Both the position numbers and the translations under genes were made by a program. The notes beneath the pieces are model-generated. The model worked only from the letters and a program-made list of their open reading frames with translations. It did no database searches and had not been told where the DNA came from. Shown here in pieces: positions 1-64,000 of a stretch of DNA of 64,000 nt (positions are counted from its first letter, which is position 1; the number at the start of each line of letters is the position of its first letter). This DNA is from a virus, in IMG/VR virus record IMGVR_UViG_3300049489_001303, positions 1 through 64,000 of that record; one strand, written 5' to 3'.

Positions 1-999
1 CATATCGGTGCCCCCACCCCCAACCATCTTGAGCACATCTTTCCAGGTCCTCAGCTTGGACACACGATGCACCGCGGCGTCGCAGTCTATCACGCCGACT
101 GACTTATACATCTTGCTCAGAGACCCCAGGCACCCGGCCACCCAGTTGCCATGATTGCTCATGGAACCTGAGGTGTCGATCACTGCATAGACTTTGGGTG
201 TGTAGGCGTGACGGCTGGGGAGTAGTATCACATCCCCACGCTCCTGGCGCCGAGAGATGCCGGCCATGTTGTAGTCGGTGCGTCCGGTGATCACCTGGCG
301 CAGTCTTCGACGTACCTTCACACGCCAGTCAAGACGGGGCAGCTTACCCTCCATGCGGGCCTCCGCCCACAGCTTCACCCCATTGGGCACCTCCCCACGT
401 CCCGACGACACAGCGCCCTGAACATCCGCAGCGATGGCATCCCGCAGGGCATCGGCACTCTCCTTATCAACCACACCCTCATCGACGCTACCGGGGGCAT
501 CCAGCTCCCATTCACCCTTCTCACCCCCCACCCCAGAGCCGTGGCATACAGAGATGTTGATCTTCCGGATCTCCACACTGTCGTAGTATTCCTCAGCAAT
601 GAGACCGTCAGGCTTACCAAGCATTGCAGGCATGATACTGTTAGGCAGCGCAGGGGTGATGTCGTCATTGATCTCCGCATCCGTGGCGTAGTTCCACGCC
701 TTGTGATGCCGATCGCCCTCCCTGTCGTTATGTTCCCTCAGCAGGTGCTCGAGCTCATGGCGCATGATCCCCTCGATGTGGAACTGGTGCTCCACAAAGG
801 ACTCGAGCGAATAGTACAGCCGCCAGTACTTATCCACCGCGAAAGTGGGAAACCCCACCTTCAACACTGGCGTGAGCGCAGCAAACCCCCGCGCATAATA
901 GGGGTATTTCTCAGCAGCCTTGAACAAGCCGGTGAAGATCACACTGTGGTCTCTCCCCTCCAGCTTGTTCGCCTCTTCTGTTATGTCTTTAGCATCCAT
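1..999 (-). CDS. Zincin-like metallopeptidase + VWA domain protein (DUF2201-like), truncated at window edge
   Basis: Not in the ORF track (open at the edge). Manual translation from ATG 999 gives MDAKDITEE...FAVDKYWRLYY...RHELEHLLREH...WNYATDAEINDD...YAVIDTSGSMS...GGGGTDM: HExxH motif plus DxSxS MIDAS motif. Confidence 0.88.
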   Translation of the reverse strand, partial: MDAKDITEEANKLEGRDHSVIFTGLFKAAEKYPYYARGFAALTPVLKVGFPTFAVDKYWRLYYSLESFVEHQFHIEGIMRHELEHLLREHNDREGDRHHKAWNYATDAEINDDITPALPNSIMPAMLGKPDGLIAEEYYDSVEIRKINISVCHGSGVGGEKGEWELDAPGSVDEGVVDKESADALRDAIAADVQGAVSSGRGEVPNGVKLWAEARMEGKLPRLDWRVKVRRRLRQVITGRTDYNMAGISRRQERGDVILLPSRHAYTPKVYAVIDTSGSMSNHGNWVAGCLGSLSKMYKSVGVIDCDAAVHRVSKLRTWKDVLKMVGGGGTDM

Positions 1000-1216
1000 T
1001 GAACAACCTCATCAGTTCTTTGGGGCTGAACCCCCTGTCACATACTACACACCTCACACCATCGTCGGGGTGATTAATGTCACAGTAGTCATCCACCTCC
1101 ATGTCAGTCACGTAACCCTCATCATTTATTTCCTTGATGGTAGCATACTCGACAACATGCTGTACATAGGTGAGCTCTGTCCCGCAGAGGGGGCAGTTGT
1201 ATTTTCGCTGAGTCAT
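989..1216 (-). CDS. Small zinc-ribbon protein
   Basis: CPLC...CVVC pair; overlaps both neighbours. Confidence 0.65.
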   Translation of the reverse strand: MTQRKYNCPLCGTELTYVQHVVEYATIKEINDEGYVTDMEVDDYCDINHPDDGVRCVVCDRGFSPKELMRLFNGC

Positions 1217-1413
1217 TTGAAGTCCTCTGTTGTGACGGCTCTGGTGTTGTATAAGGGCCTGTATTGAGCAACGATGGAGCTTCCTCCACAGCCATCACCG
1301 AAGGTATTGCCATCCCCACACTGGTTGGCACCAAACGTATCACCACCACCATAGGTAGTTCCGAAGGACTGACCATAACCAGTGGCGCTGTCAATATAAC
1401 GGTGAATGCTCAT
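1213..1413 (-). CDS. Gly/Asp-rich mini-protein (array member)
   Basis: MSIHRYIDSATGYG...GDGNTFGDGCGGSS; ATGA coupling on both sides. Confidence 0.65.
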   Translation of the reverse strand: MSIHRYIDSATGYGQSFGTTYGGGDTFGANQCGDGNTFGDGCGGSSIVAQYRPLYNTRAVTTEDFK

Positions 1414-1613
1414 GGGAAATCCCTGAGTGATATTTCAGTGTGGAGACCCCCACCGTCCCCGGTACCAGTTCCGAAAGGCCACCCAAACCCAAATCCTTTC
1501 GCTGACCCGCAGCTGGATCCGAACCCGTTGCCCTGACACCCGAAGCCATCGCCATAACCTGTCCCATTACCGTAGGTGAATGCTTCTTGTAAGTGGTAAA
1601 GGTGGACCCTCAT
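1410..1613 (-). CDS. Gly-rich mini-protein (array member)
   Basis: GNGTGYGDGFG repeats; ATGA coupling with GGAGG RBS. Confidence 0.65.
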   Translation of the reverse strand: MRVHLYHLQEAFTYGNGTGYGDGFGCQGNGFGSSCGSAKGFGFGWPFGTGTGDGGGLHTEISLRDFP

Positions 1614-1861
1614 TGCGTATCCTCCAGGAGCATCTTCTCACCCTCCCCATCACCGTGCAAATCCGTGTAGCCGTAAACATCGTCCCCACCACACCCGTAG
1701 TCGCCGTCTCCACAACCGTCTCCACTGATACCCGCATAGAATGAACCGAATCCGCAGCCATTCCCGTTTAACCGTGGGGTCGTAGTCCATTCATGGCCCC
1801 CTATGTGCTGATACCCGGCGCCGAATCGGGGGTAGGCATCGGTGATTGTTCGCAGAATCAT
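1610..1861 (-). CDS. Gly/Asp-rich mini-protein (array member)
   Basis: Start reassigned to MILRTITDAYPRFG (ATGA overlap with the upstream gene, GGAGGAG RBS). Confidence 0.7.
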   Translation of the reverse strand: MILRTITDAYPRFGAGYQHIGGHEWTTTPRLNGNGCGFGSFYAGISGDGCGDGDYGCGGDDVYGYTDLHGDGEGEKMLLEDTQ

Positions 1862-2034
1862 TGCGTCTCCTCCAAGCCAATGGGGTCGCCCTCGCCATCC
1901 CCACTGAGCATTCCGCACATGCCACACCCGGTGTCTGAGCTACCATCACCGTAACCACTGCCCATACCCCCACCAGCGGGGCCCCCAAAGTCGCCATTGC
2001 CGAAGTGGGGGAAATCATCTGTGATGATCTTCAT
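1858..2034 (-). CDS. Gly/Asp-rich mini-protein (array member, 58 aa, not in ORF track)
   Basis: Manual translation MKIITDDFPHFGNGDFGG...GDGEGDPIGLEETQ; paralogue of 2031..2237. Confidence 0.7.
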   Translation of the reverse strand: MKIITDDFPHFGNGDFGGPAGGGMGSGYGDGSSDTGCGMCGMLSGDGEGDPIGLEETQ

Positions 2035-2239
2035 TGTGTATCCTTGGGTTCAATAGATGCACCGAAGCCATCGCCATCGAGAACTCCACCTGAACCACAC
2101 CCCGCATCTGTGTCACCACCACCATACCCATTACCCGGGTCGTGGAACATGATATGCTCGCCACCGTAACCGTCACCGTCAGAACCACCAGATGGGCCGT
2201 TGCCGAAGTGGGGGAACTCATCTGTGATGATCTTCATTG
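1993..2239. repeat. 44-bp direct repeat (1993-2036 and 2196-2239, 2 mismatches) spanning gene junctions
   Basis: gcc(a/g)ttgccgaagtgggggaa(a/c)tcatctgtgatgatcttcattg read directly. Confidence 0.9.
2031..2237 (-). CDS. Gly/Asp-rich mini-protein (array member)
   Basis: MKIITDEFPHFGNG...SDGDGYG; ATGA coupling. Confidence 0.7.
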   Translation of the reverse strand: MKIITDEFPHFGNGPSGGSDGDGYGGEHIMFHDPGNGYGGGDTDAGCGSGGVLDGDGFGASIEPKDTQ

Positions 2240-2437
2240 CATCCTCCCAGCATCAAGACATTCACCAACACCGTTAGCGATGTCGTGAGGATTCTTAACC
2301 TCGCCCCCACCACCATCACCATCCCCGGGATCTCCATCCCCGTAGAGTTCCAGGGCACCTGCACCGTAACCGTCACCATCACTGTATCCAAAGTTGAGAC
2401 CATCACCGGTGTGTCTGTAATCGGTGTAGGTTTTCAT
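2234..2437 (-). CDS. Gly/Asp-rich mini-protein (array member)
   Basis: MKTYTDYRHTGDG...SDGDGYG; starts 1 nt after the ATPase stop. Confidence 0.7.
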   Translation of the reverse strand: MKTYTDYRHTGDGLNFGYSDGDGYGAGALELYGDGDPGDGDGGGGEVKNPHDIANGVGECLDAGRMQ

Positions 2438-2438
2438 G

Positions 2439-3515
2439 CTATTTCTTGAACAGCTGATCAGCCCCCGTCAGGCTGTCCACCAGCTTCCTCTTCTCGGGGG
2501 TCTGGGGGATTTCGATGTTGCTCTGTACAGCAGCACGAACAGCACGACGTGTGGCGACCAACGCCACGTCCTTGCGGGCCTTCACGAGCAGCTTGAACAG
2601 GTCACCCATGCGACCATAGGCCAGGGCAACAGACACCGCGGAGTTGAGGGACAGAGCGACGCGATCGCCGCGGGAGGGCAGCTCCACCTTACCATCCAAC
2701 AGGTCTTTGCCGTTGGGCAGCTCCGTGTCCGCGAGCCAGGCAGTAAATTCCGTGCACGCTGCTCCCCCCACCAGCCCGGAGATGCAGGCACGTACTTCCT
2801 TGTCCTTCACGCGCTCCGGACCCACCATCCCGAGCAGCTTGGACACAGCACTCCAGGAGCGTGGCGACGGCCACCCCCGCATCGTTGCAGCGCTCTCCTT
2901 GGGAGGATCGAGCAGAGCCGAAGGAGCATGGGAAATCCACCCTGTTACCAGAGCACGACCCTCTGCACCCTCATTGCCGCCGACTCCCGCAGTTCCCCAC
3001 CCACCCAGCTCACCGGCAATCCACTCCTCATTGTTGAGGGTCCAGTCCAGATGGCACCAGCGGTTAGCGGTCGCGGCGGACAGATCCGTAGGATCCGCGG
3101 CATACTCGGGGGGATTAGCGGCGCCAATGATCTTCACTCCCCGCAGGTCGAGGTCCACCACCCGGCGTTCCTGCACCACACGCAGCAGCGCAGCCTGAAT
3201 CGAAGGCGGTGCGCAGGTGAGCTCGTCGAGCATCAACCACGCCTCACCACCCTTATCCAGCGCTCCCCTCAACCGACGTGCCCACGGCGGCGGAGCCACC
3301 TCCACGCCACTGTCTGTCATGTAGGGCCGACCGAGATCAGTGGGATCCATTGTGGATCCTATCAACACCTCAATGTGCGCACCGGCATCCGCGGCCATCT
3401 TCGTGACAGCAGCGGTCTTGCCTGTCCCCGGAGCACCCCAGAGCAGCACAGGTATATCAGAAGCGATCAATTTGTTGAGTTCTTGCATTGTTTTAAATCT
3501 CTTTCTCACCCTCAA
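2439..3515 (-). CDS. MoxR/dynein-related AAA+ ATPase
   Basis: Walker A GAPGTGKT, Walker B LMLDEL, IIGAANP sensor I, ANRW arginine finger, PSPRSW sensor II. Confidence 0.92.
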   Translation of the reverse strand: MRVRKRFKTMQELNKLIASDIPVLLWGAPGTGKTAAVTKMAADAGAHIEVLIGSTMDPTDLGRPYMTDSGVEVAPPPWARRLRGALDKGGEAWLMLDELTCAPPSIQAALLRVVQERRVVDLDLRGVKIIGAANPPEYAADPTDLSAATANRWCHLDWTLNNEEWIAGELGGWGTAGVGGNEGAEGRALVTGWISHAPSALLDPPKESAATMRGWPSPRSWSAVSKLLGMVGPERVKDKEVRACISGLVGGAACTEFTAWLADTELPNGKDLLDGKVELPSRGDRVALSLNSAVSVALAYGRMGDLFKLLVKARKDVALVATRRAVRAAVQSNIEIPQTPEKRKLVDSLTGADQLFKK

Positions 3516-3724
3516 AGGGTGTCAGTTTCATCTAAGGAATAGCTGTAGCCACTCCCGGTATCCTTATCGGTTACGCCCCATTCATCGTAGTTGAAATCAT
3601 CATCAGTGCGGCTCTTCCAGGACCAATTGTGGTTTTCATCACTGCTGCCGTTACCATCCGCGTGACCGTAGTCAGAGCCATCTCCCGAGCAGTGGTTGAA
3701 GTCCACAAGGGTGCGTAGCATCAT
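3512..3724 (-). CDS. Gly/Asp-rich mini-protein (array member)
   Basis: MMLRTLVDFNHCSGDGSDYG; coupled to the ATPase. Confidence 0.65.
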   Translation of the reverse strand: MMLRTLVDFNHCSGDGSDYGHADGNGSSDENHNWSWKSRTDDDFNYDEWGVTDKDTGSGYSYSLDETDTL

Positions 3725-3936
3725 TCGGTCTCCCCCTCAGTGATCCCTGTGGACATGTGTACACGCCACTTGCCACCACCATCACCTGTCAGGATTCGAC
3801 CAAACTCCACGCCCTTACCCATCCCACTCCCCATGCCCCCACCAGAGCCTTCGCCAGCAAACTGGCTGTGGGAGAGCTTACCTACCTGCCCATCACCCAG
3901 GCGGGGTGTGTAGTCTGTGATTGTTCGTAGTCTCAT
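3721..3936 (-). CDS. Gly-rich mini-protein (array member)
   Basis: MRLRTITDYTPRLGDG; N-terminus matches 1610..1861. Confidence 0.7.
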   Translation of the reverse strand: MRLRTITDYTPRLGDGQVGKLSHSQFAGEGSGGGMGSGMGKGVEFGRILTGDGGGKWRVHMSTGITEGETE

Positions 3937-4082
3937 GGATACCACCTATAACGATCATCCGCATACGCCAGATTTACTGAGTCGTCATATTCGTGGTATT
4001 CCCCAACACCGCGAGTCACTCTTGCCACAACAGAAGAACCTCCCGCGCCATCGCCAAAAGCGGTACCGTCTCCCCAATTCAT
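3933..4082 (-). CDS. Gly/Asp-rich mini-protein (49 aa, not in ORF track)
   Basis: Manual translation MNWGDGTAFGDGAGGSSVV...RYRWYP; ATGA overlaps at both ends. Confidence 0.65.
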   Translation of the reverse strand: MNWGDGTAFGDGAGGSSVVARVTRGVGEYHEYDDSVNLAYADDRYRWYP

Positions 4083-4261
4083 ATATACCACCTATAAACC
4101 TGGGTAATCATCGGGGTTTCGGGTATCCACTTTTTTATAGAGGCTAAGCCTCCCCCCGCCAAATCCCCAAAGTCCGAACCAGCACCACGCCGATCTTCGG
4201 ACACAGACGAAGAACCCCCAACGCCGTCGCCGAAATCGTCGCCATCGCCCCACCGTATCAT
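4079..4261 (-). CDS. Gly/Asp-rich mini-protein (array member)
   Basis: MIRWGDGDDFGDGVGGSSSV; paralogue of 3933..4082. Confidence 0.65.
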   Translation of the reverse strand: MIRWGDGDDFGDGVGGSSSVSEDRRGAGSDFGDLAGGGLASIKKWIPETPMITQVYRWYI

Positions 4262-4482
4262 CGCCGCCACCTGTAGTTATCGAGATGCCTGAGGTTATAG
4301 AACGCTCCACTCTTACCCCCACCAAAGCGATCACCGAAGAAGTAGTATTCACCGGCTATGCCAAAGCCGCAGCCATGTTTTTCCCAGTCGTCGTTGCTGC
4401 TTATCAAACAGTCACCCTCTTCAGAGAAATCCTCGCCATCACCTCGCTGGGATGAAAAGTCCTGATCCAGACAAGCTCTCAC
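4258..4482 (-). CDS. Gly/Asp-rich mini-protein (first member of the array)
   Basis: GTG start after GGAGG; RGDGEDFS...GCGFG...FGDRFGGG. Confidence 0.6.
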   Translation of the reverse strand: MRACLDQDFSSQRGDGEDFSEEGDCLISSNDDWEKHGCGFGIAGEYYFFGDRFGGGKSGAFYNLRHLDNYRWRR

Positions 4483-4498
4483 TCTACCACCTCCCACT

Positions 4499-4531
4499 AA
4501 AAAAAGGACCCACAGAATTAACTGTGGGCCC
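4499..4531 (-). terminator. Rho-independent terminator
   Basis: GGGCCCACAG-TTAATT-CTGTGGGTCC followed by T7 on the minus strand. Confidence 0.85.
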
Positions 4532-4544
4532 CTCTCAATTTAGA

Positions 4545-4940
4545 TCACTTGCCGGCAGCGAGGAGAGTGTCCTCGGTCTTGCCGATCATCTTTTCCCACG
4601 CCTCCACGGACTCCGGACGGATCACGTCCAGCGTCTGATGTATGGCGTCAACCGGAACGTTGATGGGCCACAACCCAGCATCGCAGGTTGTGCTGTCGGT
4701 GGGGCCGTGGTGCACCAGCTGGCCGATGCCGTGCTCAGTGCCCCAGTATCTCAGGGTGGTGTAACGGGGGATAATCACCCAATTGTGCCCCCACTTCTCC
4801 ACATGCTGGATCTCTTCCGGCTTGGTGATGACTACGAAGCCGCGGCCGAACATGATGATGGAGTATTTGACCTCTCCATCTTTGGACAGTTCAGCGATTT
4901 CTTTCTTCTGGGCAGATACATCTTTTTTCTTTGCGCTCAT
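4545..4940 (-). CDS. Conserved small phage protein (DUF6948-like)
   Basis: IIMFGRGFVV...LRYWGTEHGIGQLVHHGPT resembles, from memory, a family often found next to GxG-rich ORFs; AAGGA RBS. Confidence 0.55.
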   Translation of the reverse strand: MSAKKKDVSAQKKEIAELSKDGEVKYSIIMFGRGFVVITKPEEIQHVEKWGHNWVIIPRYTTLRYWGTEHGIGQLVHHGPTDSTTCDAGLWPINVPVDAIHQTLDVIRPESVEAWEKMIGKTEDTLLAAGK

Positions 4941-5289
4941 TCTTGTTATTCCTTTTTTCTTTTGGTTCTTCAATGAGTGGGAGAGACAGTTCTCCCGGAC
5001 GAAGTCTTGTACCGCACTATTGCTGATTTTTTGAAACTAGAGCTGAACTCGCAGGGCCTTGGGTATTTCACGGCCTTTAAGTATCCAATGGGTGTTCAAG
5101 GTACCGAAGCTGTTGAATACTCCCACGGTATCAAACACGTAGAAATCTCCCCCAGAGCCGTGCCTACTCCGAGTATCCCCAAAGCCTCGATTTGGTGTAT
5201 AGCAGATGAACTCAGTACTTCTCAGAGGATCTTTGCTGGGGGCTTTCAGCTCGTCGTGGTCGTAGAGGCACTCAGCGATGGGGCTCATT

Positions 5290-5841
5290 TCATACTGCCA
5301 TGTGGCTCTTGCACATCGGACATACAATGCTACCAGAGGCCGTGTAGAGCATGGCGTAGTGCTGTGAAACAGTATTGCAATTGAAACACATGTACTGACC
5401 GGCCGGCACCCTGATGATAGTGTTGATGTGAAGGCGCTCAATCTCAACCTTCAACTTGTAGATCTCGGCCTCTGCCTCTTTCAGCTTCAGCTTGAGACTC
5501 TTTCTCCCACCCAGCTCCCCTTTATGCTCTGCAGCCACATCGGAAGCCACCCACACCGTTGCGTTGCAGTTCTTGCGCGTCTTACGCACAAACCCATTTT
5601 CCATAACACGCCCAGCCAACACCAGCTCACGACGCCGCGGCACCTGGGTGGAGACGTGCAGCTTCAGCCCCACCTGGATCTCATCGTCGGTGGCGCCATG
5701 TATACCCTGCAGCTTCAAGAAGCTGTATACCTGTTCCCGCAACATAGCTGCGTTGGGCTCCACCTTCTCCGCAGCTGATTTTGATGTTTCACTATCCCCT
5801 TGAAAGGGGAGCTCAAGTGATTTTGTGTCGAGCCATCCCAT
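5290..5841 (-). CDS. Winged helix-turn-helix protein with C-terminal coiled coil and Zn ribbon
   Basis: TSKSAAE...GATDDEI...PRRRELVLAGRV...RKTRKNCNATVW; CFNC..CPMC. Confidence 0.65.
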   Translation of the reverse strand: MGWLDTKSLELPFQGDSETSKSAAEKVEPNAAMLREQVYSFLKLQGIHGATDDEIQVGLKLHVSTQVPRRRELVLAGRVMENGFVRKTRKNCNATVWVASDVAAEHKGELGGRKSLKLKLKEAEAEIYKLKVEIERLHINTIIRVPAGQYMCFNCNTVSQHYAMLYTASGSIVCPMCKSHMAV

Positions 5842-7615
5842 GTATCACCTCTTTTCTTTTAATCCCCGTTTGTCGATGCGTGCTAACACCATGCACGCCT
5901 TCGCTGCCGCCTCCAGCGTCTTAGGGCCGGGAGGCACACGGATGGCAGCCAGCTGGTTGTTGTCTTTGTTGTCCCACACCGCCACCCACTCGATGTCGTC
6001 CGTCTCGTAGTTGAATCCGGTGTGGAGACTGTAGTCCTCCAGGCCCTTGGGTCCCACATAGTCGTCGCTGGGTTCCATCTGCAGGCGCCGTACGTGCTTC
6101 CAGCCGGCAGCTTCAACCGCGTCGATCAGCTTGGTTACTTTGGCCACAGCTCTACTGCGGGCCTTGGGGTCGTTAATCAGTGTGTCCAGTTTCATTCATC
6201 CTCCCAATACCGCGTACGAAACTCACGGTTCTCGTCATTGAGGTAGCGCCACCCATGGCAAATGCCCATCACAAAACCTTCGTGTGTGATCATGGTAGGC
6301 CACCTCACCACTACTTCCCCCGTGGCAACCCCAGTGATAAAGTCTTTGCCGCCCATGTCCGGAGCGCCCTTGTACGCTTCAACTACCTTCCCCATCTCAG
6401 GGACGTGTGGTTTCCAGGGCATTACTCGCCCCTCGGTGGATACTTCTTCTGCAGCTTTCTCGATGCCAGGAACAGCTTCTCCACACTGACGTAAACATCA
6501 GCGCTGAAGGATTTCTGCAGCTTCTTCAACAGACGGATGTCGTCGGGGGTGAGGAGCTCCTCATCATCCGTAAGCCCCGCCTGCGTTGCATGAAATTCTA
6601 CCAGTGCACGGTAGTCTTCGCGGGAAGCTTCCAATAGCCTCTTCAGTGTCCCTTCCAGATAGCAGACGCGGTCATGCAGTTTCCAGTTCTGCTCGTGGAT
6701 CACTTTGCTGTGCAGCTTCTCGAGGAAGAGGCTTACAGAGGACATGAACAGCAGCGCAGACAGAACAATTATCCCGGTAATCATGATTTCTTCTCCCATA
6801 GCTTCCGCACCAGCACTGCTTGTTCCTGCAGTACGCCAAAGGTGCTCTCCCAGATGCTCTCCACAGCGGAGAGGCGTTTCTGCAGAGATTCTTTCTCACG
6901 CTCCAACTGCACGTGGTTGATAGCTGCTACGAACATCCAGTAATAGTCTTTGGGGTCCTGGGCCCTGTTCAGGCGCTTGAGAGTGCGCACGTTCAGTGTA
7001 CAGTCGTAGGGTATTTCCTCGCCACGTTTCAGGATCTCATGTCCGGTGCGAATCTCCTGCATAGTTTCTGGTGGGAGCCAACGGGCGTCTTCCAGGTACT
7101 TGTCGTAGAGTTCTTCGTCGGTCATGGCACCTTCTCCATCACAAGGTCACTGTGTCTCAGGATGCTGTCAATCATCCAGTCATACCCGCAGAAACCTGCA
7201 GACGGTGCTTTGGGCATCGACGGGTTTGAGATCTGTGCTGTGACCTCCGCCACCCACCCATCATCGAACCGATAAGACCAACTCTTCGGGGCGTCCATGA
7301 TCCCCAGCTTCTCCACTGTCTTTCGGGACACATTTCGCACTTCGTAGTGGGGCTCGTCTGCTCCCGACCAACGCCCATTCCAGGATTTCACCACAGGCAT
7401 TGTCAGACTGAACCTGACTTTGAACTTGCTGGGCGGTTTATACAACCCGCACTTCTTTTCTGCGGCAAGCACACAAGCCTCGAGGGTCTCTCCCGAGAAC
7501 ACCCCCGCCCCTGTGTTGATAACTACATCTTTGGCGTCCCAGTACGTGACGACGCTCAAAGGGGCCACATTGAGCTTCTTGCAGACCGCTCTCAGGCGGT
7601 CGTCTATTGTTTTCT

Positions 7616-8164
7616 TCATATCTTCGAATACCTTTCCACCAACGCGGCGTATTTGTCTGTGAGGCGGGTGCAGTCATTCAGAAGCTCTTGCCCTCTGGTA
7701 ATAACTTCCCGGCTTTCCCTCAAAGAATCCATGCAGTCAAATACCTGTCCGCATCCGGCCTTGCCTTCCGATATGTTCTTGTAGTAGGCCCTGTCTTGTT
7801 CGCACATCCCCCTCGTCACCAGGCACACATCAAGCTGCTTCGTTGTGGGGCAGATACAATGCGCCGGGCACGTGCCGGGTGTCTGCAGCTTCACGCGCAG
7901 GGCTTCTTTGGGGTCGAGGGGTTTGCTTTCCAACACCTCGCACTGCACGTTCTTGGCGGCAAACCATTTGGTGAAGCCTTCGTTGTTCTCTTTGAGGCGC
8001 ACTTCAAGGAGGCCTTTGTTGCACTGGGTCTCCACCGTGTAGGCGGTGGGTTTGGTGGGTTTGGTCGGTTGTGGTTCCGGCACCATAAGACGTGTAACTA
8101 CAATACCGATGATAAGAGAAGGCAGGCCGTATACTGCCCAGTGTTTCCAGCTGAATTCAATCAT
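7616..8164 (-). CDS. Cys-rich membrane-anchored protein
   Basis: N-terminal TM (WAVYGLPSLIIGIVV) followed by multiple Cys. Confidence 0.55.
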   Translation of the reverse strand: MIEFSWKHWAVYGLPSLIIGIVVTRLMVPEPQPTKPTKPTAYTVETQCNKGLLEVRLKENNEGFTKWFAAKNVQCEVLESKPLDPKEALRVKLQTPGTCPAHCICPTTKQLDVCLVTRGMCEQDRAYYKNISEGKAGCGQVFDCMDSLRESREVITRGQELLNDCTRLTDKYAALVERYSKI

Positions 8165-9319
8165 GGTTGCCTCAATAACGTTCTTGGCCAGGGCCGCACT
8201 GATGGCGGCGCCGGCGTTGGTTGGTGGGCTAATGCCCGTTTGAAGGAACTGGGCAGTGGCGCCCATGGAACCTTGCGGGGCTTCCCATCATCGACGGGAA
8301 ACTCCACAAAGCCACGGGCGTCACATGTGGACGTGACATCAATCCAGCCGTAGTCTTCGGTGGGGCTGTAGATCGTCCGGAACCCAGTTCCTTGCGGAAT
8401 TGTTCGGTAGTAGCCTTCGGTGGCGTAGGGTGTGTAGCCTACCATGACTACAGTATGCTCCTGCAAAATTCATCAAGGACGTCGTACGCACACTCCCCAC
8501 GCTTCTTCCATACGGGATCTGGACCGAATGAGCGCTCCGCAATCACCATGCTATGCCCTGTGTCGAAGCACTTACAGGCGTGGTTGAGGGGCGTGGGGTT
8601 GATCATGCACTGTATCAAGGCATTCCCCAGCGCCTCTATCTTGAGGGCTTCCTGCCGCTTCGGGGGCTCGAAGTTGCCCCAGCCATGGTTGTCGCTCATG
8701 GATCCACCGCATCCCTCTTCGCTTGGAGGATCTTGTCCTTCACGCTATTGATGTAGCGCTCGAAGTCGTCCAGGGCTCGCGCCGTATCCGCCAGAGAGTC
8801 TTCGTTGTAGACCTCCAGCAGGATCTGCGCTTTGTTGAACATGTCCTCCGCCTCCGCGAAGAGCACAGCGAACCGTGCCCTGGCGGCGGGGGTGAACTTG
8901 TCGGGGATAGTCACCATGACCTCCCCGTTGTCGTAGACCACGTCAAACTTTTCAGCGATCATTTCTTCAACCTCCCTTCCGCTTTCAAGAATTCAAAGAA
9001 CTCCGCGGCGACGTCACGTGGTGACAGCTCTATAAGATCTCTGTTTGTGTCCTGTAACTGTACGAAGAATCTGTCCACGTAATTGCCGTGGACTCGGGCC
9101 CAATCCTTCTTCCACTGGATTTCTTTGGCTCTACAGTGGCTAAGATCTACGTCCAACATCTTCCAGCACTTGGGACATGTAACCTTCAAGGAGTCCAGCT
9201 CTTCGAGATACCAGACAGGGCCCTCAACGGCCAAGCCGCACAAGGTAAGGTCGTCCTCCTCGGCGTGAACATGCACCTTTCCCTTGGGCTTATCCGTCTT
9301 CAGGCTGCGGGCTTGGCAA

Positions 9320-9610
9320 TTACACAGCGTCATCATCCTCCTCCGGCACATACTCCTCCAAGATCCCGAGCAGGGCGATGCGTGCCTTCTCGTTGATATG
9401 GGGTAAGAGCTTCTCATCCCTCGCAATATCCTGGAAGCATTTCATCAGCGCGATGTCTTCCGCGGGGTTGGTGGTGTCATCCACAACGCATGTGTCTTGT
9501 AACCCCTCTATCGTTTTTTCCATAAAGGGAATTATCACCCAGCCAATGACTGCGGCGATCCCTACAAGACATACCAAAGCCGAGATTACGATTATTACTA
9601 TTGCGCTCAT
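9320..9610 (-). CDS. Membrane protein, paralogue of 9607..9954
   Basis: N-terminal TM; EDIALMKCFQDIA motif. Confidence 0.6.
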   Translation of the reverse strand: MSAIVIIVISALVCLVGIAAVIGWVIIPFMEKTIEGLQDTCVVDDTTNPAEDIALMKCFQDIARDEKLLPHINEKARIALLGILEEYVPEEDDDAV

Positions 9611-9954
9611 TGTTTTTCTCCTTCTTCTGTGTTGTCTTCGTCTTCGTCATCCGGCCCATACGCCTGCAACAACTCCATCAGTGCGGCATTGGCAGCATTA
9701 CGCACGTCCGACGTCTGCCCGGTAGACGCGATGTCATTGAAGGCGTGCATGAGCGCAACGTCCTCGGTGGCGTCGGTGTTGCAGTCACAGTCACAACCAC
9801 GCGACGACGTCCACGTGTCGGCGTGTGTGGGGGTCTTCAGGACGTACTCCTGCGGCGGGGCGTTAAGGCGATCAGCGATAAAAACCACAATCAGCCCGAA
9901 GATGAAGATGCAGGTCAGGAGCAAGGTGATGTTCATTAATGGGTTGTCGGTCAT
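9607..9954 (-). CDS. Membrane protein, paralogue of 9320..9610
   Basis: N-terminal TM; EDVALMHAFNDIA motif. Confidence 0.6.
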   Translation of the reverse strand: MTDNPLMNITLLLTCIFIFGLIVVFIADRLNAPPQEYVLKTPTHADTWTSSRGCDCDCNTDATEDVALMHAFNDIASTGQTSDVRNAANAALMELLQAYGPDDEDEDNTEEGEKQ

Positions 9955-11013
9955 TTGGATACCTTTCTTTGTGGAAACGTTGTTATTCTGGTTACTTGAA
10001 CTATAGGCCGTGTTGGATCGGTGCTGAACCAGGAGCTCATGGGATAAGAGTCCCGTGGATCCTCTGTGTGCCAGGATGCTGTCTCAAAGGTCTCTGGGTG
10101 CTCTCGAAGACCTCTGGCAGTTTTTTCAAGTACATCAGCGGTGGCTATCGCAGCTTTATACTTTTCGAGAGCCCGCTCATGACCCGCCAGGTCACGCTGA
10201 CACTCTCGACGATACTCGACAGCCTTATCATGATCTCTACGCGCCTGCTCCAGGCGCTTGAAGGAATCGTCCTCCTCACGCTTTGCCTTTTCCAGGTGGG
10301 CCACCAAGGCATAGACTTCTGAGGTGCCTGTTGGGTTGCATTGCTCACAGGTCATTTGGGCTCCTTCTTCCGTTGTGGCCACGTCACGATGGTTATCGTG
10401 GTGGTGCAGGGGTCGTTTCTCTTGGAAATAAGCTTACCTGTCTCAAGCTCAACACCGCAGTGGGTCAGGGGGTAGTCCATCACAGTGCGCATACCCACGT
10501 AGGTCTCGGGGTGTTCTGCCAGTTTCTTGATCTGCTCAGCCAACGCCCTGATTGCGAGGTTGACGTTTTCTGGTGAATCGAAAACTACCGGCTCCGCAGC
10601 CTCCCGCTCCTCCGCCAACCGGCGTTCCTCCGCGTCGTCGTAGGCCTTGAGTTTCCCCGTGCACACATACAGGTAATTCTCACACTCGCTGAGGTGCGCC
10701 TCTGCTGCATCGCTGGCCTCATTCGCTTGGTCCGTCTGTGCCCTGGCCCTATCCACCATGTCCACGAGGCTTTGTCGTTTGTTGTCAGTCATTTCCGTTT
10801 TCTCCTCTTTCCGCTCAAAGCGGTCCTCTATTTGACTCCTGTGCAGGATCCACGTCGATACTTCCCCGTTTTCCAGAGTTACTTCACACTGGTAACGGGA
10901 ATCCTTACCGGCGTAGAATGGGTCTACCTTGAGCACCACGCATTTCTTTGCGATGCCAAGGCCGTGCACATCCTCCCACACGGTGCCCACCAGGTTTTGA
11001 TACTCCTCGTTCA

Positions 11014-11613
11014 TCACAATCTCCTCTCGTCATGAATTTCTTCAAGCAACCGCTGGTTGCCTTTAATGTGCCGCCACAACTCTGACACCACAGCAGCTTG
11101 ATAACGCGCATCTGCAAGCGCGTCGTGTTGTACACCTTCTCTTACCACAGAATGCTCGAAGGGTTTGGCGATGTCCACCAATGTCCTCATGTCTCTGGAA
11201 GCCGTGTATTTCCAGGTGGCGGGGATGTGCGCTTGGGCCATTGCGTTCTCGAGCAGGGTTATGTCGAACGTTGCGCCGTTGGACCAGAGGCGCAGGGGAT
11301 CTTCTCCAGGTACGAGTTCTCTCCAGGACTCTTCAATGAAGCCACAGATGTGGTGCAGGAAGCGGGGCCATGTGAGGGCTCCATCCATCCCCTTCACCAA
11401 CGCCTGCTGCGCTGCGGGTTCCTGTGTCAGCCACCACATCACCGTTTCTGGGTCGATGGTGCGACCGGCGTCCACAGCGCTGCGGGTGTCGGCGAAGTAG
11501 TGCGCCGTGGCGATGATGTCGCCTGTTTCTATGTTGAAGCGTACGAGCCCTGCGGAGCATATCACGGAGTTGTGACCTGTGCCGAGGGTTTCGAAGTCGA
11601 GCATTACGTCCAT
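11014..11613 (-). CDS. DEDDh 3'-5' exonuclease (phage exonuclease VIII N-terminal/Rv2179c-like)
   Basis: MLDFETLG (ExoI), WSNGATFDITLL (ExoII), RDMRT, HDALADARYQA (ExoIII). Confidence 0.88.
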   Translation of the reverse strand: MDVMLDFETLGTGHNSVICSAGLVRFNIETGDIIATAHYFADTRSAVDAGRTIDPETVMWWLTQEPAAQQALVKGMDGALTWPRFLHHICGFIEESWRELVPGEDPLRLWSNGATFDITLLENAMAQAHIPATWKYTASRDMRTLVDIAKPFEHSVVREGVQHDALADARYQAAVVSELWRHIKGNQRLLEEIHDERRL

Positions 11614-11617
11614 GTGT

Positions 11618-11848
11618 TCACCCCGCCTTGAAGTCTGTAATAATGACTTCTGATTTACCACGTGCTGACAGCACTTCGCAAGAAGAGTTCTTGGGATTCA
11701 ACCACAAATCCTTGGGGTACGTGTGGGGGCCCTCAGCCTCATGTGCCAGCTTCCGTGCCTTCTCTTCCGTGGTGGCTCTTACAACTACGCCAAGCGTAAC
11801 GTCGTATTTGTCAGTGTCCACCAACCTGTCAAGGATCCAGAGTCTCAT
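11618..11848 (-). CDS. Hypothetical protein, paralogue of 12652..12882
   Basis: Shared MxLWxLxR.VDTD.YDV...SSCE.LSARGK.EVIITDF.AG. Confidence 0.7.
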   Translation of the reverse strand: MRLWILDRLVDTDKYDVTLGVVVRATTEEKARKLAHEAEGPHTYPKDLWLNPKNSSCEVLSARGKSEVIITDFKAG

Positions 11849-12353
11849 GTTTTCCTTTCCCACGCCCTGCAGACGTGTCTATAGCCAACTGCTTTTGGAT
11901 TGCTCAACGGCTCGTGAAAGCAGCCAAGCTGTGTTCTGTGTACCGTTATTGTAGCTCCGTTGATAATGTCTTCGTCGGTGATGCCCACGTCACGACCGTG
12001 CATGCAGTTGGCGCAGCACTTCATCTGCTCGTAGGCGTTTTTGTATTCTTGCTTTGTTTGAGGGGTGCTCATCCCTTCATCTCCTCCTTAAACCTCTTGC
12101 ACTCCGTTGATGGCGACGTGTCGGCATAGTCACCACTGACCATGCACAACGGGCCGTCGTACCAGTCTGCAAACACGCAGCCGTCGCACGTTTCGGATGC
12201 GATGTCGTACATGCGCCGTTTCATGAGATACTCGTTGTGCTCAAGCTGCACAACCTTGTCTTGCATCTCCTGTCGTTCTTGATTCCACTTCTGCGTGTCA
12301 GCGTTGTAGTGGTCCAGCGTGTTGGACCAGGCGTCTTTGTAGTGTTGTTCCAA

Positions 12354-12647
12354 TCAATCCTCCTTCTGGTAGTAAACATGCCACACCAACGATCCGCCTG
12401 CCATCAGGACGGTGCCGAGGAAGGTGGGTTGCAGCAGTGCGTTGTCTTCGAACACGTGGCCGGTGCCGCGGATGAAGAATTTGTAATTATCGTACGGAGG
12501 CACAGCCCGCGCATCTGCATCAATCTCCGCCCATACACACAGTTTCTCTTGTTGATTGGCTATTGACAGCAGGCGAGAATTACGTGGTATTCTTCGTACC
12601 TGTTCATCGCCTATCTCCAACTCGTATTTGTAGATTATGCGTCTCAT
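12354..12647 (-). CDS. Conserved small phage protein
   Basis: IYKYEL...LCVWAEID...GTGH...FLGTV..LVWHVY pattern common in phage accessory regions. Confidence 0.65.
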   Translation of the reverse strand: MRRIIYKYELEIGDEQVRRIPRNSRLLSIANQQEKLCVWAEIDADARAVPPYDNYKFFIRGTGHVFEDNALLQPTFLGTVLMAGGSLVWHVYYQKED

Positions 12648-12651
12648 GTCC

Positions 12652-12882
12652 TCACCCCGCCGCGAAGTCAGTTATGATGACTTCCGCTTTCCCTCTCGCA
12701 GACAAAGCCTCACAGGAGGATTTCTTCGGGTCGATCCAGATGTCTTTTATTCGGCTCCACTGGCTCTCCCGTCCTTGGGCCATCTGCCGTGCAACCGCTT
12801 CCGACGGCGCTCGCACCACCAAGCCCATGACCACGTCATAGCTGTCGGTATCTACATGTCTTTCAAGTAACCAGAGTTTCAT
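12652..12882 (-). CDS. Hypothetical protein, paralogue of 11618..11848
   Basis: High similarity by eye to 11618..11848. Confidence 0.7.
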   Translation of the reverse strand: MKLWLLERHVDTDSYDVVMGLVVRAPSEAVARQMAQGRESQWSRIKDIWIDPKKSSCEALSARGKAEVIITDFAAG

Positions 12883-13775
12883 GGTGTCACCTCTTTCAAC
12901 ACGCCGCATCTACTGCAGCGCTCTCCTGTCAGTTCGGGATTTCCCCAGTCGCTACATGGTTGCCAGGCGTGACCGAGTATGCAGGTTCCCTTGTACGTGG
13001 GTGACGGCCCATAAACGGGCGGCGGGACGTAGCGGGGCTCTATGTACATCTGGAGCTCCTGTGGCACAGGCGCTTCGATGATGGCCTTGAACTCGTCGTA
13101 GGGGAGGTCGATAATAACATCCTCACGGTTGTCCAGGCATACGTACGTTTGACCATCCAACTGCTCATAGTACTGCACTACGTGGTTCAAGTCGAAGGAG
13201 GTGCGTTGGCGATATTCATCAGAGCGCCTAACCTTCGCCTCATGAAAGCGTTGCTTACTCATTTGTGACACTCCTTTGGATGCTGACATTTCTCACAAAT
13301 GTCCTCATCCGGGTACACGTCCCACTGCCGGTATTCAGGGCAGACAGGTGTCACCTCACTTCCCCAATCCTCCGGATCGCATGTGCAACCCTCCGGCATA
13401 ACGGGCTCGTACTCGCAATGCTCCTCTTTGGGGAGCCCGCATTTGCATAGTATTTTCATTTTTCCTCCCTCTCCGGCATAACCTGCACTTTGATGTCCAG
13501 GATCTTGCTCACGTCTTCTACGCTGCAGCCGGGGAACAGCAAGTCCAGCTCTTTCTGGTAGAGCAGCACGATGTTGTCGTCGTCGGGTTTGGTGAAGAGC
13601 TTGAGCTTGTCTACCCCGCTACGCAGCCTGAAGTGCAGGCGGTCAAGGGGTTCATCGATTTCGTCGTAGCGATCAAAGCTGCGATGATAGTTTGGCATTT
13701 GTATAACTCAGTCCTCGTCTCTGGCTAAGAGCCAGACAATCATGACCACCACAGCCATGAAGATCAGGAAGCCGG

Positions 13776-14069
13776 TCATTGGGTTGCTACTTGAGCGTTC
13801 CAAGCCTCCTCAGCCTCTTCTTCAGTATTGTGATACGGCCCCATGGCTCCACACCATGTGCACACCACAGCGTATTCATTCAGCCATGGGACCAGTATCA
13901 CTTCGCGTTCATCGTTGAGGGGCGAGCCGGGGTCCGGCTTTACTTTGTGGTTGAAGGGACACTGCTTAAGCACCCTGGGCTCCTCCTGTGAATACAGCTT
14001 GGCCTCGACCTCTTCAAAGTTCTTGGCCGCCAGGGCGATGGCTTCTTCAGCGGTGAGTTTCTCAGCCAT
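13776..14069 (-). CDS. Lar-like (restriction alleviation family) zinc-binding protein
   Basis: LKQCPF...VVCTWCGAMGP...EEAEEAWN signature. Confidence 0.6.
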   Translation of the reverse strand: MAEKLTAEEAIALAAKNFEEVEAKLYSQEEPRVLKQCPFNHKVKPDPGSPLNDEREVILVPWLNEYAVVCTWCGAMGPYHNTEEEAEEAWNAQVATQ

Positions 14070-16612
14070 GCCAATCCTCACACACGTCTTCCAGGCTCGG
14101 GCGATCTCCGTCGGGAGATATGCGAGAGCACCCCTCCTCTTTGCAGGTCGCGCATGACCTTTCTGGAGCTTCCGCAATGTTCTGCGTGGGCTCAGGGCCG
14201 TGCATCAGGTAGTGGATTAAATCTGCCATCTCATCGAACGTGCCGGGCGGTTGGGGTTTGCTTTCCCACTTCTCAGTGACAACCATGCGCCCGCAACCCG
14301 CGCAGTAGTAGTTGATCAGGTGCCACCTGTACTTACAAGTGCATACTTCAAACGCCATGTGCATGCTCCTCAATGGGACCGTCGTACGTCCCCACCGCCT
14401 TCGTGTTCCCGATGCCAATGCCGGGATTTTCCGACAAGCAGTACTCCCGTGGCTTGCGCCCCAGATATACAGCCTCGAACTCCTCAAGGGAGCACCAGAG
14501 GTCGTAGACCGAGCCCCCTGTCATATTCACTCTGAGAAGATCTCTCGGCTCACCTACGTCTCTGGGGCCCAGCCTGAAGGTGGCCATTCTGTGTTCATAG
14601 GCCTCAACTTTATCTAGGTCTATAGTGATTAGGCGGTTTTCTGAGGTGCACCTTCCGTCCGGGTAGTACTTGAATTTGTGGGGTCTCATTGTTTCTCCTC
14701 CAGAATCTTCAACTCATCTTCCCCATTGAAGACGCGGTCGATGTCTTCCTCGATACCCTCGGGCATCTTGAGACCAAAGCGTTTGCTGATCTTCTCCAAG
14801 GCTTCGTTGAAGCCTTTGCGGTCTTTGTATGTCATACTTCTTCTCCCTTCCAGTTAGTGGGCCTTCCGCCCTCCACCATTCTGCAGCCGAAGCACTGGTC
14901 TGTGAAGAAATCCGCAGCCTTGCTGCCGCAAGTACCACAGTGGTCGTGGCACTTGGGTATCAGTGCCTTCTCCAAGTCCCTGGTCATGAACATGCGTCCC
15001 CCGATCTCAATGCCAACGGTGCCGACGATTTCGAGGGGTTGGATTTGGCCGGTGTTATATTGAATCAGGATTCTCATTGTTTCTTCTCCAATAACAGAGC
15101 TTTAACCAAGTCATTTACTGGGAAGCGTGTGTGCTTGTCCACGGCTTCATAGTAATACGGTGACACCAATATCTCACACTCCCGCAACTCCTTCTGTGCC
15201 GCTTTGTGGCGTGCTATCAGGTCGTCTGGGATTTCCACTGCGTAGGTGTCAAACAGCACTTGGTGGCTCCACCTGTTCGATGTCTCAATGTTGTAGTGTG
15301 CAACAGACTTGTGGTCCTCTCGGTCTATCTCAGCTTTCATTGTTGCTCCGGGCGCATGTACCTGCGCCATTGGTCAGGGCACATCGAGGTGTTGAAATAT
15401 GTGTATGGTTCCACCGTCACACAACGCTTCTTCTTGACGGCTTTCTGGAAGTCTTTCGGCATTGCGTCCGCTTCTTCCAGGGTCAGGTAATAAGATTCAC
15501 CGGAGGTTACTCGGTCTATTACGCCGTGGTGTCGTTCCAACCATTTAGATAGTTTCATAGTGGCTCCTCTACTGCGTACTCATCGCACACAAATTCCAGT
15601 ACGTCGTGCGCTGGGCGGTGAACTGGAAACATTATCTTACCCGTGGATATGTAATGAGTCCGCGCTGGGTAGTGGCGAATTTCGTTGTGCCCTTTAAGGC
15701 ACTTTCGATTGTCACAACACGCAATGCTGAGTAGCAGCGCTGCGAGCAGGATGAGGCGTGTCATTTGTGTTCCTCCCCTCACGGACACAGCTTGTTAAAC
15801 AGCTCTGTCATTTTAACATTTAGGGCTTCATGCTCTGCGAGCTTACGGGTAGTGTAGGACGTATTATGAAACGCTTCGATTTCAGGGTGCAGCTCCGCTA
15901 CTCGTAGATAATCCTTTAAAGAATCTATACGCATACGCAGCATGCCCAAGATATTGTCTACGTCTTCGAAGCTCAGGTCGATCATCTATACTCCTCCTCA
16001 AGATGCACACCATGCGTGAGCTCAAGCTCGATAAGATGCTTCCACGCCTTATCCAACGCCTCCCTCTCGGCCTCAGTATACTGACCGTGCTTGATCTCCA
16101 TTCGGAAATACTGATTCATGTAGAACAGGCACGCATACGCCTGGTCAGCTTTCAAGCGCCGGATCTCCTGTAACGTGTCACGGTGCTGGCGGCGTTGGGT
16201 CAGCACTTTCTCTCCTCTGATTACCGCGATGACGACCAGGGTCATGGCAATGAGAGTGAGCCCCAGGGTGATCGCCATCTTTATGGCGAAGATTATTACG
16301 TCGGTGTAGTCAATCATTGTTCTTTCTCCTTCTGACGCTCTTCCAGCGTCTGCTCTATCTTGCGGGATATAACCACGGGAGCTGTATACCCGCCGGCCCA
16401 CCACGCATGCTCCTTGTCATCGAGAGCAATGCACCAGTCGGGTCTTCCAGTCCGTACACCCTCCCAGAGTCTTTCCTCTCCACCAATACGTCTGTATCCA
16501 AACCTACCGCACTCATCCGCTATCGGGTGCTGTGCTCGGAGGTAGAAATGACAGCCGATACAGGCTTTCGGTGCGGGGAACCAAACGGCTACACGTTCTA
16601 CGAAGCCTTTGC

Positions 16613-17294
16613 TCATGGTTTCCCCCCACACGTTGCTTCTGTTGCGGCCCACTTACGTGCGCCATCTTTGTCCTCAACGAGGACGTTTACGTAGCCGTCG
16701 GTGCAGCGGCTGTCTTCTACGCAGTCTATTCGGTAACAAGCCCTTATCAGGAAGAACTCAACTACGAATATCAGTAAGAAAGTCACCAGGAGAATATACA
16801 CTATGGTGCCTACCTGTTCGTCGCTCATTGTTTCTTCTCCACCGCGCACTTCCCACTTGTGGTTTCCCATGTGCGCGATCTGTCGGTGTTGCTGAGCAGG
16901 ATCTTTACGTGGCCATCCACGCAAATGGTTTCGTAGACATAGGGCTGGGGGGCTTCGGGGGTTCTCACCGGAAGGAAGATTGCTGTGATAAGCATAGTAA
17001 TCAGCAGCCCACCCAACAGCAACACGCCCAGAAATTGCCAGAAGGTCATGGTTGCACCTCTCCCCGACTGTAAACTTCCATAACTCGGCATGTCGCCGAG
17101 GTGGTGTGCCACTGCACGGTTCTATCTGCGTTCTTGACCAGCAGTATCACATGTCCATCTTTACAACTCTCGTCCTGTACGTAGCCGGAATCCCCGGGAG
17201 TGAACATGAAGATGGCCATCTTCACCAGAAGCATTAGCATAAAGATGCCCAGACCTCCTACGGTAAACCAGATGACTAACTTTTCAAAGGTCAT
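16613..17294 (-). other. Three tandem paralogous single-TM proteins (16613..16828, 16825..17049, 17046..17294)
   Basis: Each has a TM helix followed by C-x-DG[HY]V-x-[ILV]L...W..T...C. Confidence 0.75.
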
Positions 17295-17514
17295 GCCTTC
17301 CTCCTCCAATGCTGCTTGCTGCCATGATACAGCTTGGCAGCAAAGATGTAATGATCCTTGAACTGCACGTGCTTGTCGTATTCGCAGAAGAAATCGTCGA
17401 TCCCATAGGCCTTGATGGCGTCAATGGCATCGGCGTTCTTCGAAGCGTCGTGAGTGGCATCGAGGATCCTTGTATGCACTGCCTCCATGGTGGGGCGTTG
17501 TTCTTTTCGTGCGG

Positions 17515-17937
17515 TCATGGCTCCTCCTTCTCCACGAGCACAGACCAGTGGGGATAATATGTCGGACCTGCCTGGCTACCGCGCACCAATAGAGAGACAT
17601 CCCCGTTATCAGCCACTTGGTATTCACCTGTGGACACCCCCACCACCGCATCCTGTTTCAAACGTGGCCACGCCAACACCGGCGTGCCGGCTGCGGGGAT
17701 AAGTCGTGGCGGGGTGTACGGAATTCTGACGAAGTCGTCTTCCTTCTCCCATCCACACTTGCCAATCATCCGGCGTATAACCACCCCAATGGCGTCGTTC
17801 CCCTTGTGGCAATACGGATCGGTGTGTCCGAGAACTACTTGGAATTGCAGAGTGGCACCGTTGTTCATTCTACTGCAATCCAGGCCCTCATACATCTCAT
17901 CGCAGGCCTGCATATACGCTTCTTTTCTTGTTGTCAT
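17515..17937 (-). CDS. Hypothetical protein, paralogue of 17934..18311
   Basis: MTTRKEA...PxAGTPxLxW...VVGVxTG...WSxL shared. Confidence 0.7.
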   Translation of the reverse strand: MTTRKEAYMQACDEMYEGLDCSRMNNGATLQFQVVLGHTDPYCHKGNDAIGVVIRRMIGKCGWEKEDDFVRIPYTPPRLIPAAGTPVLAWPRLKQDAVVGVSTGEYQVADNGDVSLLVRGSQAGPTYYPHWSVLVEKEEP

Positions 17938-18311
17938 GGTGTCTCCTCCACTTCTTTGAGAATGGACCAGTTTCCAACCAGGTGATCCGAGTTTCCAACA
18001 CGCATCTCAATCAACCGGCTTCCGTCCTCCCTGGGGGCCACAGCGCCCGTGGCCACGCCGACAACAGCCCGTGCCTTGTCGTCGTTCCAGCCGAGCATCG
18101 GTGTTCCGGCTTTGGGGCAGGGGCGGGGGACGTCATAGTTCGCCGCGATATTTAGTGAGTAATTAGGCAAATGCCAGCTCACCTGCTGACACCCCGGCCT
18201 GATAGGCACCCACAGTTTCAGATTGATAGTACAAGCTTCCTGGTGATTATCCTCGATGAACTTGTAGAGCTCCTCCGCCGATTTCATGAAAGCTTCTTTT
18301 CTTGTTGTCAT
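17934..18311 (-). CDS. Hypothetical protein, paralogue of 17515..17937 (may start at 18398)
   Basis: MTTRKEAFM; 20-bp identical start sequence. Confidence 0.7.
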   Translation of the reverse strand: MTTRKEAFMKSAEELYKFIEDNHQEACTINLKLWVPIRPGCQQVSWHLPNYSLNIAANYDVPRPCPKAGTPMLGWNDDKARAVVGVATGAVAPREDGSRLIEMRVGNSDHLVGNWSILKEVEETP

Positions 18312-18465
18312 TGTTTTGTTCTCCTTTGTTTGTTCTTCAGCAATCTTATTAAGCATGCGTTCCAGGTCTTGTGTGATAATGTCGGCCAATCCCATCACAG
18401 GCTCCTTTGTTTGTTGTTTCCGTTTTATACCACGGAGAGAGGCCGAATTCTAGGGTGCTGTGAGC

Positions 18466-18497
18466 AAAAAAGACCACCCACCAACGTGGGGAGGTCT
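18466..18497 (-). terminator. Rho-independent terminator
   Basis: AGACCTCCCCAC-GTTG-GTGGGTGGTCT followed by a T run on the minus strand. Confidence 0.7.
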
Positions 18498-18504
18498 CTA
18501 TAAA

Positions 18505-18705
18505 TCAAGCACGCTTATCCCACTCCGCTTCCAGTGCTGCGGCGCCGGCTTCGATGCGCACTTCCCCGCAACGGGCCCCACAATCCATGCACTCAATGGC
18601 GTGCCAACGGTATGTGGTGCCATCTATAACGTTGAGGTTCTTGTTGCCGCAGAAGGGGCAGGGCTGTCGGTCTTCATCGAGGCATATTGGTCTGTCGCGG
18701 GTCAT
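18505..18705 (-). CDS. Lar family restriction alleviation-like protein
   Basis: PCPFCG...IECMDCGA...EWDKRA. Confidence 0.7.
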   Translation of the reverse strand: MTRDRPICLDEDRQPCPFCGNKNLNVIDGTTYRWHAIECMDCGARCGEVRIEAGAAALEAEWDKRA

Positions 18706-20925
18706 GTCTCATCCTCCACGCGGAGGCGATTCACCCTCAGATTGGAGAGCGCCTTCCGGGCCAACAGGGTGCCTATCTCTACACCCTGGGAGTATGTGCT
18801 GAGGAAGCGCTCGATCTCCTTATTGGACGGCTTCTTTACGCTGTCCCAATAAGCGATTGTCCATACCCCGTCGTCTGGTACCAAAACGTCCAATGCCCAC
18901 TCCTTGCCACGCTTACTGTGAACGTTACGGCGTTCCTGTACACGCCATTTGAATTTGATGTCGGTCATTCTTTTTTCTCCTCCTCAGGTTGAAACTTCTT
19001 GTACTGGTCACCCACATGCCCTCCGTACACGCACAATGCGCACTCCTTGTTCCAGGGATGCCCCATGATTCCGTGGGTGCAGTCAGGTGGGCAGTGAAGG
19101 TCGGCGAGGAAGGCGGCGGTGATGGCCTTCATGGATGTGCATACACTAAACTCATCCATCCAAGAGCAGCATGGGGAGATCGGGTCAGCGGTGCAGTGTT
19201 CACAGTCAGGCTCGTGGCCTTCCTCGTAGTTTTTACAGTCAGGGCGGTCACCACTCACGTCACATCGGTTCATCTTTCACCTCTTTCAATGCGTCTCTTT
19301 AAGCGTACTGGACGTTATGGCTCTGCGCATTTCCGCAACGTCCAACTGGTGAATGGCGGCGCGGATGGCGGCCATGTTAAGACAGTACCCATGCATGCGG
19401 AAACGGCACTCCGAGTGGCAGGTCAAGCATACCGGATTTTCACGTTTTATATCTATCAACCCGGGGCAGCTCACATCGCGTTTATCCATTCTCCCCTCGA
19501 ACTTCCTTGTTGATTCGCTCAGTCGGCAGGTCAGCCTTAGGCTCCTCATAGCAGAGCGACAGGAAGTCCTCTTTCGACTTCTCGCGCAATTCGTCTGCAA
19601 GTTCTTCACGCGCAAACTCATGCGTCCATATGGGACGTCCCAGCAGCTTCTCGGCGTACTCGTGTATATCCGCGAAGTTGCCGCAGGTCACACCCGTGTA
19701 GGCGCCGATGGTGGCGGCTTGTTCTTTGGTTAGTCTTTGCATTTGTTCTCCTTCCAGAGCGCGTGGTGCTGCTCTGCGCAGATGTGCTTCTCGGGCTGGA
19801 AATAGCCCTCACCGTTGTAACCGCACACAAAGCAGGGAGCCTTGAGCATCCTCCCAGACGCAAAGTCGTCATCCACTTTCTTGTTGTATGCTGCAGCCTC
19901 CTGTATCGCGGCTACGTTAACGCACTTTCCCAAATGGTTGAACATGCACGTAGTGCAGTTCGGAGAAACCTTGTGATAGTGGTCGCAGTCTCCTCCTAAT
20001 TGGAAGCTACAGCAATACGGTACGTGATCTTTGATGTCACAGCCGTTCATCTCTTCACCTTCCTCTTCCGGGGCTTGTCAGCCGCTCTCGGGTGGACTGC
20101 ATCACATATCAGCTTGCCTTCACGCTGAGTGATGCGCCAGCAACATGGGAAGTCGTACTGAGATCCCTCTACCACACAGTAGCGCATCTCCCCGTTGATT
20201 TTCTCAATCCGACTCACAAACCCAACCTGCCATGGGTCGTGGGGGCTGCGGTCGGAATACTTCGACAGGAGAACGTAGTCACCTATTCGGGGGTGCTTTG
20301 TGCGGTGCATTCAGCCTACTCCTCCTTCTTCGCTGTGTAACTCAACGTGATATGCTCGAGCTCAACGGGCTGCACCACAGTAACGTCCATGACAACTACG
20401 TCGGTATTTTTTTCATTCTCCCACACCGTGTTCCCGCAGACATGCGCTCCTGCGTGTCCGCGTTCTAATTGGCATACGGGTGTGCCGTGCGACGCCCAGT
20501 CGGGGTGATCTTTTATTCTCTGCTCGGCGTCGGGTGTCATGGCAAAGCACCTCTTGTCCTTCTCGATCTTTTCAGCCTCCTTCTTCTTAATTATCTCATC
20601 CACCATGCGCAGCAGAATCACTTCGCCCTTTAGCATCTGTATAATGCTGCTAATGTCAGGATCCTTCGCCATCTTCAGCATGGCGATGGCGCTTTCGATG
20701 ATGCGTGCTTGGAGGAGGCGGTTCATTTGAGTGCCTCCACTTCCGCGATTATCGCTGCGGCAAGTTTGTGGATTGCGGCGTCTGCTCTGCCGTTTCCTGT
20801 CAATTCGCTGTAGTCAATCAGCGCCATCAGCGCGGCTGGCTTGTCCAACTTTGGAACATCTTCAATGGCAACCCATTCTCCGCCTGGGTCATGATACATT
20901 CCACTAACTTCGTGTGTCCAGCGTT

Positions 20926-21081
20926 TCATTTTTCCTCCGTTGCCGCACAACTGCATTCATGGTCAAGCGCCTGAATTCTCGTTTCTTCGCAGGACAAGTT
21001 GGTGTGCTTGCAAAAGTTCTTCGCTTTGCAACCCTCACAAGTTGAATGTGACATTAATTTTTTGTTGCACTCAGGGCACAT
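20926..21081 (-). CDS. Cys-rich mini-protein ending AATEEK (not in ORF track)
   Basis: Manual translation MCPECNKK...CSCAATEEK; TGATG and ATGA overlaps. Confidence 0.6.
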   Translation of the reverse strand: MCPECNKKLMSHSTCEGCKAKNFCKHTNLSCEETRIQALDHECSCAATEEK

Positions 21082-23056
21082 CACTTACCTTCCTCCGTTG
21101 CCGCGAGAATGGACTTTAGCTCATTAGACCAGTTTTCGCAGCATTTACATCCACATGTCTTATTTGATTCTTCTGCAATTTTCATTCTTAGTTTTGAATC
21201 GTTTAACAGTTGCGTTTCTGTTAATATCCTACGAATGGAATCACACAACCCGTCTGGTGGATAAGACTCATCACCATCCACTGACGAGATGTATGTGTTT
21301 GCAAATTCCGCTACTTCCCGCGCATCATTTTTCAGTGCGTCTAGCTTGGCTTGTAGTACGTCTATGTGAAACCTGTATTTATCCTCCAGGTCGTAGCGCA
21401 TGGCTGAATAGTTTGGCTCGCACTTACAAGCACTGTGAGAACATGGACTGGTACTGCTCATTTCTCCTCCTCCTCCTCCGTTGCCGCGAGAATGCGGCGG
21501 GCTGCTTCAAGTACGAAATCAGGTAGACACGGATCACACAGAGAGTCCTTTGCCACAATCCGCGCATCCTTTTTCAGCGCGGACAGTTCTGCAGAGGTAA
21601 TACCTAAAGATTCTTTCAAACCTTCAGCGCACGTTTTCCACGTGTCTGCATCCTTTTTCAGCTTTACATAATCGACTAGAAGTTCTTTGCAGTCTTGAGA
21701 AGAGATTGAGTCCTTTTCAGTGGTATACCGTTTCATTTCTTCTCCTCCGTTGCCGCGAGAATGCGGTCTATAGCATCACACAAGGCGCTTCCCTCCGGGT
21801 AATCTTCCCGTTTTTTACATCTGACATAATTACAGTGATCAGCCACTATCCGCGCATCCTTTTTAAGATTTTCAAAAATACGCGCATCCTCTTTTAGATT
21901 TGCAACTTTAAACCTGAGCATTTTTATCTCTGTATCTGCCCACTTAGGATCTTCGATTATACGCTGTAGTGAGGTTTCGATCATTTTTCCTCCGTTGCCG
22001 CGAGAATGCGGCTCATTTAGTCTCATCCACTATCCGCAAATGGCTCAAGTCATCCCAATCCGGCAGGACATTGTACCGCTCGAAAATTTCTTCGGTGGTG
22101 TCGTTGCGTATCAGGTACGCCGAATCACGCTCAACTGGATCTGTGAACCCTGCGCTCGCTCCGTACCGTATCAGGTCAACATATAAATCACGCGCAACTG
22201 ATTTAGAAGGGTTGCGGAGCAGCACCATAGCGTGCTCCTCGAAAACAAAACCACCGGTAATATCATCAACATCCGAATCGTGAATGCTCACCAGTAATTC
22301 GTAATCCTTGCGAGCCTGTTCATAGGACAACCTCATTATTCAGCCCCACTTTCGTCAGTTTTTTTCAGATCCAGCCTTTTCTGGATTCTGTTCCTCAACT
22401 CCGCAATGGTCATGGCAGCGTCCGCGTTATTCAGCTCATCGAAAACCATTCCGTAGTAGCCCGCCAACGGCATTTGTTCAGAATCTACGACCACTTTAAC
22501 TTCGCGATCACGCGGCCTTTGCGCTCCCGGTGGCCCAGGACGCGGAGACTTCGGTGGTTCCTTTGTCTGTCTTTTTTCTTTTCCTTCTTTCATTTCGTCA
22601 TCTCCAAAATTTCGTTTTGCAAGCAACCGCGCATCCGTTCCCAGCGCGGCAAGTTCGGCTCTCAACTCATCAACCTGTCTTTGCAGCTTGGCTATATCAG
22701 ACACCAGTCCGATCATTTTTTCCCATCTGTTGCCGCGATAATGCGGTCTGCAAGGTCATAAAGATCCTTGCTGTAACAGCTAATTCTCTGCACCTTCTCA
22801 GCCAGTTCCCGCGCATCCTTTTTAAGATTTTCAAAAATACGCGCATCCTCTTTTAGATTTGCAACTTTAAACCTGAGCATTTTTATCTCTGTATCTGCCC
22901 ACTTAGGATCTTCGATTATGGTTCGTAACAATGTTGCCATGTTATTTTTCCTCCGTTGCCGCGAGAATGCGGCTCACTCTAAACACATCTTATCGGTGCA
23001 ATTGTTACAGTCCTGTTTTTCCTCTTCCTGCGTATCCGTTGCCGCGATGATTCGGT
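20930..23056. repeat. Eight dispersed copies of ~24-bp tcctccgttgccgcgagaatgcgg (RILAATEE/RBS module)
   Basis: Copies near 20933, 21091, 21474, 21743, 21988, 22722, 22949 and 23035 (three degenerate). Confidence 0.9.
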
Positions 23057-23543
23057 CCATGGCATCCCTTACTCCTGGATAACAATCGCAACGCACTTCG
23101 CCTACCATCCTTAGGGTTTCACAAACCAATCTCCGCGCATCCTTTTTCAACGCGGCGAGTTCTATCATAAGTTTCTCTTCTCGTTGCTCCGCTCTGCCAC
23201 ACATTTGCGTTGCTGCAATCATCTGACCCTCAATAGATCCGCCGGGTTTTGTGTCGATGATATTGGCAATACACTGCTCGTGGATTTCGTTTTCGCAAAG
23301 CAATTTTTCTTGATATTCTTCGAGTTCTGCGACCTGTTTTTGCAGCGCGTCCCGCTCGGTTTCCAGTTCCCGCGCCAGGTCTGTAACTGCTTTCCCAAAC
23401 AGCTTGAGATTGTCACGGGTTTTACACGCTTTCTTGGCCAGCTGCTTCCACATAAGCGCCCAGATCTCAACCTGTTTGAGTTTCTTCAGGGTTTCGGCGT
23501 GGTCCTTCATTTCTTTGAGGATCAGGTCTTCTGCTTGTATCAT
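21081..23543 (-). other. Cluster of mosaic paralogous coiled-coil genes (21081..21461, 21458..21736, 21733..21984, 22336..22716, 22713..22940, 22974..23543)
   Basis: Shared LKKDAR and [DR]RI[LI]AATEE motifs; visibly more AT-rich than the flanks. Confidence 0.8.
21850..22919. repeat. 111-bp perfect direct repeat (21850-21960 = 22809-22919)
   Basis: Base-by-base identity; encodes IIEDPKWADTEIKMLRFKVANLKEDARIFENLKKDAR. Confidence 0.92.
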
Positions 23544-26500
23544 TTAAACATCCTCACTTCCTCCCCGCCGGCAACCACCTCCGCTACCACTGTGGCGGCG
23601 TAGGCACGTTGCCAGGCAGGCATCTGTGCCAGGATACGTCTGGCGATTTCGAGGGGTGTCATTTGGTTTCCTCGTTCACCCAAAATCTCGGGTGCGCTCT
23701 GCGGGCAATTCTCATGCCCAGCAAATACTGCAACTGGTGCATTGCTTGTTGAAACTCAGGAACGTCCGATCCGTGTTGGATAGGCAACTGCCTGAACAGA
23801 TTCCACGCATCCGTTAGATGATCCATAACCCTCTTCTCAGCCTCGGTAAGGCCCGAATCAAGTAATTCTGGCTCTTGCCTGCAGTCCCCAGGATGTGTCA
23901 CTTATCCACCTTCTTTCCCGATATGCTCACCCACATGTCCACTACGTCGAACTCTGATTCTCTGGGCTCCCATATCTTGCCAGTACGCACAAAGTGCTTA
24001 CAGGGCAGCTGCCACCAACGGCGCTTCACTTCCTGCAGTTCGCGGAAGTAAAAGCCGCCCGTGGTGGTGATGGACATCCAGATTCTGCCCCAGGCATCAA
24101 CGTTTCCTTCGAGTGGCCATGAGGGTTCGTACAGTACGTCGTTGCTTTTACGCTGAGCGAGGATCATTTCTTCTTCAACTTCTTCTTGGCAACCACAGTG
24201 CGCTGCACCGTCTTCTTGTGCAGTGTGATGGGGTCATCCCAGTAGCCGGTTCCCTGCATTCTGAAGTTCTCCACGGCGTCGGTGTTGGTGGTGTTTGTTG
24301 TGATAATGCTGTTGCACGGAATGTTGGAATTCTCCGGTGTAGCCTTGGCAAGAAGCCAGTCGCCATCCTCAGGCGGTGGCGTTGTGGTGAGCTTACCGAG
24401 CACGCAACGTTGGGTTGGATCCCACTGACTGGAGATGGTGATGGGTTGCTTGGAGGCGTGGTAGGCGGCGTGGAGTTGTTTGAAGTCCTCAAAATGCATT
24501 TCAATGAGATGCTGTGACCCGGCGAACACTACGGTCATGCCTTTATCGTGAACACAGTGTGGCTCACAAAAGTTCGCTACCTGCTCCAGGTCTATTATCA
24601 CCTTTTTTTCGTCGGTATACGCTCTGATGAGCTCAACAAATCTATCAACCATTCCCCACCTCCTTCAAAAGCTTCTGAACCCCCTCATGGAAGTCCGGAT
24701 TATTGTAGAACAGGTACAGCGCCTGAGCCACGTCGGAACCCTGCTGGCCGGGGGCAATGGATACGAACTTCCAGCCGCGGTTGGCCATTCCCTGGAGCAC
24801 TTTGGTTTCTTCGTCGGTTACGTCGCTGGGGAGCACTTTTTCTTCGGTCATTTGGTTTTCTCCTCTAACAGATGTCAGCGCCAATGAACCACTGGGGTTC
24901 CACGCCGGTTATGCCGAATTTCTCGGCTTCGTCGATGAGCAGCTGGCGTTCCTCGGAGGTGACTGTCAGCTGTGCGGGATCAAAGGGTACGCCACCATCC
25001 CAGGAGTCCGCTTCGATCTCCTTGATTGCCAGGTAGGCCCTGCTGGGATGGTCATAAGCGGGGGACAGTGTCCGTTGAAACACGCCACCCTTATTCTCAA
25101 AGTGGTAAGGGTACTTTTCCAGTTGTTCGAGCATCTCTTCCGGCATTTCATCAACCCCGCAACTGGTGTCCTCGGGGTTGTGAATAGGTATACCATAAAA
25201 GACATGTGCTGATGTGCTAATTCCCATCGTCTTCCTCCTCCTCGGTATGTCCGAGATCTGTAACCTGTTTAACCCACTGCATCCCTGGAAAGAAGCTGGC
25301 AATGTGTCGTATGTGCTCTTCGCTCCAGGTGTTCGGGATGTTGTTGCCATTGGCGTTGTAATCGAAGAACGCTTTGTACATGAACCTCTGGGCATCGGGT
25401 GTATGGCAGCGAGCCCACTCGCCAGTGTACTGCACGTACAGCTCGAGGGCTTCACAGGCTTGGGCCCGAAACGGTTTATCAACCACTTCGAGCTCTTCCA
25501 TACGGTCTCTCCAATCAGGCCAGGCTGCGATTATACGTTTGGCGCTGATGCACAGCTCTGCGTTCTCTTCTGGAGTCCTGTCTTCTCTCTCTTTGCATGC
25601 CGCGTCGTATGCTTTTGCTGCTGCTTCCAGAAACTCTTCTGGGAAATTCTTGTTGAATTCTTCAAGCGTCTTTCGAAGTACCATTGGTTTTCTCCTTCCC
25701 GTTAAACACCTCATCCGCGAACTTCGCGTGGAGGTCCTGATCGTCACTGAACAGTCCCGAATAACGTTTCTTCCACTCCGGCCACCCGTCGATGATGCGG
25801 CGGGCGCTGTTGTAGACTGCTGCGTTTCTTTCACGTTGCTCTTCTAGTTGTTTGGGGGTCATTCTAACGATATCCGTCACGCAATGCCATCAACTTATCC
25901 ACCATTCGCTCGACGTCGCTACTTGAAGCTGTCTTGTACTCCGGGATGGTTCCTTCTCGAAGGTCTTTCGCAGAGCTCGGCGTATCCGACATGGCTACCA
26001 TGCCGCAATACACAACCCTGTTCCGCTCGCGTTCGAGTTGATGTTCCAGATCAACAATCTTGTCCCACGGAGACTCAGCTGCTTCGACGTAACAATTGTC
26101 ACTCGGCTTCGGTGCTGGCGGGACATACAACGCGCACCACGTCTCGTAACTCATTGGCGTTCTGAGAGCCGTGTTAATAACCTTCTCCAGTTGCGCCACG
26201 CGTTCCTTGAGCATAAAAATCTGCGTGTCTCTGTCTACTTCCATGTTTTTCATTTCGGCACATCCTCCTTCACTCCCGGAATCCCCAGCTGCCCGGGGAA
26301 GGGGAGAGTCATGGGGTCCACTTTGTTTTCTTCTCGCGCTTCGGTATACACACTGTACTCCGCCAGCTCTCCGTTTACAATACCAACCACGTCGTTGTAC
26401 TTGATAGTATACGCTGGGTCTTTTACGGGTTTGGACGCCACGTAGAAAGAGACGTCCATGTCGCCGGAGCTGCAGCAATCGAACACATCGTTGATGGAGA

Positions 26501-26817
26501 TGTCGTCGGGATCTTCCATCCCCAACGCTGCGGCGAGGAGATCTACGCTGGATAATTTGTTGATGTCTTTGGGGTCGTCCGCGGCCACAAACACTTCACG
26601 GTCAGTGGTCAGCTCAACGGATACTTGCACTCTGTAAATGGGCATGGATTACTCCTTTGTTTGTTGTGTGCAAACGTATACCAAGTTTCAGTGCTTTTGT
26701 CTGTGCGTGAAAAGGTAGATGATGCCCACAACGATCCAGATGCTTGCCATTGCAAGCCACACACCGCCAAGAGCTATCGTCGCTAACGTTTTCTTCATTG
26801 TTGTTATCTCCCTTCGG

Positions 26818-26955
26818 GGACCAAGGCTCGATTCGAACGAGCAACCTCATGTGTTCCCGCCGCCCAACGTGTCCACAACGTCGCGTTGAGCATCTCTTTC
26901 ACAGGAGGCGTAGGGTTATGAGTCCTATCGTGTCTGCCAATTCCACCACTTGGTC
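26818..26955 (-). tRNA. Atypical tRNA-like gene, CAT anticodon, ~67-nt variable arm
   Basis: Acceptor GACCAAG/CTTGGTC, D-arm GTG-GAATTGGCAGA-CAC, anticodon arm TAGGA-CTCATAA-CCCTA, T-arm GCTCG-TTCGAAT-CGAGC; no encoded CCA. Confidence 0.7.
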
Positions 26956-27071
26956 TAAAAGAAAATGCCCCGAATAAGCGGCCACGCTCGGGACAACACG
27001 TGTCGGTTTGGGCGACGTTCAACAGTACTTGTGTTAGTGTCGCTAATACAGAACTACTGACCGGCCGCTTG

Positions 27072-27155
27072 TGCAGGAAGAGAGACTCGAACTCTCACGC
27101 CCCGAGGGGCACAGGATTTTAATTCCCGGGCGTCTACCAATTCCACCATTCCTGC
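27072..27155 (-). tRNA. trnL: tRNA-Leu(TAA)
   Basis: GCAGGAA/TTCCTGC acceptor + A73, Leu-type D loop GGAATTGGTAGA, CGGGA-ATTAAAA-TCCTG, variable arm GCCCC-TC-GGGGC, GAGAG-TTCGAGT-CTCTC. Confidence 0.92.
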
Positions 27156-27159
27156 ATGT

Positions 27160-27540
27160 GGGCCTCTCACCCACTTGGAGATTTGAGACGTGTCTCTACA
27201 CGCCTGGTTGATAGAGGACAACCAGGAAGCCCTTAACGTCCCACCAACAGCTCGTCAGCTGCTGTCACGTCCTGCGTGCCCGCTTTGCACATGCACTTTC
27301 ATGCAGAGGTGTGGGGGGATCTATTGGTAAATTCGCACATTGCTGAATGCTCCGGTTAAGCCCGGCACAAGCGCCTCCTGAAGGTGGCAACGGGTCCTGA
27401 GAGTGTCCGTGGCCTTCTTCAGGGGCGCGGTGCGTGGTCTTAACTGGATCATTATCTCCCAACGCCCTTACCCCGTCAACTGCGTTTCGCAGTCCAGGTG
27501 TTATTCAACACCAACTCCAATGTGCGGTGTTGTGGGATAT
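27160..27540. ncRNA. Putative structured non-coding RNA, family unknown
   Basis: ~380 nt without a credible ORF, containing nested inverted repeats (27334-27342/27518-27526; long hairpin 27346-27453; hairpins 27203-27226, 27479-27493, 27497-27512). Confidence 0.45.
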
Positions 27541-30500
27541 CAGATCACAGACTTAAGCATGTGCAACCGGATACTGAGCACATCCAGATGCCCATTCATT
27601 TCTTTGAGCTGAGAGAACATTCCCAGTTCGCTGTCATTGAGCTGCGCACCTTGGGCCACACGCTCAACGAACACGGCACACAGGTTGCCACAGAGCCCTT
27701 GGGATTTGCCTGTCAGCTCGTAACACGCCTGCACGTTGTTAAATTCCGAGTGCGTGGGTGCAGTCTCCTCCATCGGTGGGAACGCCGGCTCCGGCGGTCC
27801 AACTACGATCTGTGCTGCTTTTCTCCACCCAACGGGCCGGCCCTTTTTCTTTCCTGCTTCTTTCATTCATTCTCCTCTTCGTTGTTGCTCTCCCACTCGT
27901 TGCGGAAAGCTTGTGTTGTCTTGACGATACACTCTTCAGCTGTGATCAGCGCTGCCCCACCCCCAAACGCCCCAGAGAGGTTACGGGAACAATAATCTGC
28001 CCAGGTCATGATGAAACTCGACCCCGGGCGGAAGCGTTTGAGGAACGCCTGCATGAAGATCCTCACGTGGTCGAGGTTAAATTCTTCCTCGGCGTAAATG
28101 AACACTTCATCACCTGTATAGTCCCAATTGAACGCGGGCCATGTATCCGGGTCAGAGATCTTTTCTGTGATGCCTTGGCGCCCGAGGAGCTCGACTATTT
28201 CCTCATCGTCTATGGTGTCAAGCTCCAACGTGTTAGTTATCCACCCAAGCTCGTCGGGGGTGACATCTTTAAAGCATTCACAGAAGGAAGAGTAGTTGTT
28301 ACTCATTGTGAGACCCTGTAAGTGTACTGATGGCTTCACACAGCTTCTCCGCCTCTTCGACCGTGTCGAACTCCCCTACAGAAAAGGGCAGGTCTACATC
28401 CTCATACAGATCCTCCTCTTCGTCGATCTCCTCGATGTGCACCCATACTTTGAATTTGCTGGTCATTCTTCTTCCTCCTCGGGGTCATTCTCGCCGGCGG
28501 CACTCTTGAACTCAGTACCGAATGCTCGGCACAGCTCCTCCACCACTTCGTCCTGTACCTTGTATTCGTTATTCTCCGCCTTGTGCAGATTGCGCCAGTC
28601 CAGTGTTGTGCGGCACCTCCCAGCGTCGATCTGCGCACAGACGCGCCGATCCACTGCCCTCTTGTACTTGTCGAGGAGATCTTCAATCTTCCGCTGTTTC
28701 AATGTGTGTGGCATCACTCCTCCTCTCCATCCTCCTCTACAGGAAGGCAGCTGATCAGCTTGTATTGGTCAACCCATTTTTTGTCACAGGCTGTGCAGCT
28801 GACCTCCTGCTCAGCATAAATTCCGTCCACCACCACTTCATCACCTTCTACACTGTCCTCCCCGCAGTAGGGACAAACGTAGCCTTTGGTAAGGTGTTCC
28901 TGCTTATGTTTCATAGAAGCCTCCTTTGTTGTATGAGTTTCATACTCGCGGCAACCCCAGCTGGTCCCACACGTCGTCGGAGATGAAGCACACACGCTTC
29001 TTCAGCACTGCGGCTTCCATCTCGGGTTGCATCCCCATGCGGGGAATCACTTCTTCTTTGAGAACGCACCACCCACCGGTGCGGTAGTCCTGGTCGTTCT
29101 CCCGAACACTGATCATGATGATGCCCATCTGCATGTAGCCCTTGCACTTGTCGCAGGGCTCCATGGACACCACCGCACGCCGCGGCGCCTCAGCATCCTT
29201 CTTGAGTCGGCCCATGAGAGCGATCTCGTTGGTGTCTCCACCGCACAGGTAGCACTGTCCCAAACAGGGATTGAGGCCGTGCTTCTCTGAGAGGCGGATT
29301 GAGGGTTCTGCTTTTTTTCTGCCCATTATTCAGTCTTCCTTCCATGGGTGCCAATTGTTTTTGGATGTCATCACCCGGGATAAGTCCCAGGAGTCCTGGA
29401 AAGTCAGGTGGCCCCTGAACTCCCCACCACACACATTTTCATTTTGAATTTCTGGAGCCAGCGCCCGCATCTCATCCTCCAGCGAGTCACTGAGCAGACA
29501 TTTGTCGCACAGGACTTCCCCCCGGAAGGTTGTCAGCAGCTTGTTGCACTCTCCCTGCCGCATGGTTTTCGGCGCTGTCCAGTGACAGCAGGTGCAGTGT
29601 CTAGGCCGTGGCTTTTTCGGTTTTGGCATCGCCCGAAATCTCTCTCAGATCTGCCAGTGCGTCTATATCCATGGTCTGTGATGGTTTCATCTTCTCCACC
29701 ACCCACTGGAGGTCTTTGGTGGGAACGTACACGCTTCGATCGCGTATCGTCAGCACATAGCCGGCGGCGGGTGCCGTGGCTGTCATGAAGGCACCTGGAG
29801 ACACCTCATTGGAGATCTTGGCACCCTTCTTAACCCTTTTGATTGTCAATTTCATCGAGCAGTCCTTTCTTCTGTAGTTCTTCCCGGAGGGCCTCCATGA
29901 TAAGCCCCCTGGCACCACCCTCCAAGCTATCAAAGAGCGCATGGGCCTCTTTGAGAAGCGGGGTGTTCATGTAGTCCATCAAGCGCATGTTAGCCTCAGC
30001 GACAACTTCAATGGCACCTATGTCGCGGCTCACGTCTTGCCCGTAATGCATAACCGTCCCTCGTGTGGAGCCGCTAAAGAGGACTCCTGTCTTACAAAAT
30101 CTTCTACCTTAAGCCCGTCATCGTCTCCCATAAAGCAGGTGGGGCACATGTACATCTTCTTGTACTTGATCATCGGCTCTCCAATGTCTTTGCGGACCTT
30201 ACCATTAAGGTCGTACACAGTATTGGAGGTGGCACCACAACGGGCGCACACGGCGTTAACTGGCACACCGTCGTTAAATGACTTCCGGTGCTTGTCCAGC
30301 CTCTGCCTGCAAGCGGTACAGCGCCGCAGAACAACTGTCCTTTTAATGAACTCTTCTTCAGGGAACTCTTCTTGGCAACAGATACACTTTATGCCCACGC
30401 TACACCCACATGTTCTTTAAATTCCGCGCATGAGGGGCACAGCATGTATTTGTGGTGGCCTATCTGGAATTCTTCTCCGCACTCAGCACAAGTGACCATG

Positions 30501-30875
30501 CGTAGTTCAACCGAATCTGATGGATCAGGCATTGCTGGAACCTCCTTTCGAAAGAATGGCACTAGGAAGTTGTACCATAAATTGAAAGGCTATTGGGAAG
30601 CAGCACGGTCAGCCTTCGACATGGCCGTGAACTCCCCCAGGTTCCAGCTCCCCCGCATCAGGTGGTGCACGCTCTTCTCCAGGTCGCCCAGGTCGAGCTT
30701 CATCCACGCAGCCAGGAAGTTGTCCCGGGCCAGGTTGTACTGGTGGAGTGTCACATCCCGAATTACGCCTTGCTCTACGGAAGGCGCCATCTGCTTCTCG
30801 AGGAGGTCTACAAGGTCAATCTTCTGCTGAATAGCTTCACGGATGGTGGTTATTTCTTCTTTTGTCATGCCAGAG

Positions 30876-30905
30876 AGAATAGCTCAAACAGGAAGGGGAA
30901 GTCAA
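30876..30905 (-). promoter_or_regulatory. Sigma70-like promoter heading the accessory region (probably leaderless first gene)
   Basis: TTGACT-18-TATTCT, then 7 nt to ATG 30868. Confidence 0.6.
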
Positions 30906-30919
30906 TATTTAACCTGCCC

Positions 30920-31255
30920 TCAGCGTACTTTACGTGCAATCCGGGCGAGGATGGATTGAAGCTTGCTGCCACCTTTGACAGGCGCCTTTGCTGAGCGCGA
31001 GTGACGTATCAGCTTGGCTTTCATATTCTCAGTAAAGGCATCCCCGAACAGCCGTTCATTCTGTTTAGACAACGATTTCTCCCCGGGGATCCCACCGGGG
31101 AACTTGTCCTTGGATACACCCACCTCAGAAAGCGGAGTGGACAGGGCGACCTCCGAATAGGGGGCAGGAATATCTTCACGGATCTGCCGCATAGTGAGGC
31201 TGGTAGCCATCTTCTCCAAAACGCTGTAGGCAACTTCTTCCGCAGTCTTAACCAT
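30920..31255 (-). CDS. Putative internal head protein (K-x-A motif)
   Basis: MVKTAEE...LEKMAT. Confidence 0.5.
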   Translation of the reverse strand: MVKTAEEVAYSVLEKMATSLTMRQIREDIPAPYSEVALSTPLSEVGVSKDKFPGGIPGEKSLSKQNERLFGDAFTENMKAKLIRHSRSAKAPVKGGSKLQSILARIARKVR

Positions 31256-31256
31256 T

Positions 31257-31844
31257 TCAAATCCCCTTCAAAAGGTAGCGAACCGGTCCCGTCAGGCGAT
31301 CGGCGCCAGTGTTCTGTAGCAGTGTTCGAGCCTTCAAACGGTTCAAACCGCCGGCGTGCTCTACGTTGTGCCCGGCAGTCATAGCCGTGTTCACGCGTCC
31401 GAGCTTGTCATCGAGTAGCTTTTGCTGCTCTGGGGTGAGATCGTTGTCCTTCAGCAGCTCTCTAACCGCCGCCACAGCGTCTCCATGGTCCATCCGCCTG
31501 TCAGCTACCTTCTGTGTACCTATGGGCTTCATCTTTCGTTCATTGGCCCGCCTGTGCGCCAGATAAGCCAACACCACATCGTCAGAGGCATTGGCCACAA
31601 ACCGTGCCCCATCACTTACCAGCCCGGCGCTCTTCTCTGCTTCCCGCTCCATCTTCACAAGGCGGGTGTAGTAGTCAGGGATCTCTTCGAGGTGGTCCTT
31701 GGCAATCTCATGGGCTTTGGCGGGATCTGTGGTGTGCTCTTTTTCGATGCGATCACCTACGCTGAGCTGCTTCTCCGAGAAGTCGCTGTCGGGCTTCCCA
31801 TCAGCTTTGCCGCCGATGATCATTTCTTTGGAGATCTTTATCAT
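31257..31844 (-). CDS. DUF5661-like phage protein
   Basis: GGKADGK...QLSVG..IEKEHTTD...EIAKDHLEEIPDYYTRL. Confidence 0.7.
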   Translation of the reverse strand: MIKISKEMIIGGKADGKPDSDFSEKQLSVGDRIEKEHTTDPAKAHEIAKDHLEEIPDYYTRLVKMEREAEKSAGLVSDGARFVANASDDVVLAYLAHRRANERKMKPIGTQKVADRRMDHGDAVAAVRELLKDNDLTPEQQKLLDDKLGRVNTAMTAGHNVEHAGGLNRLKARTLLQNTGADRLTGPVRYLLKGI

Positions 31845-32305
31845 TGTTGTGCCACACTCATGACGCCGAACACGCCAAGCATTATTGTTTCAAGAGCAAT
31901 CACACCCCAAAGTATACCCCGCTCCACATTGTCCTTCTTTTTTAGTTTCAACGCAGAGTCCATTTCGGTGTTGAGGCGCAACGTGAGATACTCCCGGTCA
32001 TCCTTGAGGAGCTTGATCTGGGAGAGGTAGTTGTTGATAAGCTTGTCGTACGTCTCTGTCTGGACCTTGTAAGCATCCAGCGTGCCCTGCGTGATGAGCC
32101 GCCAGCGGTAGAGGGACTGGTACTCATTGGCGATGAGAAGCACGCCCTTCCACTGGACCACGTCGAGGCACTTGTACTCCACGCTGTCCATGGTGACGGT
32201 CTCCACGGTTGGGAGCGTGAGCATGGGGGCGTTTGCTACTTGCGCCTGTGAAGGGTTTGCAGCGATTATCGAAGCCAGGATAATTGTGGATAAAAGGGTT
32301 TTCAC
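31841..32305 (-). CDS. Secreted coiled-coil protein with C-terminal TM (possible spanin-like lysis protein)
   Basis: Signal peptide, coiled coil, C-terminal hydrophobic helix. Confidence 0.4.
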   Translation of the reverse strand: MKTLLSTIILASIIAANPSQAQVANAPMLTLPTVETVTMDSVEYKCLDVVQWKGVLLIANEYQSLYRWRLITQGTLDAYKVQTETYDKLINNYLSQIKLLKDDREYLTLRLNTEMDSALKLKKKDNVERGILWGVIALETIMLGVFGVMSVAQQ

Positions 32306-32685
32306 AACCCATACTCCTTCTGAAGCCTATCCAGCTCCTCCATAGAGGTGGCAGCCAGAATCTTCCCCCGCCGCTCCCCCGCAACGACGTCAGCGTCGTG
32401 AGCGTCCTTGATGGACTCAGCCACGTTACGCTTTGCCGTGTTCAGTTCTTCCTGAAGCTTCACGGCGTTTGCATCGGCTTCTGCGAGCGCCTCATCCGTG
32501 CGGGCAGTGACCAATGCGTCGGCGTTGCCAGCGCCATCACCCCCATCGTCTTTACGCATTAAAGACAACACCCACAGCAGGCCGATGATGATCAGCACAG
32601 CGAACGCCAACACCTTCCAATACCAAGGAAGGCGAGCGTACCAGCTTTTGGTGCTGTCGAGCAGAGACTTGAAGTCTATCATCAT
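32302..32685 (-). CDS. N-terminal TM coiled-coil protein (i-spanin-like)
   Basis: TM WKVLAFAVLIIIGLLWVL followed by an Ala/Glu-rich coiled coil. Confidence 0.45.
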   Translation of the reverse strand: MMIDFKSLLDSTKSWYARLPWYWKVLAFAVLIIIGLLWVLSLMRKDDGGDGAGNADALVTARTDEALAEADANAVKLQEELNTAKRNVAESIKDAHDADVVAGERRGKILAATSMEELDRLQKEYGL

Positions 32686-32793
32686 TTGGTCTTCTTCAAC
32701 TTCTGCAGCAACTCGGCGCTGCGCTTATCCGGCGTGTTCTTCTTCAAGCCTTTTGCCGGGGATCCAGTCTTATGGGGAGTATTAGCCATGCTA

Positions 32794-33480
32794 CTAATAC
32801 ATTCCCCGGAACGGCACACGGTATCTCGGGTCAAATCCAGCTTGCTCCCCCTCAGGGTCGTAGCGTTTCATGGGGGGCATCTGCTGTTGGGCAGGTCCGC
32901 CACGTTTCATGAGGGCTACCAGCGCTGCCAAGAGGAGAGCTCCCACCATCGCCCCACCGACGGGGGCGGCTTTAGAAGCCACGATCGCTTTCTCAGCCAG
33001 TGCTTTATAGTGCGGCTTGAGAATATTCTCACCCACCATATAGCCACCAGCACCCCCAAGCCCCAGAGCGGCAAGGTAGTGCATGGCGGAGTTGTCACTC
33101 GATAGGGCTGTCTTCCCCGGGGCCGGGGCCGCGGGAGCTTTCATAGGTGCGGATGCCGGGCTGTTTGTCTTACCCACTCCAGGCATAGGTACCACCGGTG
33201 TGGGGGTAGCCTTGGGGCGGAAGAGCGCGGAGGGAGACTGAAGACCGGCCGCAGCCACCTTGTCACCCTCTCCGGCACGTAAGGAGTCCAACTTCCTGTC
33301 GAAGTCTGAGATGGCCCGTTGATAACGGATGTCCTGCAGCTTGTCCATGATGGCGTTGCGAGCACTGTTGCCTTCAACGATCTGCTGCAGACCAGCTCCC
33401 CCCAACGTCCCACCGAGGATAAGGGCCAGTTCTTTGTCGCCAGCTGAGGCAACTTTCAAAAATGTGTGCAGGTGTGTCAT
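32794..33480 (-). CDS. Putative internal virion protein with Gly/Ala hydrophobic segments
   Basis: FLKVASA, DKVAAA; three glycine-zipper-like helices. Confidence 0.55.
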   Translation of the reverse strand: MTHLHTFLKVASAGDKELALILGGTLGGAGLQQIVEGNSARNAIMDKLQDIRYQRAISDFDRKLDSLRAGEGDKVAAAGLQSPSALFRPKATPTPVVPMPGVGKTNSPASAPMKAPAAPAPGKTALSSDNSAMHYLAALGLGGAGGYMVGENILKPHYKALAEKAIVASKAAPVGGAMVGALLLAALVALMKRGGPAQQQMPPMKRYDPEGEQAGFDPRYRVPFRGMY

Positions 33481-34034
33481 TGCTTGGCCGCCTCATGCAG
33501 TGCTTTCTGGTTACTGATGTCTTCCATCAACAGGGCGCGAAGTGCTTCACGGGCACTACGCTCACGGGAGCCACTTTCTGAGCGATGCTTCAGCATGCTG
33601 AGCAGCGCACCAGCTCCCGCGCCGGCCACGGGCAGGGCCTTCATGCCAGTGGGCAGGGCCTTCAGGGTCTGTCCCACACTCTGACGGGTCAAGCCTTTGG
33701 CCAGCAGGTCCTTGATGGGCTCAAAGGCTTTTTCGCCACCATGGAGACGTGCACCCACACCCCCCACCGACCCACCGATGAAGGCATTAAAGGCGTGACT
33801 GCCGGGGTCGGAGTGTTCCCGCTCGGAGCGGATGATCTCTTCTGTTGGAATACCGGCTTCCAGCCCTTTGGACACACGCTCGTAAACGTCGATCGGAACC
33901 CACTTGTGGGAGCCGGGTAGACGTTCACGGCGATCTCCGGGAACAGGAATATTAAAAGGCATACCCGGGACATTCACCCACATGGGCAGGTCCGCGGCGT
34001 GCTTGATAAACTGATGGAGTATCGACATGATCAC
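33477..34034 (-). CDS. Putative internal virion protein
   Basis: FIKHAAD N-terminus; Gly-rich hydrophobic segments. Confidence 0.5.
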   Translation of the reverse strand: MIMSILHQFIKHAADLPMWVNVPGMPFNIPVPGDRRERLPGSHKWVPIDVYERVSKGLEAGIPTEEIIRSEREHSDPGSHAFNAFIGGSVGGVGARLHGGEKAFEPIKDLLAKGLTRQSVGQTLKALPTGMKALPVAGAGAGALLSMLKHRSESGSRERSAREALRALLMEDISNQKALHEAAKQ

Positions 34035-34055
34035 CTCGCCCTATAAGTATAGGTT

Positions 34056-34310
34056 CTACTTGGGCGCTTCCCAACCCTTTCCTGTGGTCCGGGTAGCTGG
34101 TCTATCCGCGTGGCTGTGAACATAGCCGGCTTTGTGCTTGCGACAACCCGGGTAGTCCGGAATGATAGCTGTCAGGATAGGGGGTGAGCTGGTGTACACC
34201 TTCTCCGCATCCCTCCCACACTCGGGGCAGGGGCACAGATGCATCCCGGCAGGTACCATTTCCTCAAAAGCAGCGTTGCATCCGGGGCAGACAAAATCAT
34301 GTAGGGGCAT
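34056..34310 (-). CDS. FmdB-like zinc ribbon protein
   Basis: MPLHDFVCPGC..FEE...CPECG..AEKV. Confidence 0.75.
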   Translation of the reverse strand: MPLHDFVCPGCNAAFEEMVPAGMHLCPCPECGRDAEKVYTSSPPILTAIIPDYPGCRKHKAGYVHSHADRPATRTTGKGWEAPK

Positions 34311-34331
34311 GTAGGTGTTTCTCTTTCTTTG

Positions 34332-36371
34332 TCATACAGACAAATTGTCTTTGAAATTGATAGCCATGGCTCCGTCGATAACCTTCAGGGCCATATCCGT
34401 TTTAGACACGGGAGCACAAATGTCCATGGTGCTGTCAGAGCATAGGGGGCACATGTCCGGGGTGAAATTAACGTCCTTTTCAGGGGTGTCGGTGGTGCCC
34501 ATGTTATCCCCGATAACTTGTGACACCGAGGGTATCTCTATGGTTGCCATGAGGGTATCCAGCCAATCTGAGTTGGGCAGATCAGGGTCTGTGTAGCCGG
34601 GAGGTGTCTGTGGCGGATACACCAGCACACCGCTGTTCATATCCTTGTCTTTCCAGATGTCCCCAAAGTCCTCTTTCGATACAACGTCGCTGAAGCTCTG
34701 GAAGGAGTCTTTGGACAACCCGAACAACCATCCCACCGACTCAACGACCTTCTTCACATCAGGGCTGCGCCCACCAGCCAGGAACACCAGCCCGGTGACA
34801 TACTCGTCGCCACGGTGGAAGGGGGGCGCTTTTGGAACGTTGGGGTCCAGCATGTTTACGCAGAGGTCATTCAGGAAGTAGTTGTTACCTCCCATGCCGT
34901 AGAAGCCATGTGTGTAGATGCCAGCCTTCGGGGGTTGCAGGAGGTACAGTAGACGCTCTACCTCACTCACCACTCGGTTGCCGATGCCTACGTATTTGTT
35001 GATCTCATCCTCGATGAATACCAGAAGCTCTTCCAGGGCCTTAGAGGACCCGGCTATCCGCGACGCAAAGAGGGCCATGAGGGCCATGATATCTTCGAGT
35101 ACTCTGGCTACTGGTGGTGCCATCTCCCGCAAGCTTCCTGTGCGGTACCAGTCGGGGCGGTGGCTGCTCGGGACAGTTACACCCATGGTGACTCGTGCCA
35201 CGTTGGATATATCCTGGTAGGGCATTATTCCGGGGACCCCTGAGTATTCACCATCGCGAGCATCTTCGGCCTGTTTGACAAGGGCGTTGACATCATCATC
35301 GGGCCCGAACCCCTGCAGCTGCCACGCAACGGCGTAGTAGTACACGTCGCTCTCCTCGACGTCGGAGGCAATATAGTCCTCATAGGAGATCTTGGTGACA
35401 TTGTACTTACCCTCGTGGATCACCTCAATATCCCCCATGGTGCTCTTCTTACCCTTGGTCAGGATCTCTCCTCCATCGCTGAACAGCTCTGAAACGCTGC
35501 GGGCGGTAGACATACGCAGGGAGTTCTTACCGCGGATAACGGCATAGCGCACAGGTCGGAAACTGGCTCCCCCCAGATCCGTAAGGGATGTGATGGGGAA
35601 CTTGGGGGGATCCCAGGTGAGGGTGACTCGGCAGGATCCGGACTGCCCACTCTTATCCGTGAACAGAGCCGTGCCCCGAGTGACCTTCCCCATGGCTATG
35701 GCCCTTAGATTCAGGGGCTTGGGCCATTTCACGTAGTTGGGGCTGTTGAAGAATATGCGGAAACGCATGAGATCTTCTATCAGATCCAGTATGTTGAGGT
35801 TGGTACCCAACACCACCACAAACCCGGCGACGTAGTCACGTTCGCTGTTGAACTGTGGCCTGTTGAAGTCACCCGCGTCGTACAGAGAGTTTATAACGGC
35901 GTTGACGAAGCCGGCGTTGCCGCCGCTGTAACGGTTGCTTGCGGCGATACGTGCTATCGTCTCTGGGTCGTTATTCTGGGTGGGGGCATCTGAGAATAGC
36001 CTGGAACTGTTATCCCCGTAGGCCGGGTTCTTGAGCACCCCTGTCAGCACAGGTACTTTGGGTATACCCCAGTCAGGTGTGAGGTCGCCCTGTCCGTGGA
36101 AGGTGTGAACGATCCTCTTCTGGATAGGGACGTGCAGCATGTAGCCACCAGCCCCGTCCAGAAGACTCTTCAGAGTGTCCTCAATCTCTTTGATCAGAGC
36201 CTCCAGAGTAGCAGCGATGGGATCATTGATAAGACGCGCCGCTGCCAGAGCTATCTGGGCGGCTTTGAGGATCACGTCTAGTACCAGCCGAGTGGTAGCG
36301 ATGAGCTTCTCGATAGGCTCTACAGGGATATCAGGGGATACTATCTCCAGCCTTTGCCATTTATCAGCCAT
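34332..36371 (-). CDS. Large hypothetical virion (baseplate/tail-associated?) protein
   Basis: 679-aa ORF with two internally similar helical/GGN segments flanking an FN3-like region (LTWDPP...YYYAVAW). Confidence 0.5.
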   Translation of the reverse strand: MADKWQRLEIVSPDIPVEPIEKLIATTRLVLDVILKAAQIALAAARLINDPIAATLEALIKEIEDTLKSLLDGAGGYMLHVPIQKRIVHTFHGQGDLTPDWGIPKVPVLTGVLKNPAYGDNSSRLFSDAPTQNNDPETIARIAASNRYSGGNAGFVNAVINSLYDAGDFNRPQFNSERDYVAGFVVVLGTNLNILDLIEDLMRFRIFFNSPNYVKWPKPLNLRAIAMGKVTRGTALFTDKSGQSGSCRVTLTWDPPKFPITSLTDLGGASFRPVRYAVIRGKNSLRMSTARSVSELFSDGGEILTKGKKSTMGDIEVIHEGKYNVTKISYEDYIASDVEESDVYYYAVAWQLQGFGPDDDVNALVKQAEDARDGEYSGVPGIMPYQDISNVARVTMGVTVPSSHRPDWYRTGSLREMAPPVARVLEDIMALMALFASRIAGSSKALEELLVFIEDEINKYVGIGNRVVSEVERLLYLLQPPKAGIYTHGFYGMGGNNYFLNDLCVNMLDPNVPKAPPFHRGDEYVTGLVFLAGGRSPDVKKVVESVGWLFGLSKDSFQSFSDVVSKEDFGDIWKDKDMNSGVLVYPPQTPPGYTDPDLPNSDWLDTLMATIEIPSVSQVIGDNMGTTDTPEKDVNFTPDMCPLCSDSTMDICAPVSKTDMALKVIDGAMAINFKDNLSV

Positions 36372-37017
36372 TCAGGTAAGTCTCCAGTCGGGGCTTTGTC
36401 CCGAAGGTCTGAGTCAGCATGGATCCGTAGTCCCTTGCAATATTGAAAGTATAAGGGCAGTCCTGCAGGAGTATAGTGTTCTGCTGCTGAACTGTCCACC
36501 CAGCGATCGTTTTATTGCAGGCTTCAATGCCGTTCATGAAGGATAAGTACAAGTTATTTTCCGTAGCATCCCTGTTGTCCCAGAAGTAGGAGAACGCTGT
36601 GGCTCCCATGACATACCGAAGATAGGCCAGCCGCCAGAAGTCGTCGTTGGGTTTACCCAGTAAATCCCCACACAGGTAGTTCACTTCGTCAGCGTTGGCA
36701 TTCAGGGCGACGCCCCAGGCATAGGCATTCAGCTGTATTTTCTCTATAGAGGTCCACTGCACAGACGCCGCCAGACATTCAGAGGATGTAACCAGCATGA
36801 GACCCATGCGGTTATCCCGGGTGGTTTTTGGTGTGGTCAGACCCTGGGGGTTAACGCGCATCAGGTGACCCACTGCCAGCCCCACAGGTGCTCCCCCGCA
36901 GCCTTCCCTCAGGGTCTTGGAGTACAGCCGATAGAGGCTCCTTGCAACGTCCCTGTCCTGGGAAGCTCGGGCCCGGGCCCGCTTCTCTCCAATGCTCACA
37001 GCGCTGTTAACACTCAT
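36364..37017 (-). CDS. Hypothetical protein, weak lysozyme/transglycosylase-like features
   Basis: GLMLV resembles the GLMQ motif, but no catalytic ES. Confidence 0.35.
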   Translation of the reverse strand: MSVNSAVSIGEKRARARASQDRDVARSLYRLYSKTLREGCGGAPVGLAVGHLMRVNPQGLTTPKTTRDNRMGLMLVTSSECLAASVQWTSIEKIQLNAYAWGVALNANADEVNYLCGDLLGKPNDDFWRLAYLRYVMGATAFSYFWDNRDATENNLYLSFMNGIEACNKTIAGWTVQQQNTILLQDCPYTFNIARDYGSMLTQTFGTKPRLETYLNG

Positions 37018-37283
37018 TAAAACTCCCCGCTGTCTATGATCTTCACGTACACCCGCTTTTCAAAAACTGGCGGTTCAGGTGGTATGAGAGACTGAGCCTC
37101 GAGTTGCTGCTGCTTCTTAGCGGCCAGATACTCTGGCCCCAGTTGCTGTTCGAGTTTCTCAATGGCTTCCTTGGTCAGATAGCTGAAAAGCTGGGTAGCG
37201 AGTTTGCCAACCCGGGCCATGTTTCTATCCTGGAGTCCTTGCCATCGAACACTAGTCATGTTCGGAATTGTAACCCTTAACAA
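37017..37283 (-). CDS. Hypothetical protein
   Basis: ORF coupled to the downstream gene (TAATG). Confidence 0.5.
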   Translation of the reverse strand: MLRVTIPNMTSVRWQGLQDRNMARVGKLATQLFSYLTKEAIEKLEQQLGPEYLAAKKQQQLEAQSLIPPEPPVFEKRVYVKIIDSGEF

Positions 37284-37294
37284 AGGAAATTACA

Positions 37295-37480
37295 ATGACT
37301 ATGGTCAAGGTGATCTTCGAGTTGATGCTGAAGTATGGTGGACCTTTACTGGCGATCCTGTTAGAACTTGGTTATGGCTTTCTGTCTTCTATGGCGGACA
37401 AAGCGATGGATTTCATCGTTGTGTACGCTCAGAAGTTGGGAGTCAATGCCAAGTCCGAACTCGCCGCCGCGGGTCTGTGA
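37295..37480 (+). CDS. Small hydrophobic protein
   Basis: AAAGGA RBS; hydrophobic 61 aa; followed by a terminator. Confidence 0.55.
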   Translation: MTMVKVIFELMLKYGGPLLAILLELGYGFLSSMADKAMDFIVVYAQKLGVNAKSELAAAGL

Positions 37481-37567
37481 TGCTGCATCATGAACTCAAA
37501 TAGGAGTGTAAGATGAAGTAGAGAACAAGATTTTAAGAGTGTAAAACAGTTTCGTCTCTGTCAATCC

Positions 37568-37602
37568 GAAGTTGGCTGCAACCCGCAGCCAGCTTCTTTT
37601 TT
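37568..37602 (+). terminator. Rho-independent terminator
   Basis: GAAGTTGGCTGC-AACCC-GCAGCCAGCTTC-TTTTTT. Confidence 0.85.
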
Positions 37603-37614
37603 CAAAGGAAAAAC

Positions 37615-38472
37615 ATGAAAGCGAAAGACAAGTTTATGTTGCCGTTAGGGTGCGATAAGTACCAGATGTGTTCGGCGCAGGGATGCTTCGCCGATGCGAT
37701 CACCGAGTTCTACGCCGTAAACAAGACCGGCCGTCTCAAGGTCTTCGGATCCTGCCTTGAGCACCTGGGCGACATGAGAGCTGCTGCTGCGGCCTCAGCC
37801 ATGGGCCAGGCTTACAAGTGTGAGGAGAGTACCACCTTCACATCGGAACCCAAGTCGGACGTGAAGTCCAAGACGGTTGTCGAAAAGGCACCCCCGGCGA
37901 AGAAGGGTGCCATCCCCGCTGCCCCGGCTGCGCTCCCGGAACCGGAGCGGAAGCTCCCCGTGAAGACCAACCATGATGGAACCCCGGCACCCAAGTTCGC
38001 AGGGTATCCCCCTGAAGAAGCGCCGAAGTCCCATAAGAAGAAACCGGTATCTGCCACCATGCTGGCTGCCATGAAAGAAGCTGTGGCTCCGGTTGCCAAG
38101 GCTTCCCCAGTGAGGAAGGCCATTGTGCCCCCTCCCCCGCCGGCAGGAGCACTGACCCATCGAGCTGTTAAAGATTGGGCGTGGCAGAGGCCTAAAGGCA
38201 CATGGATGAGCACCGATGGCACCGTGCTTCAGATCTCTGCACTGTCCGACGCCGAGCTCTGCTCCGCCGCAAAGGCGATGGTGGAAGCCAACTATCAGCG
38301 AAAGATGGACTACACACTCTGGGCAAAGGTGCTGGACCCTAACCCGCTCTGCATGTACCCCAAAGAAGCGATGACCGTCGGGACCGAGCTCGTGCGACCG
38401 AAGCTGCTGGAGTTCCAAATCGAGGCAGCATCCCGCGGCCTCTGTGACCCACCCCCACCCGACAAAGAATAA
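37615..38472 (+). CDS. Hypothetical protein (Cys/His N-domain, Pro/Lys/Ala linker, C-domain)
   Basis: AAAGGA RBS; CSAQGC...CLEH. Confidence 0.65.
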   Translation: MKAKDKFMLPLGCDKYQMCSAQGCFADAITEFYAVNKTGRLKVFGSCLEHLGDMRAAAAASAMGQAYKCEESTTFTSEPKSDVKSKTVVEKAPPAKKGAIPAAPAALPEPERKLPVKTNHDGTPAPKFAGYPPEEAPKSHKKKPVSATMLAAMKEAVAPVAKASPVRKAIVPPPPPAGALTHRAVKDWAWQRPKGTWMSTDGTVLQISALSDAELCSAAKAMVEANYQRKMDYTLWAKVLDPNPLCMYPKEAMTVGTELVRPKLLEFQIEAASRGLCDPPPPDKE

Positions 38473-38481
38473 ATCCCATAC

Positions 38482-38521
38482 AAAAAGAGAACCCCCTGCC
38501 AGTTGCAAAGCTGGTAGGGGG
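38482..38521 (-). terminator. Rho-independent terminator between convergent genes
   Basis: CCCCCTACCAG/CTGGCAGGGGG stem followed by TTCTCTTTTT on the minus strand. Confidence 0.7.
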
Positions 38522-38552
38522 CTATCCTAAGTTTGAAGCTTAAGTTTTGCTA

Positions 38553-40076
38553 TCAGGCTGTGGTCGCAACAGTGGCGGTAGCAGTCTGGCCGCCGGCCGT
38601 GATATGGATATTGCAGAATTCGCCGGTAATACCGGACAGCGGAGCGGCGGATACGTCGGCGTTGGTTCCAGTGACCAGCCAGAGATTCGTAGCAGCAGTC
38701 AGCGGGACTACCGACACAGATGTGGCCGCCGCGCTGGCAATGGTCATTGTGAGAGGCCCACCGTATGCGGACGAGAACATCGTGGGGGAAATCAGGGTTG
38801 CAGTCTGGGTGCTGCCCGTTCCAATAACCGTAGCGAGGACTGTGTTCGCAGACGCTTCAGCGTTGATTGCGGCTGCAATTTTCGTCATGGTGTTTTCCCC
38901 AGCAGTGGTGCTGAGGGAAACCGTGAATGTAGTGATCCCATCTGCCGTCGCTTTTGCACACGTAGGGTCACTGCCCTGTGCCCCCGCGATAACTTCCAGC
39001 GCGTACATGTCACTGCCACCCGAACCGATAACTTCGGCAGTGAGCCGAACGTATCCAGCAGCTGCAGCACCTGTGATCAGGGCGGATGCTACAGAAAGAC
39101 CCGTTACAACACAGGGGATAGCTGCCGGAGTGTTCACATCAACGGCTGCTTTGTGCACGATTTCGATGCGCGGAGCCGTCAGAGTCACAGGAACACCTAC
39201 ATTGGTGACGCGGTTGTCAGAGCGAACCTGCAGCATCACGTTGGAACCGGTGGCAGCAGTGCCCAGAGACGGGGTGGTTACTGTCAGGGTAACTACGGGA
39301 GAACCTGTGGGAGTGTAGACGTTGGTTGTGACGTTGAAGGTTCCCGTCACGTCGGTAACTACACAAGCAGCGCCTCCGAGGGTTACACTGTAACCGGTTC
39401 CAAGACCACCGGAGAGAGAAACAGCCGCCAGAGCGGTGGTGAACAGCTTGGCGCCGTTACCATAAGCAACCGACTTGGCAACTCCGGCCATAGTGATGTT
39501 GAAAGCAGCGACCACAGCAGAGAGTGCCCGACTGGCGCCGCCGAGGTTAATGTCAACGATCGAGTTTGCGTAGGTGACCGCCAGACCGCCGTTACCGACG
39601 TTCGTGATCTTCACGCTGATGTCGTTACCGGATGTTCCGGCGTTGAGGGCAACGATGTTCATCCAGGACGCGGTGGGATCTTCGTCCGTGATCAGTCTTG
39701 CAGTGGCAAAGGTCTGTGCGCCGAGGAGGTTGTTCACAACAACAGTGGCCGAACCGCCGCCAACGGCGATAGCCGTGGTGCTGTCGATGGCCGGATCAGA
39801 ATCAGAGCCGGGCTGTTCAGCATACGCCGGGAGGTCGTACGTTACGCCGTCACGGATATAAGTCTCCGCGGGGGCCAGTATGTAAGAGATGGCGCCATCA
39901 GCAGCCATACGGTCCAGAACTGGAGCAAGACGCTCAAGCTGACCGTCATCCATGATGATGCTCTTCGTGGTGCCTGCAGCCACTTCCCAGACAAGCTGCT
40001 CAGACATACCCGGACGGGGATCCTGAATAGCGACATTGTTTACGGCCGTTACGTTTACTTTAATCATGATAGTCAA
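38553..40076 (-). CDS. Thr/Ala/Gly-rich beta-structured virion protein with sheath-like domains
   Basis: VALNAGTSGNDISVKI, LTAEVIGSGGSD and LSGG motifs; GGAGG RBS. Confidence 0.6.
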   Translation of the reverse strand: MTIMIKVNVTAVNNVAIQDPRPGMSEQLVWEVAAGTTKSIIMDDGQLERLAPVLDRMAADGAISYILAPAETYIRDGVTYDLPAYAEQPGSDSDPAIDSTTAIAVGGGSATVVVNNLLGAQTFATARLITDEDPTASWMNIVALNAGTSGNDISVKITNVGNGGLAVTYANSIVDINLGGASRALSAVVAAFNITMAGVAKSVAYGNGAKLFTTALAAVSLSGGLGTGYSVTLGGAACVVTDVTGTFNVTTNVYTPTGSPVVTLTVTTPSLGTAATGSNVMLQVRSDNRVTNVGVPVTLTAPRIEIVHKAAVDVNTPAAIPCVVTGLSVASALITGAAAAGYVRLTAEVIGSGGSDMYALEVIAGAQGSDPTCAKATADGITTFTVSLSTTAGENTMTKIAAAINAEASANTVLATVIGTGSTQTATLISPTMFSSAYGGPLTMTIASAAATSVSVVPLTAATNLWLVTGTNADVSAAPLSGITGEFCNIHITAGGQTATATVATTA

Positions 40077-40147
40077 TCCTCCAGTTAGGGATTTAGTTAC
40101 AAAGTCCGGCTAAAGTATAGTGCCACAGGCCAGAACAACAACAAAAA

Positions 40148-41674
40148 TTATCCGCCCATTTTAACTACTTTACTTTGTACCAGTGGAACCAGTGCTGGCA
40201 AAACAGTGTTTGACGGCAGTGCTGCTACGGAGCTGGGGCCTGCGGGAGTAGGGTGAGTATGTGTGTCCAGCCAGAGCATCAAAGCGTCAGCGAAAGCCTT
40301 GAAAGGCTCATACAAAGTACCAGAGAAGATACATTGAGTGGGTGGCAAGCCAAGCCCGATGCTACCCCCCATCCCCCCGGAGGCTTGACTCATAGTGTTC
40401 AGCGTCACAGAGGTTCTGGTTGCGGGAAGTTTGGGGGAGGCGCCGATGACGATGTCACCGTTGTGGGCTACGATCTGTATGCCCGGCATCGCTGCGGGGT
40501 TGGCTCCTTTTTTTGGGCTGCCAACCTCCATGATCCAGCTGCCGTTCACTACGTGTTGCTCGAGGCCTACGTTGATGGGCTTCGCCGTGGCGGGGTTACC
40601 GGCGCCAATGGTCTGGCGCATACTTCCGGAAATAATACTGTTCTTGCTCCCACCTATGTTCTCTGAGTCATCCGCCCCGGTTATACGGTTATCTGTTCCG
40701 GAGATCTTTGTGCTACGGGTGGAGCCGAACTTGTAAGCCGCCGGGCCGCCGACCTCTTCCAGCACCGTTGTGAGGATCCGGGTAGACAGAGCGTTGAGGT
40801 CCATATGGGAGTAGGTGCTGCTGCTGTCCACCAGGGATATGCCGTTAGCTCCCTGAATAGTGATTCCACCGCTGGACGTAATACCCACCAGCGCTTTGGT
40901 GGTGCCGTCGGGGTCACAGACCTCCATACGGAAGTATTGGTCAGGAGCACCGATGTCCAGCTTGAAAGTCCACTGCTCCTCCCCGCCACCGCTCTCATCC
41001 AGCTGGTCAATAGCCCCACGGAAAGACAGGCCGTTGCGTCCTTCCTTGTTGTGGATCTTGAGTTCCCCGAAGCCGGTGAAGACCTCATAGTTCTCCGCTA
41101 CCACACGGGCTACGTCCCCGAGCTGGTGGGTTTCAAAGCGTGCTTTTCCGGCGTCCAACGTCCCGAGGATGCTGTAGCCCCCGAGGAGAACACCCACACA
41201 GTTACCATCTGGACCTACAGTGATCCAGTCACCGGGAAGGGCGTCTACTGGAGCGTAGGCTGTCCTGCTGATAAAGCCTGTGGGAGTTAGCGCCGTAGAG
41301 GACATCTGGGCTTCTGGAAGGATCGAAACGCCCAATCTGTTGAGGCTGTCCATGGAGATCGAGTCGAAGTTAATCGCACATTCTATCTTGGGACCCTTAC
41401 CTGTTTTACAGTCTAAAAGAACGTACGTTCCGATGGGGTAGGGGGCCGTAGTCAAGGGGCTCCCCATCTTGACATCTGCCTCAAAAGGACCCCTGGCGCC
41501 CTTGATTCCCGGGCTGCTGCTGTTACCCAGCGCCACAACCTGATATACTCCCCGCTCAGGGCTGAACGAGGTTATCATCGCAATTTCTTTCTCTGCGAAT
41601 TTATTGAGGTCGTTTACCGCGGCGGCGCCCTTGCGGAGGTCACTGTTGAGTTGTCGCTGTGCTCGATTTACCAT
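40148..41674 (-). CDS. Baseplate central spike (gpV/gp5/VgrG-like)
   Basis: OB-fold-like N-terminus, beta-helix-like repeats, C-terminal HTHP apex motif; downstream of the tube gene. Confidence 0.7.
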   Translation of the reverse strand: MVNRAQRQLNSDLRKGAAAVNDLNKFAEKEIAMITSFSPERGVYQVVALGNSSSPGIKGARGPFEADVKMGSPLTTAPYPIGTYVLLDCKTGKGPKIECAINFDSISMDSLNRLGVSILPEAQMSSTALTPTGFISRTAYAPVDALPGDWITVGPDGNCVGVLLGGYSILGTLDAGKARFETHQLGDVARVVAENYEVFTGFGELKIHNKEGRNGLSFRGAIDQLDESGGGEEQWTFKLDIGAPDQYFRMEVCDPDGTTKALVGITSSGGITIQGANGISLVDSSSTYSHMDLNALSTRILTTVLEEVGGPAAYKFGSTRSTKISGTDNRITGADDSENIGGSKNSIISGSMRQTIGAGNPATAKPINVGLEQHVVNGSWIMEVGSPKKGANPAAMPGIQIVAHNGDIVIGASPKLPATRTSVTLNTMSQASGGMGGSIGLGLPPTQCIFSGTLYEPFKAFADALMLWLDTHTHPTPAGPSSVAALPSNTVLPALVPLVQSKVVKMGG

Positions 41675-41680
41675 GCTGGT

Positions 41681-41709
41681 AGTATAGCAGAAGGAACGTT
41701 GGGTAGCAA
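41681..41709 (-). promoter_or_regulatory. Sigma70-like promoter, leaderless start of the spike gene
   Basis: TTGCTA-17-TATACT, 6 nt to ATG 41674, no RBS. Confidence 0.55.
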
Positions 41710-41720
41710 GGAAGAGAGGA

Positions 41721-42485
41721 TCAGGCTATTTCGCTGTCAGAGCTGGCGACCGCCGGATTTATCTCGTTGATGGTTCCGTCAGTGTTCATCGTCCTTCCCG
41801 ATATGAACCCGGTGACTGTGTCCATAGTCTGGCGGCGGACTGCATCATCTGTGGATGCTACTACTGCCAATTCTGCCGGGTGCCACGGGAATACGCGGTC
41901 GCACATACCGGAGACGTTCTCCATGATCATGTTCTGCCCAGCGTTGAAGCCTACACCGTAGCTCTGGATCATGCTGAGTTCCAGATAAACCGAGCCGATG
42001 AGGTCCTTGCCCTTATCACGGAAGATGGCGGCTAAGCCAAACGGGATGTAATACAACTCAGAGTCGAGGTTGATGTAGTACATGTCCTCGTTACTACCGG
42101 ACACGGGGGAGTCATCAAATCCTTTGACATCCAGACCTCCCATAACGGCATTGTGATAGAGTACACGGTTCAAGTTTCGACCGTTGCAGAACAAGCGTCC
42201 GATGTTCCACGAGGTCTGACTCTTACCCGATACGAAAAACAGTCGGCCAGAACCGATCGCTTGAAGAGGCTGAGTGGGTTTCTGGCTGCTGAACTGGAAT
42301 CCTTGAAGCATTCCGATAGCCAGATAAGTACTCTTCTCCTCGTCTATGAACCTCGGCGGCCCCGCCAGAACCAGGGTGTCATCCGGGTGAGCTGATGTGT
42401 AAGCAGCATTATCAGTGAAGCGCTCTACCGAGCTATCCTGAGTGTTCCACTGGCTGATTCCCTTGGTGATTCCTAATCTTGGCAT
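41721..42485 (-). CDS. Tail tube protein
   Basis: IGMLQGFQFSSQKPTQPLQAIGSGRLFFVSG pattern; downstream of the sheath gene. Confidence 0.7.
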   Translation of the reverse strand: MPRLGITKGISQWNTQDSSVERFTDNAAYTSAHPDDTLVLAGPPRFIDEEKSTYLAIGMLQGFQFSSQKPTQPLQAIGSGRLFFVSGKSQTSWNIGRLFCNGRNLNRVLYHNAVMGGLDVKGFDDSPVSGSNEDMYYINLDSELYYIPFGLAAIFRDKGKDLIGSVYLELSMIQSYGVGFNAGQNMIMENVSGMCDRVFPWHPAELAVVASTDDAVRRQTMDTVTGFISGRTMNTDGTINEINPAVASSDSEIA

Positions 42486-42531
42486 AATTGCAACCTCTCT
42501 CTTAGCGCCGCTGATGGGCGTTTTAATTCAA

Positions 42532-42993
42532 TTAAACTCTACTCAGACTGCCGTCCCGCATCAGTTTTGGTGTGGGTTGTGGCTGTATACCTGCTGCTCT
42601 TACCGCGTCATCGGCGCCAGCGCGGGAAGCTGCTTCAAAGCCAGCGGTGACAGGCAAACTGCCCTTAGCCACCGGATTGGCCCAGTTCAGGGCTTTCATC
42701 ACTTTATTTGTTTTGGCCCCGGGCAGGTCTATGCCCAACCGCTTATTTGCCTGCCAGGCTTTCTGACCGAGAGACTTAGCGGCACTGAGACCGCGGGATC
42801 CGAGAGCTCTCGCCCCAGCAGCCAGGCCTCTTCCGGCCAGCCCTTTAAGGGCCCAGGCACCAGCACCACGAAGAGCCGCCAGAAGTCCAGCCGCTACAAG
42901 GGGAGCGACAGCCTCTTTAACGAGGGGGGATGCCACGCCGTAAACAGCGTAAGCATCTCTCGCCCCAGCGACCTTGTAGCGTTCGTCCAGCAT
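42532..42993 (-). CDS. Putative internal head protein (Gly/Ala-rich, K-x-A)
   Basis: YKVAGARDAYAVYGV...LVKEA N-terminus resembles 61725..62294. Confidence 0.5.
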   Translation of the reverse strand: MLDERYKVAGARDAYAVYGVASPLVKEAVAPLVAAGLLAALRGAGAWALKGLAGRGLAAGARALGSRGLSAAKSLGQKAWQANKRLGIDLPGAKTNKVMKALNWANPVAKGSLPVTAGFEAASRAGADDAVRAAGIQPQPTPKLMRDGSLSRV

Positions 42994-42996
42994 CTA

Positions 42997-45780
42997 TCAG
43001 GCCACCAGGTGAAGGCCGATGGTGTTCAACGTCATCGGGATGTCCACAGTTACATAAGCTTCAATGCGGTCGGTGCTGACATCCGAAACCGCTACGCTGT
43101 CGATGTTGTAGCTGTTCAGAGGAGCGCCGATCTTCGCGACGAATTGTTTCTTCAGGGTCTCACCAGAGCCTTTGAGAGCGCTCTTGATGTATTCGATCGT
43201 CGAGGGCAGCACGTTCCAGCGGCCAATGAACGGGATCAGCACATCCAGGAACGTCACGGAGATATAGTCAAAGTTCTTGGTGACCATATACTCGCCGAAC
43301 TCCAACGCAGACACGTCGGTGGTGACTTCGTGGATCGAGTAGGGCAGCGTGGTGGGGGTGTCCTGGATGAAGACGTAAACGCCGCCATTGGACAGATCCG
43401 TGAGCTGCTTCTCGGTGAAGTATCCAGTAGATCCGGAGACCGTGCTGATACCGGAGATCGCCATGTTCGTGAAGCCCTGCTGAGTCGGGTTACCAGCGGT
43501 CTGGCCACCAACGGCGCAGGACAGATAGTAGCCGGGCTGCATGGCCGCCGCAACCGGAGTCGTGGGGTTAACGCGGGTCAGGCTGGCGTCTTTCAGATCT
43601 GCTACGCGCACCGAGTCCGGGTAGCAGAGGAGCATACGCTTGCTGCTATAGCTGGTCGCCGCGGCAACCATGTCAGTAACCTGCTGGTCCTTGGTCATGC
43701 TGCGCACGACTTTGTAGAACATGTTGCCCTGGCTGACCGCAGCGCCACCGATACGCGGGATATTGTGCGGAAGTTCATTTGCAGTCGTGGGTGTGTTCTT
43801 GCCGTGATTGACAATCGTCAAACGAGTCTGAGACTCTCGAGTCGCCACAACGAAGGTATCGTAAGTGGTCCAGTCGCCATCGGTTCCCGGGTTGGGATCT
43901 GCATTGGGGTTAACCGGCATGTAGATATAGTCGCCAGGGATAACGCCGTCAGTCACGAACGTTGCCGTAGAGTCTACCAGGGAGAGGTAGAGCTTGGCTG
44001 ATGGTGTGGGGTCGGGTGTTACCGTAATTGTCTCGGTCCCAGCCAGAGTAATCGTGAAACGGTTGGTAGATGTCCCCTTTTTAATAACCGTAAGGGAATC
44101 CCCAACGGCAAAAGTTGTTGGGCCTGTAGGAACTACGGCGCCAGCGGGGTCCACCTCCACATGTGTAGCATCAATAACGTGCGCCACCGTGAAGTTTGTT
44201 ACGACAGGGCCCGTGGCTTCCGTCAATCTCAGGGTATCACCCGGGAGGACACAAAGATCACCCGTGCCTGTAAAGGTAACACCCGTAAGACCCCCACCTA
44301 AGGCGATCTTAAGAGTGTGGTTAGTCGTCGGCGCTCCCGCATCCACAGTCGCCGTGGTAGCACCGCCAGAGACACCAGTGATGTTCTTCATGGCGAACTT
44401 CTCAACCGAGCCAATGCATACGCGGAACTTCTGCCGGATACCGTTGGCCAGAACGTACGTGGGATCCGAGAGGTTCCGGTTGTTCTGGTCGATCGTCGCC
44501 AGGACGCTGGGGTTCGTGGTCAGAGGCACGATGGCGTAGATGTAACGCTCGCTGCTGATCTTGTCGATGAAGTCCAGATAGCCGGCGAGGGTGTCTTCGG
44601 AGATACCGAACACTTTGACGCTGGTGGAGGTGTTGGCCTTCGCCACCGTAGCACCCACCATCAGCGGGTTACGGGCGTCGTACTTGCCCAGGTCCGCTGC
44701 CATTTCGGCGTAGGAGCCATAGGAGATCGGCATCTGCATGTCCTGGCGGAGAGCCGCGTATTCCATGTAGATGTTGCCGTAGGTCAGCGTCTTGCCTGTG
44801 AGGGTGCTGGAGAGGTCTACAGTAATGGCAGCATCGACCTCTACAGTGTTCTCATCTACCGTGATCTGACTGGCAGAAAGTTCGATGTCATCTACTTCAC
44901 GCTCAATGCGCCATACGCGCTCTGCGGCGGTTGCGGAGTTAGTCAGCGTGAAGTCATCAGCCATACGGAGACAGGTTTCGTTGGTGATTGCCAGAGTCTG
45001 AACTGCAGGGGAGTAGCCCGTAACGGCAACACCGTCGTTGTCCAGGAACTGGAGCGAGAGGGTAGCCCCAGACAATCCATTCACAGTATGGCTAACCCAA
45101 GCCTCACCCTCGGAATTGATGGCGTTTTCAATTTCCAGAATAGTGTTACTACGCACGTTTGCTACCGTATATGTGCCGTTGCGTTTGGTTCCTGCGTGGG
45201 TGTCTTCCGTGATGATAACGGTGTAGCCCGCCAGGATCTTGCCGTAGGTTATATTACCTGAAAGGAAGTCCAGGGTATGCCCGGTAGTATCGTTGATCGT
45301 AGAGCGTACAGAACTGACTACCGAAGTGATATTCGTTGTCGCGCCTGTATTGGTGTTGAGGATGTCACCCGGAGCAACACCTTTGGTCACGAAATCAACG
45401 TCACCAGCTACGGCATACGCTTCGAAGAGGTTATCCCCGGCAGTGTATGTGGCCAGATAGCTTGTATCTCCCACAACGATGCCGTGGATCTGTACCCTCG
45501 CCCCATCAATGAACACTCGAACGCTGTCTGCAGACAGGACGCCGGGCTCTCTGAGGTTGGGGGGCGAAGAGATCAGGACGGAAGCCGCAGGCGAAACGGG
45601 ATTCATGCCATCAAGTGCACCGTATTCTTGCTCGGTATTGCATTCAGTCTTGTCATCCAGGTAGTCCAGCAGCTGGTAGCAGGGGCCTACCACGAGAACT
45701 TCCATGGCGGGGCTATTGGCTACGATGCTCAGAGAGGCAAATTCCTGGTAAACGACAACGTTGGGTCTTGTAACAGCCAT
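42997..45780 (-). CDS. Contractile tail sheath protein
   Basis: N-terminal RPNVVVYQEF, C-terminal DRIEAYVTVDIPMTLNTIGLHL, L..GGVYVF motif; 927 aa with inserted domains. Confidence 0.85.
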   Translation of the reverse strand: MAVTRPNVVVYQEFASLSIVANSPAMEVLVVGPCYQLLDYLDDKTECNTEQEYGALDGMNPVSPAASVLISSPPNLREPGVLSADSVRVFIDGARVQIHGIVVGDTSYLATYTAGDNLFEAYAVAGDVDFVTKGVAPGDILNTNTGATTNITSVVSSVRSTINDTTGHTLDFLSGNITYGKILAGYTVIITEDTHAGTKRNGTYTVANVRSNTILEIENAINSEGEAWVSHTVNGLSGATLSLQFLDNDGVAVTGYSPAVQTLAITNETCLRMADDFTLTNSATAAERVWRIEREVDDIELSASQITVDENTVEVDAAITVDLSSTLTGKTLTYGNIYMEYAALRQDMQMPISYGSYAEMAADLGKYDARNPLMVGATVAKANTSTSVKVFGISEDTLAGYLDFIDKISSERYIYAIVPLTTNPSVLATIDQNNRNLSDPTYVLANGIRQKFRVCIGSVEKFAMKNITGVSGGATTATVDAGAPTTNHTLKIALGGGLTGVTFTGTGDLCVLPGDTLRLTEATGPVVTNFTVAHVIDATHVEVDPAGAVVPTGPTTFAVGDSLTVIKKGTSTNRFTITLAGTETITVTPDPTPSAKLYLSLVDSTATFVTDGVIPGDYIYMPVNPNADPNPGTDGDWTTYDTFVVATRESQTRLTIVNHGKNTPTTANELPHNIPRIGGAAVSQGNMFYKVVRSMTKDQQVTDMVAAATSYSSKRMLLCYPDSVRVADLKDASLTRVNPTTPVAAAMQPGYYLSCAVGGQTAGNPTQQGFTNMAISGISTVSGSTGYFTEKQLTDLSNGGVYVFIQDTPTTLPYSIHEVTTDVSALEFGEYMVTKNFDYISVTFLDVLIPFIGRWNVLPSTIEYIKSALKGSGETLKKQFVAKIGAPLNSYNIDSVAVSDVSTDRIEAYVTVDIPMTLNTIGLHLVA

Positions 45781-45829
45781 GGTAACGCTCCTTGTTCAAA
45801 CCACTAAGTAATATCCATCAACCACTTCA

Positions 45830-45857
45830 ATTATAGGGCAACCGGTTCAGCGCCCAA
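45830..45857 (-). promoter_or_regulatory. Sigma70-like promoter upstream of the sheath gene
   Basis: TTGGGC-16-TATAAT. Confidence 0.45.
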
Positions 45858-46587
45858 CACTTTGTGTGGCTATGTCAACAAAAAATTCCGATGCGGAGGG
45901 TGCCCGGGCATTAATACGCGCCGCAATATCCCGCAGAACCGGCGCAATAGGCTCCGTGCCCCAGCGCTGGTCGAAGATAACCTCGAACTGAACAGCAGTA
46001 ACCCAGACGTCTTTGTCCCTCTTGGAGTACTGTGTGTCACTGAGCGAGGGCTCAATGATGTCGTGCAGGCCGAAGTCAGTCCTGAAGATATCTCTGGTAG
46101 CCAGGATGAATCCCCAGATTGTCTCAGCCAGGGCACTGGACTCTCCGGCGTTGTCCGACTCACACTCGATCGTTATGGCCATGGAGACCATGCAGTGATA
46201 CGCTTTAAGACCAGTTCGCTCCCGAGTGCTGGCCAGATTGTCCACAGAGGTTTTCATAACCTTCAGCGACCCACCCCCACGGCCCACGTAGATAGCGGGT
46301 CGGTAGTTACGGACAGCCTTCTCAGTGTTGTAGGAGGACTCAACCACGACTTTACGTGGTGAACCATCCGGTGGCGGAAAGCCGTCCTGGTCATCCGCCG
46401 GCCGGTAGTCGGGATCATAGACCCAGGGCATCGGGTAGGCGTCACGCAGGGCCAGGCGTTCTCTTATGGCGAACACCCACAGGCCTATGATAGCCAGGGG
46501 GCTTCCGACAAACACATCGGCGCCTTCTGCTTCCAGGCGGGGCAGGGCGTGGTTACGGCCGTCTTTACCTGTGAGTATCAGGGGCAT
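45847..46587 (-). CDS. Tail completion/terminator-like protein
   Basis: Between neck and sheath genes; RPAIYVGRG motif. Confidence 0.5.
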   Translation of the reverse strand: MPLILTGKDGRNHALPRLEAEGADVFVGSPLAIIGLWVFAIRERLALRDAYPMPWVYDPDYRPADDQDGFPPPDGSPRKVVVESSYNTEKAVRNYRPAIYVGRGGGSLKVMKTSVDNLASTRERTGLKAYHCMVSMAITIECESDNAGESSALAETIWGFILATRDIFRTDFGLHDIIEPSLSDTQYSKRDKDVWVTAVQFEVIFDQRWGTEPIAPVLRDIAARINARAPSASEFFVDIATQSVGR

Positions 46588-47463
46588 CTAAAACCATCCT
46601 TGATTTACCCAGGGATCTACCGGGATGCTGTATTCTACGGAAGTGGTGGCTATCTCAGAAACCCTGAGCTCCTGGTGTACCACCTGAGTCTGTATAGAGG
46701 TGTTCATTTTACTGTCCACTATGAAGCGCCGGTTATCCCGCAGAAACACCAGTATGTCTTTGGGCTGCACTTCCGGGATGTAGGGCAGCATAACCTGGAG
46801 GTATCGTGTCTCAACTGTGCCAGCGGAAGCCACCTGTTCATCAGGGCCAGCCTCTGTGCGAGAGCCAAAGGTGTATACAGGGCTCCAATAGCCGGTCACA
46901 ATACCTGTGCCGTTGCAGGTGGCGCAGTGGGAGCGGGTAACTTGCCCTGTAGCACTTTTGCAGGTGCAGGCAGTGCCCCACCAACGGCGCTTCAGGATAG
47001 CTACTTCCGTACCATTGCCTTTACGCAGCGCCACATTGGCGTCCCGGCGCAGCTTGCGGATGATACCTTCCCTGCGCTGATCAGCAGCGCTACCGGATAG
47101 CTGCTCTATCACAGTAACTACACCCTCATCGGCGTGGGTGGCAGTGACCTTGTAATAGTGTATGTTGCGGAGATCCATGAGCCCGGGGTGCGTCCTATCC
47201 GCAGGCGCCGAGAAGGAATCGTCCATGTAGTAGAAGGTGTCCGTCAGAGGCGTTGTGGTTAGCAGCTCCCACGGCCCTTCAGGGCTGGCAGAACTCTCCA
47301 CTGTGAAGGTGTAACCTGTGGCGTGGGTTATGCCGGACAGTGTCCACTGCAGGTAGACCTTACGTGGCCACAGCCCCACTAACCGGGTAAACTTTACAGC
47401 GTATTGTCCGGTCTTATACTTCTGCCGGTTGACGCCATAGGTCTCTGAGAGTGGGTGTACCAT
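46588..47463 (-). CDS. Neck/head-closure protein with FN3-like N-domain and Zn finger
   Basis: LQWT...YYKVTA; CTC...CATCNGTGIVTGY; DILVF...RFIV. Confidence 0.6.
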   Translation of the reverse strand: MVHPLSETYGVNRQKYKTGQYAVKFTRLVGLWPRKVYLQWTLSGITHATGYTFTVESSASPEGPWELLTTTPLTDTFYYMDDSFSAPADRTHPGLMDLRNIHYYKVTATHADEGVVTVIEQLSGSAADQRREGIIRKLRRDANVALRKGNGTEVAILKRRWWGTACTCKSATGQVTRSHCATCNGTGIVTGYWSPVYTFGSRTEAGPDEQVASAGTVETRYLQVMLPYIPEVQPKDILVFLRDNRRFIVDSKMNTSIQTQVVHQELRVSEIATTSVEYSIPVDPWVNQGWF

Positions 47464-47952
47464 TTACCGGAACCACCGTGCACAGTAAGCATAGCCGGAT
47501 CCCAGACCGTTGCTGATATCACGCCCGTCACCCATGATGGACTCGAGATTCTCCTGCACTTTGATGCGCTGGGCGTAAGTGGCGAACTCTTCCTGGAAGT
47601 GCTGCGCCCACCGCATGTAGATGGTCTCTTTCTCATCCAACCCCACAGGCTCGATGTTGCCGTCCCGGGTCTGCATCTGATTACGCGCCTGCCTCAAGCC
47701 CTCGGACTTGAGCAGAAACCCGCAGGTTCCGCACAGCAGCACATAGCCATTGATGATGGTGGGGTCCTCGATGAAAGAAACAGGGGGTATTGCATTCCAC
47801 TTATACACCGTCAGGCGGATAGCTCGCTCGATGTCACTGTCGAGGAATTCCACGTTGTCGAGCAGGATGTTATGCTCCGGGGTATCCCGCAGAAACATCC
47901 GGATGTCATCTGAGATCAGACCAATATTATTCTTCGGCACAGTTACAGGCAT
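47464..47952 (-). CDS. Head-tail connector/adaptor protein
   Basis: DDIRMFLRD...FLDSDI helical adaptor pattern; synteny downstream of the capsid gene. Confidence 0.6.
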   Translation of the reverse strand: MPVTVPKNNIGLISDDIRMFLRDTPEHNILLDNVEFLDSDIERAIRLTVYKWNAIPPVSFIEDPTIINGYVLLCGTCGFLLKSEGLRQARNQMQTRDGNIEPVGLDEKETIYMRWAQHFQEEFATYAQRIKVQENLESIMGDGRDISNGLGSGYAYCARWFR

Positions 47953-47965
47953 CAGCGTCCCTCTT

Positions 47966-48274
47966 TCAAGGCCCTGCGGGCACTTCAGGCTCTTCCGGCG
48001 GCGTTGGCTCTGCAACCACCACTGCGACAGTCGTCGGCCCGTAGGCATTGGACTTGAAGATATATATTACCCAGGAGCCTGCGGAAGCCTCAATGGGGGC
48101 CTTCCAGTCTCCATTTTCGTCAGTTGTTGTTTCCCCGAGCCAGGTGTCGAAATCCCCAGCAGCGTATTGGATAGCAGAAAAAACACGGACAGTGGCGTCC
48201 TCTATAGGATCGCCAGATTGATCCACAACGCGTAGAGCATTTGCAATGGGGTAATTATGGGATAACGCTGCCAA
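47966..48274 (-). CDS. Carboxypeptidase-regulatory-like (transthyretin-fold) small protein
   Basis: VVDQSGDPIEDATVRVF...TTTDENGDW. Confidence 0.6.
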   Translation of the reverse strand: MAALSHNYPIANALRVVDQSGDPIEDATVRVFSAIQYAAGDFDTWLGETTTDENGDWKAPIEASAGSWVIYIFKSNAYGPTTVAVVVAEPTPPEEPEVPAGP

Positions 48275-48341
48275 AACAAAACCTCCCTGAAACTGAGAAA
48301 CAACAGCTTAATTATAGGGGATAAAGTAGAGAAGCGTGGAA

Positions 48342-48671
48342 CTAGACTGTCGGTGGGTAAACAGGCTGGTAGGAGGGGGGCTCAGAAGAGCCGGTCATAG
48401 CCGACCCAAGAGCTGCACCGCCAATGCCGGTTCCAGCGTAGCTACCCACACGAAGAGCCTTTTTGGACTTGGGGCTCAAATCCCTGAGCCACGCCTTGAG
48501 CTTGGCCGCAGCACCGGAACCTTCAATCGGGGCAGCAGATGGAACCCCCCGAGAAACTTCCGAGCGGCCTCTTCGTGCAGCGCGGCGGGCAAAGAATTTA
48601 GGGGACACTTTCATAGCGGCCTCTTTCTTTGTCCGGAAATTCTGAAGAGCTTCCTGTGCTTGTTTAAGCAT
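48342..48671 (-). CDS. Putative internal head protein
   Basis: MLKQAQE, KKEAA; basic, with a Gly-rich hydrophobic C-terminus. Confidence 0.5.
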   Translation of the reverse strand: MLKQAQEALQNFRTKKEAAMKVSPKFFARRAARRGRSEVSRGVPSAAPIEGSGAAAKLKAWLRDLSPKSKKALRVGSYAGTGIGGAALGSAMTGSSEPPSYQPVYPPTV

Positions 48672-48738
48672 GATACTTTACCTCCGAATTAGAAATCAAA
48701 CTCAGAGGAATTATAGTGTAAAGTCAGGGGGTGGAGAA

Positions 48739-49350
48739 TCAGGAAAGTTGGGTTTTAGCCCAGGAGAGAATCTTCTTAGAAGCCGACGCAGACAGACCGA
48801 GGTCTACCAGTGCGTCTTTTGTGGAGTTTGCAAGAGATTCGACCGAGTCGAACGCCTCGAGAAGAAGATCGATATTAGTCTCCGTGACTCCCGGCACCTC
48901 GGTGAACACGTCACGAAGTGTTTTTCCGGCCGTCTCAGGAGCGGGCTCTTCCGCGGGGGAAACAGTCTCTACCTCTTCTTCCGTAGCAGTGTCCGTAGTG
49001 GCCGGGGAGATCTCTTCCTCAACTGCAGGGGCTGGTTGGGCCTCTACCGTTACGGGAGCAACTTCCTCAGGCACTTCTTCCATAGCTACTACGGGAGGAT
49101 CGACTACTTCAACCACTTCCGGAGCACTCTCCCGGGGGATGGCGGGGGCAATAGGCTCCACCGCTTCAGTGATACCTTGAGTGACCAGCTCGAGGCTACT
49201 TCCCTGCGGAGGCATAAGCCTCCGAACAGCAGGATGCGCAGCTGTCGCCGGGTGCACTATGATGGTCTCACCGGGGTTTACACGGAAACCACGGACTTGA
49301 CTAACAACGACAATCCCGTCCGTTACGTTTTTGATCTCTTCGAACTTCAT
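48739..49350 (-). CDS. Acidic-linker protein with C-terminal helix-hairpin-helix domain
   Basis: FTEVPGVTETNIDLLLEAFDSVESLANST...LGLSASASKKI. Confidence 0.65.
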   Translation of the reverse strand: MKFEEIKNVTDGIVVVSQVRGFRVNPGETIIVHPATAAHPAVRRLMPPQGSSLELVTQGITEAVEPIAPAIPRESAPEVVEVVDPPVVAMEEVPEEVAPVTVEAQPAPAVEEEISPATTDTATEEEVETVSPAEEPAPETAGKTLRDVFTEVPGVTETNIDLLLEAFDSVESLANSTKDALVDLGLSASASKKILSWAKTQLS

Positions 49351-49367
49351 AGCAAACCTCACAAGCC

Positions 49368-50282
49368 TCAGGTAAAGCTGATTTCCTGGATCGCCAGACG
49401 GTTACCGATACCGAGACCGAGAGCCTCATAGCTCCAGAACTCAATAACGTCCGCTTCCTGTTTGATGTACAGAGTAGCATCCTGCAGGAGGTAGTAGTTA
49501 CCCAGGAAGTTGTTGGGAGCCTGGGGAGCAAATACCCACGCCTTGTCGGGCGAGTAGATGTCCTTTTTGATCGTCGTAACGACCGGGAGGCCCCACAGTT
49601 TCTGAGTGGACTCGATACCCTCATCGAAGTGCCGCTTCGCGATGTCGTGACCGACAGTCGTGGCCGGCAGGTCAAGAGCGTCCATGTAGCGGGCCTTCGT
49701 CATGAGCATTTTGCCCACAGGAAGGGTGCGCAGGAGCAGCTTCTTGGCCGCATTCTTGAAGGTAGAGCTTGCGAACGCCCCGGATGTAACCTGTTCGGCC
49801 ACGTTGGCAGAAGTGATCGCAGTGATGAGTTCCGCGAACTTCTTGTCTTCCTGGTCGGCCATGTCTTTAACCGAGTTGTCGGACAGGATCTTGCGAATGT
49901 CAGACGTGTAGGTCATGAGCTCGAACTTCGATTTCGTGAAGCGCTGTGACTCGATTTTACCGAAGTAAACCGAGTAACGGGGCCCACGGAACCAGGTCCG
50001 ACGACCGGTGCCCTGGAACTGTACGAACGTCGCTACAGAATCGGGCTCCTTGTCGATGATCTTCTTCGGCTGGTCGCTGTTCTCATCGCGGTCGAGCTGG
50101 TCTTCCGTGATTCCTTCCGGAACGATGATTTCGCGAACGGCCGCCGACTGACGGAGTTTCTGACGAATGAATGCCGAACTTTCGGCTTCGGCCTCTTTGA
50201 TCTGTCCTTCTTCAAGCTTACGGATGAAGTTGGAATTGATGAAGGAGGCGGAGACTTCCGGGTACTGTGTCATGTAATCCAT
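49368..50282 (-). CDS. Major capsid protein (HK97-fold, short)
   Basis: Follows protease, scaffold and decoration genes; strong codon bias, GGAGG RBS; DMADQEDKKF spine helix; WSYEALGLGIGN C-terminus. Confidence 0.75.
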   Translation of the reverse strand: MDYMTQYPEVSASFINSNFIRKLEEGQIKEAEAESSAFIRQKLRQSAAVREIIVPEGITEDQLDRDENSDQPKKIIDKEPDSVATFVQFQGTGRRTWFRGPRYSVYFGKIESQRFTKSKFELMTYTSDIRKILSDNSVKDMADQEDKKFAELITAITSANVAEQVTSGAFASSTFKNAAKKLLLRTLPVGKMLMTKARYMDALDLPATTVGHDIAKRHFDEGIESTQKLWGLPVVTTIKKDIYSPDKAWVFAPQAPNNFLGNYYLLQDATLYIKQEADVIEFWSYEALGLGIGNRLAIQEISFT

Positions 50283-50298
50283 GATAGACCTCCTCCGA

Positions 50299-50838
50299 TT
50301 ATGGTTTCGCAGGGTTGATGCCCTGCGGAACGATTACGTTAACGACACCTTTTACAGTGTCTGCGCCATCTTGACCAACAAAGCCCACGATCTGTTCGCC
50401 CTGGGCTGCCACTTTCCACTGACCGGACGTACCGGCGGAACCGACGCCGAGAGCCACACCGGGGGTCATGCCCGCGGAGGTAGCGCCAGCGAGGTTGTCA
50501 GCGATGCTGAGCTGGAACTCACAGCCACCCTGGATACAGGTGATCTTGTGGACCAGTGCACCGTCGAAATCCACGTCGCCGTCGATCGCAGTGAACATGA
50601 CCGAAGGGAAAGCTCCGATCAGAGCGGTGGCGCTGGTAGCCAGAACGGCCTGACCGGCCGAGTTCATGGCAACCAGAGTACCGGCTTTGATGGTGCCAGC
50701 GACGGGAGAGCCCTCGCTGTCAATCCATGTAGCCGCAGGGTTTCCCGGGTATACCGGGAGGACTACCAAAAGCCCTGCCTTCGCATTTGGGTGCGGGTCC
50801 CGTCCGATGATATCGAACTTAGAGTTAAGAATAGTCAT
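50299..50838 (-). CDS. Capsid decoration/cement protein
   Basis: Immediately upstream of the MCP; IKAGTLVAMNSAG-type beta-tulip-like pattern. Confidence 0.6.
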   Translation of the reverse strand: MTILNSKFDIIGRDPHPNAKAGLLVVLPVYPGNPAATWIDSEGSPVAGTIKAGTLVAMNSAGQAVLATSATALIGAFPSVMFTAIDGDVDFDGALVHKITCIQGGCEFQLSIADNLAGATSAGMTPGVALGVGSAGTSGQWKVAAQGEQIVGFVGQDGADTVKGVVNVIVPQGINPAKP

Positions 50839-50913
50839 TTTTGCATCCCTCCTAATTGAGTGCGGTTTATATCAATCACGCTGGACTCATCCTCCAACGT
50901 AACCAATCAAATA

Positions 50914-51264
50914 TTAGCTCATTATGAAATCCAACAAACGAGAATCGGCATCATATCCGTTCTGAGATGCTACTTTTTCCGTTGTAGCAGGCTCTCCCAT
51001 AGACTCCACACGGTCTGAGCGATCCCCACCGGCGAGCTTCTGAAGCAGTGAAACCACTTCCGGGCCCATCTCGGCCATCTTCGTAACCGTCTGCGGATCC
51101 ACCGAACTCCCTACCATCCCCGAGAGGTTGGAGGCTATCTTCTGTGCGGCAGCATTCTGCTGAGCGGTAGCGATCTGATATGCAGCGGCCTCTGAGGACT
51201 CAATGTGAGCCGCAGTCTTCTCCAGAAGTTCAGCTGCTTGAATCAATAAGTCGTAGTTTTGCAT
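50914..51264 (-). CDS. Scaffold/internal head protein
   Basis: All 5 Lys residues lie in K-x-A. Confidence 0.55.
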   Translation of the reverse strand: MQNYDLLIQAAELLEKTAAHIESSEAAAYQIATAQQNAAAQKIASNLSGMVGSSVDPQTVTKMAEMGPEVVSLLQKLAGGDRSDRVESMGEPATTEKVASQNGYDADSRLLDFIMS

Positions 51265-51277
51265 TTGTCAGTTCTCC

Positions 51278-52051
51278 TTAAAACAAGCTTCCGCCGGTAG
51301 CATCGCCCGCGTTCAGGTCGATGGGGGGCGCATTGGTTTCGGCCACAGTCGGTGCCGGTGTCGGAACTTTCTTTTTCGGGTCGAACACCATGCCCTTTAT
51401 GGGCCTATCCTGCTTGTCCATGTACTGGTAGTAGGTCTTCTCATCTACCGGGAAGAACTTGCCACCAGGTCCAGGCAATTCAAAAGTATTCTGCGCTTCC
51501 TGCACAACCTGATCCCCGTAAACCTGACCACGGGCCTTAGCGGCCCTTTCGGCGTTCTGTTGAGCAAGAATAGGGTCAGCCTGATTACCAGTAGTCCCCG
51601 CATCGGCGCTCCGTACAGTCTCACCACGAGCCTTTGCAGCAGCAGCTTCGCGATCGATAGCAGCCAACCCCGCAGCGTCGCCACCCACCGGCACCGGGGG
51701 TGCTTGTTTGACAGGCGTTCCGGTAGTGGGATCTTTGGCGACCATGTTCGGGAGCACCGTGGGCCTCGGCTGTTTAGCCTGGGGCGGAGGTGCGGGAGCT
51801 GCCGCGGTCTGTCCCGTAGGGGCAACAGGAGCTTTCCCCGCCGTAGCAGGCGCTTGTGCGGGTGCTTGAGCAGGAGCAGCGGGCTGCTGCGCCATCTTAT
51901 CCATGACACTCGCCAGGCTGATCAAACCCTTAGCCCCGGCAAGAACCTGTGCACACTTGATAGTATGCGCATACTTCTGCTCGGCGGCTTGTTTTCGCAA
52001 GCCAGCGGCAGCTTCACGGAGTTGGGTGACCATATTATTGTTGTCAGCCAT
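51278..52051 (-). CDS. Pro/Ala-rich internal head protein
   Basis: N-terminal K-x-A motifs, then a low-complexity region. Confidence 0.5.
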   Translation of the reverse strand: MADNNNMVTQLREAAAGLRKQAAEQKYAHTIKCAQVLAGAKGLISLASVMDKMAQQPAAPAQAPAQAPATAGKAPVAPTGQTAAAPAPPPQAKQPRPTVLPNMVAKDPTTGTPVKQAPPVPVGGDAAGLAAIDREAAAAKARGETVRSADAGTTGNQADPILAQQNAERAAKARGQVYGDQVVQEAQNTFELPGPGGKFFPVDEKTYYQYMDKQDRPIKGMVFDPKKKVPTPAPTVAETNAPPIDLNAGDATGGSLF

Positions 52052-52268
52052 CTTTGCGCCCCATCAGATTCTTGGCAAAAGAAAGGACATCTTCGTTCGT
52101 AACATCCGGAACCGCGGATTGGCTTCTAAGAAGGTTGGCCACCTTCTGAAGCTCTTGCGCCAACGGAACGGTCATGCTCTCAGTTGCAGCTGCCTGCTTA
52201 ACCAGAGCGGAATCCGTTCCCTGGATGGCGGCTTGTACGATGGCATCTATGTTCAGTTTGCGTGACAT
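52044..52268 (-). CDS. Small internal head protein
   Basis: LVKQAAA, LQKVAN. Confidence 0.5.
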   Translation of the reverse strand: MSRKLNIDAIVQAAIQGTDSALVKQAAATESMTVPLAQELQKVANLLRSQSAVPDVTNEDVLSFAKNLMGRKDG

Positions 52269-52274
52269 GTTATC

Positions 52275-53144
52275 TTACTGGCGATTCGGGTCGAAGAGTT
52301 GATTCAGGCCTTCACGAATAAGGGGCCGGGGAGCCGGGTTCCCTGCCATACGGGTGTCCGGCTGGGCTTTAATCGTGGCGTTTCCACCGCGGATCTGCGG
52401 AGCCTGATCCATGTTCACAGTGGCCAAGGGGCTGTTTGCAGGCAGTGGGTCGTTACCCTCATCAATACCGTTAACAACGGCTGACTGCTTCAACAGCTCA
52501 ATCATGATCTCAGTCTCAGCTGCGCCCTTCAGGAATTCTTCCTGGAGTTCACTGGCGATTTTGTCTTCAGCCTCTTTGTAGCCACTTTCGTACTCTTCAG
52601 CGAGTTTCTCGAGAACCGGCATCAGGTTTTCCTGCTGGGCGAATTTCACGAGATCCTCTGGGGAGAGAGCTTCAGAAGCAGCCGCCAGTTTCTCAGCGCC
52701 GGACTGGAGATACTCTTCGTACTCGGCCTGTTTCTGCATGTCGCTGTTAGCGGGGGCGTGGCCCTGCTCCAGGCTATCGAGATATTCCGCGGCTTTCTGA
52801 ATACCAGCTTCGATACCGGCGTTGTAGCCGATACGGGTGGCTTCTTCCACGTCGCTTTCACTGTAGCCACCAGCAGCCGAAGCTACCTTGGCCATTTCAC
52901 CTTCGTAAGAACCGAAGCGGGTGATGATAGCATCGGCCATCGCCTGACCCATCATGGAGGCATGGGCGAGCTCAGCCTGCTTCTCGGCGCCGGAGAGTTC
53001 CGCGGCGATCTTCAGGAGATCATCGACCGCGTTATTCTGCGTGGCGGGCTGAGTATTCGTTACTTGAGGTGCCGGGGCGCTCGCTGTCTTTACGCTGCCC
53101 GTGCGTTCCTGTTCAACCTGATTCAGAATAGTTTGTAAATCCAT
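52275..53144 (-). CDS. Prohead scaffolding/core protein
   Basis: Acidic and helical; between protease and capsid genes; 12 of 14 Lys in K-x-A. Confidence 0.6.
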   Translation of the reverse strand: MDLQTILNQVEQERTGSVKTASAPAPQVTNTQPATQNNAVDDLLKIAAELSGAEKQAELAHASMMGQAMADAIITRFGSYEGEMAKVASAAGGYSESDVEEATRIGYNAGIEAGIQKAAEYLDSLEQGHAPANSDMQKQAEYEEYLQSGAEKLAAASEALSPEDLVKFAQQENLMPVLEKLAEEYESGYKEAEDKIASELQEEFLKGAAETEIMIELLKQSAVVNGIDEGNDPLPANSPLATVNMDQAPQIRGGNATIKAQPDTRMAGNPAPRPLIREGLNQLFDPNRQ

Positions 53145-53180
53145 CTTGTTTTTCCTCTCCGTCAGAGTGTTACGCACCTA

Positions 53181-53209
53181 ATCATAGGGTGCGAGTTATA
53201 GTTCAACAA
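53181..53209 (-). promoter_or_regulatory. Sigma70-like promoter upstream of the scaffold/capsid operon
   Basis: TTGTTG-17-TATGAT. Confidence 0.45.
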
Positions 53210-53218
53210 CACAAAAAA

Positions 53219-55330
53219 TCAGCCATCAACTATTATCCAACCCAGCCATTCAGCCAATTTATCAAGGTCAACTTCGGGTAGAGTTACCGCGCTGTCCGGG
53301 GTAGCTACCATCTCAGGCAGAATACTGGCGATTTTTTCTCCAGAGGCCAACTGTGAGAGTTTAACTGATGCCGTACCACCTCTAAGGCCTTGTAAGGTGC
53401 CCTCAATAGAAGGCCGCACAGCATTTTCAACACTACGCACAGCCTTCTGTACGCCTGTTCTACCCAGACCTTTATGCAGTAAAGCCGACCCACCGAGCAG
53501 GGAGATAATGGGATGGTTACTGGTGAATTCACCGGCAGTATCCATCATGCGCCGCGGCAGCGGCAGGCCCGGATGCCCTAGGGGAACACCATCATAGCTA
53601 CGACGTTTCTGGTCATATGCCAGAGCAGCCATGATGCCCAGCATCGTCATTGTAGGGATAGCCACGGGGTACTTACCCATAGTGTTGGCTACCGTATTTG
53701 CCACAGAGGACATCTTGGACAGCTCTGTGGTGATAGGCACCGGTACACCCTGGTCTGTCATGTAGTGCTTGCCCATTGTAGGACGCGCAGCATACCCTGC
53801 AGCAGCCAGGCCGGCGGCAAGCAGCGGGTGTTTGATAGGACCTACCGACATACCGCCCTTGGGCAGTGCACTACCGATCAGCTTGTAGGCGCCACCCAGT
53901 AACGCCGCTCCCCCCAACGTCTTAAGGAGGTTGGCACGAGCGATGTCATCATGAGACCTTATAGCAGCCCCACGGGTGGTAGCATAAACCTCTCCCGTAG
54001 CGGGATCTGTCAGTGTAAACTGTGTGGTCTTTCCGGGATCCTGTTTCCAATCTTCAGGAATGGCACGACGCTTGAGGTACTCATAAACACCCCCGCGTTT
54101 CTCAACGAAAGGCGTAAGGGTATCAGTCAAGTCTCCACGAACGTATTCCGGGCCGAAAGCCAGAGCGCCGGTCTTAGCTAACTGCTCCATGATCTGAGGA
54201 TGGTCCTCCAGCAGTTCAATAACTCCGGACTGGACGACTCCAGCGTTGTCGAGCATCCGCTGTGATATCTTCTGAATATGCCCCTGCTTGTAAGCGCTGA
54301 CCTTCAGGAACTCAGCAGCGCTTAACTGCATCCCCCCAACGGCCATCGCCGAAGAGACGACCTCAGGAAGGGAGTAAGAGGCGAGCTTCTGTACAGTCTC
54401 CTCGGGGAGATCCGGGGTGTTCGCCGCAATACCCTGGGCATAGGGGCGCATCTTGATAAGGTTCTGATACTCTTCGGTGGACATATTGTCCGGGATAGAG
54501 TCTACAGACACTCCACGAACGACCTTATCAATAACGGCCAGCTTCTTTGCCGCCAGTTTCTGCTGCTCCATCCCGTCGAGATACTCCCCCGCCGCGGCGC
54601 CGGAAATAACCTCGTAGGCCTGGTTGTTGGCAACCTTCTTGAGCATGAATGCTGTGGCGTCTGCTGGCCTGAACACCCAGGAGATATCAAAAAACTTGGG
54701 AGAGGGATTCAACGCAGCCACCTTCTTACCGTCGATGACTTCTTTCATCTGAAACTTGAGGTGGTTGCAGTATTGGGCGCGGGTGGGAGCCGTATTCCCA
54801 CAAATCGTGCAGCGATCGAACGGGACCCTGGTGCCCATACTCACAGGCGGAAACTCACCAGCTGCAATGCGCTCTGCGAGGTCAGGGGCTTTAGAATTAT
54901 CCAGATCCACCACGAGTTCTACGCGGTGCATTGTAGGATTCCAGAAGGCCCTGAGAACTTTACCCACAGCTTTTTGCGGGTCTTTATTTACATGGTGCCG
55001 GAAGTTGTGCGCCGATTCAAACGACTTGTAGTGCTGCACCAGCGTCTCTTTGTCGCTGATCCAAGGGGGATTCAGGTGCGACATATAGGGGCTCTCAGGA
55101 AACCCATCGCCATTGCGGTTCTCACCGTAAAACTCCCACGACCCCAACGCCAGAACGTAGACAATACTGTGGCCTGGGATGGGGGTGATAGTCTTGAAAT
55201 AGTCGTTGGCCACGCTGGCATGTTTGGTGAACTGCTCATAGCACGGCTTACCATTGGCCCAGAGAACTACGGGCTGGATGGAAGCTTCCCCGGTAGGGAA
55301 GTAGGGATCTATTTCGACTATCTTATGCAT
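53219..55330 (-). CDS. Prohead maturation protease (HK97/herpes-type fold) with long C-terminal extension
   Basis: NRNGDGF, FRHH...AVGKV, VSMG (catalytic Ser candidate), CTICGN..CNH Zn insert, FFDISWVFRPAD. Confidence 0.78.
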   Translation of the reverse strand: MHKIVEIDPYFPTGEASIQPVVLWANGKPCYEQFTKHASVANDYFKTITPIPGHSIVYVLALGSWEFYGENRNGDGFPESPYMSHLNPPWISDKETLVQHYKSFESAHNFRHHVNKDPQKAVGKVLRAFWNPTMHRVELVVDLDNSKAPDLAERIAAGEFPPVSMGTRVPFDRCTICGNTAPTRAQYCNHLKFQMKEVIDGKKVAALNPSPKFFDISWVFRPADATAFMLKKVANNQAYEVISGAAAGEYLDGMEQQKLAAKKLAVIDKVVRGVSVDSIPDNMSTEEYQNLIKMRPYAQGIAANTPDLPEETVQKLASYSLPEVVSSAMAVGGMQLSAAEFLKVSAYKQGHIQKISQRMLDNAGVVQSGVIELLEDHPQIMEQLAKTGALAFGPEYVRGDLTDTLTPFVEKRGGVYEYLKRRAIPEDWKQDPGKTTQFTLTDPATGEVYATTRGAAIRSHDDIARANLLKTLGGAALLGGAYKLIGSALPKGGMSVGPIKHPLLAAGLAAAGYAARPTMGKHYMTDQGVPVPITTELSKMSSVANTVANTMGKYPVAIPTMTMLGIMAALAYDQKRRSYDGVPLGHPGLPLPRRMMDTAGEFTSNHPIISLLGGSALLHKGLGRTGVQKAVRSVENAVRPSIEGTLQGLRGGTASVKLSQLASGEKIASILPEMVATPDSAVTLPEVDLDKLAEWLGWIIVDG

Positions 55331-55343
55331 CTATCGCCTCTTC

Positions 55344-55736
55344 CTATTTGCCACTGAAGTCGATGGGCGGCGGTGTGTATCCTGGAAAAGAATTACTGAA
55401 AGGGGGCGCCATGCGATTCGTGGAGTCCTTCTGGCCCTTCTGCTTATTCGCGGCATCTGGCGCCGGTGCTGGAGCCGGAGCCGGAACCGGAACTGGAGCT
55501 GTAGCCGCCGCTTTCTGCAACTGATGCAGAGCGATCAGGCCATCGCCGATACCCTTCCAGCGTTCCTGCCGCTCTGCGACTTTCGTGCACAGGTAGGCAG
55601 TGACGTTCTCCAGGGTGAGCTCTTCACCAACCAGATGCTCGGCCAGCTTGTGGGTGCCATAGGTGGCTACGGCAACCTTGATGCTGTCGGGCATATAGGC
55701 CATCATGATTCTGTCGAGTTCCTGTTCGTTAACCAT
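55344..55736 (-). CDS. Putative internal head protein
   Basis: KVA, KLA, KVA, KAA motifs. Confidence 0.5.
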   Translation of the reverse strand: MVNEQELDRIMMAYMPDSIKVAVATYGTHKLAEHLVGEELTLENVTAYLCTKVAERQERWKGIGDGLIALHQLQKAAATAPVPVPAPAPAPAPDAANKQKGQKDSTNRMAPPFSNSFPGYTPPPIDFSGK

Positions 55737-55741
55737 TGCCG

Positions 55742-56416
55742 TTACCTCCAGCTTCCGCCGCCGTGAGCCAGCGCTTTTTTAATGGCCGTCTCAGCAGTAG
55801 CCAGGCCTTCAATTGTTCTGTAGTCGATCGCGCCACCCATCATAATAGCGTTCCTCAGGAAAGACAACACGGCGTGTGGGTCCGTACTGAGGGTGGGCGC
55901 AAACCGGGACATCGTGGCGTAGAGCTTCTCCAGGTCGCCGGGGTGCTCTGTCTCATAGCGCTTGAGAGAGGGCTCAGTTTCCAGAAGGCGCTGGAGAATA
56001 GCCACCCGTGCTTTACGGTGTACGGTCATATCCTTGATGTTGTTGTGGGCCGCTACCATTCCACCGATGCCGGCGTTGGTAAGCTCAGCACCTACGGCGC
56101 CTGCAAAACCACCCGTGAGGCCCATGAGCATTCCACGTCCAGCAGCCTGGCCCAGACCCATTTGGGGGTTAGAATCGGTTGGACGGTGAGCAGCCTCTTT
56201 GGCCATAAGTCGGAACTCGTTAAGGGCCAGAAGATGTGCGTATTTCCCAGTATAACGTTCCATGAGTTTCTCCTCCTCATCTTTGATCTTGTCTTTAGTG
56301 CCGGACACTGAGGCTCCCACGCCGGCAACACCGGTGGCCGTTACCACTTTAGAACGCAGAGAGCTCTTTGCTCCCGCATTCCCGACACCCTTAACAGCTT
56401 TTTCCCAGATACTCAT
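55742..56416 (-). CDS. Putative internal head/ejection protein
   Basis: Gly-rich hydrophobic segments; RFAPTLSTDP helical C-domain. Confidence 0.5.
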   Translation of the reverse strand: MSIWEKAVKGVGNAGAKSSLRSKVVTATGVAGVGASVSGTKDKIKDEEEKLMERYTGKYAHLLALNEFRLMAKEAAHRPTDSNPQMGLGQAAGRGMLMGLTGGFAGAVGAELTNAGIGGMVAAHNNIKDMTVHRKARVAILQRLLETEPSLKRYETEHPGDLEKLYATMSRFAPTLSTDPHAVLSFLRNAIMMGGAIDYRTIEGLATAETAIKKALAHGGGSWR

Positions 56417-57264
56417 CAGCCCACCTTCGGTGCCATTTTTACGGCATTTTCAATACCCACCGCCAACCTCTGAACAGTCTCTCTGTCGGCCCTGGCAGTC
56501 TTTACAAGATTAAGTATATCGCGGCATTCCGGATCCTGTACAGAAACATGATACTCGATAACGTGCGCCACCTTCTCCGGGTCGCCCAACAGCCCTGCGG
56601 ACATATCCATGCTGTTGTAGTGGCGCAGCATCTTCAGCTCGGGAAGCACATCTGCACCCAAAGCCGCCACGGCGTTCTTCTCGAAGTTGTCTACAGCCAT
56701 CTTGCCGACGTAAGTTACGCGCATGAGCTGTGCCGCCTTTTCCAGCTTATCTCCCCAGGCAATCTCAGCCTGACGCTGCTGATCCCGCATGATTTCACCA
56801 GCACGCTTGAACATGGCTTTGAGCTCAACCGGATGTACATCCGGACCCACAGCACGTTCCACGCCGATGTGCACCGTTTCAGAGGCGGTCTTTGTCAGTG
56901 GGGCTTGTTTCATGCTCCCGTAGTAGTCGAGGGCGCGGTCGTAGGACTCGTCAGAGGCTACCTTGCCGAGACCGGACGTGTCGGCCTGAGCCAAGCCTCC
57001 CAGTTGAGAAATGACCTGCTCGGGATCCCCGACGGTGAAATTGAACATCCTGTCCGGAGCGCCCTCCGAGGCGGCCTTACCGAACATGTTCTCGAAGACG
57101 GCCACATTGGACAGACGCACCAGTGTACGGATACCTTCGGGGTTAAGCCCGTTATGCTGGGCCAACTTGAGAGCGAGGTCATTAACGCTTTGAGCCCCAC
57201 CCGAAGAGGTGTGTGTGTTACCGATCTCCTGAGCTGCGCTTTCAAACTGTTGTCTATTCCACAT
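56416..57264 (-). CDS. Putative prohead core protein
   Basis: 12 of 16 Lys in K-x-A. Confidence 0.55.
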   Translation of the reverse strand: MWNRQQFESAAQEIGNTHTSSGGAQSVNDLALKLAQHNGLNPEGIRTLVRLSNVAVFENMFGKAASEGAPDRMFNFTVGDPEQVISQLGGLAQADTSGLGKVASDESYDRALDYYGSMKQAPLTKTASETVHIGVERAVGPDVHPVELKAMFKRAGEIMRDQQRQAEIAWGDKLEKAAQLMRVTYVGKMAVDNFEKNAVAALGADVLPELKMLRHYNSMDMSAGLLGDPEKVAHVIEYHVSVQDPECRDILNLVKTARADRETVQRLAVGIENAVKMAPKVG

Positions 57265-57291
57265 GGCTTAACTCACTTTCAAGGCACCTTC

Positions 57292-58002
57292 TCAGTGCAT
57301 GATATCCGTTAAAGGTACTCCGAGCTCTTTCGGGTTAACTACATTCTTCCGCTGTTCGATGGCCAGGACAGCGTCCATAGAAGTGTCATTGTCGGTCTTG
57401 GCATTCCGCAGTTCCATCACGGACTTAACAGCAATAGCTCCCCACTTGAAAGCCTCTTTCGCCGCGGCGGAGTTCACAGAAGATCCACGAGCTACCATAG
57501 CCTTGGAATAAGCTGTCATTGTCCACCTGGAAAGGATCTCTTTCTCGGGGATCTCCATCACGTCATTGCCCATGGTCCAGTAATCCATCAGCACGGAAGG
57601 CCCATAGGCCAGACCCACTTCAATCTGTCGCCGGACGTCATCGGTAGCTTTGTTGGCAGCATAGTATTTGCCATACAGACGCCACTCCATCTTGTTCTTG
57701 AGCTGAGTTCTGTCCATGAACAGAGACTCAAAAACACGCAGGACTTCGATCCGTACGCCGGTGCCGTAGAGTATCTGATTAAGGGTAGCCCCGCTGAGAA
57801 AAAAAGAAACAAGGGTGTCCCTCTCATAGGGGACATGGAACAGGTAAAGGGCTTCACGGATAATATCGTCCGGCTTGGCACCGGTGATAACATCGTAAAC
57901 TTCCCGCAAGAATACCTCTTCAGGTGGCGTCTTTTCCTGAACTGCCTGTTGGACCTTTTCCCAACGCCAGTCCGGCGGTAGCGGGGCGGAAAACTTAAGC
58001 AT
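57292..58002 (-). CDS. Hypothetical protein
   Basis: 236-aa ORF coupled by TGATG to the upstream gene. Confidence 0.6.
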   Translation of the reverse strand: MLKFSAPLPPDWRWEKVQQAVQEKTPPEEVFLREVYDVITGAKPDDIIREALYLFHVPYERDTLVSFFLSGATLNQILYGTGVRIEVLRVFESLFMDRTQLKNKMEWRLYGKYYAANKATDDVRRQIEVGLAYGPSVLMDYWTMGNDVMEIPEKEILSRWTMTAYSKAMVARGSSVNSAAAKEAFKWGAIAVKSVMELRNAKTDNDTSMDAVLAIEQRKNVVNPKELGVPLTDIMH

Positions 58003-60605
58003 CAGGTTGCCTGCGGCTGTTCCTCTGATGTGCTCTGTGCCGAGCTGTACTTATTCAGCTGCAGCACCAGCTCACCCATGTTTTTAAACAGGTTACGCAG
58101 CCGATCTTCCAACTGCGTGAAAGCCTCATCACCGACGTTCTCTTTGGTCTCACGCTCTTTAACCCACAGGGTGAGGAGCACACGACCCAGGTTATCCAGA
58201 GCTTTCTCAAGCTGTGGGATATAGGAAGCTGTGATGTCCTGGAACACAGGGGCGGAAGCCACCATGGCAATAGCCCCGGCATCCATAGTTCCCTGGTCCT
58301 GAAGACCTGCAGCCTGCTCCACAAACGAGGGGTTAACCTGCTGCTGAACCTGTTCCGGAGAAAGGTCGCCTTGCTCCATGAACGCCGGAGGAGGCGGCTG
58401 GGGCGGCGGAACCGGTGCGATCGCCTGTGCAGCTACCTGCGGAGACTGCTCAGCACCAGCGGGAATTTGACCGTTGGAGGCTCCCGACAAGGCCATCGAA
58501 CGCTGCTGAATGCCTTGCAGAACCTGCATCAGCGCTTGGTTCTGCTGCATTTCCATGTCCATCTTTTGCTTCATCTGCTCCATCTGAGCCTGGTTCTGCT
58601 GCTGAGTCAGTTGGTTCTGCTGAGTCAGATTCTGCAGAGCTTCCCCGATAGCAAGATCTGTCGGGGAGATGGGGGCAGGCGCTGGCGCTTGCTGTTGAGC
58701 CTGCTGAGGATCCCCACCCTGCGACCCGGGTTGATCCGGCTGTGCTTTGATAGGTGCCTCAGAACTTTGCGGGGTTTCGGCCGACAGCTTATAGAGCAGG
58801 CGACCGAGGTTGTCCATCGCTGTTTTGTCCAGGATGTAGGTGTTGGCGTGGCCATACTTCTGGGCGTTATTCAGCACTCGGGTAGAGTCATCAATAGACA
58901 GGTGGTACATTGTAGCCACCTTCTGAAGGGCTTCGCCCAGGGTGAACGCATGGCTGTGGCCATCGATCCACCACTCATTGTGTCCTGCGTGCTTCACACC
59001 AGCTACCGCGGCGCCAGCATCTTTGAAGATAGACTTGAGCCATGAGCGGAAGCGGGTGGGATCCGTGATGATCGACTTAACGAACTGCGTCATCTTCCGT
59101 TTGTATTCCCAAGCCTTCTCACCCTTGGCTCCTGGGATTTTCACGAAATGAGCATCATTGGGCAGGAACACACGGGTGCCGCCGGTCTCTGTGTGGGTGA
59201 CAACGATCTTACCCTTAAGGGCCTGATCCTCGGCACCCCGAACAAACATAGTGGGTTCCCCGTCCGCGGTTACCGTGGAGATGCCGTTGGCTTTAATCAC
59301 CTGCGATACCACAAAAGGCTCTGTACACTGCAGGCCCCGGGGAGACGGGTTGATAAAGAAGCCATAGTCCTTCGGCGCGGGGGTATCACCCTCGGTGAAG
59401 TATTTGGAGATCTTGGCTTTCAGCAGGCCATTGCTCTCACTGGGGAAGAGGGGGTCTCCAACCACTTTGTCAGACACAAAGATCTTGGCCATGTCCTTGC
59501 TGATAACCAGGAACTTCTTAGCTTTCTCTTTAGGATTGAACGGGTCCGGATTATGATAGGCTTCTACCTCCATACGCCGCTCTATGGCGCTGGGGGTCTC
59601 TACCAGCGGAACTGCCAGATAGTTCTCGGCGGGACCGTCCAAGGAGTAGATTCGGAGCCAACCGGCGCCGGGGCCCGGAGCCGAAAGACTGACTGTACCC
59701 TCCACCTCTACTGCGATCTTATCCAGACCGACACGGGTGTCTTTAATGGCCAGACCGTACTGCCGGATCGTCGAGAAGGCCTCTCCGGCCATCTTTCCGA
59801 ACACTCTCTTGAGGTCTTCTTTGGAGGCTGTCTTGGTCAGTACATCCAGACTCCCATTAAGCTCCAGAACTGCCTGTTTGATCTGCCCACGCATTGTGTG
59901 TTCTGCAGCATTTCTGGTGTAACCGCTCTGCATAGCTTGAATCAAAGCGGTCTTCCCATAGCAGCTTGCCAGCTTGGAGAACATGCTGGGGTTTTTCTCG
60001 AAGGCCAGCTTGAGGCCATCCAGCGCAACTTTGGGGGCAGCACTGATAACGTCCAGGAAGTGCATCTCGGAGGCTTCGGCCCGCTTGGTCAGCTGGCGGA
60101 GCATCCGCGGAATATCCGACTCAGCATCATCAGCATAGCCTACGCGGCCATACTCTGCAGTAGGAGGCTGCACCAGATTTCGGATGTTAACGTCGGTAGC
60201 TGCACCGGGAGGCATGTCCTGACCGCGGCCCATTTCCGACAAGGACAGACGAGCCAGCTCGTTGATCCAGGCGGTGCTGAGCGGGAGGAAGATTCCCAGG
60301 TTTTTACTGTAAAGAATTTCCAGGGGTTTAAGGCGGCTATCCCCGAGAACTGCCGGGATGTAGACCGTCAAACCATCCTTCACCAGGATGAAAACACCCA
60401 GAGCATCACCCTGTGTAGCATCCATGTTCAGGATCTTAAAGGTAACGATACTGGGGGCCAGATCAGCGAAGCGGGAGAACATGACCTGATAGGCCATGTC
60501 CGAGAAACGCTGCTTGAACATCTGCTCCATGGCCTCAGGCCCTTGGGGCTGCTGCTGGTTGCCGTAAGCCTGAACTTCAGGTGACATTTGAAAAATACCG
60601 GGCAT
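58002..60605 (-). CDS. Large putative internal head protein with Gln/Pro-rich linker
   Basis: 867 aa, many K-x-A motifs, GGAGG RBS. Confidence 0.6.
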   Translation of the reverse strand: MPGIFQMSPEVQAYGNQQQPQGPEAMEQMFKQRFSDMAYQVMFSRFADLAPSIVTFKILNMDATQGDALGVFILVKDGLTVYIPAVLGDSRLKPLEILYSKNLGIFLPLSTAWINELARLSLSEMGRGQDMPPGAATDVNIRNLVQPPTAEYGRVGYADDAESDIPRMLRQLTKRAEASEMHFLDVISAAPKVALDGLKLAFEKNPSMFSKLASCYGKTALIQAMQSGYTRNAAEHTMRGQIKQAVLELNGSLDVLTKTASKEDLKRVFGKMAGEAFSTIRQYGLAIKDTRVGLDKIAVEVEGTVSLSAPGPGAGWLRIYSLDGPAENYLAVPLVETPSAIERRMEVEAYHNPDPFNPKEKAKKFLVISKDMAKIFVSDKVVGDPLFPSESNGLLKAKISKYFTEGDTPAPKDYGFFINPSPRGLQCTEPFVVSQVIKANGISTVTADGEPTMFVRGAEDQALKGKIVVTHTETGGTRVFLPNDAHFVKIPGAKGEKAWEYKRKMTQFVKSIITDPTRFRSWLKSIFKDAGAAVAGVKHAGHNEWWIDGHSHAFTLGEALQKVATMYHLSIDDSTRVLNNAQKYGHANTYILDKTAMDNLGRLLYKLSAETPQSSEAPIKAQPDQPGSQGGDPQQAQQQAPAPAPISPTDLAIGEALQNLTQQNQLTQQQNQAQMEQMKQKMDMEMQQNQALMQVLQGIQQRSMALSGASNGQIPAGAEQSPQVAAQAIAPVPPPQPPPPAFMEQGDLSPEQVQQQVNPSFVEQAAGLQDQGTMDAGAIAMVASAPVFQDITASYIPQLEKALDNLGRVLLTLWVKERETKENVGDEAFTQLEDRLRNLFKNMGELVLQLNKYSSAQSTSEEQPQAT

Positions 60606-60703
60606 ATCAATCCTCCAAGGTAATTGAATTGGGCACTAAAGCAACTTAATTATAAGGGCTTGAAAGGGAATTGGAAAGCGTTTTCGGGTGGGATAACGTA
60701 GGA

Positions 60704-61627
60704 CTACAGAAGAGCAGCGCCTACTTTGCGCAGATGCTCGCGGCCTTCAGGTGTGGAAAGCAGGTAGTCCATCGCCTGTTTGGTCCCGACATCGGCCGTC
60801 AGCTGATTGCTGACAGGAGCAGAAGCACCGGGCTCACCGCCGGGATGACCGACGATAGTTCCCACATTGGCTCCCTGCGGAATACTCTGAGCACTGTGAC
60901 CCATGCTGCTGGCAACGGCGCCCGGAATATTGATGTTGTCCGGGAGATCCTTGCGCGGGGCCGGAGCTTTACCCAGACCAGTGTCGCCACCGGAAAGAGA
61001 AGCGCCATCAGCAGCGGACTTACCGAGGTGAGCGAGGATCGCGGCAAGCTTGGACACGTTGCCCATCGGGGCATTTTCCTGTGCGCCAGGCTGAACGTCG
61101 CGTTTCATTTCCTGACCAACGGCGCCGGCTGCGGTGTTGAAGCGGGTGCTTCCCGGCTCGCCGGTGTATTCCGCCGACGGGTAGTTTTTGGCGTCGATCT
61201 CGGCCTCAGCAGTAGCACCGAGTTCAGGTTTCGGAGGGGTCTCACCCGGAACCATCGGTCCACCGGTCGAAGAAGACTCCTCAGCAACTTTCTGCATGAG
61301 GGTATAGATCGATACCGCGGCGGCATCAGCATAGTCCAGAGAAGCAGAAGCTTGTTTGAGCTCTTCTTCTTCGGGACCGATAGCCGCAGGATCGGCGTGC
61401 TCATTGATTGTCTGAGCTACTTCCACGATCTGATCCAGCACGGCTTTAGCCTGCTCAGGAGAAAGACCATCCGGAGGAGTGAGTTCAGGAACTTCTTCCT
61501 CTCCCATATTATCCGCGATGGCGTCCGCAGCTTCGTCTTCAGCAAACTTGGTCGGCCAGGAGACGATACCTTGGCGGGTCAGCTCGTGAACCATTCCACG
61601 GATATGTGCGCGTTTATAAATTCCCAT
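60704..61627 (-). CDS. Acidic, partly disordered internal head protein
   Basis: KRA, KFA, KQA, KVA, KLA, KSA, KQA; GGAGG RBS. Confidence 0.55.
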   Translation of the reverse strand: MGIYKRAHIRGMVHELTRQGIVSWPTKFAEDEAADAIADNMGEEEVPELTPPDGLSPEQAKAVLDQIVEVAQTINEHADPAAIGPEEEELKQASASLDYADAAAVSIYTLMQKVAEESSSTGGPMVPGETPPKPELGATAEAEIDAKNYPSAEYTGEPGSTRFNTAAGAVGQEMKRDVQPGAQENAPMGNVSKLAAILAHLGKSAADGASLSGGDTGLGKAPAPRKDLPDNINIPGAVASSMGHSAQSIPQGANVGTIVGHPGGEPGASAPVSNQLTADVGTKQAMDYLLSTPEGREHLRKVGAALL

Positions 61628-61681
61628 AATAATCCTCCCAAGTGGGTTTCGGTGTTGCTCACCGGCTGTTACACTGAACCA

Positions 61682-61710
61682 ATTATATAGCAGTTTGCCT
61701 GGTCACCCAA
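61682..61710 (-). promoter_or_regulatory. Sigma70-like promoter
   Basis: TTGGGT-17-TATAAT. Confidence 0.5.
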
Positions 61711-61724
61711 GCGCAATTCAAAAA

Positions 61725-62294
61725 TTAATATCTCACCGGGCCCGGTTCCCCACCATGCTGTTCCGGGTAAATAGTGTTACCGGCACCAGTAAGATGCCCG
61801 ACACCTGTACCAATAGCGCCACCGATCTGGCCCCCGGCCATCCCACCACCGATAGCACCCAGAAGACCCAGCGGCCCGAAGGCAGCCAAGCTGAGAGCAC
61901 TGCCACCGAGGCTCTCTCCCAGGCGCTTGGCTTTATCACCCTCGGCATCCCCGGCAATGCTGCCCGCTTCATAGGCCGGAAGGCCGTAGAAGAGCGCCTT
62001 GTTAAGGAGCCCGGGTGCTTTGAGTCCTTCACGAATCAGTCCACCTTCGCTGAGGGCTTTGCCACCTTTCAGTTCGTCATAGAACTGGCGAGGTTTACCG
62101 ATCATAAAATTCTTAACGCTGCTGCCAACATCTTTGAGTTTTACGTTTCGACCTTTTTGTATCAGGCCGCTTATGGCATCGCCTATGGCGTTGAGGCCTT
62201 TACCCATGACTGCGCTACCGCCGGGAACACGCAAGGCCACCTTCTCGATACCGTAGCGGTCATATGCTGAATCTTGCCCCAGTTTGTAGAACAT
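61725..62294 (-). CDS. Glycine-zipper internal virion protein
   Basis: Start MFYKLGQDSAYDRYGIEKVA, 1 nt after the RNAP stop; C-terminal GxxxG zipper. Confidence 0.6.
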   Translation of the reverse strand: MFYKLGQDSAYDRYGIEKVALRVPGGSAVMGKGLNAIGDAISGLIQKGRNVKLKDVGSSVKNFMIGKPRQFYDELKGGKALSEGGLIREGLKAPGLLNKALFYGLPAYEAGSIAGDAEGDKAKRLGESLGGSALSLAAFGPLGLLGAIGGGMAGGQIGGAIGTGVGHLTGAGNTIYPEQHGGEPGPVRY

Positions 62295-62295
62295 C

Positions 62296-64000
62296 TCAGT
62301 AACGGCCATCTTCACCCTCTCCAAATTCAACACCGTAAGTATACGCCGGGACTGGATGTGTACCATGGATATTTGATTCTTCACCATATGCAGCGGCTTG
62401 CATAATGGATCTCTTGAGACCCTGGTGAGCCATTCGGGCAATCCAATCGGAATGTTTCTTGGGGGCGCTGGTGGCTGACATCATCACAAACTCAACCCCC
62501 GGAGCCCTCGGTGATACTATCACCTGATCTATACCTTTTTCGATCAGCTTGCGAGACACCTCGTGGGTTATATGCGTTCCAGCCGTGTAGCCTGGATATG
62601 CAATACCCAAGGTTTCTCCAATAGCTGCCTTGGTGGGCAACTGCTTGGTGTCCTCTCTGAGCACCTTCCTGAGAGCATTGTATGATACAGTGTCCCCCTT
62701 CAGAAAGTGGGGGGAGTTATCATCAGTGATCAACGCATGGCTCATTACACTCTTGGCCAGCAGCTCGAAGTGGCGGGGATCCATATTCATCCCCTGGCCC
62801 TTGTACAAATTATGCAGGGAGCTGACCATGTACCGTCTACCCTCATCCAGACCCTTCAATCGAGTGATGTCGGTGGGGCGAATGATACCTTCGCTGAGGC
62901 GGTCGCCCTTAGACACCTGAGCATCCTTCTTTACAAGGATGTCCAGCCCGGGTTCGATGTAGTGCCGTGTTTTTTCTACCGTAACAAAGTGGCCACCCTG
63001 CGGCGCCACCTCTACCTTCGTAACTTTGCCCTCAACTTCAGACAGGATAGCCCGGTTCTCAAAGTTCTCCGGCGTTTCGATAATCGCTCGGAAGCCTTTG
63101 ATCCCCTGAACCTGCTGTTTGTCAGACTTGGCCGTGTGACCGCCATGCTTGGCACTCAAAGCAAACTGTGTCAGTGGCTCCGCCATAGCCTGAGCCGAAC
63201 GGATACCCACATTGATACCTTTATGGTGTAAATTCCCCCGCTCGTCCAACCCCTGACAGTGCTTACAAACGCCGTCGGGCGCTTCACAGGTCATAGGAGA
63301 GCGCACCAGGATCCTGGCGCTCAGCTTGGCTATGGCCGGCTGATTGTTGGGGGTTATTAATGTATTATGTTTAAAGGAGTGAACTCCCCGGGCAAGGTAC
63401 CTGTCGATAACGTCCGGGGAAGAAGCATCCATCTCCAGGCCGTTGGTGGTTCCACAGTCATCCTCGGTGATAACCTGGTCGGACATATTGACAACCAGCT
63501 TCTTTGCCAGCTCGCCCGGCTCAGAAACAGAAGTCATACTGGCAATCTGGTCTTTCATGGATTGCCCGGTGGTCGCCCAATAATCAGCGGGTTTGAGGCC
63601 CTCCGAGTAAGTCTTCTCTACCAGCCATGGGATGGGATTGCCGTCAAAATCTCGTACGTAACCAACCCCACCGACGAGGTTGTTATAACCGACCATGTTT
63701 CCGCGGGCACCACTCTTGACCTGCAGGGTCAGCGACCCGGGATGCTTATCTGTGAGGTCCATCAGCGCCGTATGTGCCCCGATAGCGGCGTCCTTCCGCT
63801 TCTCATCTGTGTTGGCCGCCTTGAATTTTGCAATGTGCGGGGCCATCATCTTCTTACGCTTGGCATAGTCTGGAGTGATATCGTCCAGCCCTATGGTGAG
63901 ACCCTCAAGAGTAGCTATGCGATCACCCTCGTGCTTAATCTTTTCAATAGATTCAGCATAGGCTTCGGGATTCTGGTGAGCGTATGTCATCATGCTCTTC
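62296..64000 (-). CDS. rpoC: Phage-encoded DNA-directed RNA polymerase beta' subunit, C-terminal part (open at window edge)
   Basis: SGARGN, bridge helix SEPGELAKKL, EDDCGT, VRSPMTC..GVCKHC Zn site, trigger loop AQAMAEPLTQFALSAKHGG, DPRHFELL. Confidence 0.92.
   Translation of the reverse strand, partial: KSMMTYAHQNPEAYAESIEKIKHEGDRIATLEGLTIGLDDITPDYAKRKKMMAPHIAKFKAANTDEKRKDAAIGAHTALMDLTDKHPGSLTLQVKSGARGNMVGYNNLVGGVGYVRDFDGNPIPWLVEKTYSEGLKPADYWATTGQSMKDQIASMTSVSEPGELAKKLVVNMSDQVITEDDCGTTNGLEMDASSPDVIDRYLARGVHSFKHNTLITPNNQPAIAKLSARILVRSPMTCEAPDGVCKHCQGLDERGNLHHKGINVGIRSAQAMAEPLTQFALSAKHGGHTAKSDKQQVQGIKGFRAIIETPENFENRAILSEVEGKVTKVEVAPQGGHFVTVEKTRHYIEPGLDILVKKDAQVSKGDRLSEGIIRPTDITRLKGLDEGRRYMVSSLHNLYKGQGMNMDPRHFELLAKSVMSHALITDDNSPHFLKGDTVSYNALRKVLREDTKQLPTKAAIGETLGIAYPGYTAGTHITHEVSRKLIEKGIDQVIVSPRAPGVEFVMMSATSAPKKHSDWIARMAHQGLKRSIMQAAAYGEESNIHGTHPVPAYTYGVEFGEGEDGRY

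Follow-up and report, generated by a model that had tools for sequence, protein, structure and literature searches.

To characterize the left end of the window, the 64,000-nucleotide stretch that we analyzed (positions 1 to 64,000 of IMG/VR record IMGVR_UViG_3300049489_001303), we examined the reading frames, start sites and ribosome-binding sites of a large uncultured phage whose contig spans 170,144 bp. We found eleven small genes (mini-genes) for glycine-rich proteins, five before and six after a MoxR-type AAA+ ATPase gene, together with a Cys-rich ORF, a zincin+VWA (DUF2201) gene that runs off base 1 at the contig end, and a gene for a predicted small beta-barrel protein (Table 1). Ten of the twelve junctions from 989 to 4482 are 4-nt ATGA start/stop overlaps, with GGAGG/AGGTGG ahead of the start.

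Table 1. Features at the left end of the window; E values for the mini-genes are from a profile of the family searched against the genome.
Position	Strand	Feature	Size	Characteristics
4545..4940	-	Small beta-barrel protein, predicted Sm/LSm-like fold	131 aa from ATG; ORF open to 4973	Motif RxWGTxHGLGQ...GPT
4499..4531	-	Terminator-like hairpin	10-bp stem, 6-nt loop	Stem GGGCCCACAG/CTGTGGGTCC, then T7; read directly from the sequence, not listed by a consensus scan
4258..4482	-	Mini-gene 1	74 aa	GTG start 7 nt after GGAGG; leader MRACLDQDF..RGDG; E 3e-13
4079..4261	-	Mini-gene 2	60 aa	WGDGDDFGDGVGGSS subfamily
3933..4082	-	Mini-gene 3	49 aa	WGDGTAFGDGAGGSS subfamily
3721..3936	-	Mini-gene 4	71 aa	Leader MRLRTITDYTPRLGDG
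3512..3724	-	Mini-gene 5	70 aa	Leader MMLRTLVDF; Asp/Asn-rich and less Gly-rich than the others
2439..3488	-	MoxR-class AAA+ ATPase	349 aa from ATG; alternative TTG start at 3515	Walker A GAPGTGKT, Walker B LDE; Pfam AAA_5 3e-9; phrog_1297 1e-39
2234..2437	-	Mini-gene 6	67 aa	Leader MKTYTDYRHTGDG
2031..2237	-	Mini-gene 7	68 aa	Leader MKIITDEFPHFGNG
1858..2034	-	Mini-gene 8	58 aa	60% identical to mini-gene 7; leader regions are an 80%-identical 71-nt DNA repeat
1610..1861	-	Mini-gene 9	83 aa	Leader MILRTITDAYPRFGAG
1410..1613	-	Mini-gene 10	67 aa	
1213..1413	-	Mini-gene 11	66 aa	CGDGNTFGDGCGGSS subfamily
989..1216	-	Cys-rich ORF (CxxC...CxxC), not Gly-rich	75 aa	Coupled to both neighbours; only sub-threshold zinc-finger hits
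1..999	-	DUF2201 protein: N-terminal zincin-like domain plus VWA domain	About 50 C-terminal residues lost at contig end	HELEHLLREH; MIDAS motifs DTSGS and GGGGTD; Pfam DUF2201_N 3e-13; phrog_1314 1e-29

A preliminary description of this locus, made from the sequence alone, had reported eleven Gly/Asp-rich ORFs of 49-83 aa in a 5 + 6 arrangement around the ATPase, with two motif subfamilies. Our analysis confirms that observation, including the size range and the split. An M-[KR]-x-[IL]-T-D...G[DN]G leader is present in 5-6 members, and [WC]GDGxxFGDGxGGSS occurs in mini-genes 2, 3 and 11. However, the longer form of mini-gene 1 in that description would start at 4497, the Cys-rich ORF was not counted, and the barrel gene was missed. 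In addition, the run is not one unbroken coupled unit; a strong hairpin followed by T7 separates the upstream barrel gene from the first mini-gene.

To ask if the mini-genes are protein-coding, we examined their periodicity, codon usage and family relationships. Other frames are also open here because of composition; the chosen frames are those with starts, ribosome sites, coupling and family likeness. GG autocorrelation peaks at 6, 12 and 18 nt, with nothing at 5 nt. In the paralogues of two related contigs, L100 and L101, conserved terminal residues vary mainly at third codon positions, and one conserved Leu uses both TTR and CTN codons. About 60 head-to-tail ORFs of 52-85 aa stay open and Gly-rich in DNA of 34% GC (L101 and a further contig, L102). 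A profile of the family finds all 11 mini-genes in the genome at E from 6e-8 to 3e-18, plus weak hits in a second array. Their composition is G 23% and D 11%, with 7.6 GxG per protein, while the large genes of this phage have G 8%. The peptides are predicted to be disordered (AF2 pLDDT 46 with a 33-row alignment; pLDDT 0.34 for the ESM Atlas model of mini-gene 7). We found no sequence homologue of the window's peptides among 1.8 billion representative proteins, and none outside this contig.

We next examined the three larger partners. We found about 500 homologues of the ATPase, and its Walker motifs are invariant in an alignment of 24 sequences. When the truncated DUF2201 protein was aligned with six full-length orthologues, HExxH, EINDD, DxSxS and GGGGTD were invariant. 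The barrel protein had no Pfam or PDB sequence hit, but was modeled by AF2 with a pLDDT of 85; the best structural match to this model was 3by7_A, an Sm-like protein (Z 6.7, rmsd 3.0, 75 residues aligned), and the ESM Atlas returned viral Sm_like/DUF6948 clusters. Barrel homologues lie beside the ATPase in related contigs L004 (two copies), L005, L007, L098, L100 and L101 (two copies).

To test if the association of these genes extends beyond this phage, we compared the neighbourhoods of related ATPases. In seven lineages, this one and six others, the ATPase and the barrel gene sit with Gly-X mini-genes (1 to 24 per locus), with DUF2201 wherever the contig reaches it. The mini-genes directly flank or interleave these genes in L005 (4), L006/L007 (about 9), L097-99 (5-7), L100 (22) and L101 (24), whereas L004 has one, about 3 kb away. 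The order of the three large genes differs between contigs. In an all-against-all blastp of the flanks, these three genes were the only shared ones, except for three further L004 genes and one L098 gene that match elsewhere in this genome. None of 89 remoter MoxR-family ATPase loci (1.05 Mb) has a mini-gene or the barrel. The seven carriers form one ATPase clade (SH-aLRT 98), and the association therefore represents one evolutionary event, not many. A class of mini-genes with an MDEY leader maps to one subclade, and a K..H..G[DN]G class mostly to others. Kinship between the window's family and the MDEY-type families rests on composition, architecture and context, not on an alignment. This genome also has a second, very distant MoxR-like ATPase (contig 90,564-91,781) next to a terminase-like ORF, with a second DUF2201 protein (93,598-95,172) about 1.8 kb further on and no mini-genes among them. 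The mini-gene-associated pair is therefore a specialised copy.

The preliminary description had proposed that a variable peptide repertoire is bound, processed or deployed by the AAA+/VWA-peptidase pair, and had named arrays independent of MoxR/VWA genes as evidence that would count against this. Such arrays were in part observed. Related arrays lie far from any MoxR/VWA gene in this genome, at 155,193-156,814 and 165,377-165,819 on the other strand; L102 has about 36 genes with no MoxR within 13 kb, and another contig, L103, has 4 genes beside SNF2, DnaB and DnaG. However, no genome seen here has mini-genes without the module in the same or a sister contig. Of the specific roles that had been suggested, polyglycine-II rods are not supported, as the peptides are predicted to be disordered, and RiPP-like precursors are weakened for reasons given below. 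Overall, that earlier interpretation is supported only in part: the peptides are a real diversified family whose link to the MoxR/VWA-zincin pair is more than local accident, while any interaction remains inferred.

From these data, we conclude that the eleven ORFs are genuine genes of a fast-diversifying phage multigene family, and tentatively propose that this family belongs to an accessory module with three folded partners inherited together, the Sm-like barrel protein, the MoxR-class ATPase and the DUF2201 protein. We found no published description of this four-part block. The products are acidic (median pI 4.4, mean net charge about -6) and predicted to be intrinsically disordered, and each has a core of Gly-X dipeptide repeats between a short lineage-specific N-terminal leader and a short conserved C-terminal tail that also carries the ribosome-binding site of the next gene. 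X is mostly Asp, Ser, Thr, Tyr or Phe in the window, and mostly Asp, Asn, Tyr or Ser in relatives. The disordered proteins would be the clients, or exchangeable cofactors, of the machine. By analogy with CbbQ/CbbO, Rea1 and integrin-type VWA domains, the MIDAS site would capture an exposed acidic residue (the recurrent G-D-G or RGDG, or the leader), the AAA+ ring would supply force, and the zincin domain could clip leader or tail, resulting in a varied set of Gly-rich peptides or complexes acting in the non-structural phase of infection. Our analyses demonstrate that the genes are real and form a family, that their products are predicted to be disordered, that the catalytic motifs are intact, and that the four parts are retained together across deep divergence; without experimental or transcript evidence, binding, cleavage, timing and target are inferences only.

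The strongest competing explanation, which we nevertheless consider doubtful, is that the mini-proteins are host-takeover or anti-defence factors that act on their own in a plastic, non-structural region where tandem duplication is easy, and that the MoxR/DUF2201/barrel genes are merely old neighbours inherited from the same ancestor. A single origin on the ATPase tree suffices; common descent plus local tandem duplication could explain the association without any functional tie. The distant arrays and the replication and early-type genes of the neighbourhoods (Prim-Pol, sigma factor, ligase, SNF2, DnaB) are consistent with this view. L004, which keeps the module with only one mini-gene nearby, counts against our own proposal. 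However, across lineages whose ATPases are only about 44-54% identical, and whose flanks otherwise share nothing, the mini-genes stay immediately adjacent to or between the three large genes despite reshuffled order. It is unlikely, but possible, that the leader instead acts like the T4 capsid targeting sequence (CTS), so that the peptides would be packed into the head, clipped and injected with the DNA as a variable anti-defence cargo, as with T4 IPI-IPIII. The T4 CTS is MKTYQEFIAE, and T4 internal proteins share only that leader (PMC8442874; PMC13716836). Window leaders read MKTYTDYRH, MKIITDEFPHF and MRLRTITDY, each with an [ILY]-x-[DE] triplet like the T4 protease site, and the leader pattern is almost confined to this family in the genome (4 of 6 hits among 4,769 candidate starts). 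Iyer et al. proposed that phage MoxR and peptidase-vWA act in virion assembly and processing (PMC7824862). However, the match is short and was noticed after the fact, T4 internal proteins are basic (PMC8442874) whereas these are acidic, and the MDEY-class leaders of relatives do not resemble the CTS. Furthermore, the genes lie among non-structural genes, the family of the prohead protease could not be assigned, and the terminase-side MoxR/DUF2201 pair has no mini-genes.

The remaining readings appear less likely still. The Gly/Tyr/Asn/Asp/Phe-rich cores could act like eukaryotic low-complexity, kinked-segment domains or high-glycine-tyrosine keratin-associated proteins, building a reversible matrix that the AAA+ ATPase dissolves or shapes. 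Composition, repeats such as GYGNGYG and GFGDGFG, predicted disorder and the high dosage that many copies would give are compatible with this, and a distant feature-space neighbour carries the KRTAP family on 16% of its members, which is a lead only. However, direct evidence is lacking, dosage would favour uniform copies while the cores are highly diverged, and strong net negative charge would oppose self-association unless cations are present. For RiPP-like precursors, the conserved leader and tail around a hypervariable core resemble prochlorosin or cyanobactin precursor families, a zincin lies next door, and Cys-Gly and Ser-Gly motifs occur in several window members. Yet no cyclodehydratase, lanthionine synthetase, radical-SAM or other tailoring enzyme was recorded in any of the eight neighbourhoods, Cys and Ser content is inconsistent between members, and phage genomes with 20-60 precursors and no tailoring enzyme would be unprecedented. 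We consider it very unlikely that the arrays are non-coding, either as compositional ORFs in G-rich DNA or as repeat RNAs such as VIPR-type guide arrays of GGY/NN units. Phage VIPR arrays are built of YNNGG repeats (bioRxiv 10.64898/2026.04.26.720920), the GGY-rich DNA leaves other frames open, and in L100 81% of Gly codons in the mini-genes are GGY, against 49% in its large genes. However, the text of the VIPR paper does not mention an ATPase, AAA or vWA gene, and no RRM/RAMP-like protein was noticed here, the one conserved small protein being predicted to fold as an Sm-like barrel. In addition to the 6-nt period and the wobble-position changes described above, every unit has a start, a ribosome site and a stop fused to the next start, the frequent Trp codon TGG breaks any Y rule, and all four Gly codons are used in L101 in the same proportions as in its large genes.

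The contig that carries these genes, of which the window is the first 64 kb, is a 170,144-bp linear IMG/VR viral contig that CheckV rates as 95% complete, with a GC content of about 55% and with nearly all of the genes in the window on the minus strand. The phage is far from cultured ones. To assess how close it is to cultured phages, we searched positions 1-6000 with blastn against 50,697 phage records and found no match. Most of its large proteins have no PHROG or Pfam family, and an RNA-polymerase beta-like protein is about 30% identical to those of Vibrio phage D181 and Salmonella phage Arash. A search of these two nearest cultured relatives (by RNA-polymerase subunit), performed without a positive control, gave no match to the ATPase of the window.

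We next examined the gene order at the locus. Ten of the twelve junctions are ATGA overlaps preceded by GGAGG or AGGTGG, and a strong intrinsic-terminator-like hairpin that a simple consensus scan missed lies between the barrel gene and the first mini-gene. The preliminary description had reported eleven small ORFs of 49-83 aa, five before and six after the ATPase, with a shared TD...G[DN]G leader and a [WC]GDGxxFGDGxGGSS block, and this observation held in each of these respects, the leader reading M-[KR]-x-[IL]-T-D...G[DN]G. The interpretation offered there, that a variable peptide repertoire may be bound, processed or deployed by the ATPase and VWA-peptidase pair, was partly supported, as set out below.

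Coordinates of the features discussed in the text (own contig unless another contig is named; L003 and L110 are extracted sections of the own contig, L100 and L102 are contigs of other phages)
Feature	Coordinates	Strand	Position in extracted section	Remarks
Sm-like barrel gene	4545-4940/4973	-		131/142 aa
Terminator-like hairpin	4499-4531	-		10-bp stem, T7 tail
Mini-gene 1	4258-4482	-
Mini-gene 2	4079-4261	-
Mini-gene 3	3933-4082	-
Mini-gene 4	3721-3936	-
Mini-gene 5	3512-3724	-
MoxR-class AAA+ ATPase	2439-3488	-
Mini-gene 6	2234-2437	-
Mini-gene 7	2031-2237	-
Mini-gene 8	1858-2034	-
Mini-gene 9	1610-1861	-
Mini-gene 10	1410-1613	-
Mini-gene 11	1213-1413	-
Cys-rich gene	989-1216	-		75 aa
DUF2201 gene	1-999	-		runs off the contig
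Second AAA_5 ATPase	90,564-91,781	+	L110:2564-3781	next to a terminase-like ORF
Second DUF2201_N + DUF2201 (VWA) protein	93,598-95,172	+	L110:5598-7172	about 1.8 kb beyond the second ATPase; acidic low-complexity insert
Second mini-gene array	155,193-156,814	+	L003:3193-4814	7 genes
Asp-[Thr/Ser/Ala] repeat protein	164,373-165,380	+	L003:12373-13380	335 aa
Third mini-gene array	165,377-165,819	+	L003:13377-13819	2 genes
Three coupled paralogous ORFs	169,168-170,023	-	L003:17168-18023	94-100 aa
Two divergent MDEY-type arrays of L102	L102:2-4464 and L102:8415-11597	+ and -		about 36 genes in the two arrays together
Peptidase_M10 (matrixin-type zincin) gene of L100	L100:11792-12331	+

The two enzyme families of the module were assigned from profile matches and motifs. 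The ATPase matches Pfam AAA_5 with 37.4 bits against a cut-off of 22, as well as phrog_1297, and its Walker A (GAPGTGKT) and Walker B (LDE) motifs are invariant in 24 homologues. A VWA-domain partner gene lies in the same gene run, and 84 of 100 related loci carry a DUF2201-like gene. The last gene of the run matches DUF2201_N with 50.5 bits against a cut-off of 23.2, as well as phrog_1314. This gene is cut at the contig end before the last MIDAS Asp, and its Pfam DUF2201 score is 18.7, below the cut-off of 26.4. DTSGS and GGGGTD are present, and full-length orthologues have the complete MIDAS set. The residues HELEHLLRxH, EINDD, DTSGS and GGGGTD are invariant across seven orthologues, and from these sequences both the zincin and the MIDAS sites look functional.

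To ask what kind of protein the 131-aa upstream gene encodes, we predicted its structure and compared the model with known folds. The model is confident (pLDDT 85) and the top 30 or so structural matches are nearly all Sm/LSm proteins, but at modest scores, with Z at best 6.7 (to 3by7_A), a Foldseek E value at best 0.01, and viral Sm_like clusters among its ESM Atlas neighbors at TM 0.48-0.51. There was no sequence-family hit, and tblastn of this protein against the 50,697 phage records found no match. We refer to the protein as Sm-like without claiming membership of that family.

Since composition alone leaves other reading frames open in this region, we looked for independent signs that the small ORFs are genes. 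A family profile found all eleven in the ORF set of the genome at E values from 6e-8 to 3e-18. Autocorrelation of GG dinucleotides peaked at 6, 12 and 18 nt, a Gly-X dipeptide rhythm, and was flat at 5 nt in all arrays. In the larger arrays of relatives, conserved terminal residues change mainly at third codon positions (TAC/TAT, TCA/TCG, ACG/ACA), and a conserved Leu uses both TTR and CTN codons. In addition, in DNA of 34% GC from two contigs of other phages (L101 and L102), about 60 head-to-tail ORFs of 52-85 aa stay open and Gly-rich, which cannot be a compositional accident. We also considered whether the C-terminal tails of the window's peptides reflect only the ribosome site of the next gene. 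This explains the last 4-5 codons, but it does not explain the 12-14 conserved tail residues of L100, another of these contigs, which change at wobble positions. From these sequence-based lines of evidence we take the genes as real.

The eleven products contain 23% Gly and 11% Asp, have a median pI of 4.4, a mean net charge of -5.8 and 7.6 GxG motifs each, whereas the large proteins of this phage have 8% Gly. No Pfam, PHROG or NCBIfam model matches them. An AF2 model from a 33-row alignment of relatives had no secondary structure (pLDDT 46), and the Atlas model of mini-gene 7 has a pLDDT of 0.34. They are best described as acidic Gly-X repeat proteins, predicted to be intrinsically disordered, with a short conserved leader and tail. 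Neither the Gly period of 2 residues (6 nt) nor the irregular model agrees with a polyglycine-II helix bundle of the gp38 adhesin or snow-flea antifreeze type, one of the possibilities raised in the preliminary description.

To identify relatives, we first searched with the peptides themselves. A word-indexed homolog search with the 11-member alignment hit only this contig. An exhaustive profile search of 1.84 billion representative proteins returned only self hits and two Bacteroidota-type repeat proteins matched through a DADGDGFG motif, which we regard as motif-level matches and not as kinship. A degenerate DNA pattern for the MDEYxGFW leader of relatives found nothing in IMG/VR. A scan of IMG/VR for close relatives with the ATPase alone also found nothing, and a metagenome scan with the ATPase alignment, whose P-loop pattern is generic, gave at least 9 distant loci. 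In contrast, a homolog search with the ATPase found about 500 homologs, the best near 50% identity, and retrieval of their contigs (handles beginning with L) proved decisive, as it revealed the same kind of mini-gene around the orthologous ATPase. An NCBI MAG contig (P0026) shows nine coupled small genes after the ATPase and was left out of our counts.

Gene order around the ATPase in contigs of relatives
Locus	Gene order
L005	mini, barrel, one unrelated 110-aa gene, ATPase, mini, DUF2201, two minis
L007/L006	barrel, mini, one gene, DUF2201, two minis, ATPase, then about six more minis among other genes
L097-99	mini, one gene, ATPase, mini, two genes, two minis, DUF2201, two minis
L100	barrel, 14 minis, ATPase, DUF2201, 8 minis
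L101	8 minis, two genes, ATPase, two barrels, 4 minis, DUF2201, 2 minis, one gene, 11 minis
L004	two barrels, ATPase, one gene, DUF2201, one MDEY-like mini about 3 kb further on

Each lineage has its own leader and its own tail. In the window these are MKIITDxFPHFGNG and EDTQ, in L005 xIKTGLNHGNGDG and RFKNV, and in L100 MKTPxRIxPPHxPxGDG and STEKLxxxYRSTI. In L097/L007 the leader is MDEYxGFW and the tail YRYRGLKNG or HPTKDHREG, and in L101 the leader is MDEYLxxW and the tail NIRxSNNG. The MDEY leader and a G[YW]S-x-P-x-K-E-x-[IH]R tail are shared between phages of 34% and 59% GC.

To test how specific the link between these parts is, we searched with a profile of the barrel protein, which found it beside the ATPase in every one of these lineages and nowhere else. 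Among 89 loci carrying remoter members of the same ATPase family (1.05 Mb, most with a DUF2201 gene), none has the barrel or a single Gly-X mini-gene, even under a permissive rule. In an all-against-all blastp of the flanks, the ATPase, DUF2201 and barrel genes are the only shared ones, with the exception of three L004 genes and one L098 gene that match elsewhere in this genome. On a quick maximum-likelihood tree of 94 ATPases, in which several branches are long, the seven carriers form one clade (SH-aLRT 98) with the non-carriers L008 and L010 as successive outgroups. Within this clade, the MDEY-leader lineages L101, L097 and L007 form a subclade, and L100 pairs with L005. We conclude that the four parts have traveled together since one origin, through a divergence that replaced the rest of the neighborhood and reshuffled gene order.

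However, one origin is one event, and arrays also lie away from the module. This genome has a second and a third array on the plus strand, coupled by ATGA or 8-nt overlaps, in which the related genes have leaders such as MRTLTDNLPHRGDG, mostly carry an N-terminal ...RGDG motif, and give weak profile hits. The second array is followed by a DUF6745 protein (E value 1e-18) and by a membrane protein with HEGSH that weakly matches the DUF3267 zincin family. The third is coupled by ATGA to the gene for a protein with a lipoprotein-type signal (LVAGC), about 130 residues of Asp-[Thr/Ser/Ala] dipeptide repeats and a C-terminal domain. In other phages, L102 has about 36 MDEY genes with no MoxR within 13 kb, and the contig L103 has four beside SNF2, DnaB and DnaG. 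As L102 comes from the same sample as L101, and L103 is close to L097, these may be the same or sister phages. Thus, we saw no genome with arrays but without the module, although we equally cannot exclude one. The two L102 arrays, at the end of a 69.5-kb contig of 34% GC, are the largest seen, and contig ends falling inside such arrays suggest that they break assemblies.

Of known systems, the closest is the phage MoxR AAA+ ATPase with its metallopeptidase-vWA co-chaperone (PHROG 1297 and 1314; DUF2201_N/DUF2201), noted in group 2.2 jumbo phages by Iyer et al. 2021 (PMC7824862). The same two protein families occur there as neighbors, and in cyanophage S-TIM5 the two genes are directly adjacent and follow Hsp20. 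What differs here, and in one clade only, is that the pair is joined by an Sm-like barrel protein and interleaved with arrays of Gly-X mini-genes. The published proposal is a role in virion assembly, whereas the copy in the window lies among non-structural genes. This genome also has a second, very distant AAA_5 ATPase and a second DUF2201 protein beside a terminase-like ORF, with no mini-genes among them. This second pair fits the published idea of a virion-assembly pair and leaves the pair of the window as a specialized copy. Apart from the MoxR and peptidase-vWA pair in jumbo phages, our literature searches found a phage MoxR needed against a host defense system (PMC13716836) and the VIPR guide-RNA arrays, and no description of Gly-X mini-gene arrays or of the four-part block.

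The simplest model follows from the logic of cellular MoxR/VWA remodeling pairs (CbbQ/CbbO, NorQ/NorD, RavA/ViaA and the MIDAS of Rea1) and of the p618/p892 pair of ATV, in which an AAA+ ring works with a VWA adaptor whose MIDAS ion binds an acidic residue of the client. ATV is cited in PMC7824862. By analogy with CbbQ/O, Rea1 and integrin-type domains, the acidic proteins would be clients or exchangeable cofactors, a MIDAS ion would capture an acidic residue of the client, the AAA+ ring would pull, and the attached zincin could trim leader or tail. These systems act on one folded client complex, whereas the candidate clients here are dozens of diverged mini-proteins that are predicted to be disordered, and the adaptor carries its own zincin domain. 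A complex prediction of a full-length DUF2201 with its neighboring mini-protein from L097, each with an alignment but without controls, gave ipSAE values of 0.00-0.01, which says nothing either way. Our analysis demonstrates the gene family, the catalytic motifs of the enzymes (with the complete MIDAS set seen in full-length orthologues) and the joint inheritance of the four parts, while translation, binding, cleavage and any oligomeric state of the barrel are inferred. We hold this model only tentatively, as the favored one among several.

The main alternative, that the mini-genes are independent accessory genes that are only old neighbors of the module, is doubtful but remains possible given the single origin and the distant arrays. 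It is unlikely that the peptides are capsid-targeted cargo like the T4 internal proteins IPI-IPIII, which are small, variable proteins sharing little beyond a roughly 10-residue N-terminal leader. The T4 targeting sequence is MKTYQEFIAE and one window leader is MKTYTDYRH, but the resemblance is short (MKTY... and an [ILY]-x-[DE] triplet) and no family could be assigned to the prohead protease. In addition, T4 internal proteins are basic and folded, number three per genome and have no MoxR/VWA link, whereas these are acidic, predicted disordered Gly-X repeats in arrays of 10-36 that also have a conserved tail, and any presence in virions would be conjecture. A role as condensate formers, also unlikely, rests on analogy with low-complexity Gly/Tyr domains and with high-glycine-tyrosine keratin-associated proteins, which are small Gly/Tyr-rich proteins encoded by tandem multigene families. 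A weak Atlas neighbor carries the KRTAP family on 16% of its members, but no homology is claimed, and these are bacterial-virus proteins and strongly acidic.

Two further readings are less likely still. Alignments of the peptides show the conserved leader with a variable core expected of RiPP precursors, a possibility raised in the preliminary description, but no tailoring-enzyme Pfam family appears in the window's gene run or in eight related neighborhoods. Least likely are non-coding arrays such as the VIPR guide RNAs of phages (bioRxiv 10.64898/2026.04.26.720920), which are likewise tandem and rich in GGY with variable positions in between. VIPR units are YNNGG repeats with a period of 5 nt, are non-coding and need a RAMP protein. 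The period here is 6 nt, frames are open and coupled, and variation is at wobble positions. No RRM or RAMP family was noticed in the neighborhood, without a dedicated search, and the one conserved small protein is predicted to fold as an Sm-like barrel.

A more far-reaching hypothesis, which we consider unlikely but not excluded, is that a clade of phages runs a previously unknown kind of protein system. In this view, a library of tens of hypervariable, disordered Gly-X mini-proteins would be loaded onto, trimmed by or deployed by a dedicated machine of an Sm-like ring, a MoxR AAA+ motor and a zincin-VWA adaptor. The varied cores could then act as a repertoire against host factors, for example as decoys or inhibitors of defense proteins or proteases, with the conserved leader and tail as the handles that the machine recognizes. 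Phage MoxR/vWA pairs are widespread yet have no known client, and the only functional hints are the predicted virion-assembly role (PMC7824862) and one screen in which a phage MoxR was needed to overcome a host defense (PMC13716836). A clade in which the pair is accompanied by a barrel protein and by arrays of one peculiar protein type offers concrete candidate clients. The arrays are also striking in themselves, as a locus can hold up to about 36 back-to-back genes. Two contigs from one sample, which may or may not be one phage, together hold about 60, amounting to several kilobases of coding capacity spent on predicted disordered Gly-X repeats with fast-changing cores, a pattern that usually marks an arms race.

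At the far end of the contig we observed three coupled paralogous ORFs (MQL.../MLL..., two of the three ending YRCN) with 15-21% Gly, which would lie just downstream of the truncated DUF2201 gene if the genome is circular or permuted. In L100, a Peptidase_M10 gene lies a few kilobases from the module. Finally, 81% of the Gly codons in the L100 mini-genes are GGY, in comparison to 49% in the large genes of the same contig, whereas L101 shows no such bias. One possible cause is avoidance of G-runs or of internal Shine-Dalgarno-like GGAGG in Gly-dense tracts.

What the first reader, a model, noticed from the sequence alone, without database searches (positions are those of the whole stretch)
26818..26955. 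Chimeric giant tRNA: CAU anticodon, Leu-type D-arm, ~67-nt structured variable arm, C discriminator
Seen: perfect 7-bp acceptor stem and T-arm; D-arm nearly identical to the neighbouring tRNA-Leu; Met/Ile2-type loop CTCATAA. The variable region folds as an extended hairpin (GCCTC/GAGGT, TGTG/CACA, purine-rich internal loop, GCTCAACG/CGTTGGGC); total ~138 nt. Known: Met/Ile2 tRNAs are class I with short variable loops and A73, and even tRNA-Sec arms are far shorter. Inference: intact stems argue for selection. It may be a novel tRNA-like RNA (anticodon-nuclease decoy, ribosome or synthetase modulator, aptamer-carrying tRNA) or a tRNA with a non-canonical intron.
Basis: partly seen in the sequence, partly recalled or inferred. 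Interest (0 to 1): 0.82.

Follow-up and report, generated by a model that had tools for sequence, protein, structure and literature searches.

The report
Orphan giant tRNA-shaped phage gene
A 170-kb uncultured phage carries, beside a normal leucine tRNA, a 138-base gene that folds like a complete tRNA with a 64-base extra arm; no relative has it and nothing shows it is expressed, so it stays an unexplained one-off.

Summary
On the minus strand at 26955-26818 lies a complete tRNA frame:
- a 7-bp Watson-Crick acceptor stem;
- a leucine-type class II D arm;
- the anticodon loop CTCATAA (anticodon CAU);
- a canonical T arm;
- discriminator C73;
- a 64-nt two-helix hairpin where the variable arm should be.

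ARAGORN and Rfam miss the gene. When the arm is shortened in silico, ARAGORN calls tRNA-Met(cat).

The gene sits 115 nt downstream of tRNA-Leu(UAA), behind a sigma-70-like promoter, and 20 nt upstream of a 36-aa ORF.

I found no homologue in any collection searched. The nearest relative phage has a different, single tRNA at the same position, and more distant relatives have none there.

My best reading (confidence 0.4) is a lineage-specific RNA derived from tRNA-Leu. The tRNA body would supply processing and stability, and the arm would be the working part. It is probably not an efficient decoder. A recent non-functional relic (0.3) and a true Met/Ile decoder (0.2) remain open. An intron is unlikely.

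This scan has noted oversized phage tRNA-like genes on other DNA, but not this one.

The parts
26818..26955 (-). Whole 138-nt tRNA-shaped gene (G1 at 26955, discriminator C73 at 26818)
   Evidence: Sequence. The MFE and centroid fold is a cloverleaf. The custom scanner finds it. ARAGORN calls tRNA-Met(cat) once the arm is trimmed.
26949..26955 (-). Acceptor stem, 5' strand GACCAAG. It pairs with 26819-26825 (CTTGGTC), 7 of 7 Watson-Crick pairs.
26930..26946 (-). Class II (Leu-type) D arm: 3-bp stem GTG/CAC and 11-nt loop with A14, A15, G18 and G19
   Evidence: Matches the neighbouring tRNA-Leu at 16 of 17 positions. The best database matches of the 5' half are phage tRNA-Leu genes.
26911..26927 (-). 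Anticodon arm: stem TAGGA/CCCTA (four Watson-Crick pairs plus A31·C39) and loop CTCATAA. The anticodon CAT is at 26920-26918. The arm is preceded by a 2-nt connector GA (26929-26928).
   Evidence: ARAGORN drawing
26845..26908 (-). 64-nt variable-arm rod. Lower helix 26908-26900 with 26853-26845 (8 Watson-Crick pairs around one C·U mismatch). Symmetric purine-rich 7x7 internal loop AAAGAGA (26899-26893) / GCGGGAA (26860-26854). Upper 9-bp helix 26892-26884 with 26869-26861 (two G·U pairs). 14-nt apical loop 26883-26870.
   Evidence: -25.1 kcal/mol, z = -2.4. The opposite strand gives -22.6 kcal/mol. No other copy exists in the genome.
26826..26842 (-). T arm GCTCG-TTCGAAT-CGAGC, with a canonical T-loop
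26956..27070 (-). 115-nt spacer between tRNA-Leu and the giant gene
   Evidence: It folds into hairpins in the long-range fold.
27071..27155 (-). Canonical tRNA-Leu(UAA), the only tRNA that standard tools find in the 170-kb genome
   Evidence: ARAGORN; Rfam RF00005, 47.1 bits
27451..27479 (-). Sigma-70-like promoter TTGACG-17-GATAAT at the head of the non-coding leader. It is the likely start of the transcript that carries both tRNA genes.
   Evidence: 10 of 12 matches. The adjacent hairpin motif is shared with the relative L013. No terminator-like site lies between it and the downstream genes.
26688..26798 (-). 36-aa hydrophobic ORF. It starts 20 nt after the giant gene and its Shine-Dalgarno sequence GGGAG lies just 3' of the acceptor stem.

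Best explanation
This is a lineage-specific, tRNA-derived RNA gene. It is a class II (leucine-type) tRNA frame whose variable arm has grown into a 64-nt two-helix rod, and whose anticodon (CAU), position 39 and discriminator (C73) no longer match any one bacterial amino-acid identity.

It is most likely transcribed together with tRNA-Leu(UAA) from the promoter-like site at 27479-27451. It would then be cut out by the host's tRNA-processing enzymes: RNase P at G1, then 3' trimming and CCA addition.

The product would be a stable 138-nt tRNA-shaped RNA. The tRNA body would give it processing, stability and tRNA-like surfaces. The rod, with its symmetric purine-rich internal loop, would be the functional payload, binding a protein or an RNA. 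On this reading it acts as a tRNA look-alike, not as an efficient decoder.

Shown: the anatomy, the genomic setting and the absence of homologues. Inferred: transcription, processing, stability and any binding partner.
For: - The tRNA frame is complete and regular.
- The gene lies 115 nt from a real tRNA. A promoter-like site lies upstream and no terminator intervenes.
- The rod is not a decayed palindrome. Its helices are near-perfect, while the 7x7 internal loop is a single block with almost no complementarity between its two strands (sequence).
- Two G·U pairs make the rod 2.5 kcal/mol more stable on the tRNA strand.
- The identity features disagree with one another. The D arm is Leu-type. 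The anticodon is CAU. The discriminator is C73, which in bacteria is used only by tRNA-His (established knowledge). This argues against tuning for aminoacylation.
- Engineered tRNAs with an aptamer placed in the variable loop kept only marginal tRNA activity (PMC7590224).
- There is precedent for phage tRNA clusters that encode stable tRNA-like RNAs of about this size with unknown function: T4 RNAC and RNAD (PMC9697503; their sizes of about 139 and 119 nt are from my own knowledge).
Against: - There is no homologue, so there is no conservation or covariation.
- The nearest relative has a different tRNA at the same position, and other relatives have none in the stretches I could read.
- There is no expression evidence.
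- No known RNA motif or family matches the rod.
- The fold of the whole molecule is not more stable than shuffles (z = -1.2), and the arm only moderately so (z = -2.4).
- The intact canonical anticodon loop would not be needed by a pure scaffold RNA.
Confidence: 0.4

Rival explanations
1. It is a recent, non-functional relic. A duplicated or captured tRNA-Leu-like gene suffered an expansion or insertion in its variable arm and point changes (anticodon, position 39, discriminator), and has not yet had time to decay further.
For: - It is a singleton. It is absent from every relative and every collection searched.
- All three deviations from a tRNA-Leu(CAA)-like parent could be single transitions or transversions that damage identity: CAA to CAU, U39 to C giving A31·C39, and A73 to C (comparison with the tRNA-Leu(CAA) in L036).
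- Standard tRNA finders reject it.
Against: - All 15 pairs of the acceptor, D and T stems are Watson-Crick, and 18 pairs in the arm are intact.
- The mismatches in the arm are concentrated in one symmetric block and are not scattered.
- The phage genome is densely packed.
- The acceptor and T stems differ completely from the neighbouring tRNA-Leu yet still pair perfectly, so it is not a fresh local duplicate.
Confidence: 0.3
2. It is a working decoder tRNA, the largest natural one. It would be charged with Met by MetRS, which reads the CAU anticodon. Alternatively, after lysidine formation at C34, it would be charged with Ile and read AUA. The long arm would project into solvent, as class II arms do.
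For: - The anticodon loop is canonical: C32, U33, CAU, A37, A38.
- The elbow is intact: G18, G19, a canonical T-loop, and candidates for the A15-U48 pair.
- ARAGORN calls tRNA-Met once the arm is trimmed.
- AUA makes up 19.7% of Ile codons (398 codons) in the phage's long ORFs. The companion tRNA, Leu(UAA), also reads an A-ending codon.
- A canonical class II tRNA with a CAU anticodon exists in a metagenomic tRNA array (L026).
Against: - C73 replaces the A73 used by bacterial Met, Ile and Leu tRNAs (established knowledge).
- There is an A31·C39 mismatch and a 2-nt connector.
- The 68-nt variable region is about three times longer than in any known active tRNA.
- V-loop aptamer fusions were only marginally active (PMC7590224).
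- The gene is not conserved in relatives.
Confidence: 0.2
3. It is an RNA-processing or punctuation element. The tRNA shape would attract RNase P, and the long rod with its internal loop would attract RNase III. Together they would cut the leader-tRNA transcript away from the downstream mRNA and set that mRNA's 5' end and stability.
For: - The gene is embedded in a transcript with no terminator.
- The Shine-Dalgarno sequence of the next ORF begins just 3' of the acceptor stem.
- The rod, roughly 25 stacked pairs with a central internal loop, resembles phage RNase III sites in outline (my own knowledge of the T7 R1.1 type; not tested).
Against: - A plain tRNA or a simple hairpin would do the same job.
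- The nearest relative manages with one small tRNA at this position.
- Nothing was tested directly.
Confidence: 0.07
4. It is a tRNA gene interrupted by an intron in the variable region, which is spliced out to give a normal-sized tRNA.
For: - Removing the 64-nt hairpin leaves a 4-nt variable loop (CGTT).
- ARAGORN in intron mode reports a gene with the same ends.
Against: - ARAGORN's intron model is a forced 'His(gtg)' with a badly mismatched anticodon stem.
- No group I or other ribozyme family matches, even at E <= 10.
- 64 nt is far too short for a group I intron.
- The insert is not in the anticodon loop.
- The 7x7 symmetric loop is not a bulge-helix-bulge. The companion tRNA-Leu is bacterial in type by its database matches, and bacteria have no known tRNA-splicing endonuclease.
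- The D arm is the class II type that accompanies a long arm.
Confidence: 0.03

Closest known systems
Bacterial class II tRNAs (tRNA-Leu, also Ser, Tyr and Sec)
   Same: - A 3-bp D stem with an 11-nt loop, as in tRNA-Leu.
- A helical arm between the anticodon and T arms, flanked by 2 unpaired bases on each side.
- Canonical acceptor and T arms.
- The 5' half is most similar to phage tRNA-Leu genes.
   Different: - The variable region is 68 nt. PMC7609411 says only that class II arms exceed 10 nt, and PMC7590224 calls tRNA-Sec the largest canonical tRNA. That known arms reach only about 25 nt is my own knowledge.
- The anticodon is CAU, not a Leu, Ser or Tyr anticodon.
- The discriminator is C73.
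- There is an A31·C39 mismatch.
- Rfam RF00005 and ARAGORN do not call it.
Phage T4 RNAC and RNAD (species 1 and 2 RNAs), stable RNAs of unknown function encoded in the T4 tRNA cluster
   Same: - A phage RNA of roughly 120-140 nt encoded beside tRNA genes.
- tRNA-like features.
- Function unknown (PMC9697503; sizes from my own knowledge).
   Different: - There is no sequence similarity to any deposited phage.
- This element keeps a full anticodon arm with a canonical loop, and its extra RNA is confined to the variable-arm position.
- Expression is not shown here.
[quoted passage not shown]
   Same: A tRNA body carries a structured RNA module in the variable arm. In those constructs the module binds proteins or recruits a synthetase.
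   Different: - Those tRNAs are man-made. Most had short hairpin tips, and the V-Spinach fusions were only marginally active.
- Here the module is natural, 64 nt long and has no known ligand.
Phage tRNAs that escape or replace targets of host anticodon nucleases (PMC10264068; PMC11555353)
   Same: A phage-encoded tRNA-like gene that deviates in or near the anticodon stem-loop.
   Different: - Those are normal-sized, chargeable tRNAs.
- No nuclease that targets tRNA-Met or tRNA-Ile2 is tied to this unknown host.
- Nothing was tested here.
Oversized phage tRNA-like genes noted earlier in this scan, including Ile tRNAs whose extra arm displays a GAU loop
   Same: - A phage gene with a tRNA frame and an enlarged variable region that tRNA finders miss.
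- In one of those notes the anticodon loop is also of the Ile/CAU type (AI notes, unchecked).
   Different: - Those are 89-130 nt and mostly form conserved families.
- The arm here has no 7-nt GAU loop. Its tip is a 14-nt loop, and GAT occurs only inside the internal loop.
- No family was found for this one.

Membership tests
Canonical tRNA (Rfam RF00005) | 7-bp acceptor stem; 5-bp T stem with a T-loop of the TTCRANY type; D loop with A14, G18 and G19; U8 | tested here: met
   Sequence and fold. The custom scanner finds only this gene and tRNA-Leu in 170 kb, against 4 hits in 30 shuffles.
Canonical tRNA (Rfam RF00005) | 5-bp anticodon stem, 7-nt loop with U33 and a purine at 37, and one base between the D and anticodon stems | tested here: inconclusive
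   The loop CTCATAA is canonical. The stem has four Watson-Crick pairs plus A31·C39, and the connector is 2 nt.
Canonical tRNA (Rfam RF00005) | Variable region within the known range; recognised by the family model | tested here: not met
   The variable region is 68 nt. There is no RF00005 match even at E <= 10 on an 801-nt stretch. ARAGORN at default settings is silent.
Canonical tRNA (Rfam RF00005) | Aminoacylated and used by the ribosome | not testable with these tools
   This needs aminoacylation and translation assays.
tRNA-Met / tRNA-Ile2 (CAU) | CAU anticodon in the loop CUCAUAA | tested here: met
   ARAGORN calls tRNA-Met(cat) after trimming.
tRNA-Met / tRNA-Ile2 (CAU) | Class I body (4-bp D stem, 4-5-nt variable loop) and A73 | tested here: not met
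   The D arm is class II with a 3-bp stem, the arm is long and the discriminator is C73. The expected features are from established knowledge.
Bacterial tRNA-Leu | Leu-type D arm and class II architecture | tested here: met
   Matches the neighbouring tRNA-Leu at 16 of 17 positions. The 5' half is 84% identical to phage tRNA-Leu genes, at a weak E-value of about 1.
Bacterial tRNA-Leu | Leu anticodon and A73, the main LeuRS determinant | tested here: not met
   The anticodon is CAU and the discriminator is C73.
Intron-containing tRNA (group I, or archaeal bulge-helix-bulge) | A group I core, or two 3-nt bulges separated by a 4-bp helix at the exon-intron borders | tested here: not met
   No intron or ribozyme family matches at E <= 10. 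The insert is 64 nt with a symmetric 7x7 loop. ARAGORN's intron model is a poor forced fit.
tmRNA | A tRNA-like domain plus a tag-peptide reading frame and pseudoknots | tested here: not met
   ARAGORN with -m finds none in the genome. Rfam finds none.
T4 RNAC/RNAD-type stable tRNA-like RNAs | Encoded in a phage tRNA cluster; about 120-140 nt; tRNA-like ends | tested here: met
   It is 138 nt and lies 115 nt from tRNA-Leu, with a tRNA acceptor and T arm.
T4 RNAC/RNAD-type stable tRNA-like RNAs | Sequence homology to the T4 genes, and accumulation as a stable RNA | tested here: not met
   There is no similarity to any of 50,697 phage records beyond short tRNA segments. Accumulation as a stable RNA cannot be tested here.
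Phage Ile tRNAs with a second GAU anticodon-like arm (earlier notes of this scan) | The extra arm is a hairpin with a 7-nt loop displaying GAU | tested here: not met
   The apical loop is 14 nt (CGACGTTGTGGACA). GAT occurs only in the internal loop.

The most novel reading that the evidence does not exclude
It is a natural 'aptamer-tagged' tRNA. The 138-nt RNA would be processed, carry CCA and be aminoacylated or enter the ribosome, making it by far the largest active tRNA. Its 64-nt arm would be a docking module that recruits a phage or host protein to the tRNA.

One sub-case cannot be excluded. The arm tip contains UUGUGGA, which has the form of a tRNA-His anticodon loop, and the discriminator is C73, the bacterial tRNA-His discriminator. 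This recalls the engineered pseudo-anticodon tRNAs of PMC7590224. However, position -1 is A, not the G that HisRS needs, and the tip is not closed by a 5-bp stem.
Probability: 0.15. Interest if true: 0.85.

Novelty: new variant of a known kind. Interest (0 to 1): 0.45.

Why it matters
If this RNA is made and is stable, it would show how far the tRNA fold can be extended in nature: a 64-nt structured module in the variable arm, beside an intact anticodon arm. It would also add a clear case to the poorly understood group of phage tRNA-shaped RNAs, of which T4 RNAC and RNAD remain unexplained after 50 years. If it is charged and decodes, it would be a natural model for aptamer-tagged orthogonal tRNAs.

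The practical point holds either way. Standard tRNA finders miss such genes, so phage tRNA inventories are incomplete. If it is only a young relic, it has little importance.

Tried and rejected
**Homologue searches, all negative**
- The phage collection, by blastn and megablast.
- Two pattern scans of viral contigs.
- A pattern for a Leu-type D loop plus a CAU loop, run on metagenome contigs and on genome contigs. The 19 metagenome stretches held ordinary or otherwise aberrant tRNAs and chance matches, with no long-armed homologue. The 3 genome contigs matches were not tRNAs.

**Relatives of the phage**
- Neighbouring small proteins have no relatives.
- PolA and the conserved 154-aa protein found nothing in viral contigs.
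- The 679-aa and 154-aa proteins did lead to related contigs. None of these carries the gene.

**Other checks that led nowhere**
- Dispersed repeat: there is no second copy of the insert in the genome.
- Pairing between the anticodon loop and the arm tip: 6 pairs, but 23% of shuffled tips do as well. Rejected.
- Pairing of the arm tip with the upstream spacer: -14.6 kcal/mol, but 7-11% of controls do as well. Rejected.
- The 15-of-16 match to L012 is part of an unrelated hairpin there. It is chance.
- ORFs overlapping the element have no Pfam match.
- 5' tRNA halves followed by unrelated sequence in metagenome contigs have no matching 3' acceptor strand within 2.5 kb, so they are not evident intron cases.

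- The records behind L008 and L012 are not held, so they could not be searched whole.

Full report
**What is there.** The finding lies on the minus strand. Read 5' to 3' from 26955 to 26818, the 138 nt contain:
- a 7-bp all-Watson-Crick acceptor stem, GACCAAG/CTTGGTC;
- U8;
- a class II D arm: 3-bp stem GTG/CAC and an 11-nt loop with A14, A15, G18 and G19;
- a 2-nt connector, GA;
- an anticodon arm, TAGGA-CTCATAA-CCCTA, with four Watson-Crick pairs plus A31·C39;
- two unpaired bases, a 64-nt hairpin, then two more unpaired bases;
- a canonical T arm, GCTCG-TTCGAAT-CGAGC;
- discriminator C73, followed by CCCG.

RNAfold returns exactly this cloverleaf as both MFE and centroid.

The hairpin is a rod with four parts:
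- a lower helix of 8 Watson-Crick pairs around one C·U mismatch;
- a symmetric, purine-rich 7x7 internal loop (AAAGAGA / GCGGGAA);
- a 9-bp upper helix containing two G·U pairs;
- a 14-nt apical loop.

On its own the rod folds at -25.1 kcal/mol, z = -2.4. The opposite strand gives -22.6 kcal/mol.

**Is it more than chance?** Standard tools do not call it. ARAGORN by default and Rfam find only tRNA-Leu(UAA) at 27071-27155 in the window and in the whole 170-kb genome. A permissive Rfam scan of the 801 nt around the element gives no tRNA match for it.

The cause is the length of the arm. When I shortened the arm in silico in three ways, ARAGORN at default settings called tRNA-Met(cat) each time, with the same ends.

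I also wrote a scanner that requires a T arm, a 7-bp acceptor stem, U8 and a D-loop GG, over lengths of 70-260 nt. It finds just the two tRNA genes on both strands of the genome, against 4 hits in 30 dinucleotide shuffles.

Together with the Leu-type D arm (16 of 17 identical to the neighbour) and the canonical anticodon loop, this settles that the element derives from a tRNA.

**Setting.** The window is the first 64 kb of a 170,144-bp IMG/VR virus record, about 95% complete.
- It encodes a fused beta/beta' RNA polymerase and a family A DNA polymerase, and a reverse transcriptase.
- None of the ten proteins I tested matched a PHROG family.
- There is no nucleotide match to deposited phages.

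The element lies in a non-coding stretch of about 750 nt. Reading downstream on the minus strand, that stretch holds:
- a sigma-70-like promoter, TTGACG-17-GATAAT, at 27479-27451;
- a structured leader;
- tRNA-Leu(UAA);
- a 115-nt spacer;
- the giant gene.

Twenty nucleotides further on there is a 36-aa hydrophobic ORF with its own Shine-Dalgarno sequence. No terminator-like site was found, so co-transcription with the downstream genes is likely. That is an inference.

**Relatives.** The 679-aa protein at 34332-36371 has relatives at 25-47% identity.
- The closest large contig (a 185-kb JGI contig; L008 and L013) is syntenic through the gene just upstream of the non-coding stretch. It shares a short motif at the head of that stretch. 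At the corresponding position it has one class I tRNA of 70 nt with a 6-nt anticodon loop, and nothing like the giant gene.
- A second lineage (L009-L011, L038) and a third (L012, L033, L034) show no tRNA in the corresponding stretches.
- The flanking small proteins are orphans.

The gene is therefore specific to this lineage. Neither conservation nor covariation can be assessed.

**Wider searches.** I searched for a Leu-type D loop followed by a CAU anticodon loop.
- Viral contigs: no hit, with a fixed 9-nt gap in the pattern.
- Genome contigs, one genome for each of 185,579 species: three hits, none a tRNA.
- Metagenome contigs: 19 stretches.

The metagenome stretches include:
- one canonical class II tRNA with CAU, A73 and an encoded CCA, inside a tRNA array (L026);
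- two other tRNA-shaped genes of 97 and 102 nt with Leu-type D arms, which ARAGORN and Rfam miss (L015 and L018).

None of these is homologous to the element here.

In the phage collection, the 5' half of the element is most similar to ordinary phage tRNA-Leu genes, including a tRNA-Leu(CAA) whose anticodon arm reads GGA-CTCAAAA-TCC. Relative to such a parent, the giant gene differs by CAA to CAU, by U39 to C (which creates the A·C mismatch) and by A73 to C.

**What it most likely is.** The identity signals disagree.
- The body is Leu-type, but bacterial LeuRS depends on A73.
- The anticodon is CAU, the main MetRS determinant and the TilS substrate, but Met and Ile tRNAs are class I with A73.
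- C73 is the discriminator of bacterial tRNA-His only.

These identity rules are established knowledge and were not tested here.

The variable region is about three times longer than in any known active tRNA. Canonical tRNA-Sec is described as the largest tRNA structure, and V-loop aptamer fusions had only marginal activity (PMC7590224).

Against simple decay, every stem of the tRNA frame is perfect. The rod is also not a worn palindrome: its non-complementarity is confined to one symmetric purine-rich block between two near-perfect helices. That is the usual look of a protein- or RNA-binding internal loop.

My best reading (confidence 0.4) is a tRNA-scaffolded stable RNA. It would be excised by the tRNA-processing machinery, with the rod as the working part. 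This compares in kind with T4 RNAC and RNAD, whose functions are still unknown (PMC9697503).

**Rivals.**
- A young relic (0.3) cannot be excluded, because a recent event would look equally intact.
- A true decoder of AUG or AUA (0.2) gets some support. The anticodon loop is intact. AUA makes up 19.7% of Ile codons in the phage. The companion tRNA, Leu(UAA), also reads an A-ending codon.
- A processing element (0.07) is possible.
- An intron (0.03) is least likely.

**Comparison with earlier notes of this scan.** Oversized phage tRNA-like genes have been noted repeatedly on other DNA. Among them are Ile-type tRNAs whose extra arm shows a GAU loop (unchecked AI notes). I checked for that design and it is absent here. 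Those notes also supplied the comparison with T4 RNAC and RNAD.

**Verdict.**
- It is a new variant of a known kind.
- Interest is moderate (0.45), because it is a singleton with no evidence of expression or conservation.

Noticed in passing
L013:15759-15829 (+): At the same genomic position in the nearest relative phage there is a class I tRNA (Rfam 56 bits) with a 6-nt anticodon loop, CTTAAA. ARAGORN reports a 2-nt 'anticodon'. It could be an aberrant UAA-anticodon tRNA or an indel in the A run.
   Followed up: partly
L026:1775-1860 (-): A metagenomic tRNA array contains an otherwise canonical class II (Leu-shaped) tRNA with anticodon CAU, A73 and an encoded CCA (ARAGORN tRNA-Met of 89 nt; Rfam 53 bits). 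With this D-loop motif, the combination was not found in 185,579 species genomes.
   Followed up: partly
L018:2667-2768 (-) and L015:2085-2181 (-): Two further tRNA-shaped genes, of 102 and 97 nt, have Leu-type D arms and perfect acceptor and T arms. Their anticodon regions are abnormal, and about 27-32 nt lie before the T arm. ARAGORN and Rfam miss both. L018 lies in a tRNA cluster.
   Followed up: partly
window 27160-27540 (-): A structured non-coding leader of about 380 nt lies upstream of tRNA-Leu. At its head, a hairpin (CTGCGAAACGCAG) is followed by a sigma-70-like promoter at 27479-27451. The hairpin motif recurs at L013:15466-15497. The long fold of 26790-27560 has z = -2.9.
   Followed up: partly
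window 26688-26798 (-): An unannotated 36-aa hydrophobic ORF, probably a small membrane protein, starts 20 nt after the giant tRNA-like gene.
   Followed up: no
L012:14052-14700 (+): A more distant relative has about 650 nt without called genes. This stretch contains a long, near-perfect hairpin (about 14165-14285). No tRNA was detected there.
   Followed up: no
L014, L017, L021, L022, L027, L029, L030 (metagenome contigs): These contigs carry Leu-type 5' tRNA halves that end at CTCATAA and run into unrelated sequence. No matching 3' acceptor strand lies within 2.5 kb, and the four contigs scanned with Rfam (L014, L021, L022, L027) show no group I intron match. Their nature is unclear.
   Followed up: partly
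genome 65515-69900 (-), 85410-88571 (+), 95696-96844 (+): The phage encodes a fused beta/beta' multisubunit-type RNA polymerase (1461 aa), a family A DNA polymerase and a reverse transcriptase (RVT_1). None of the ten proteins tested matched a PHROG family.
   Followed up: no
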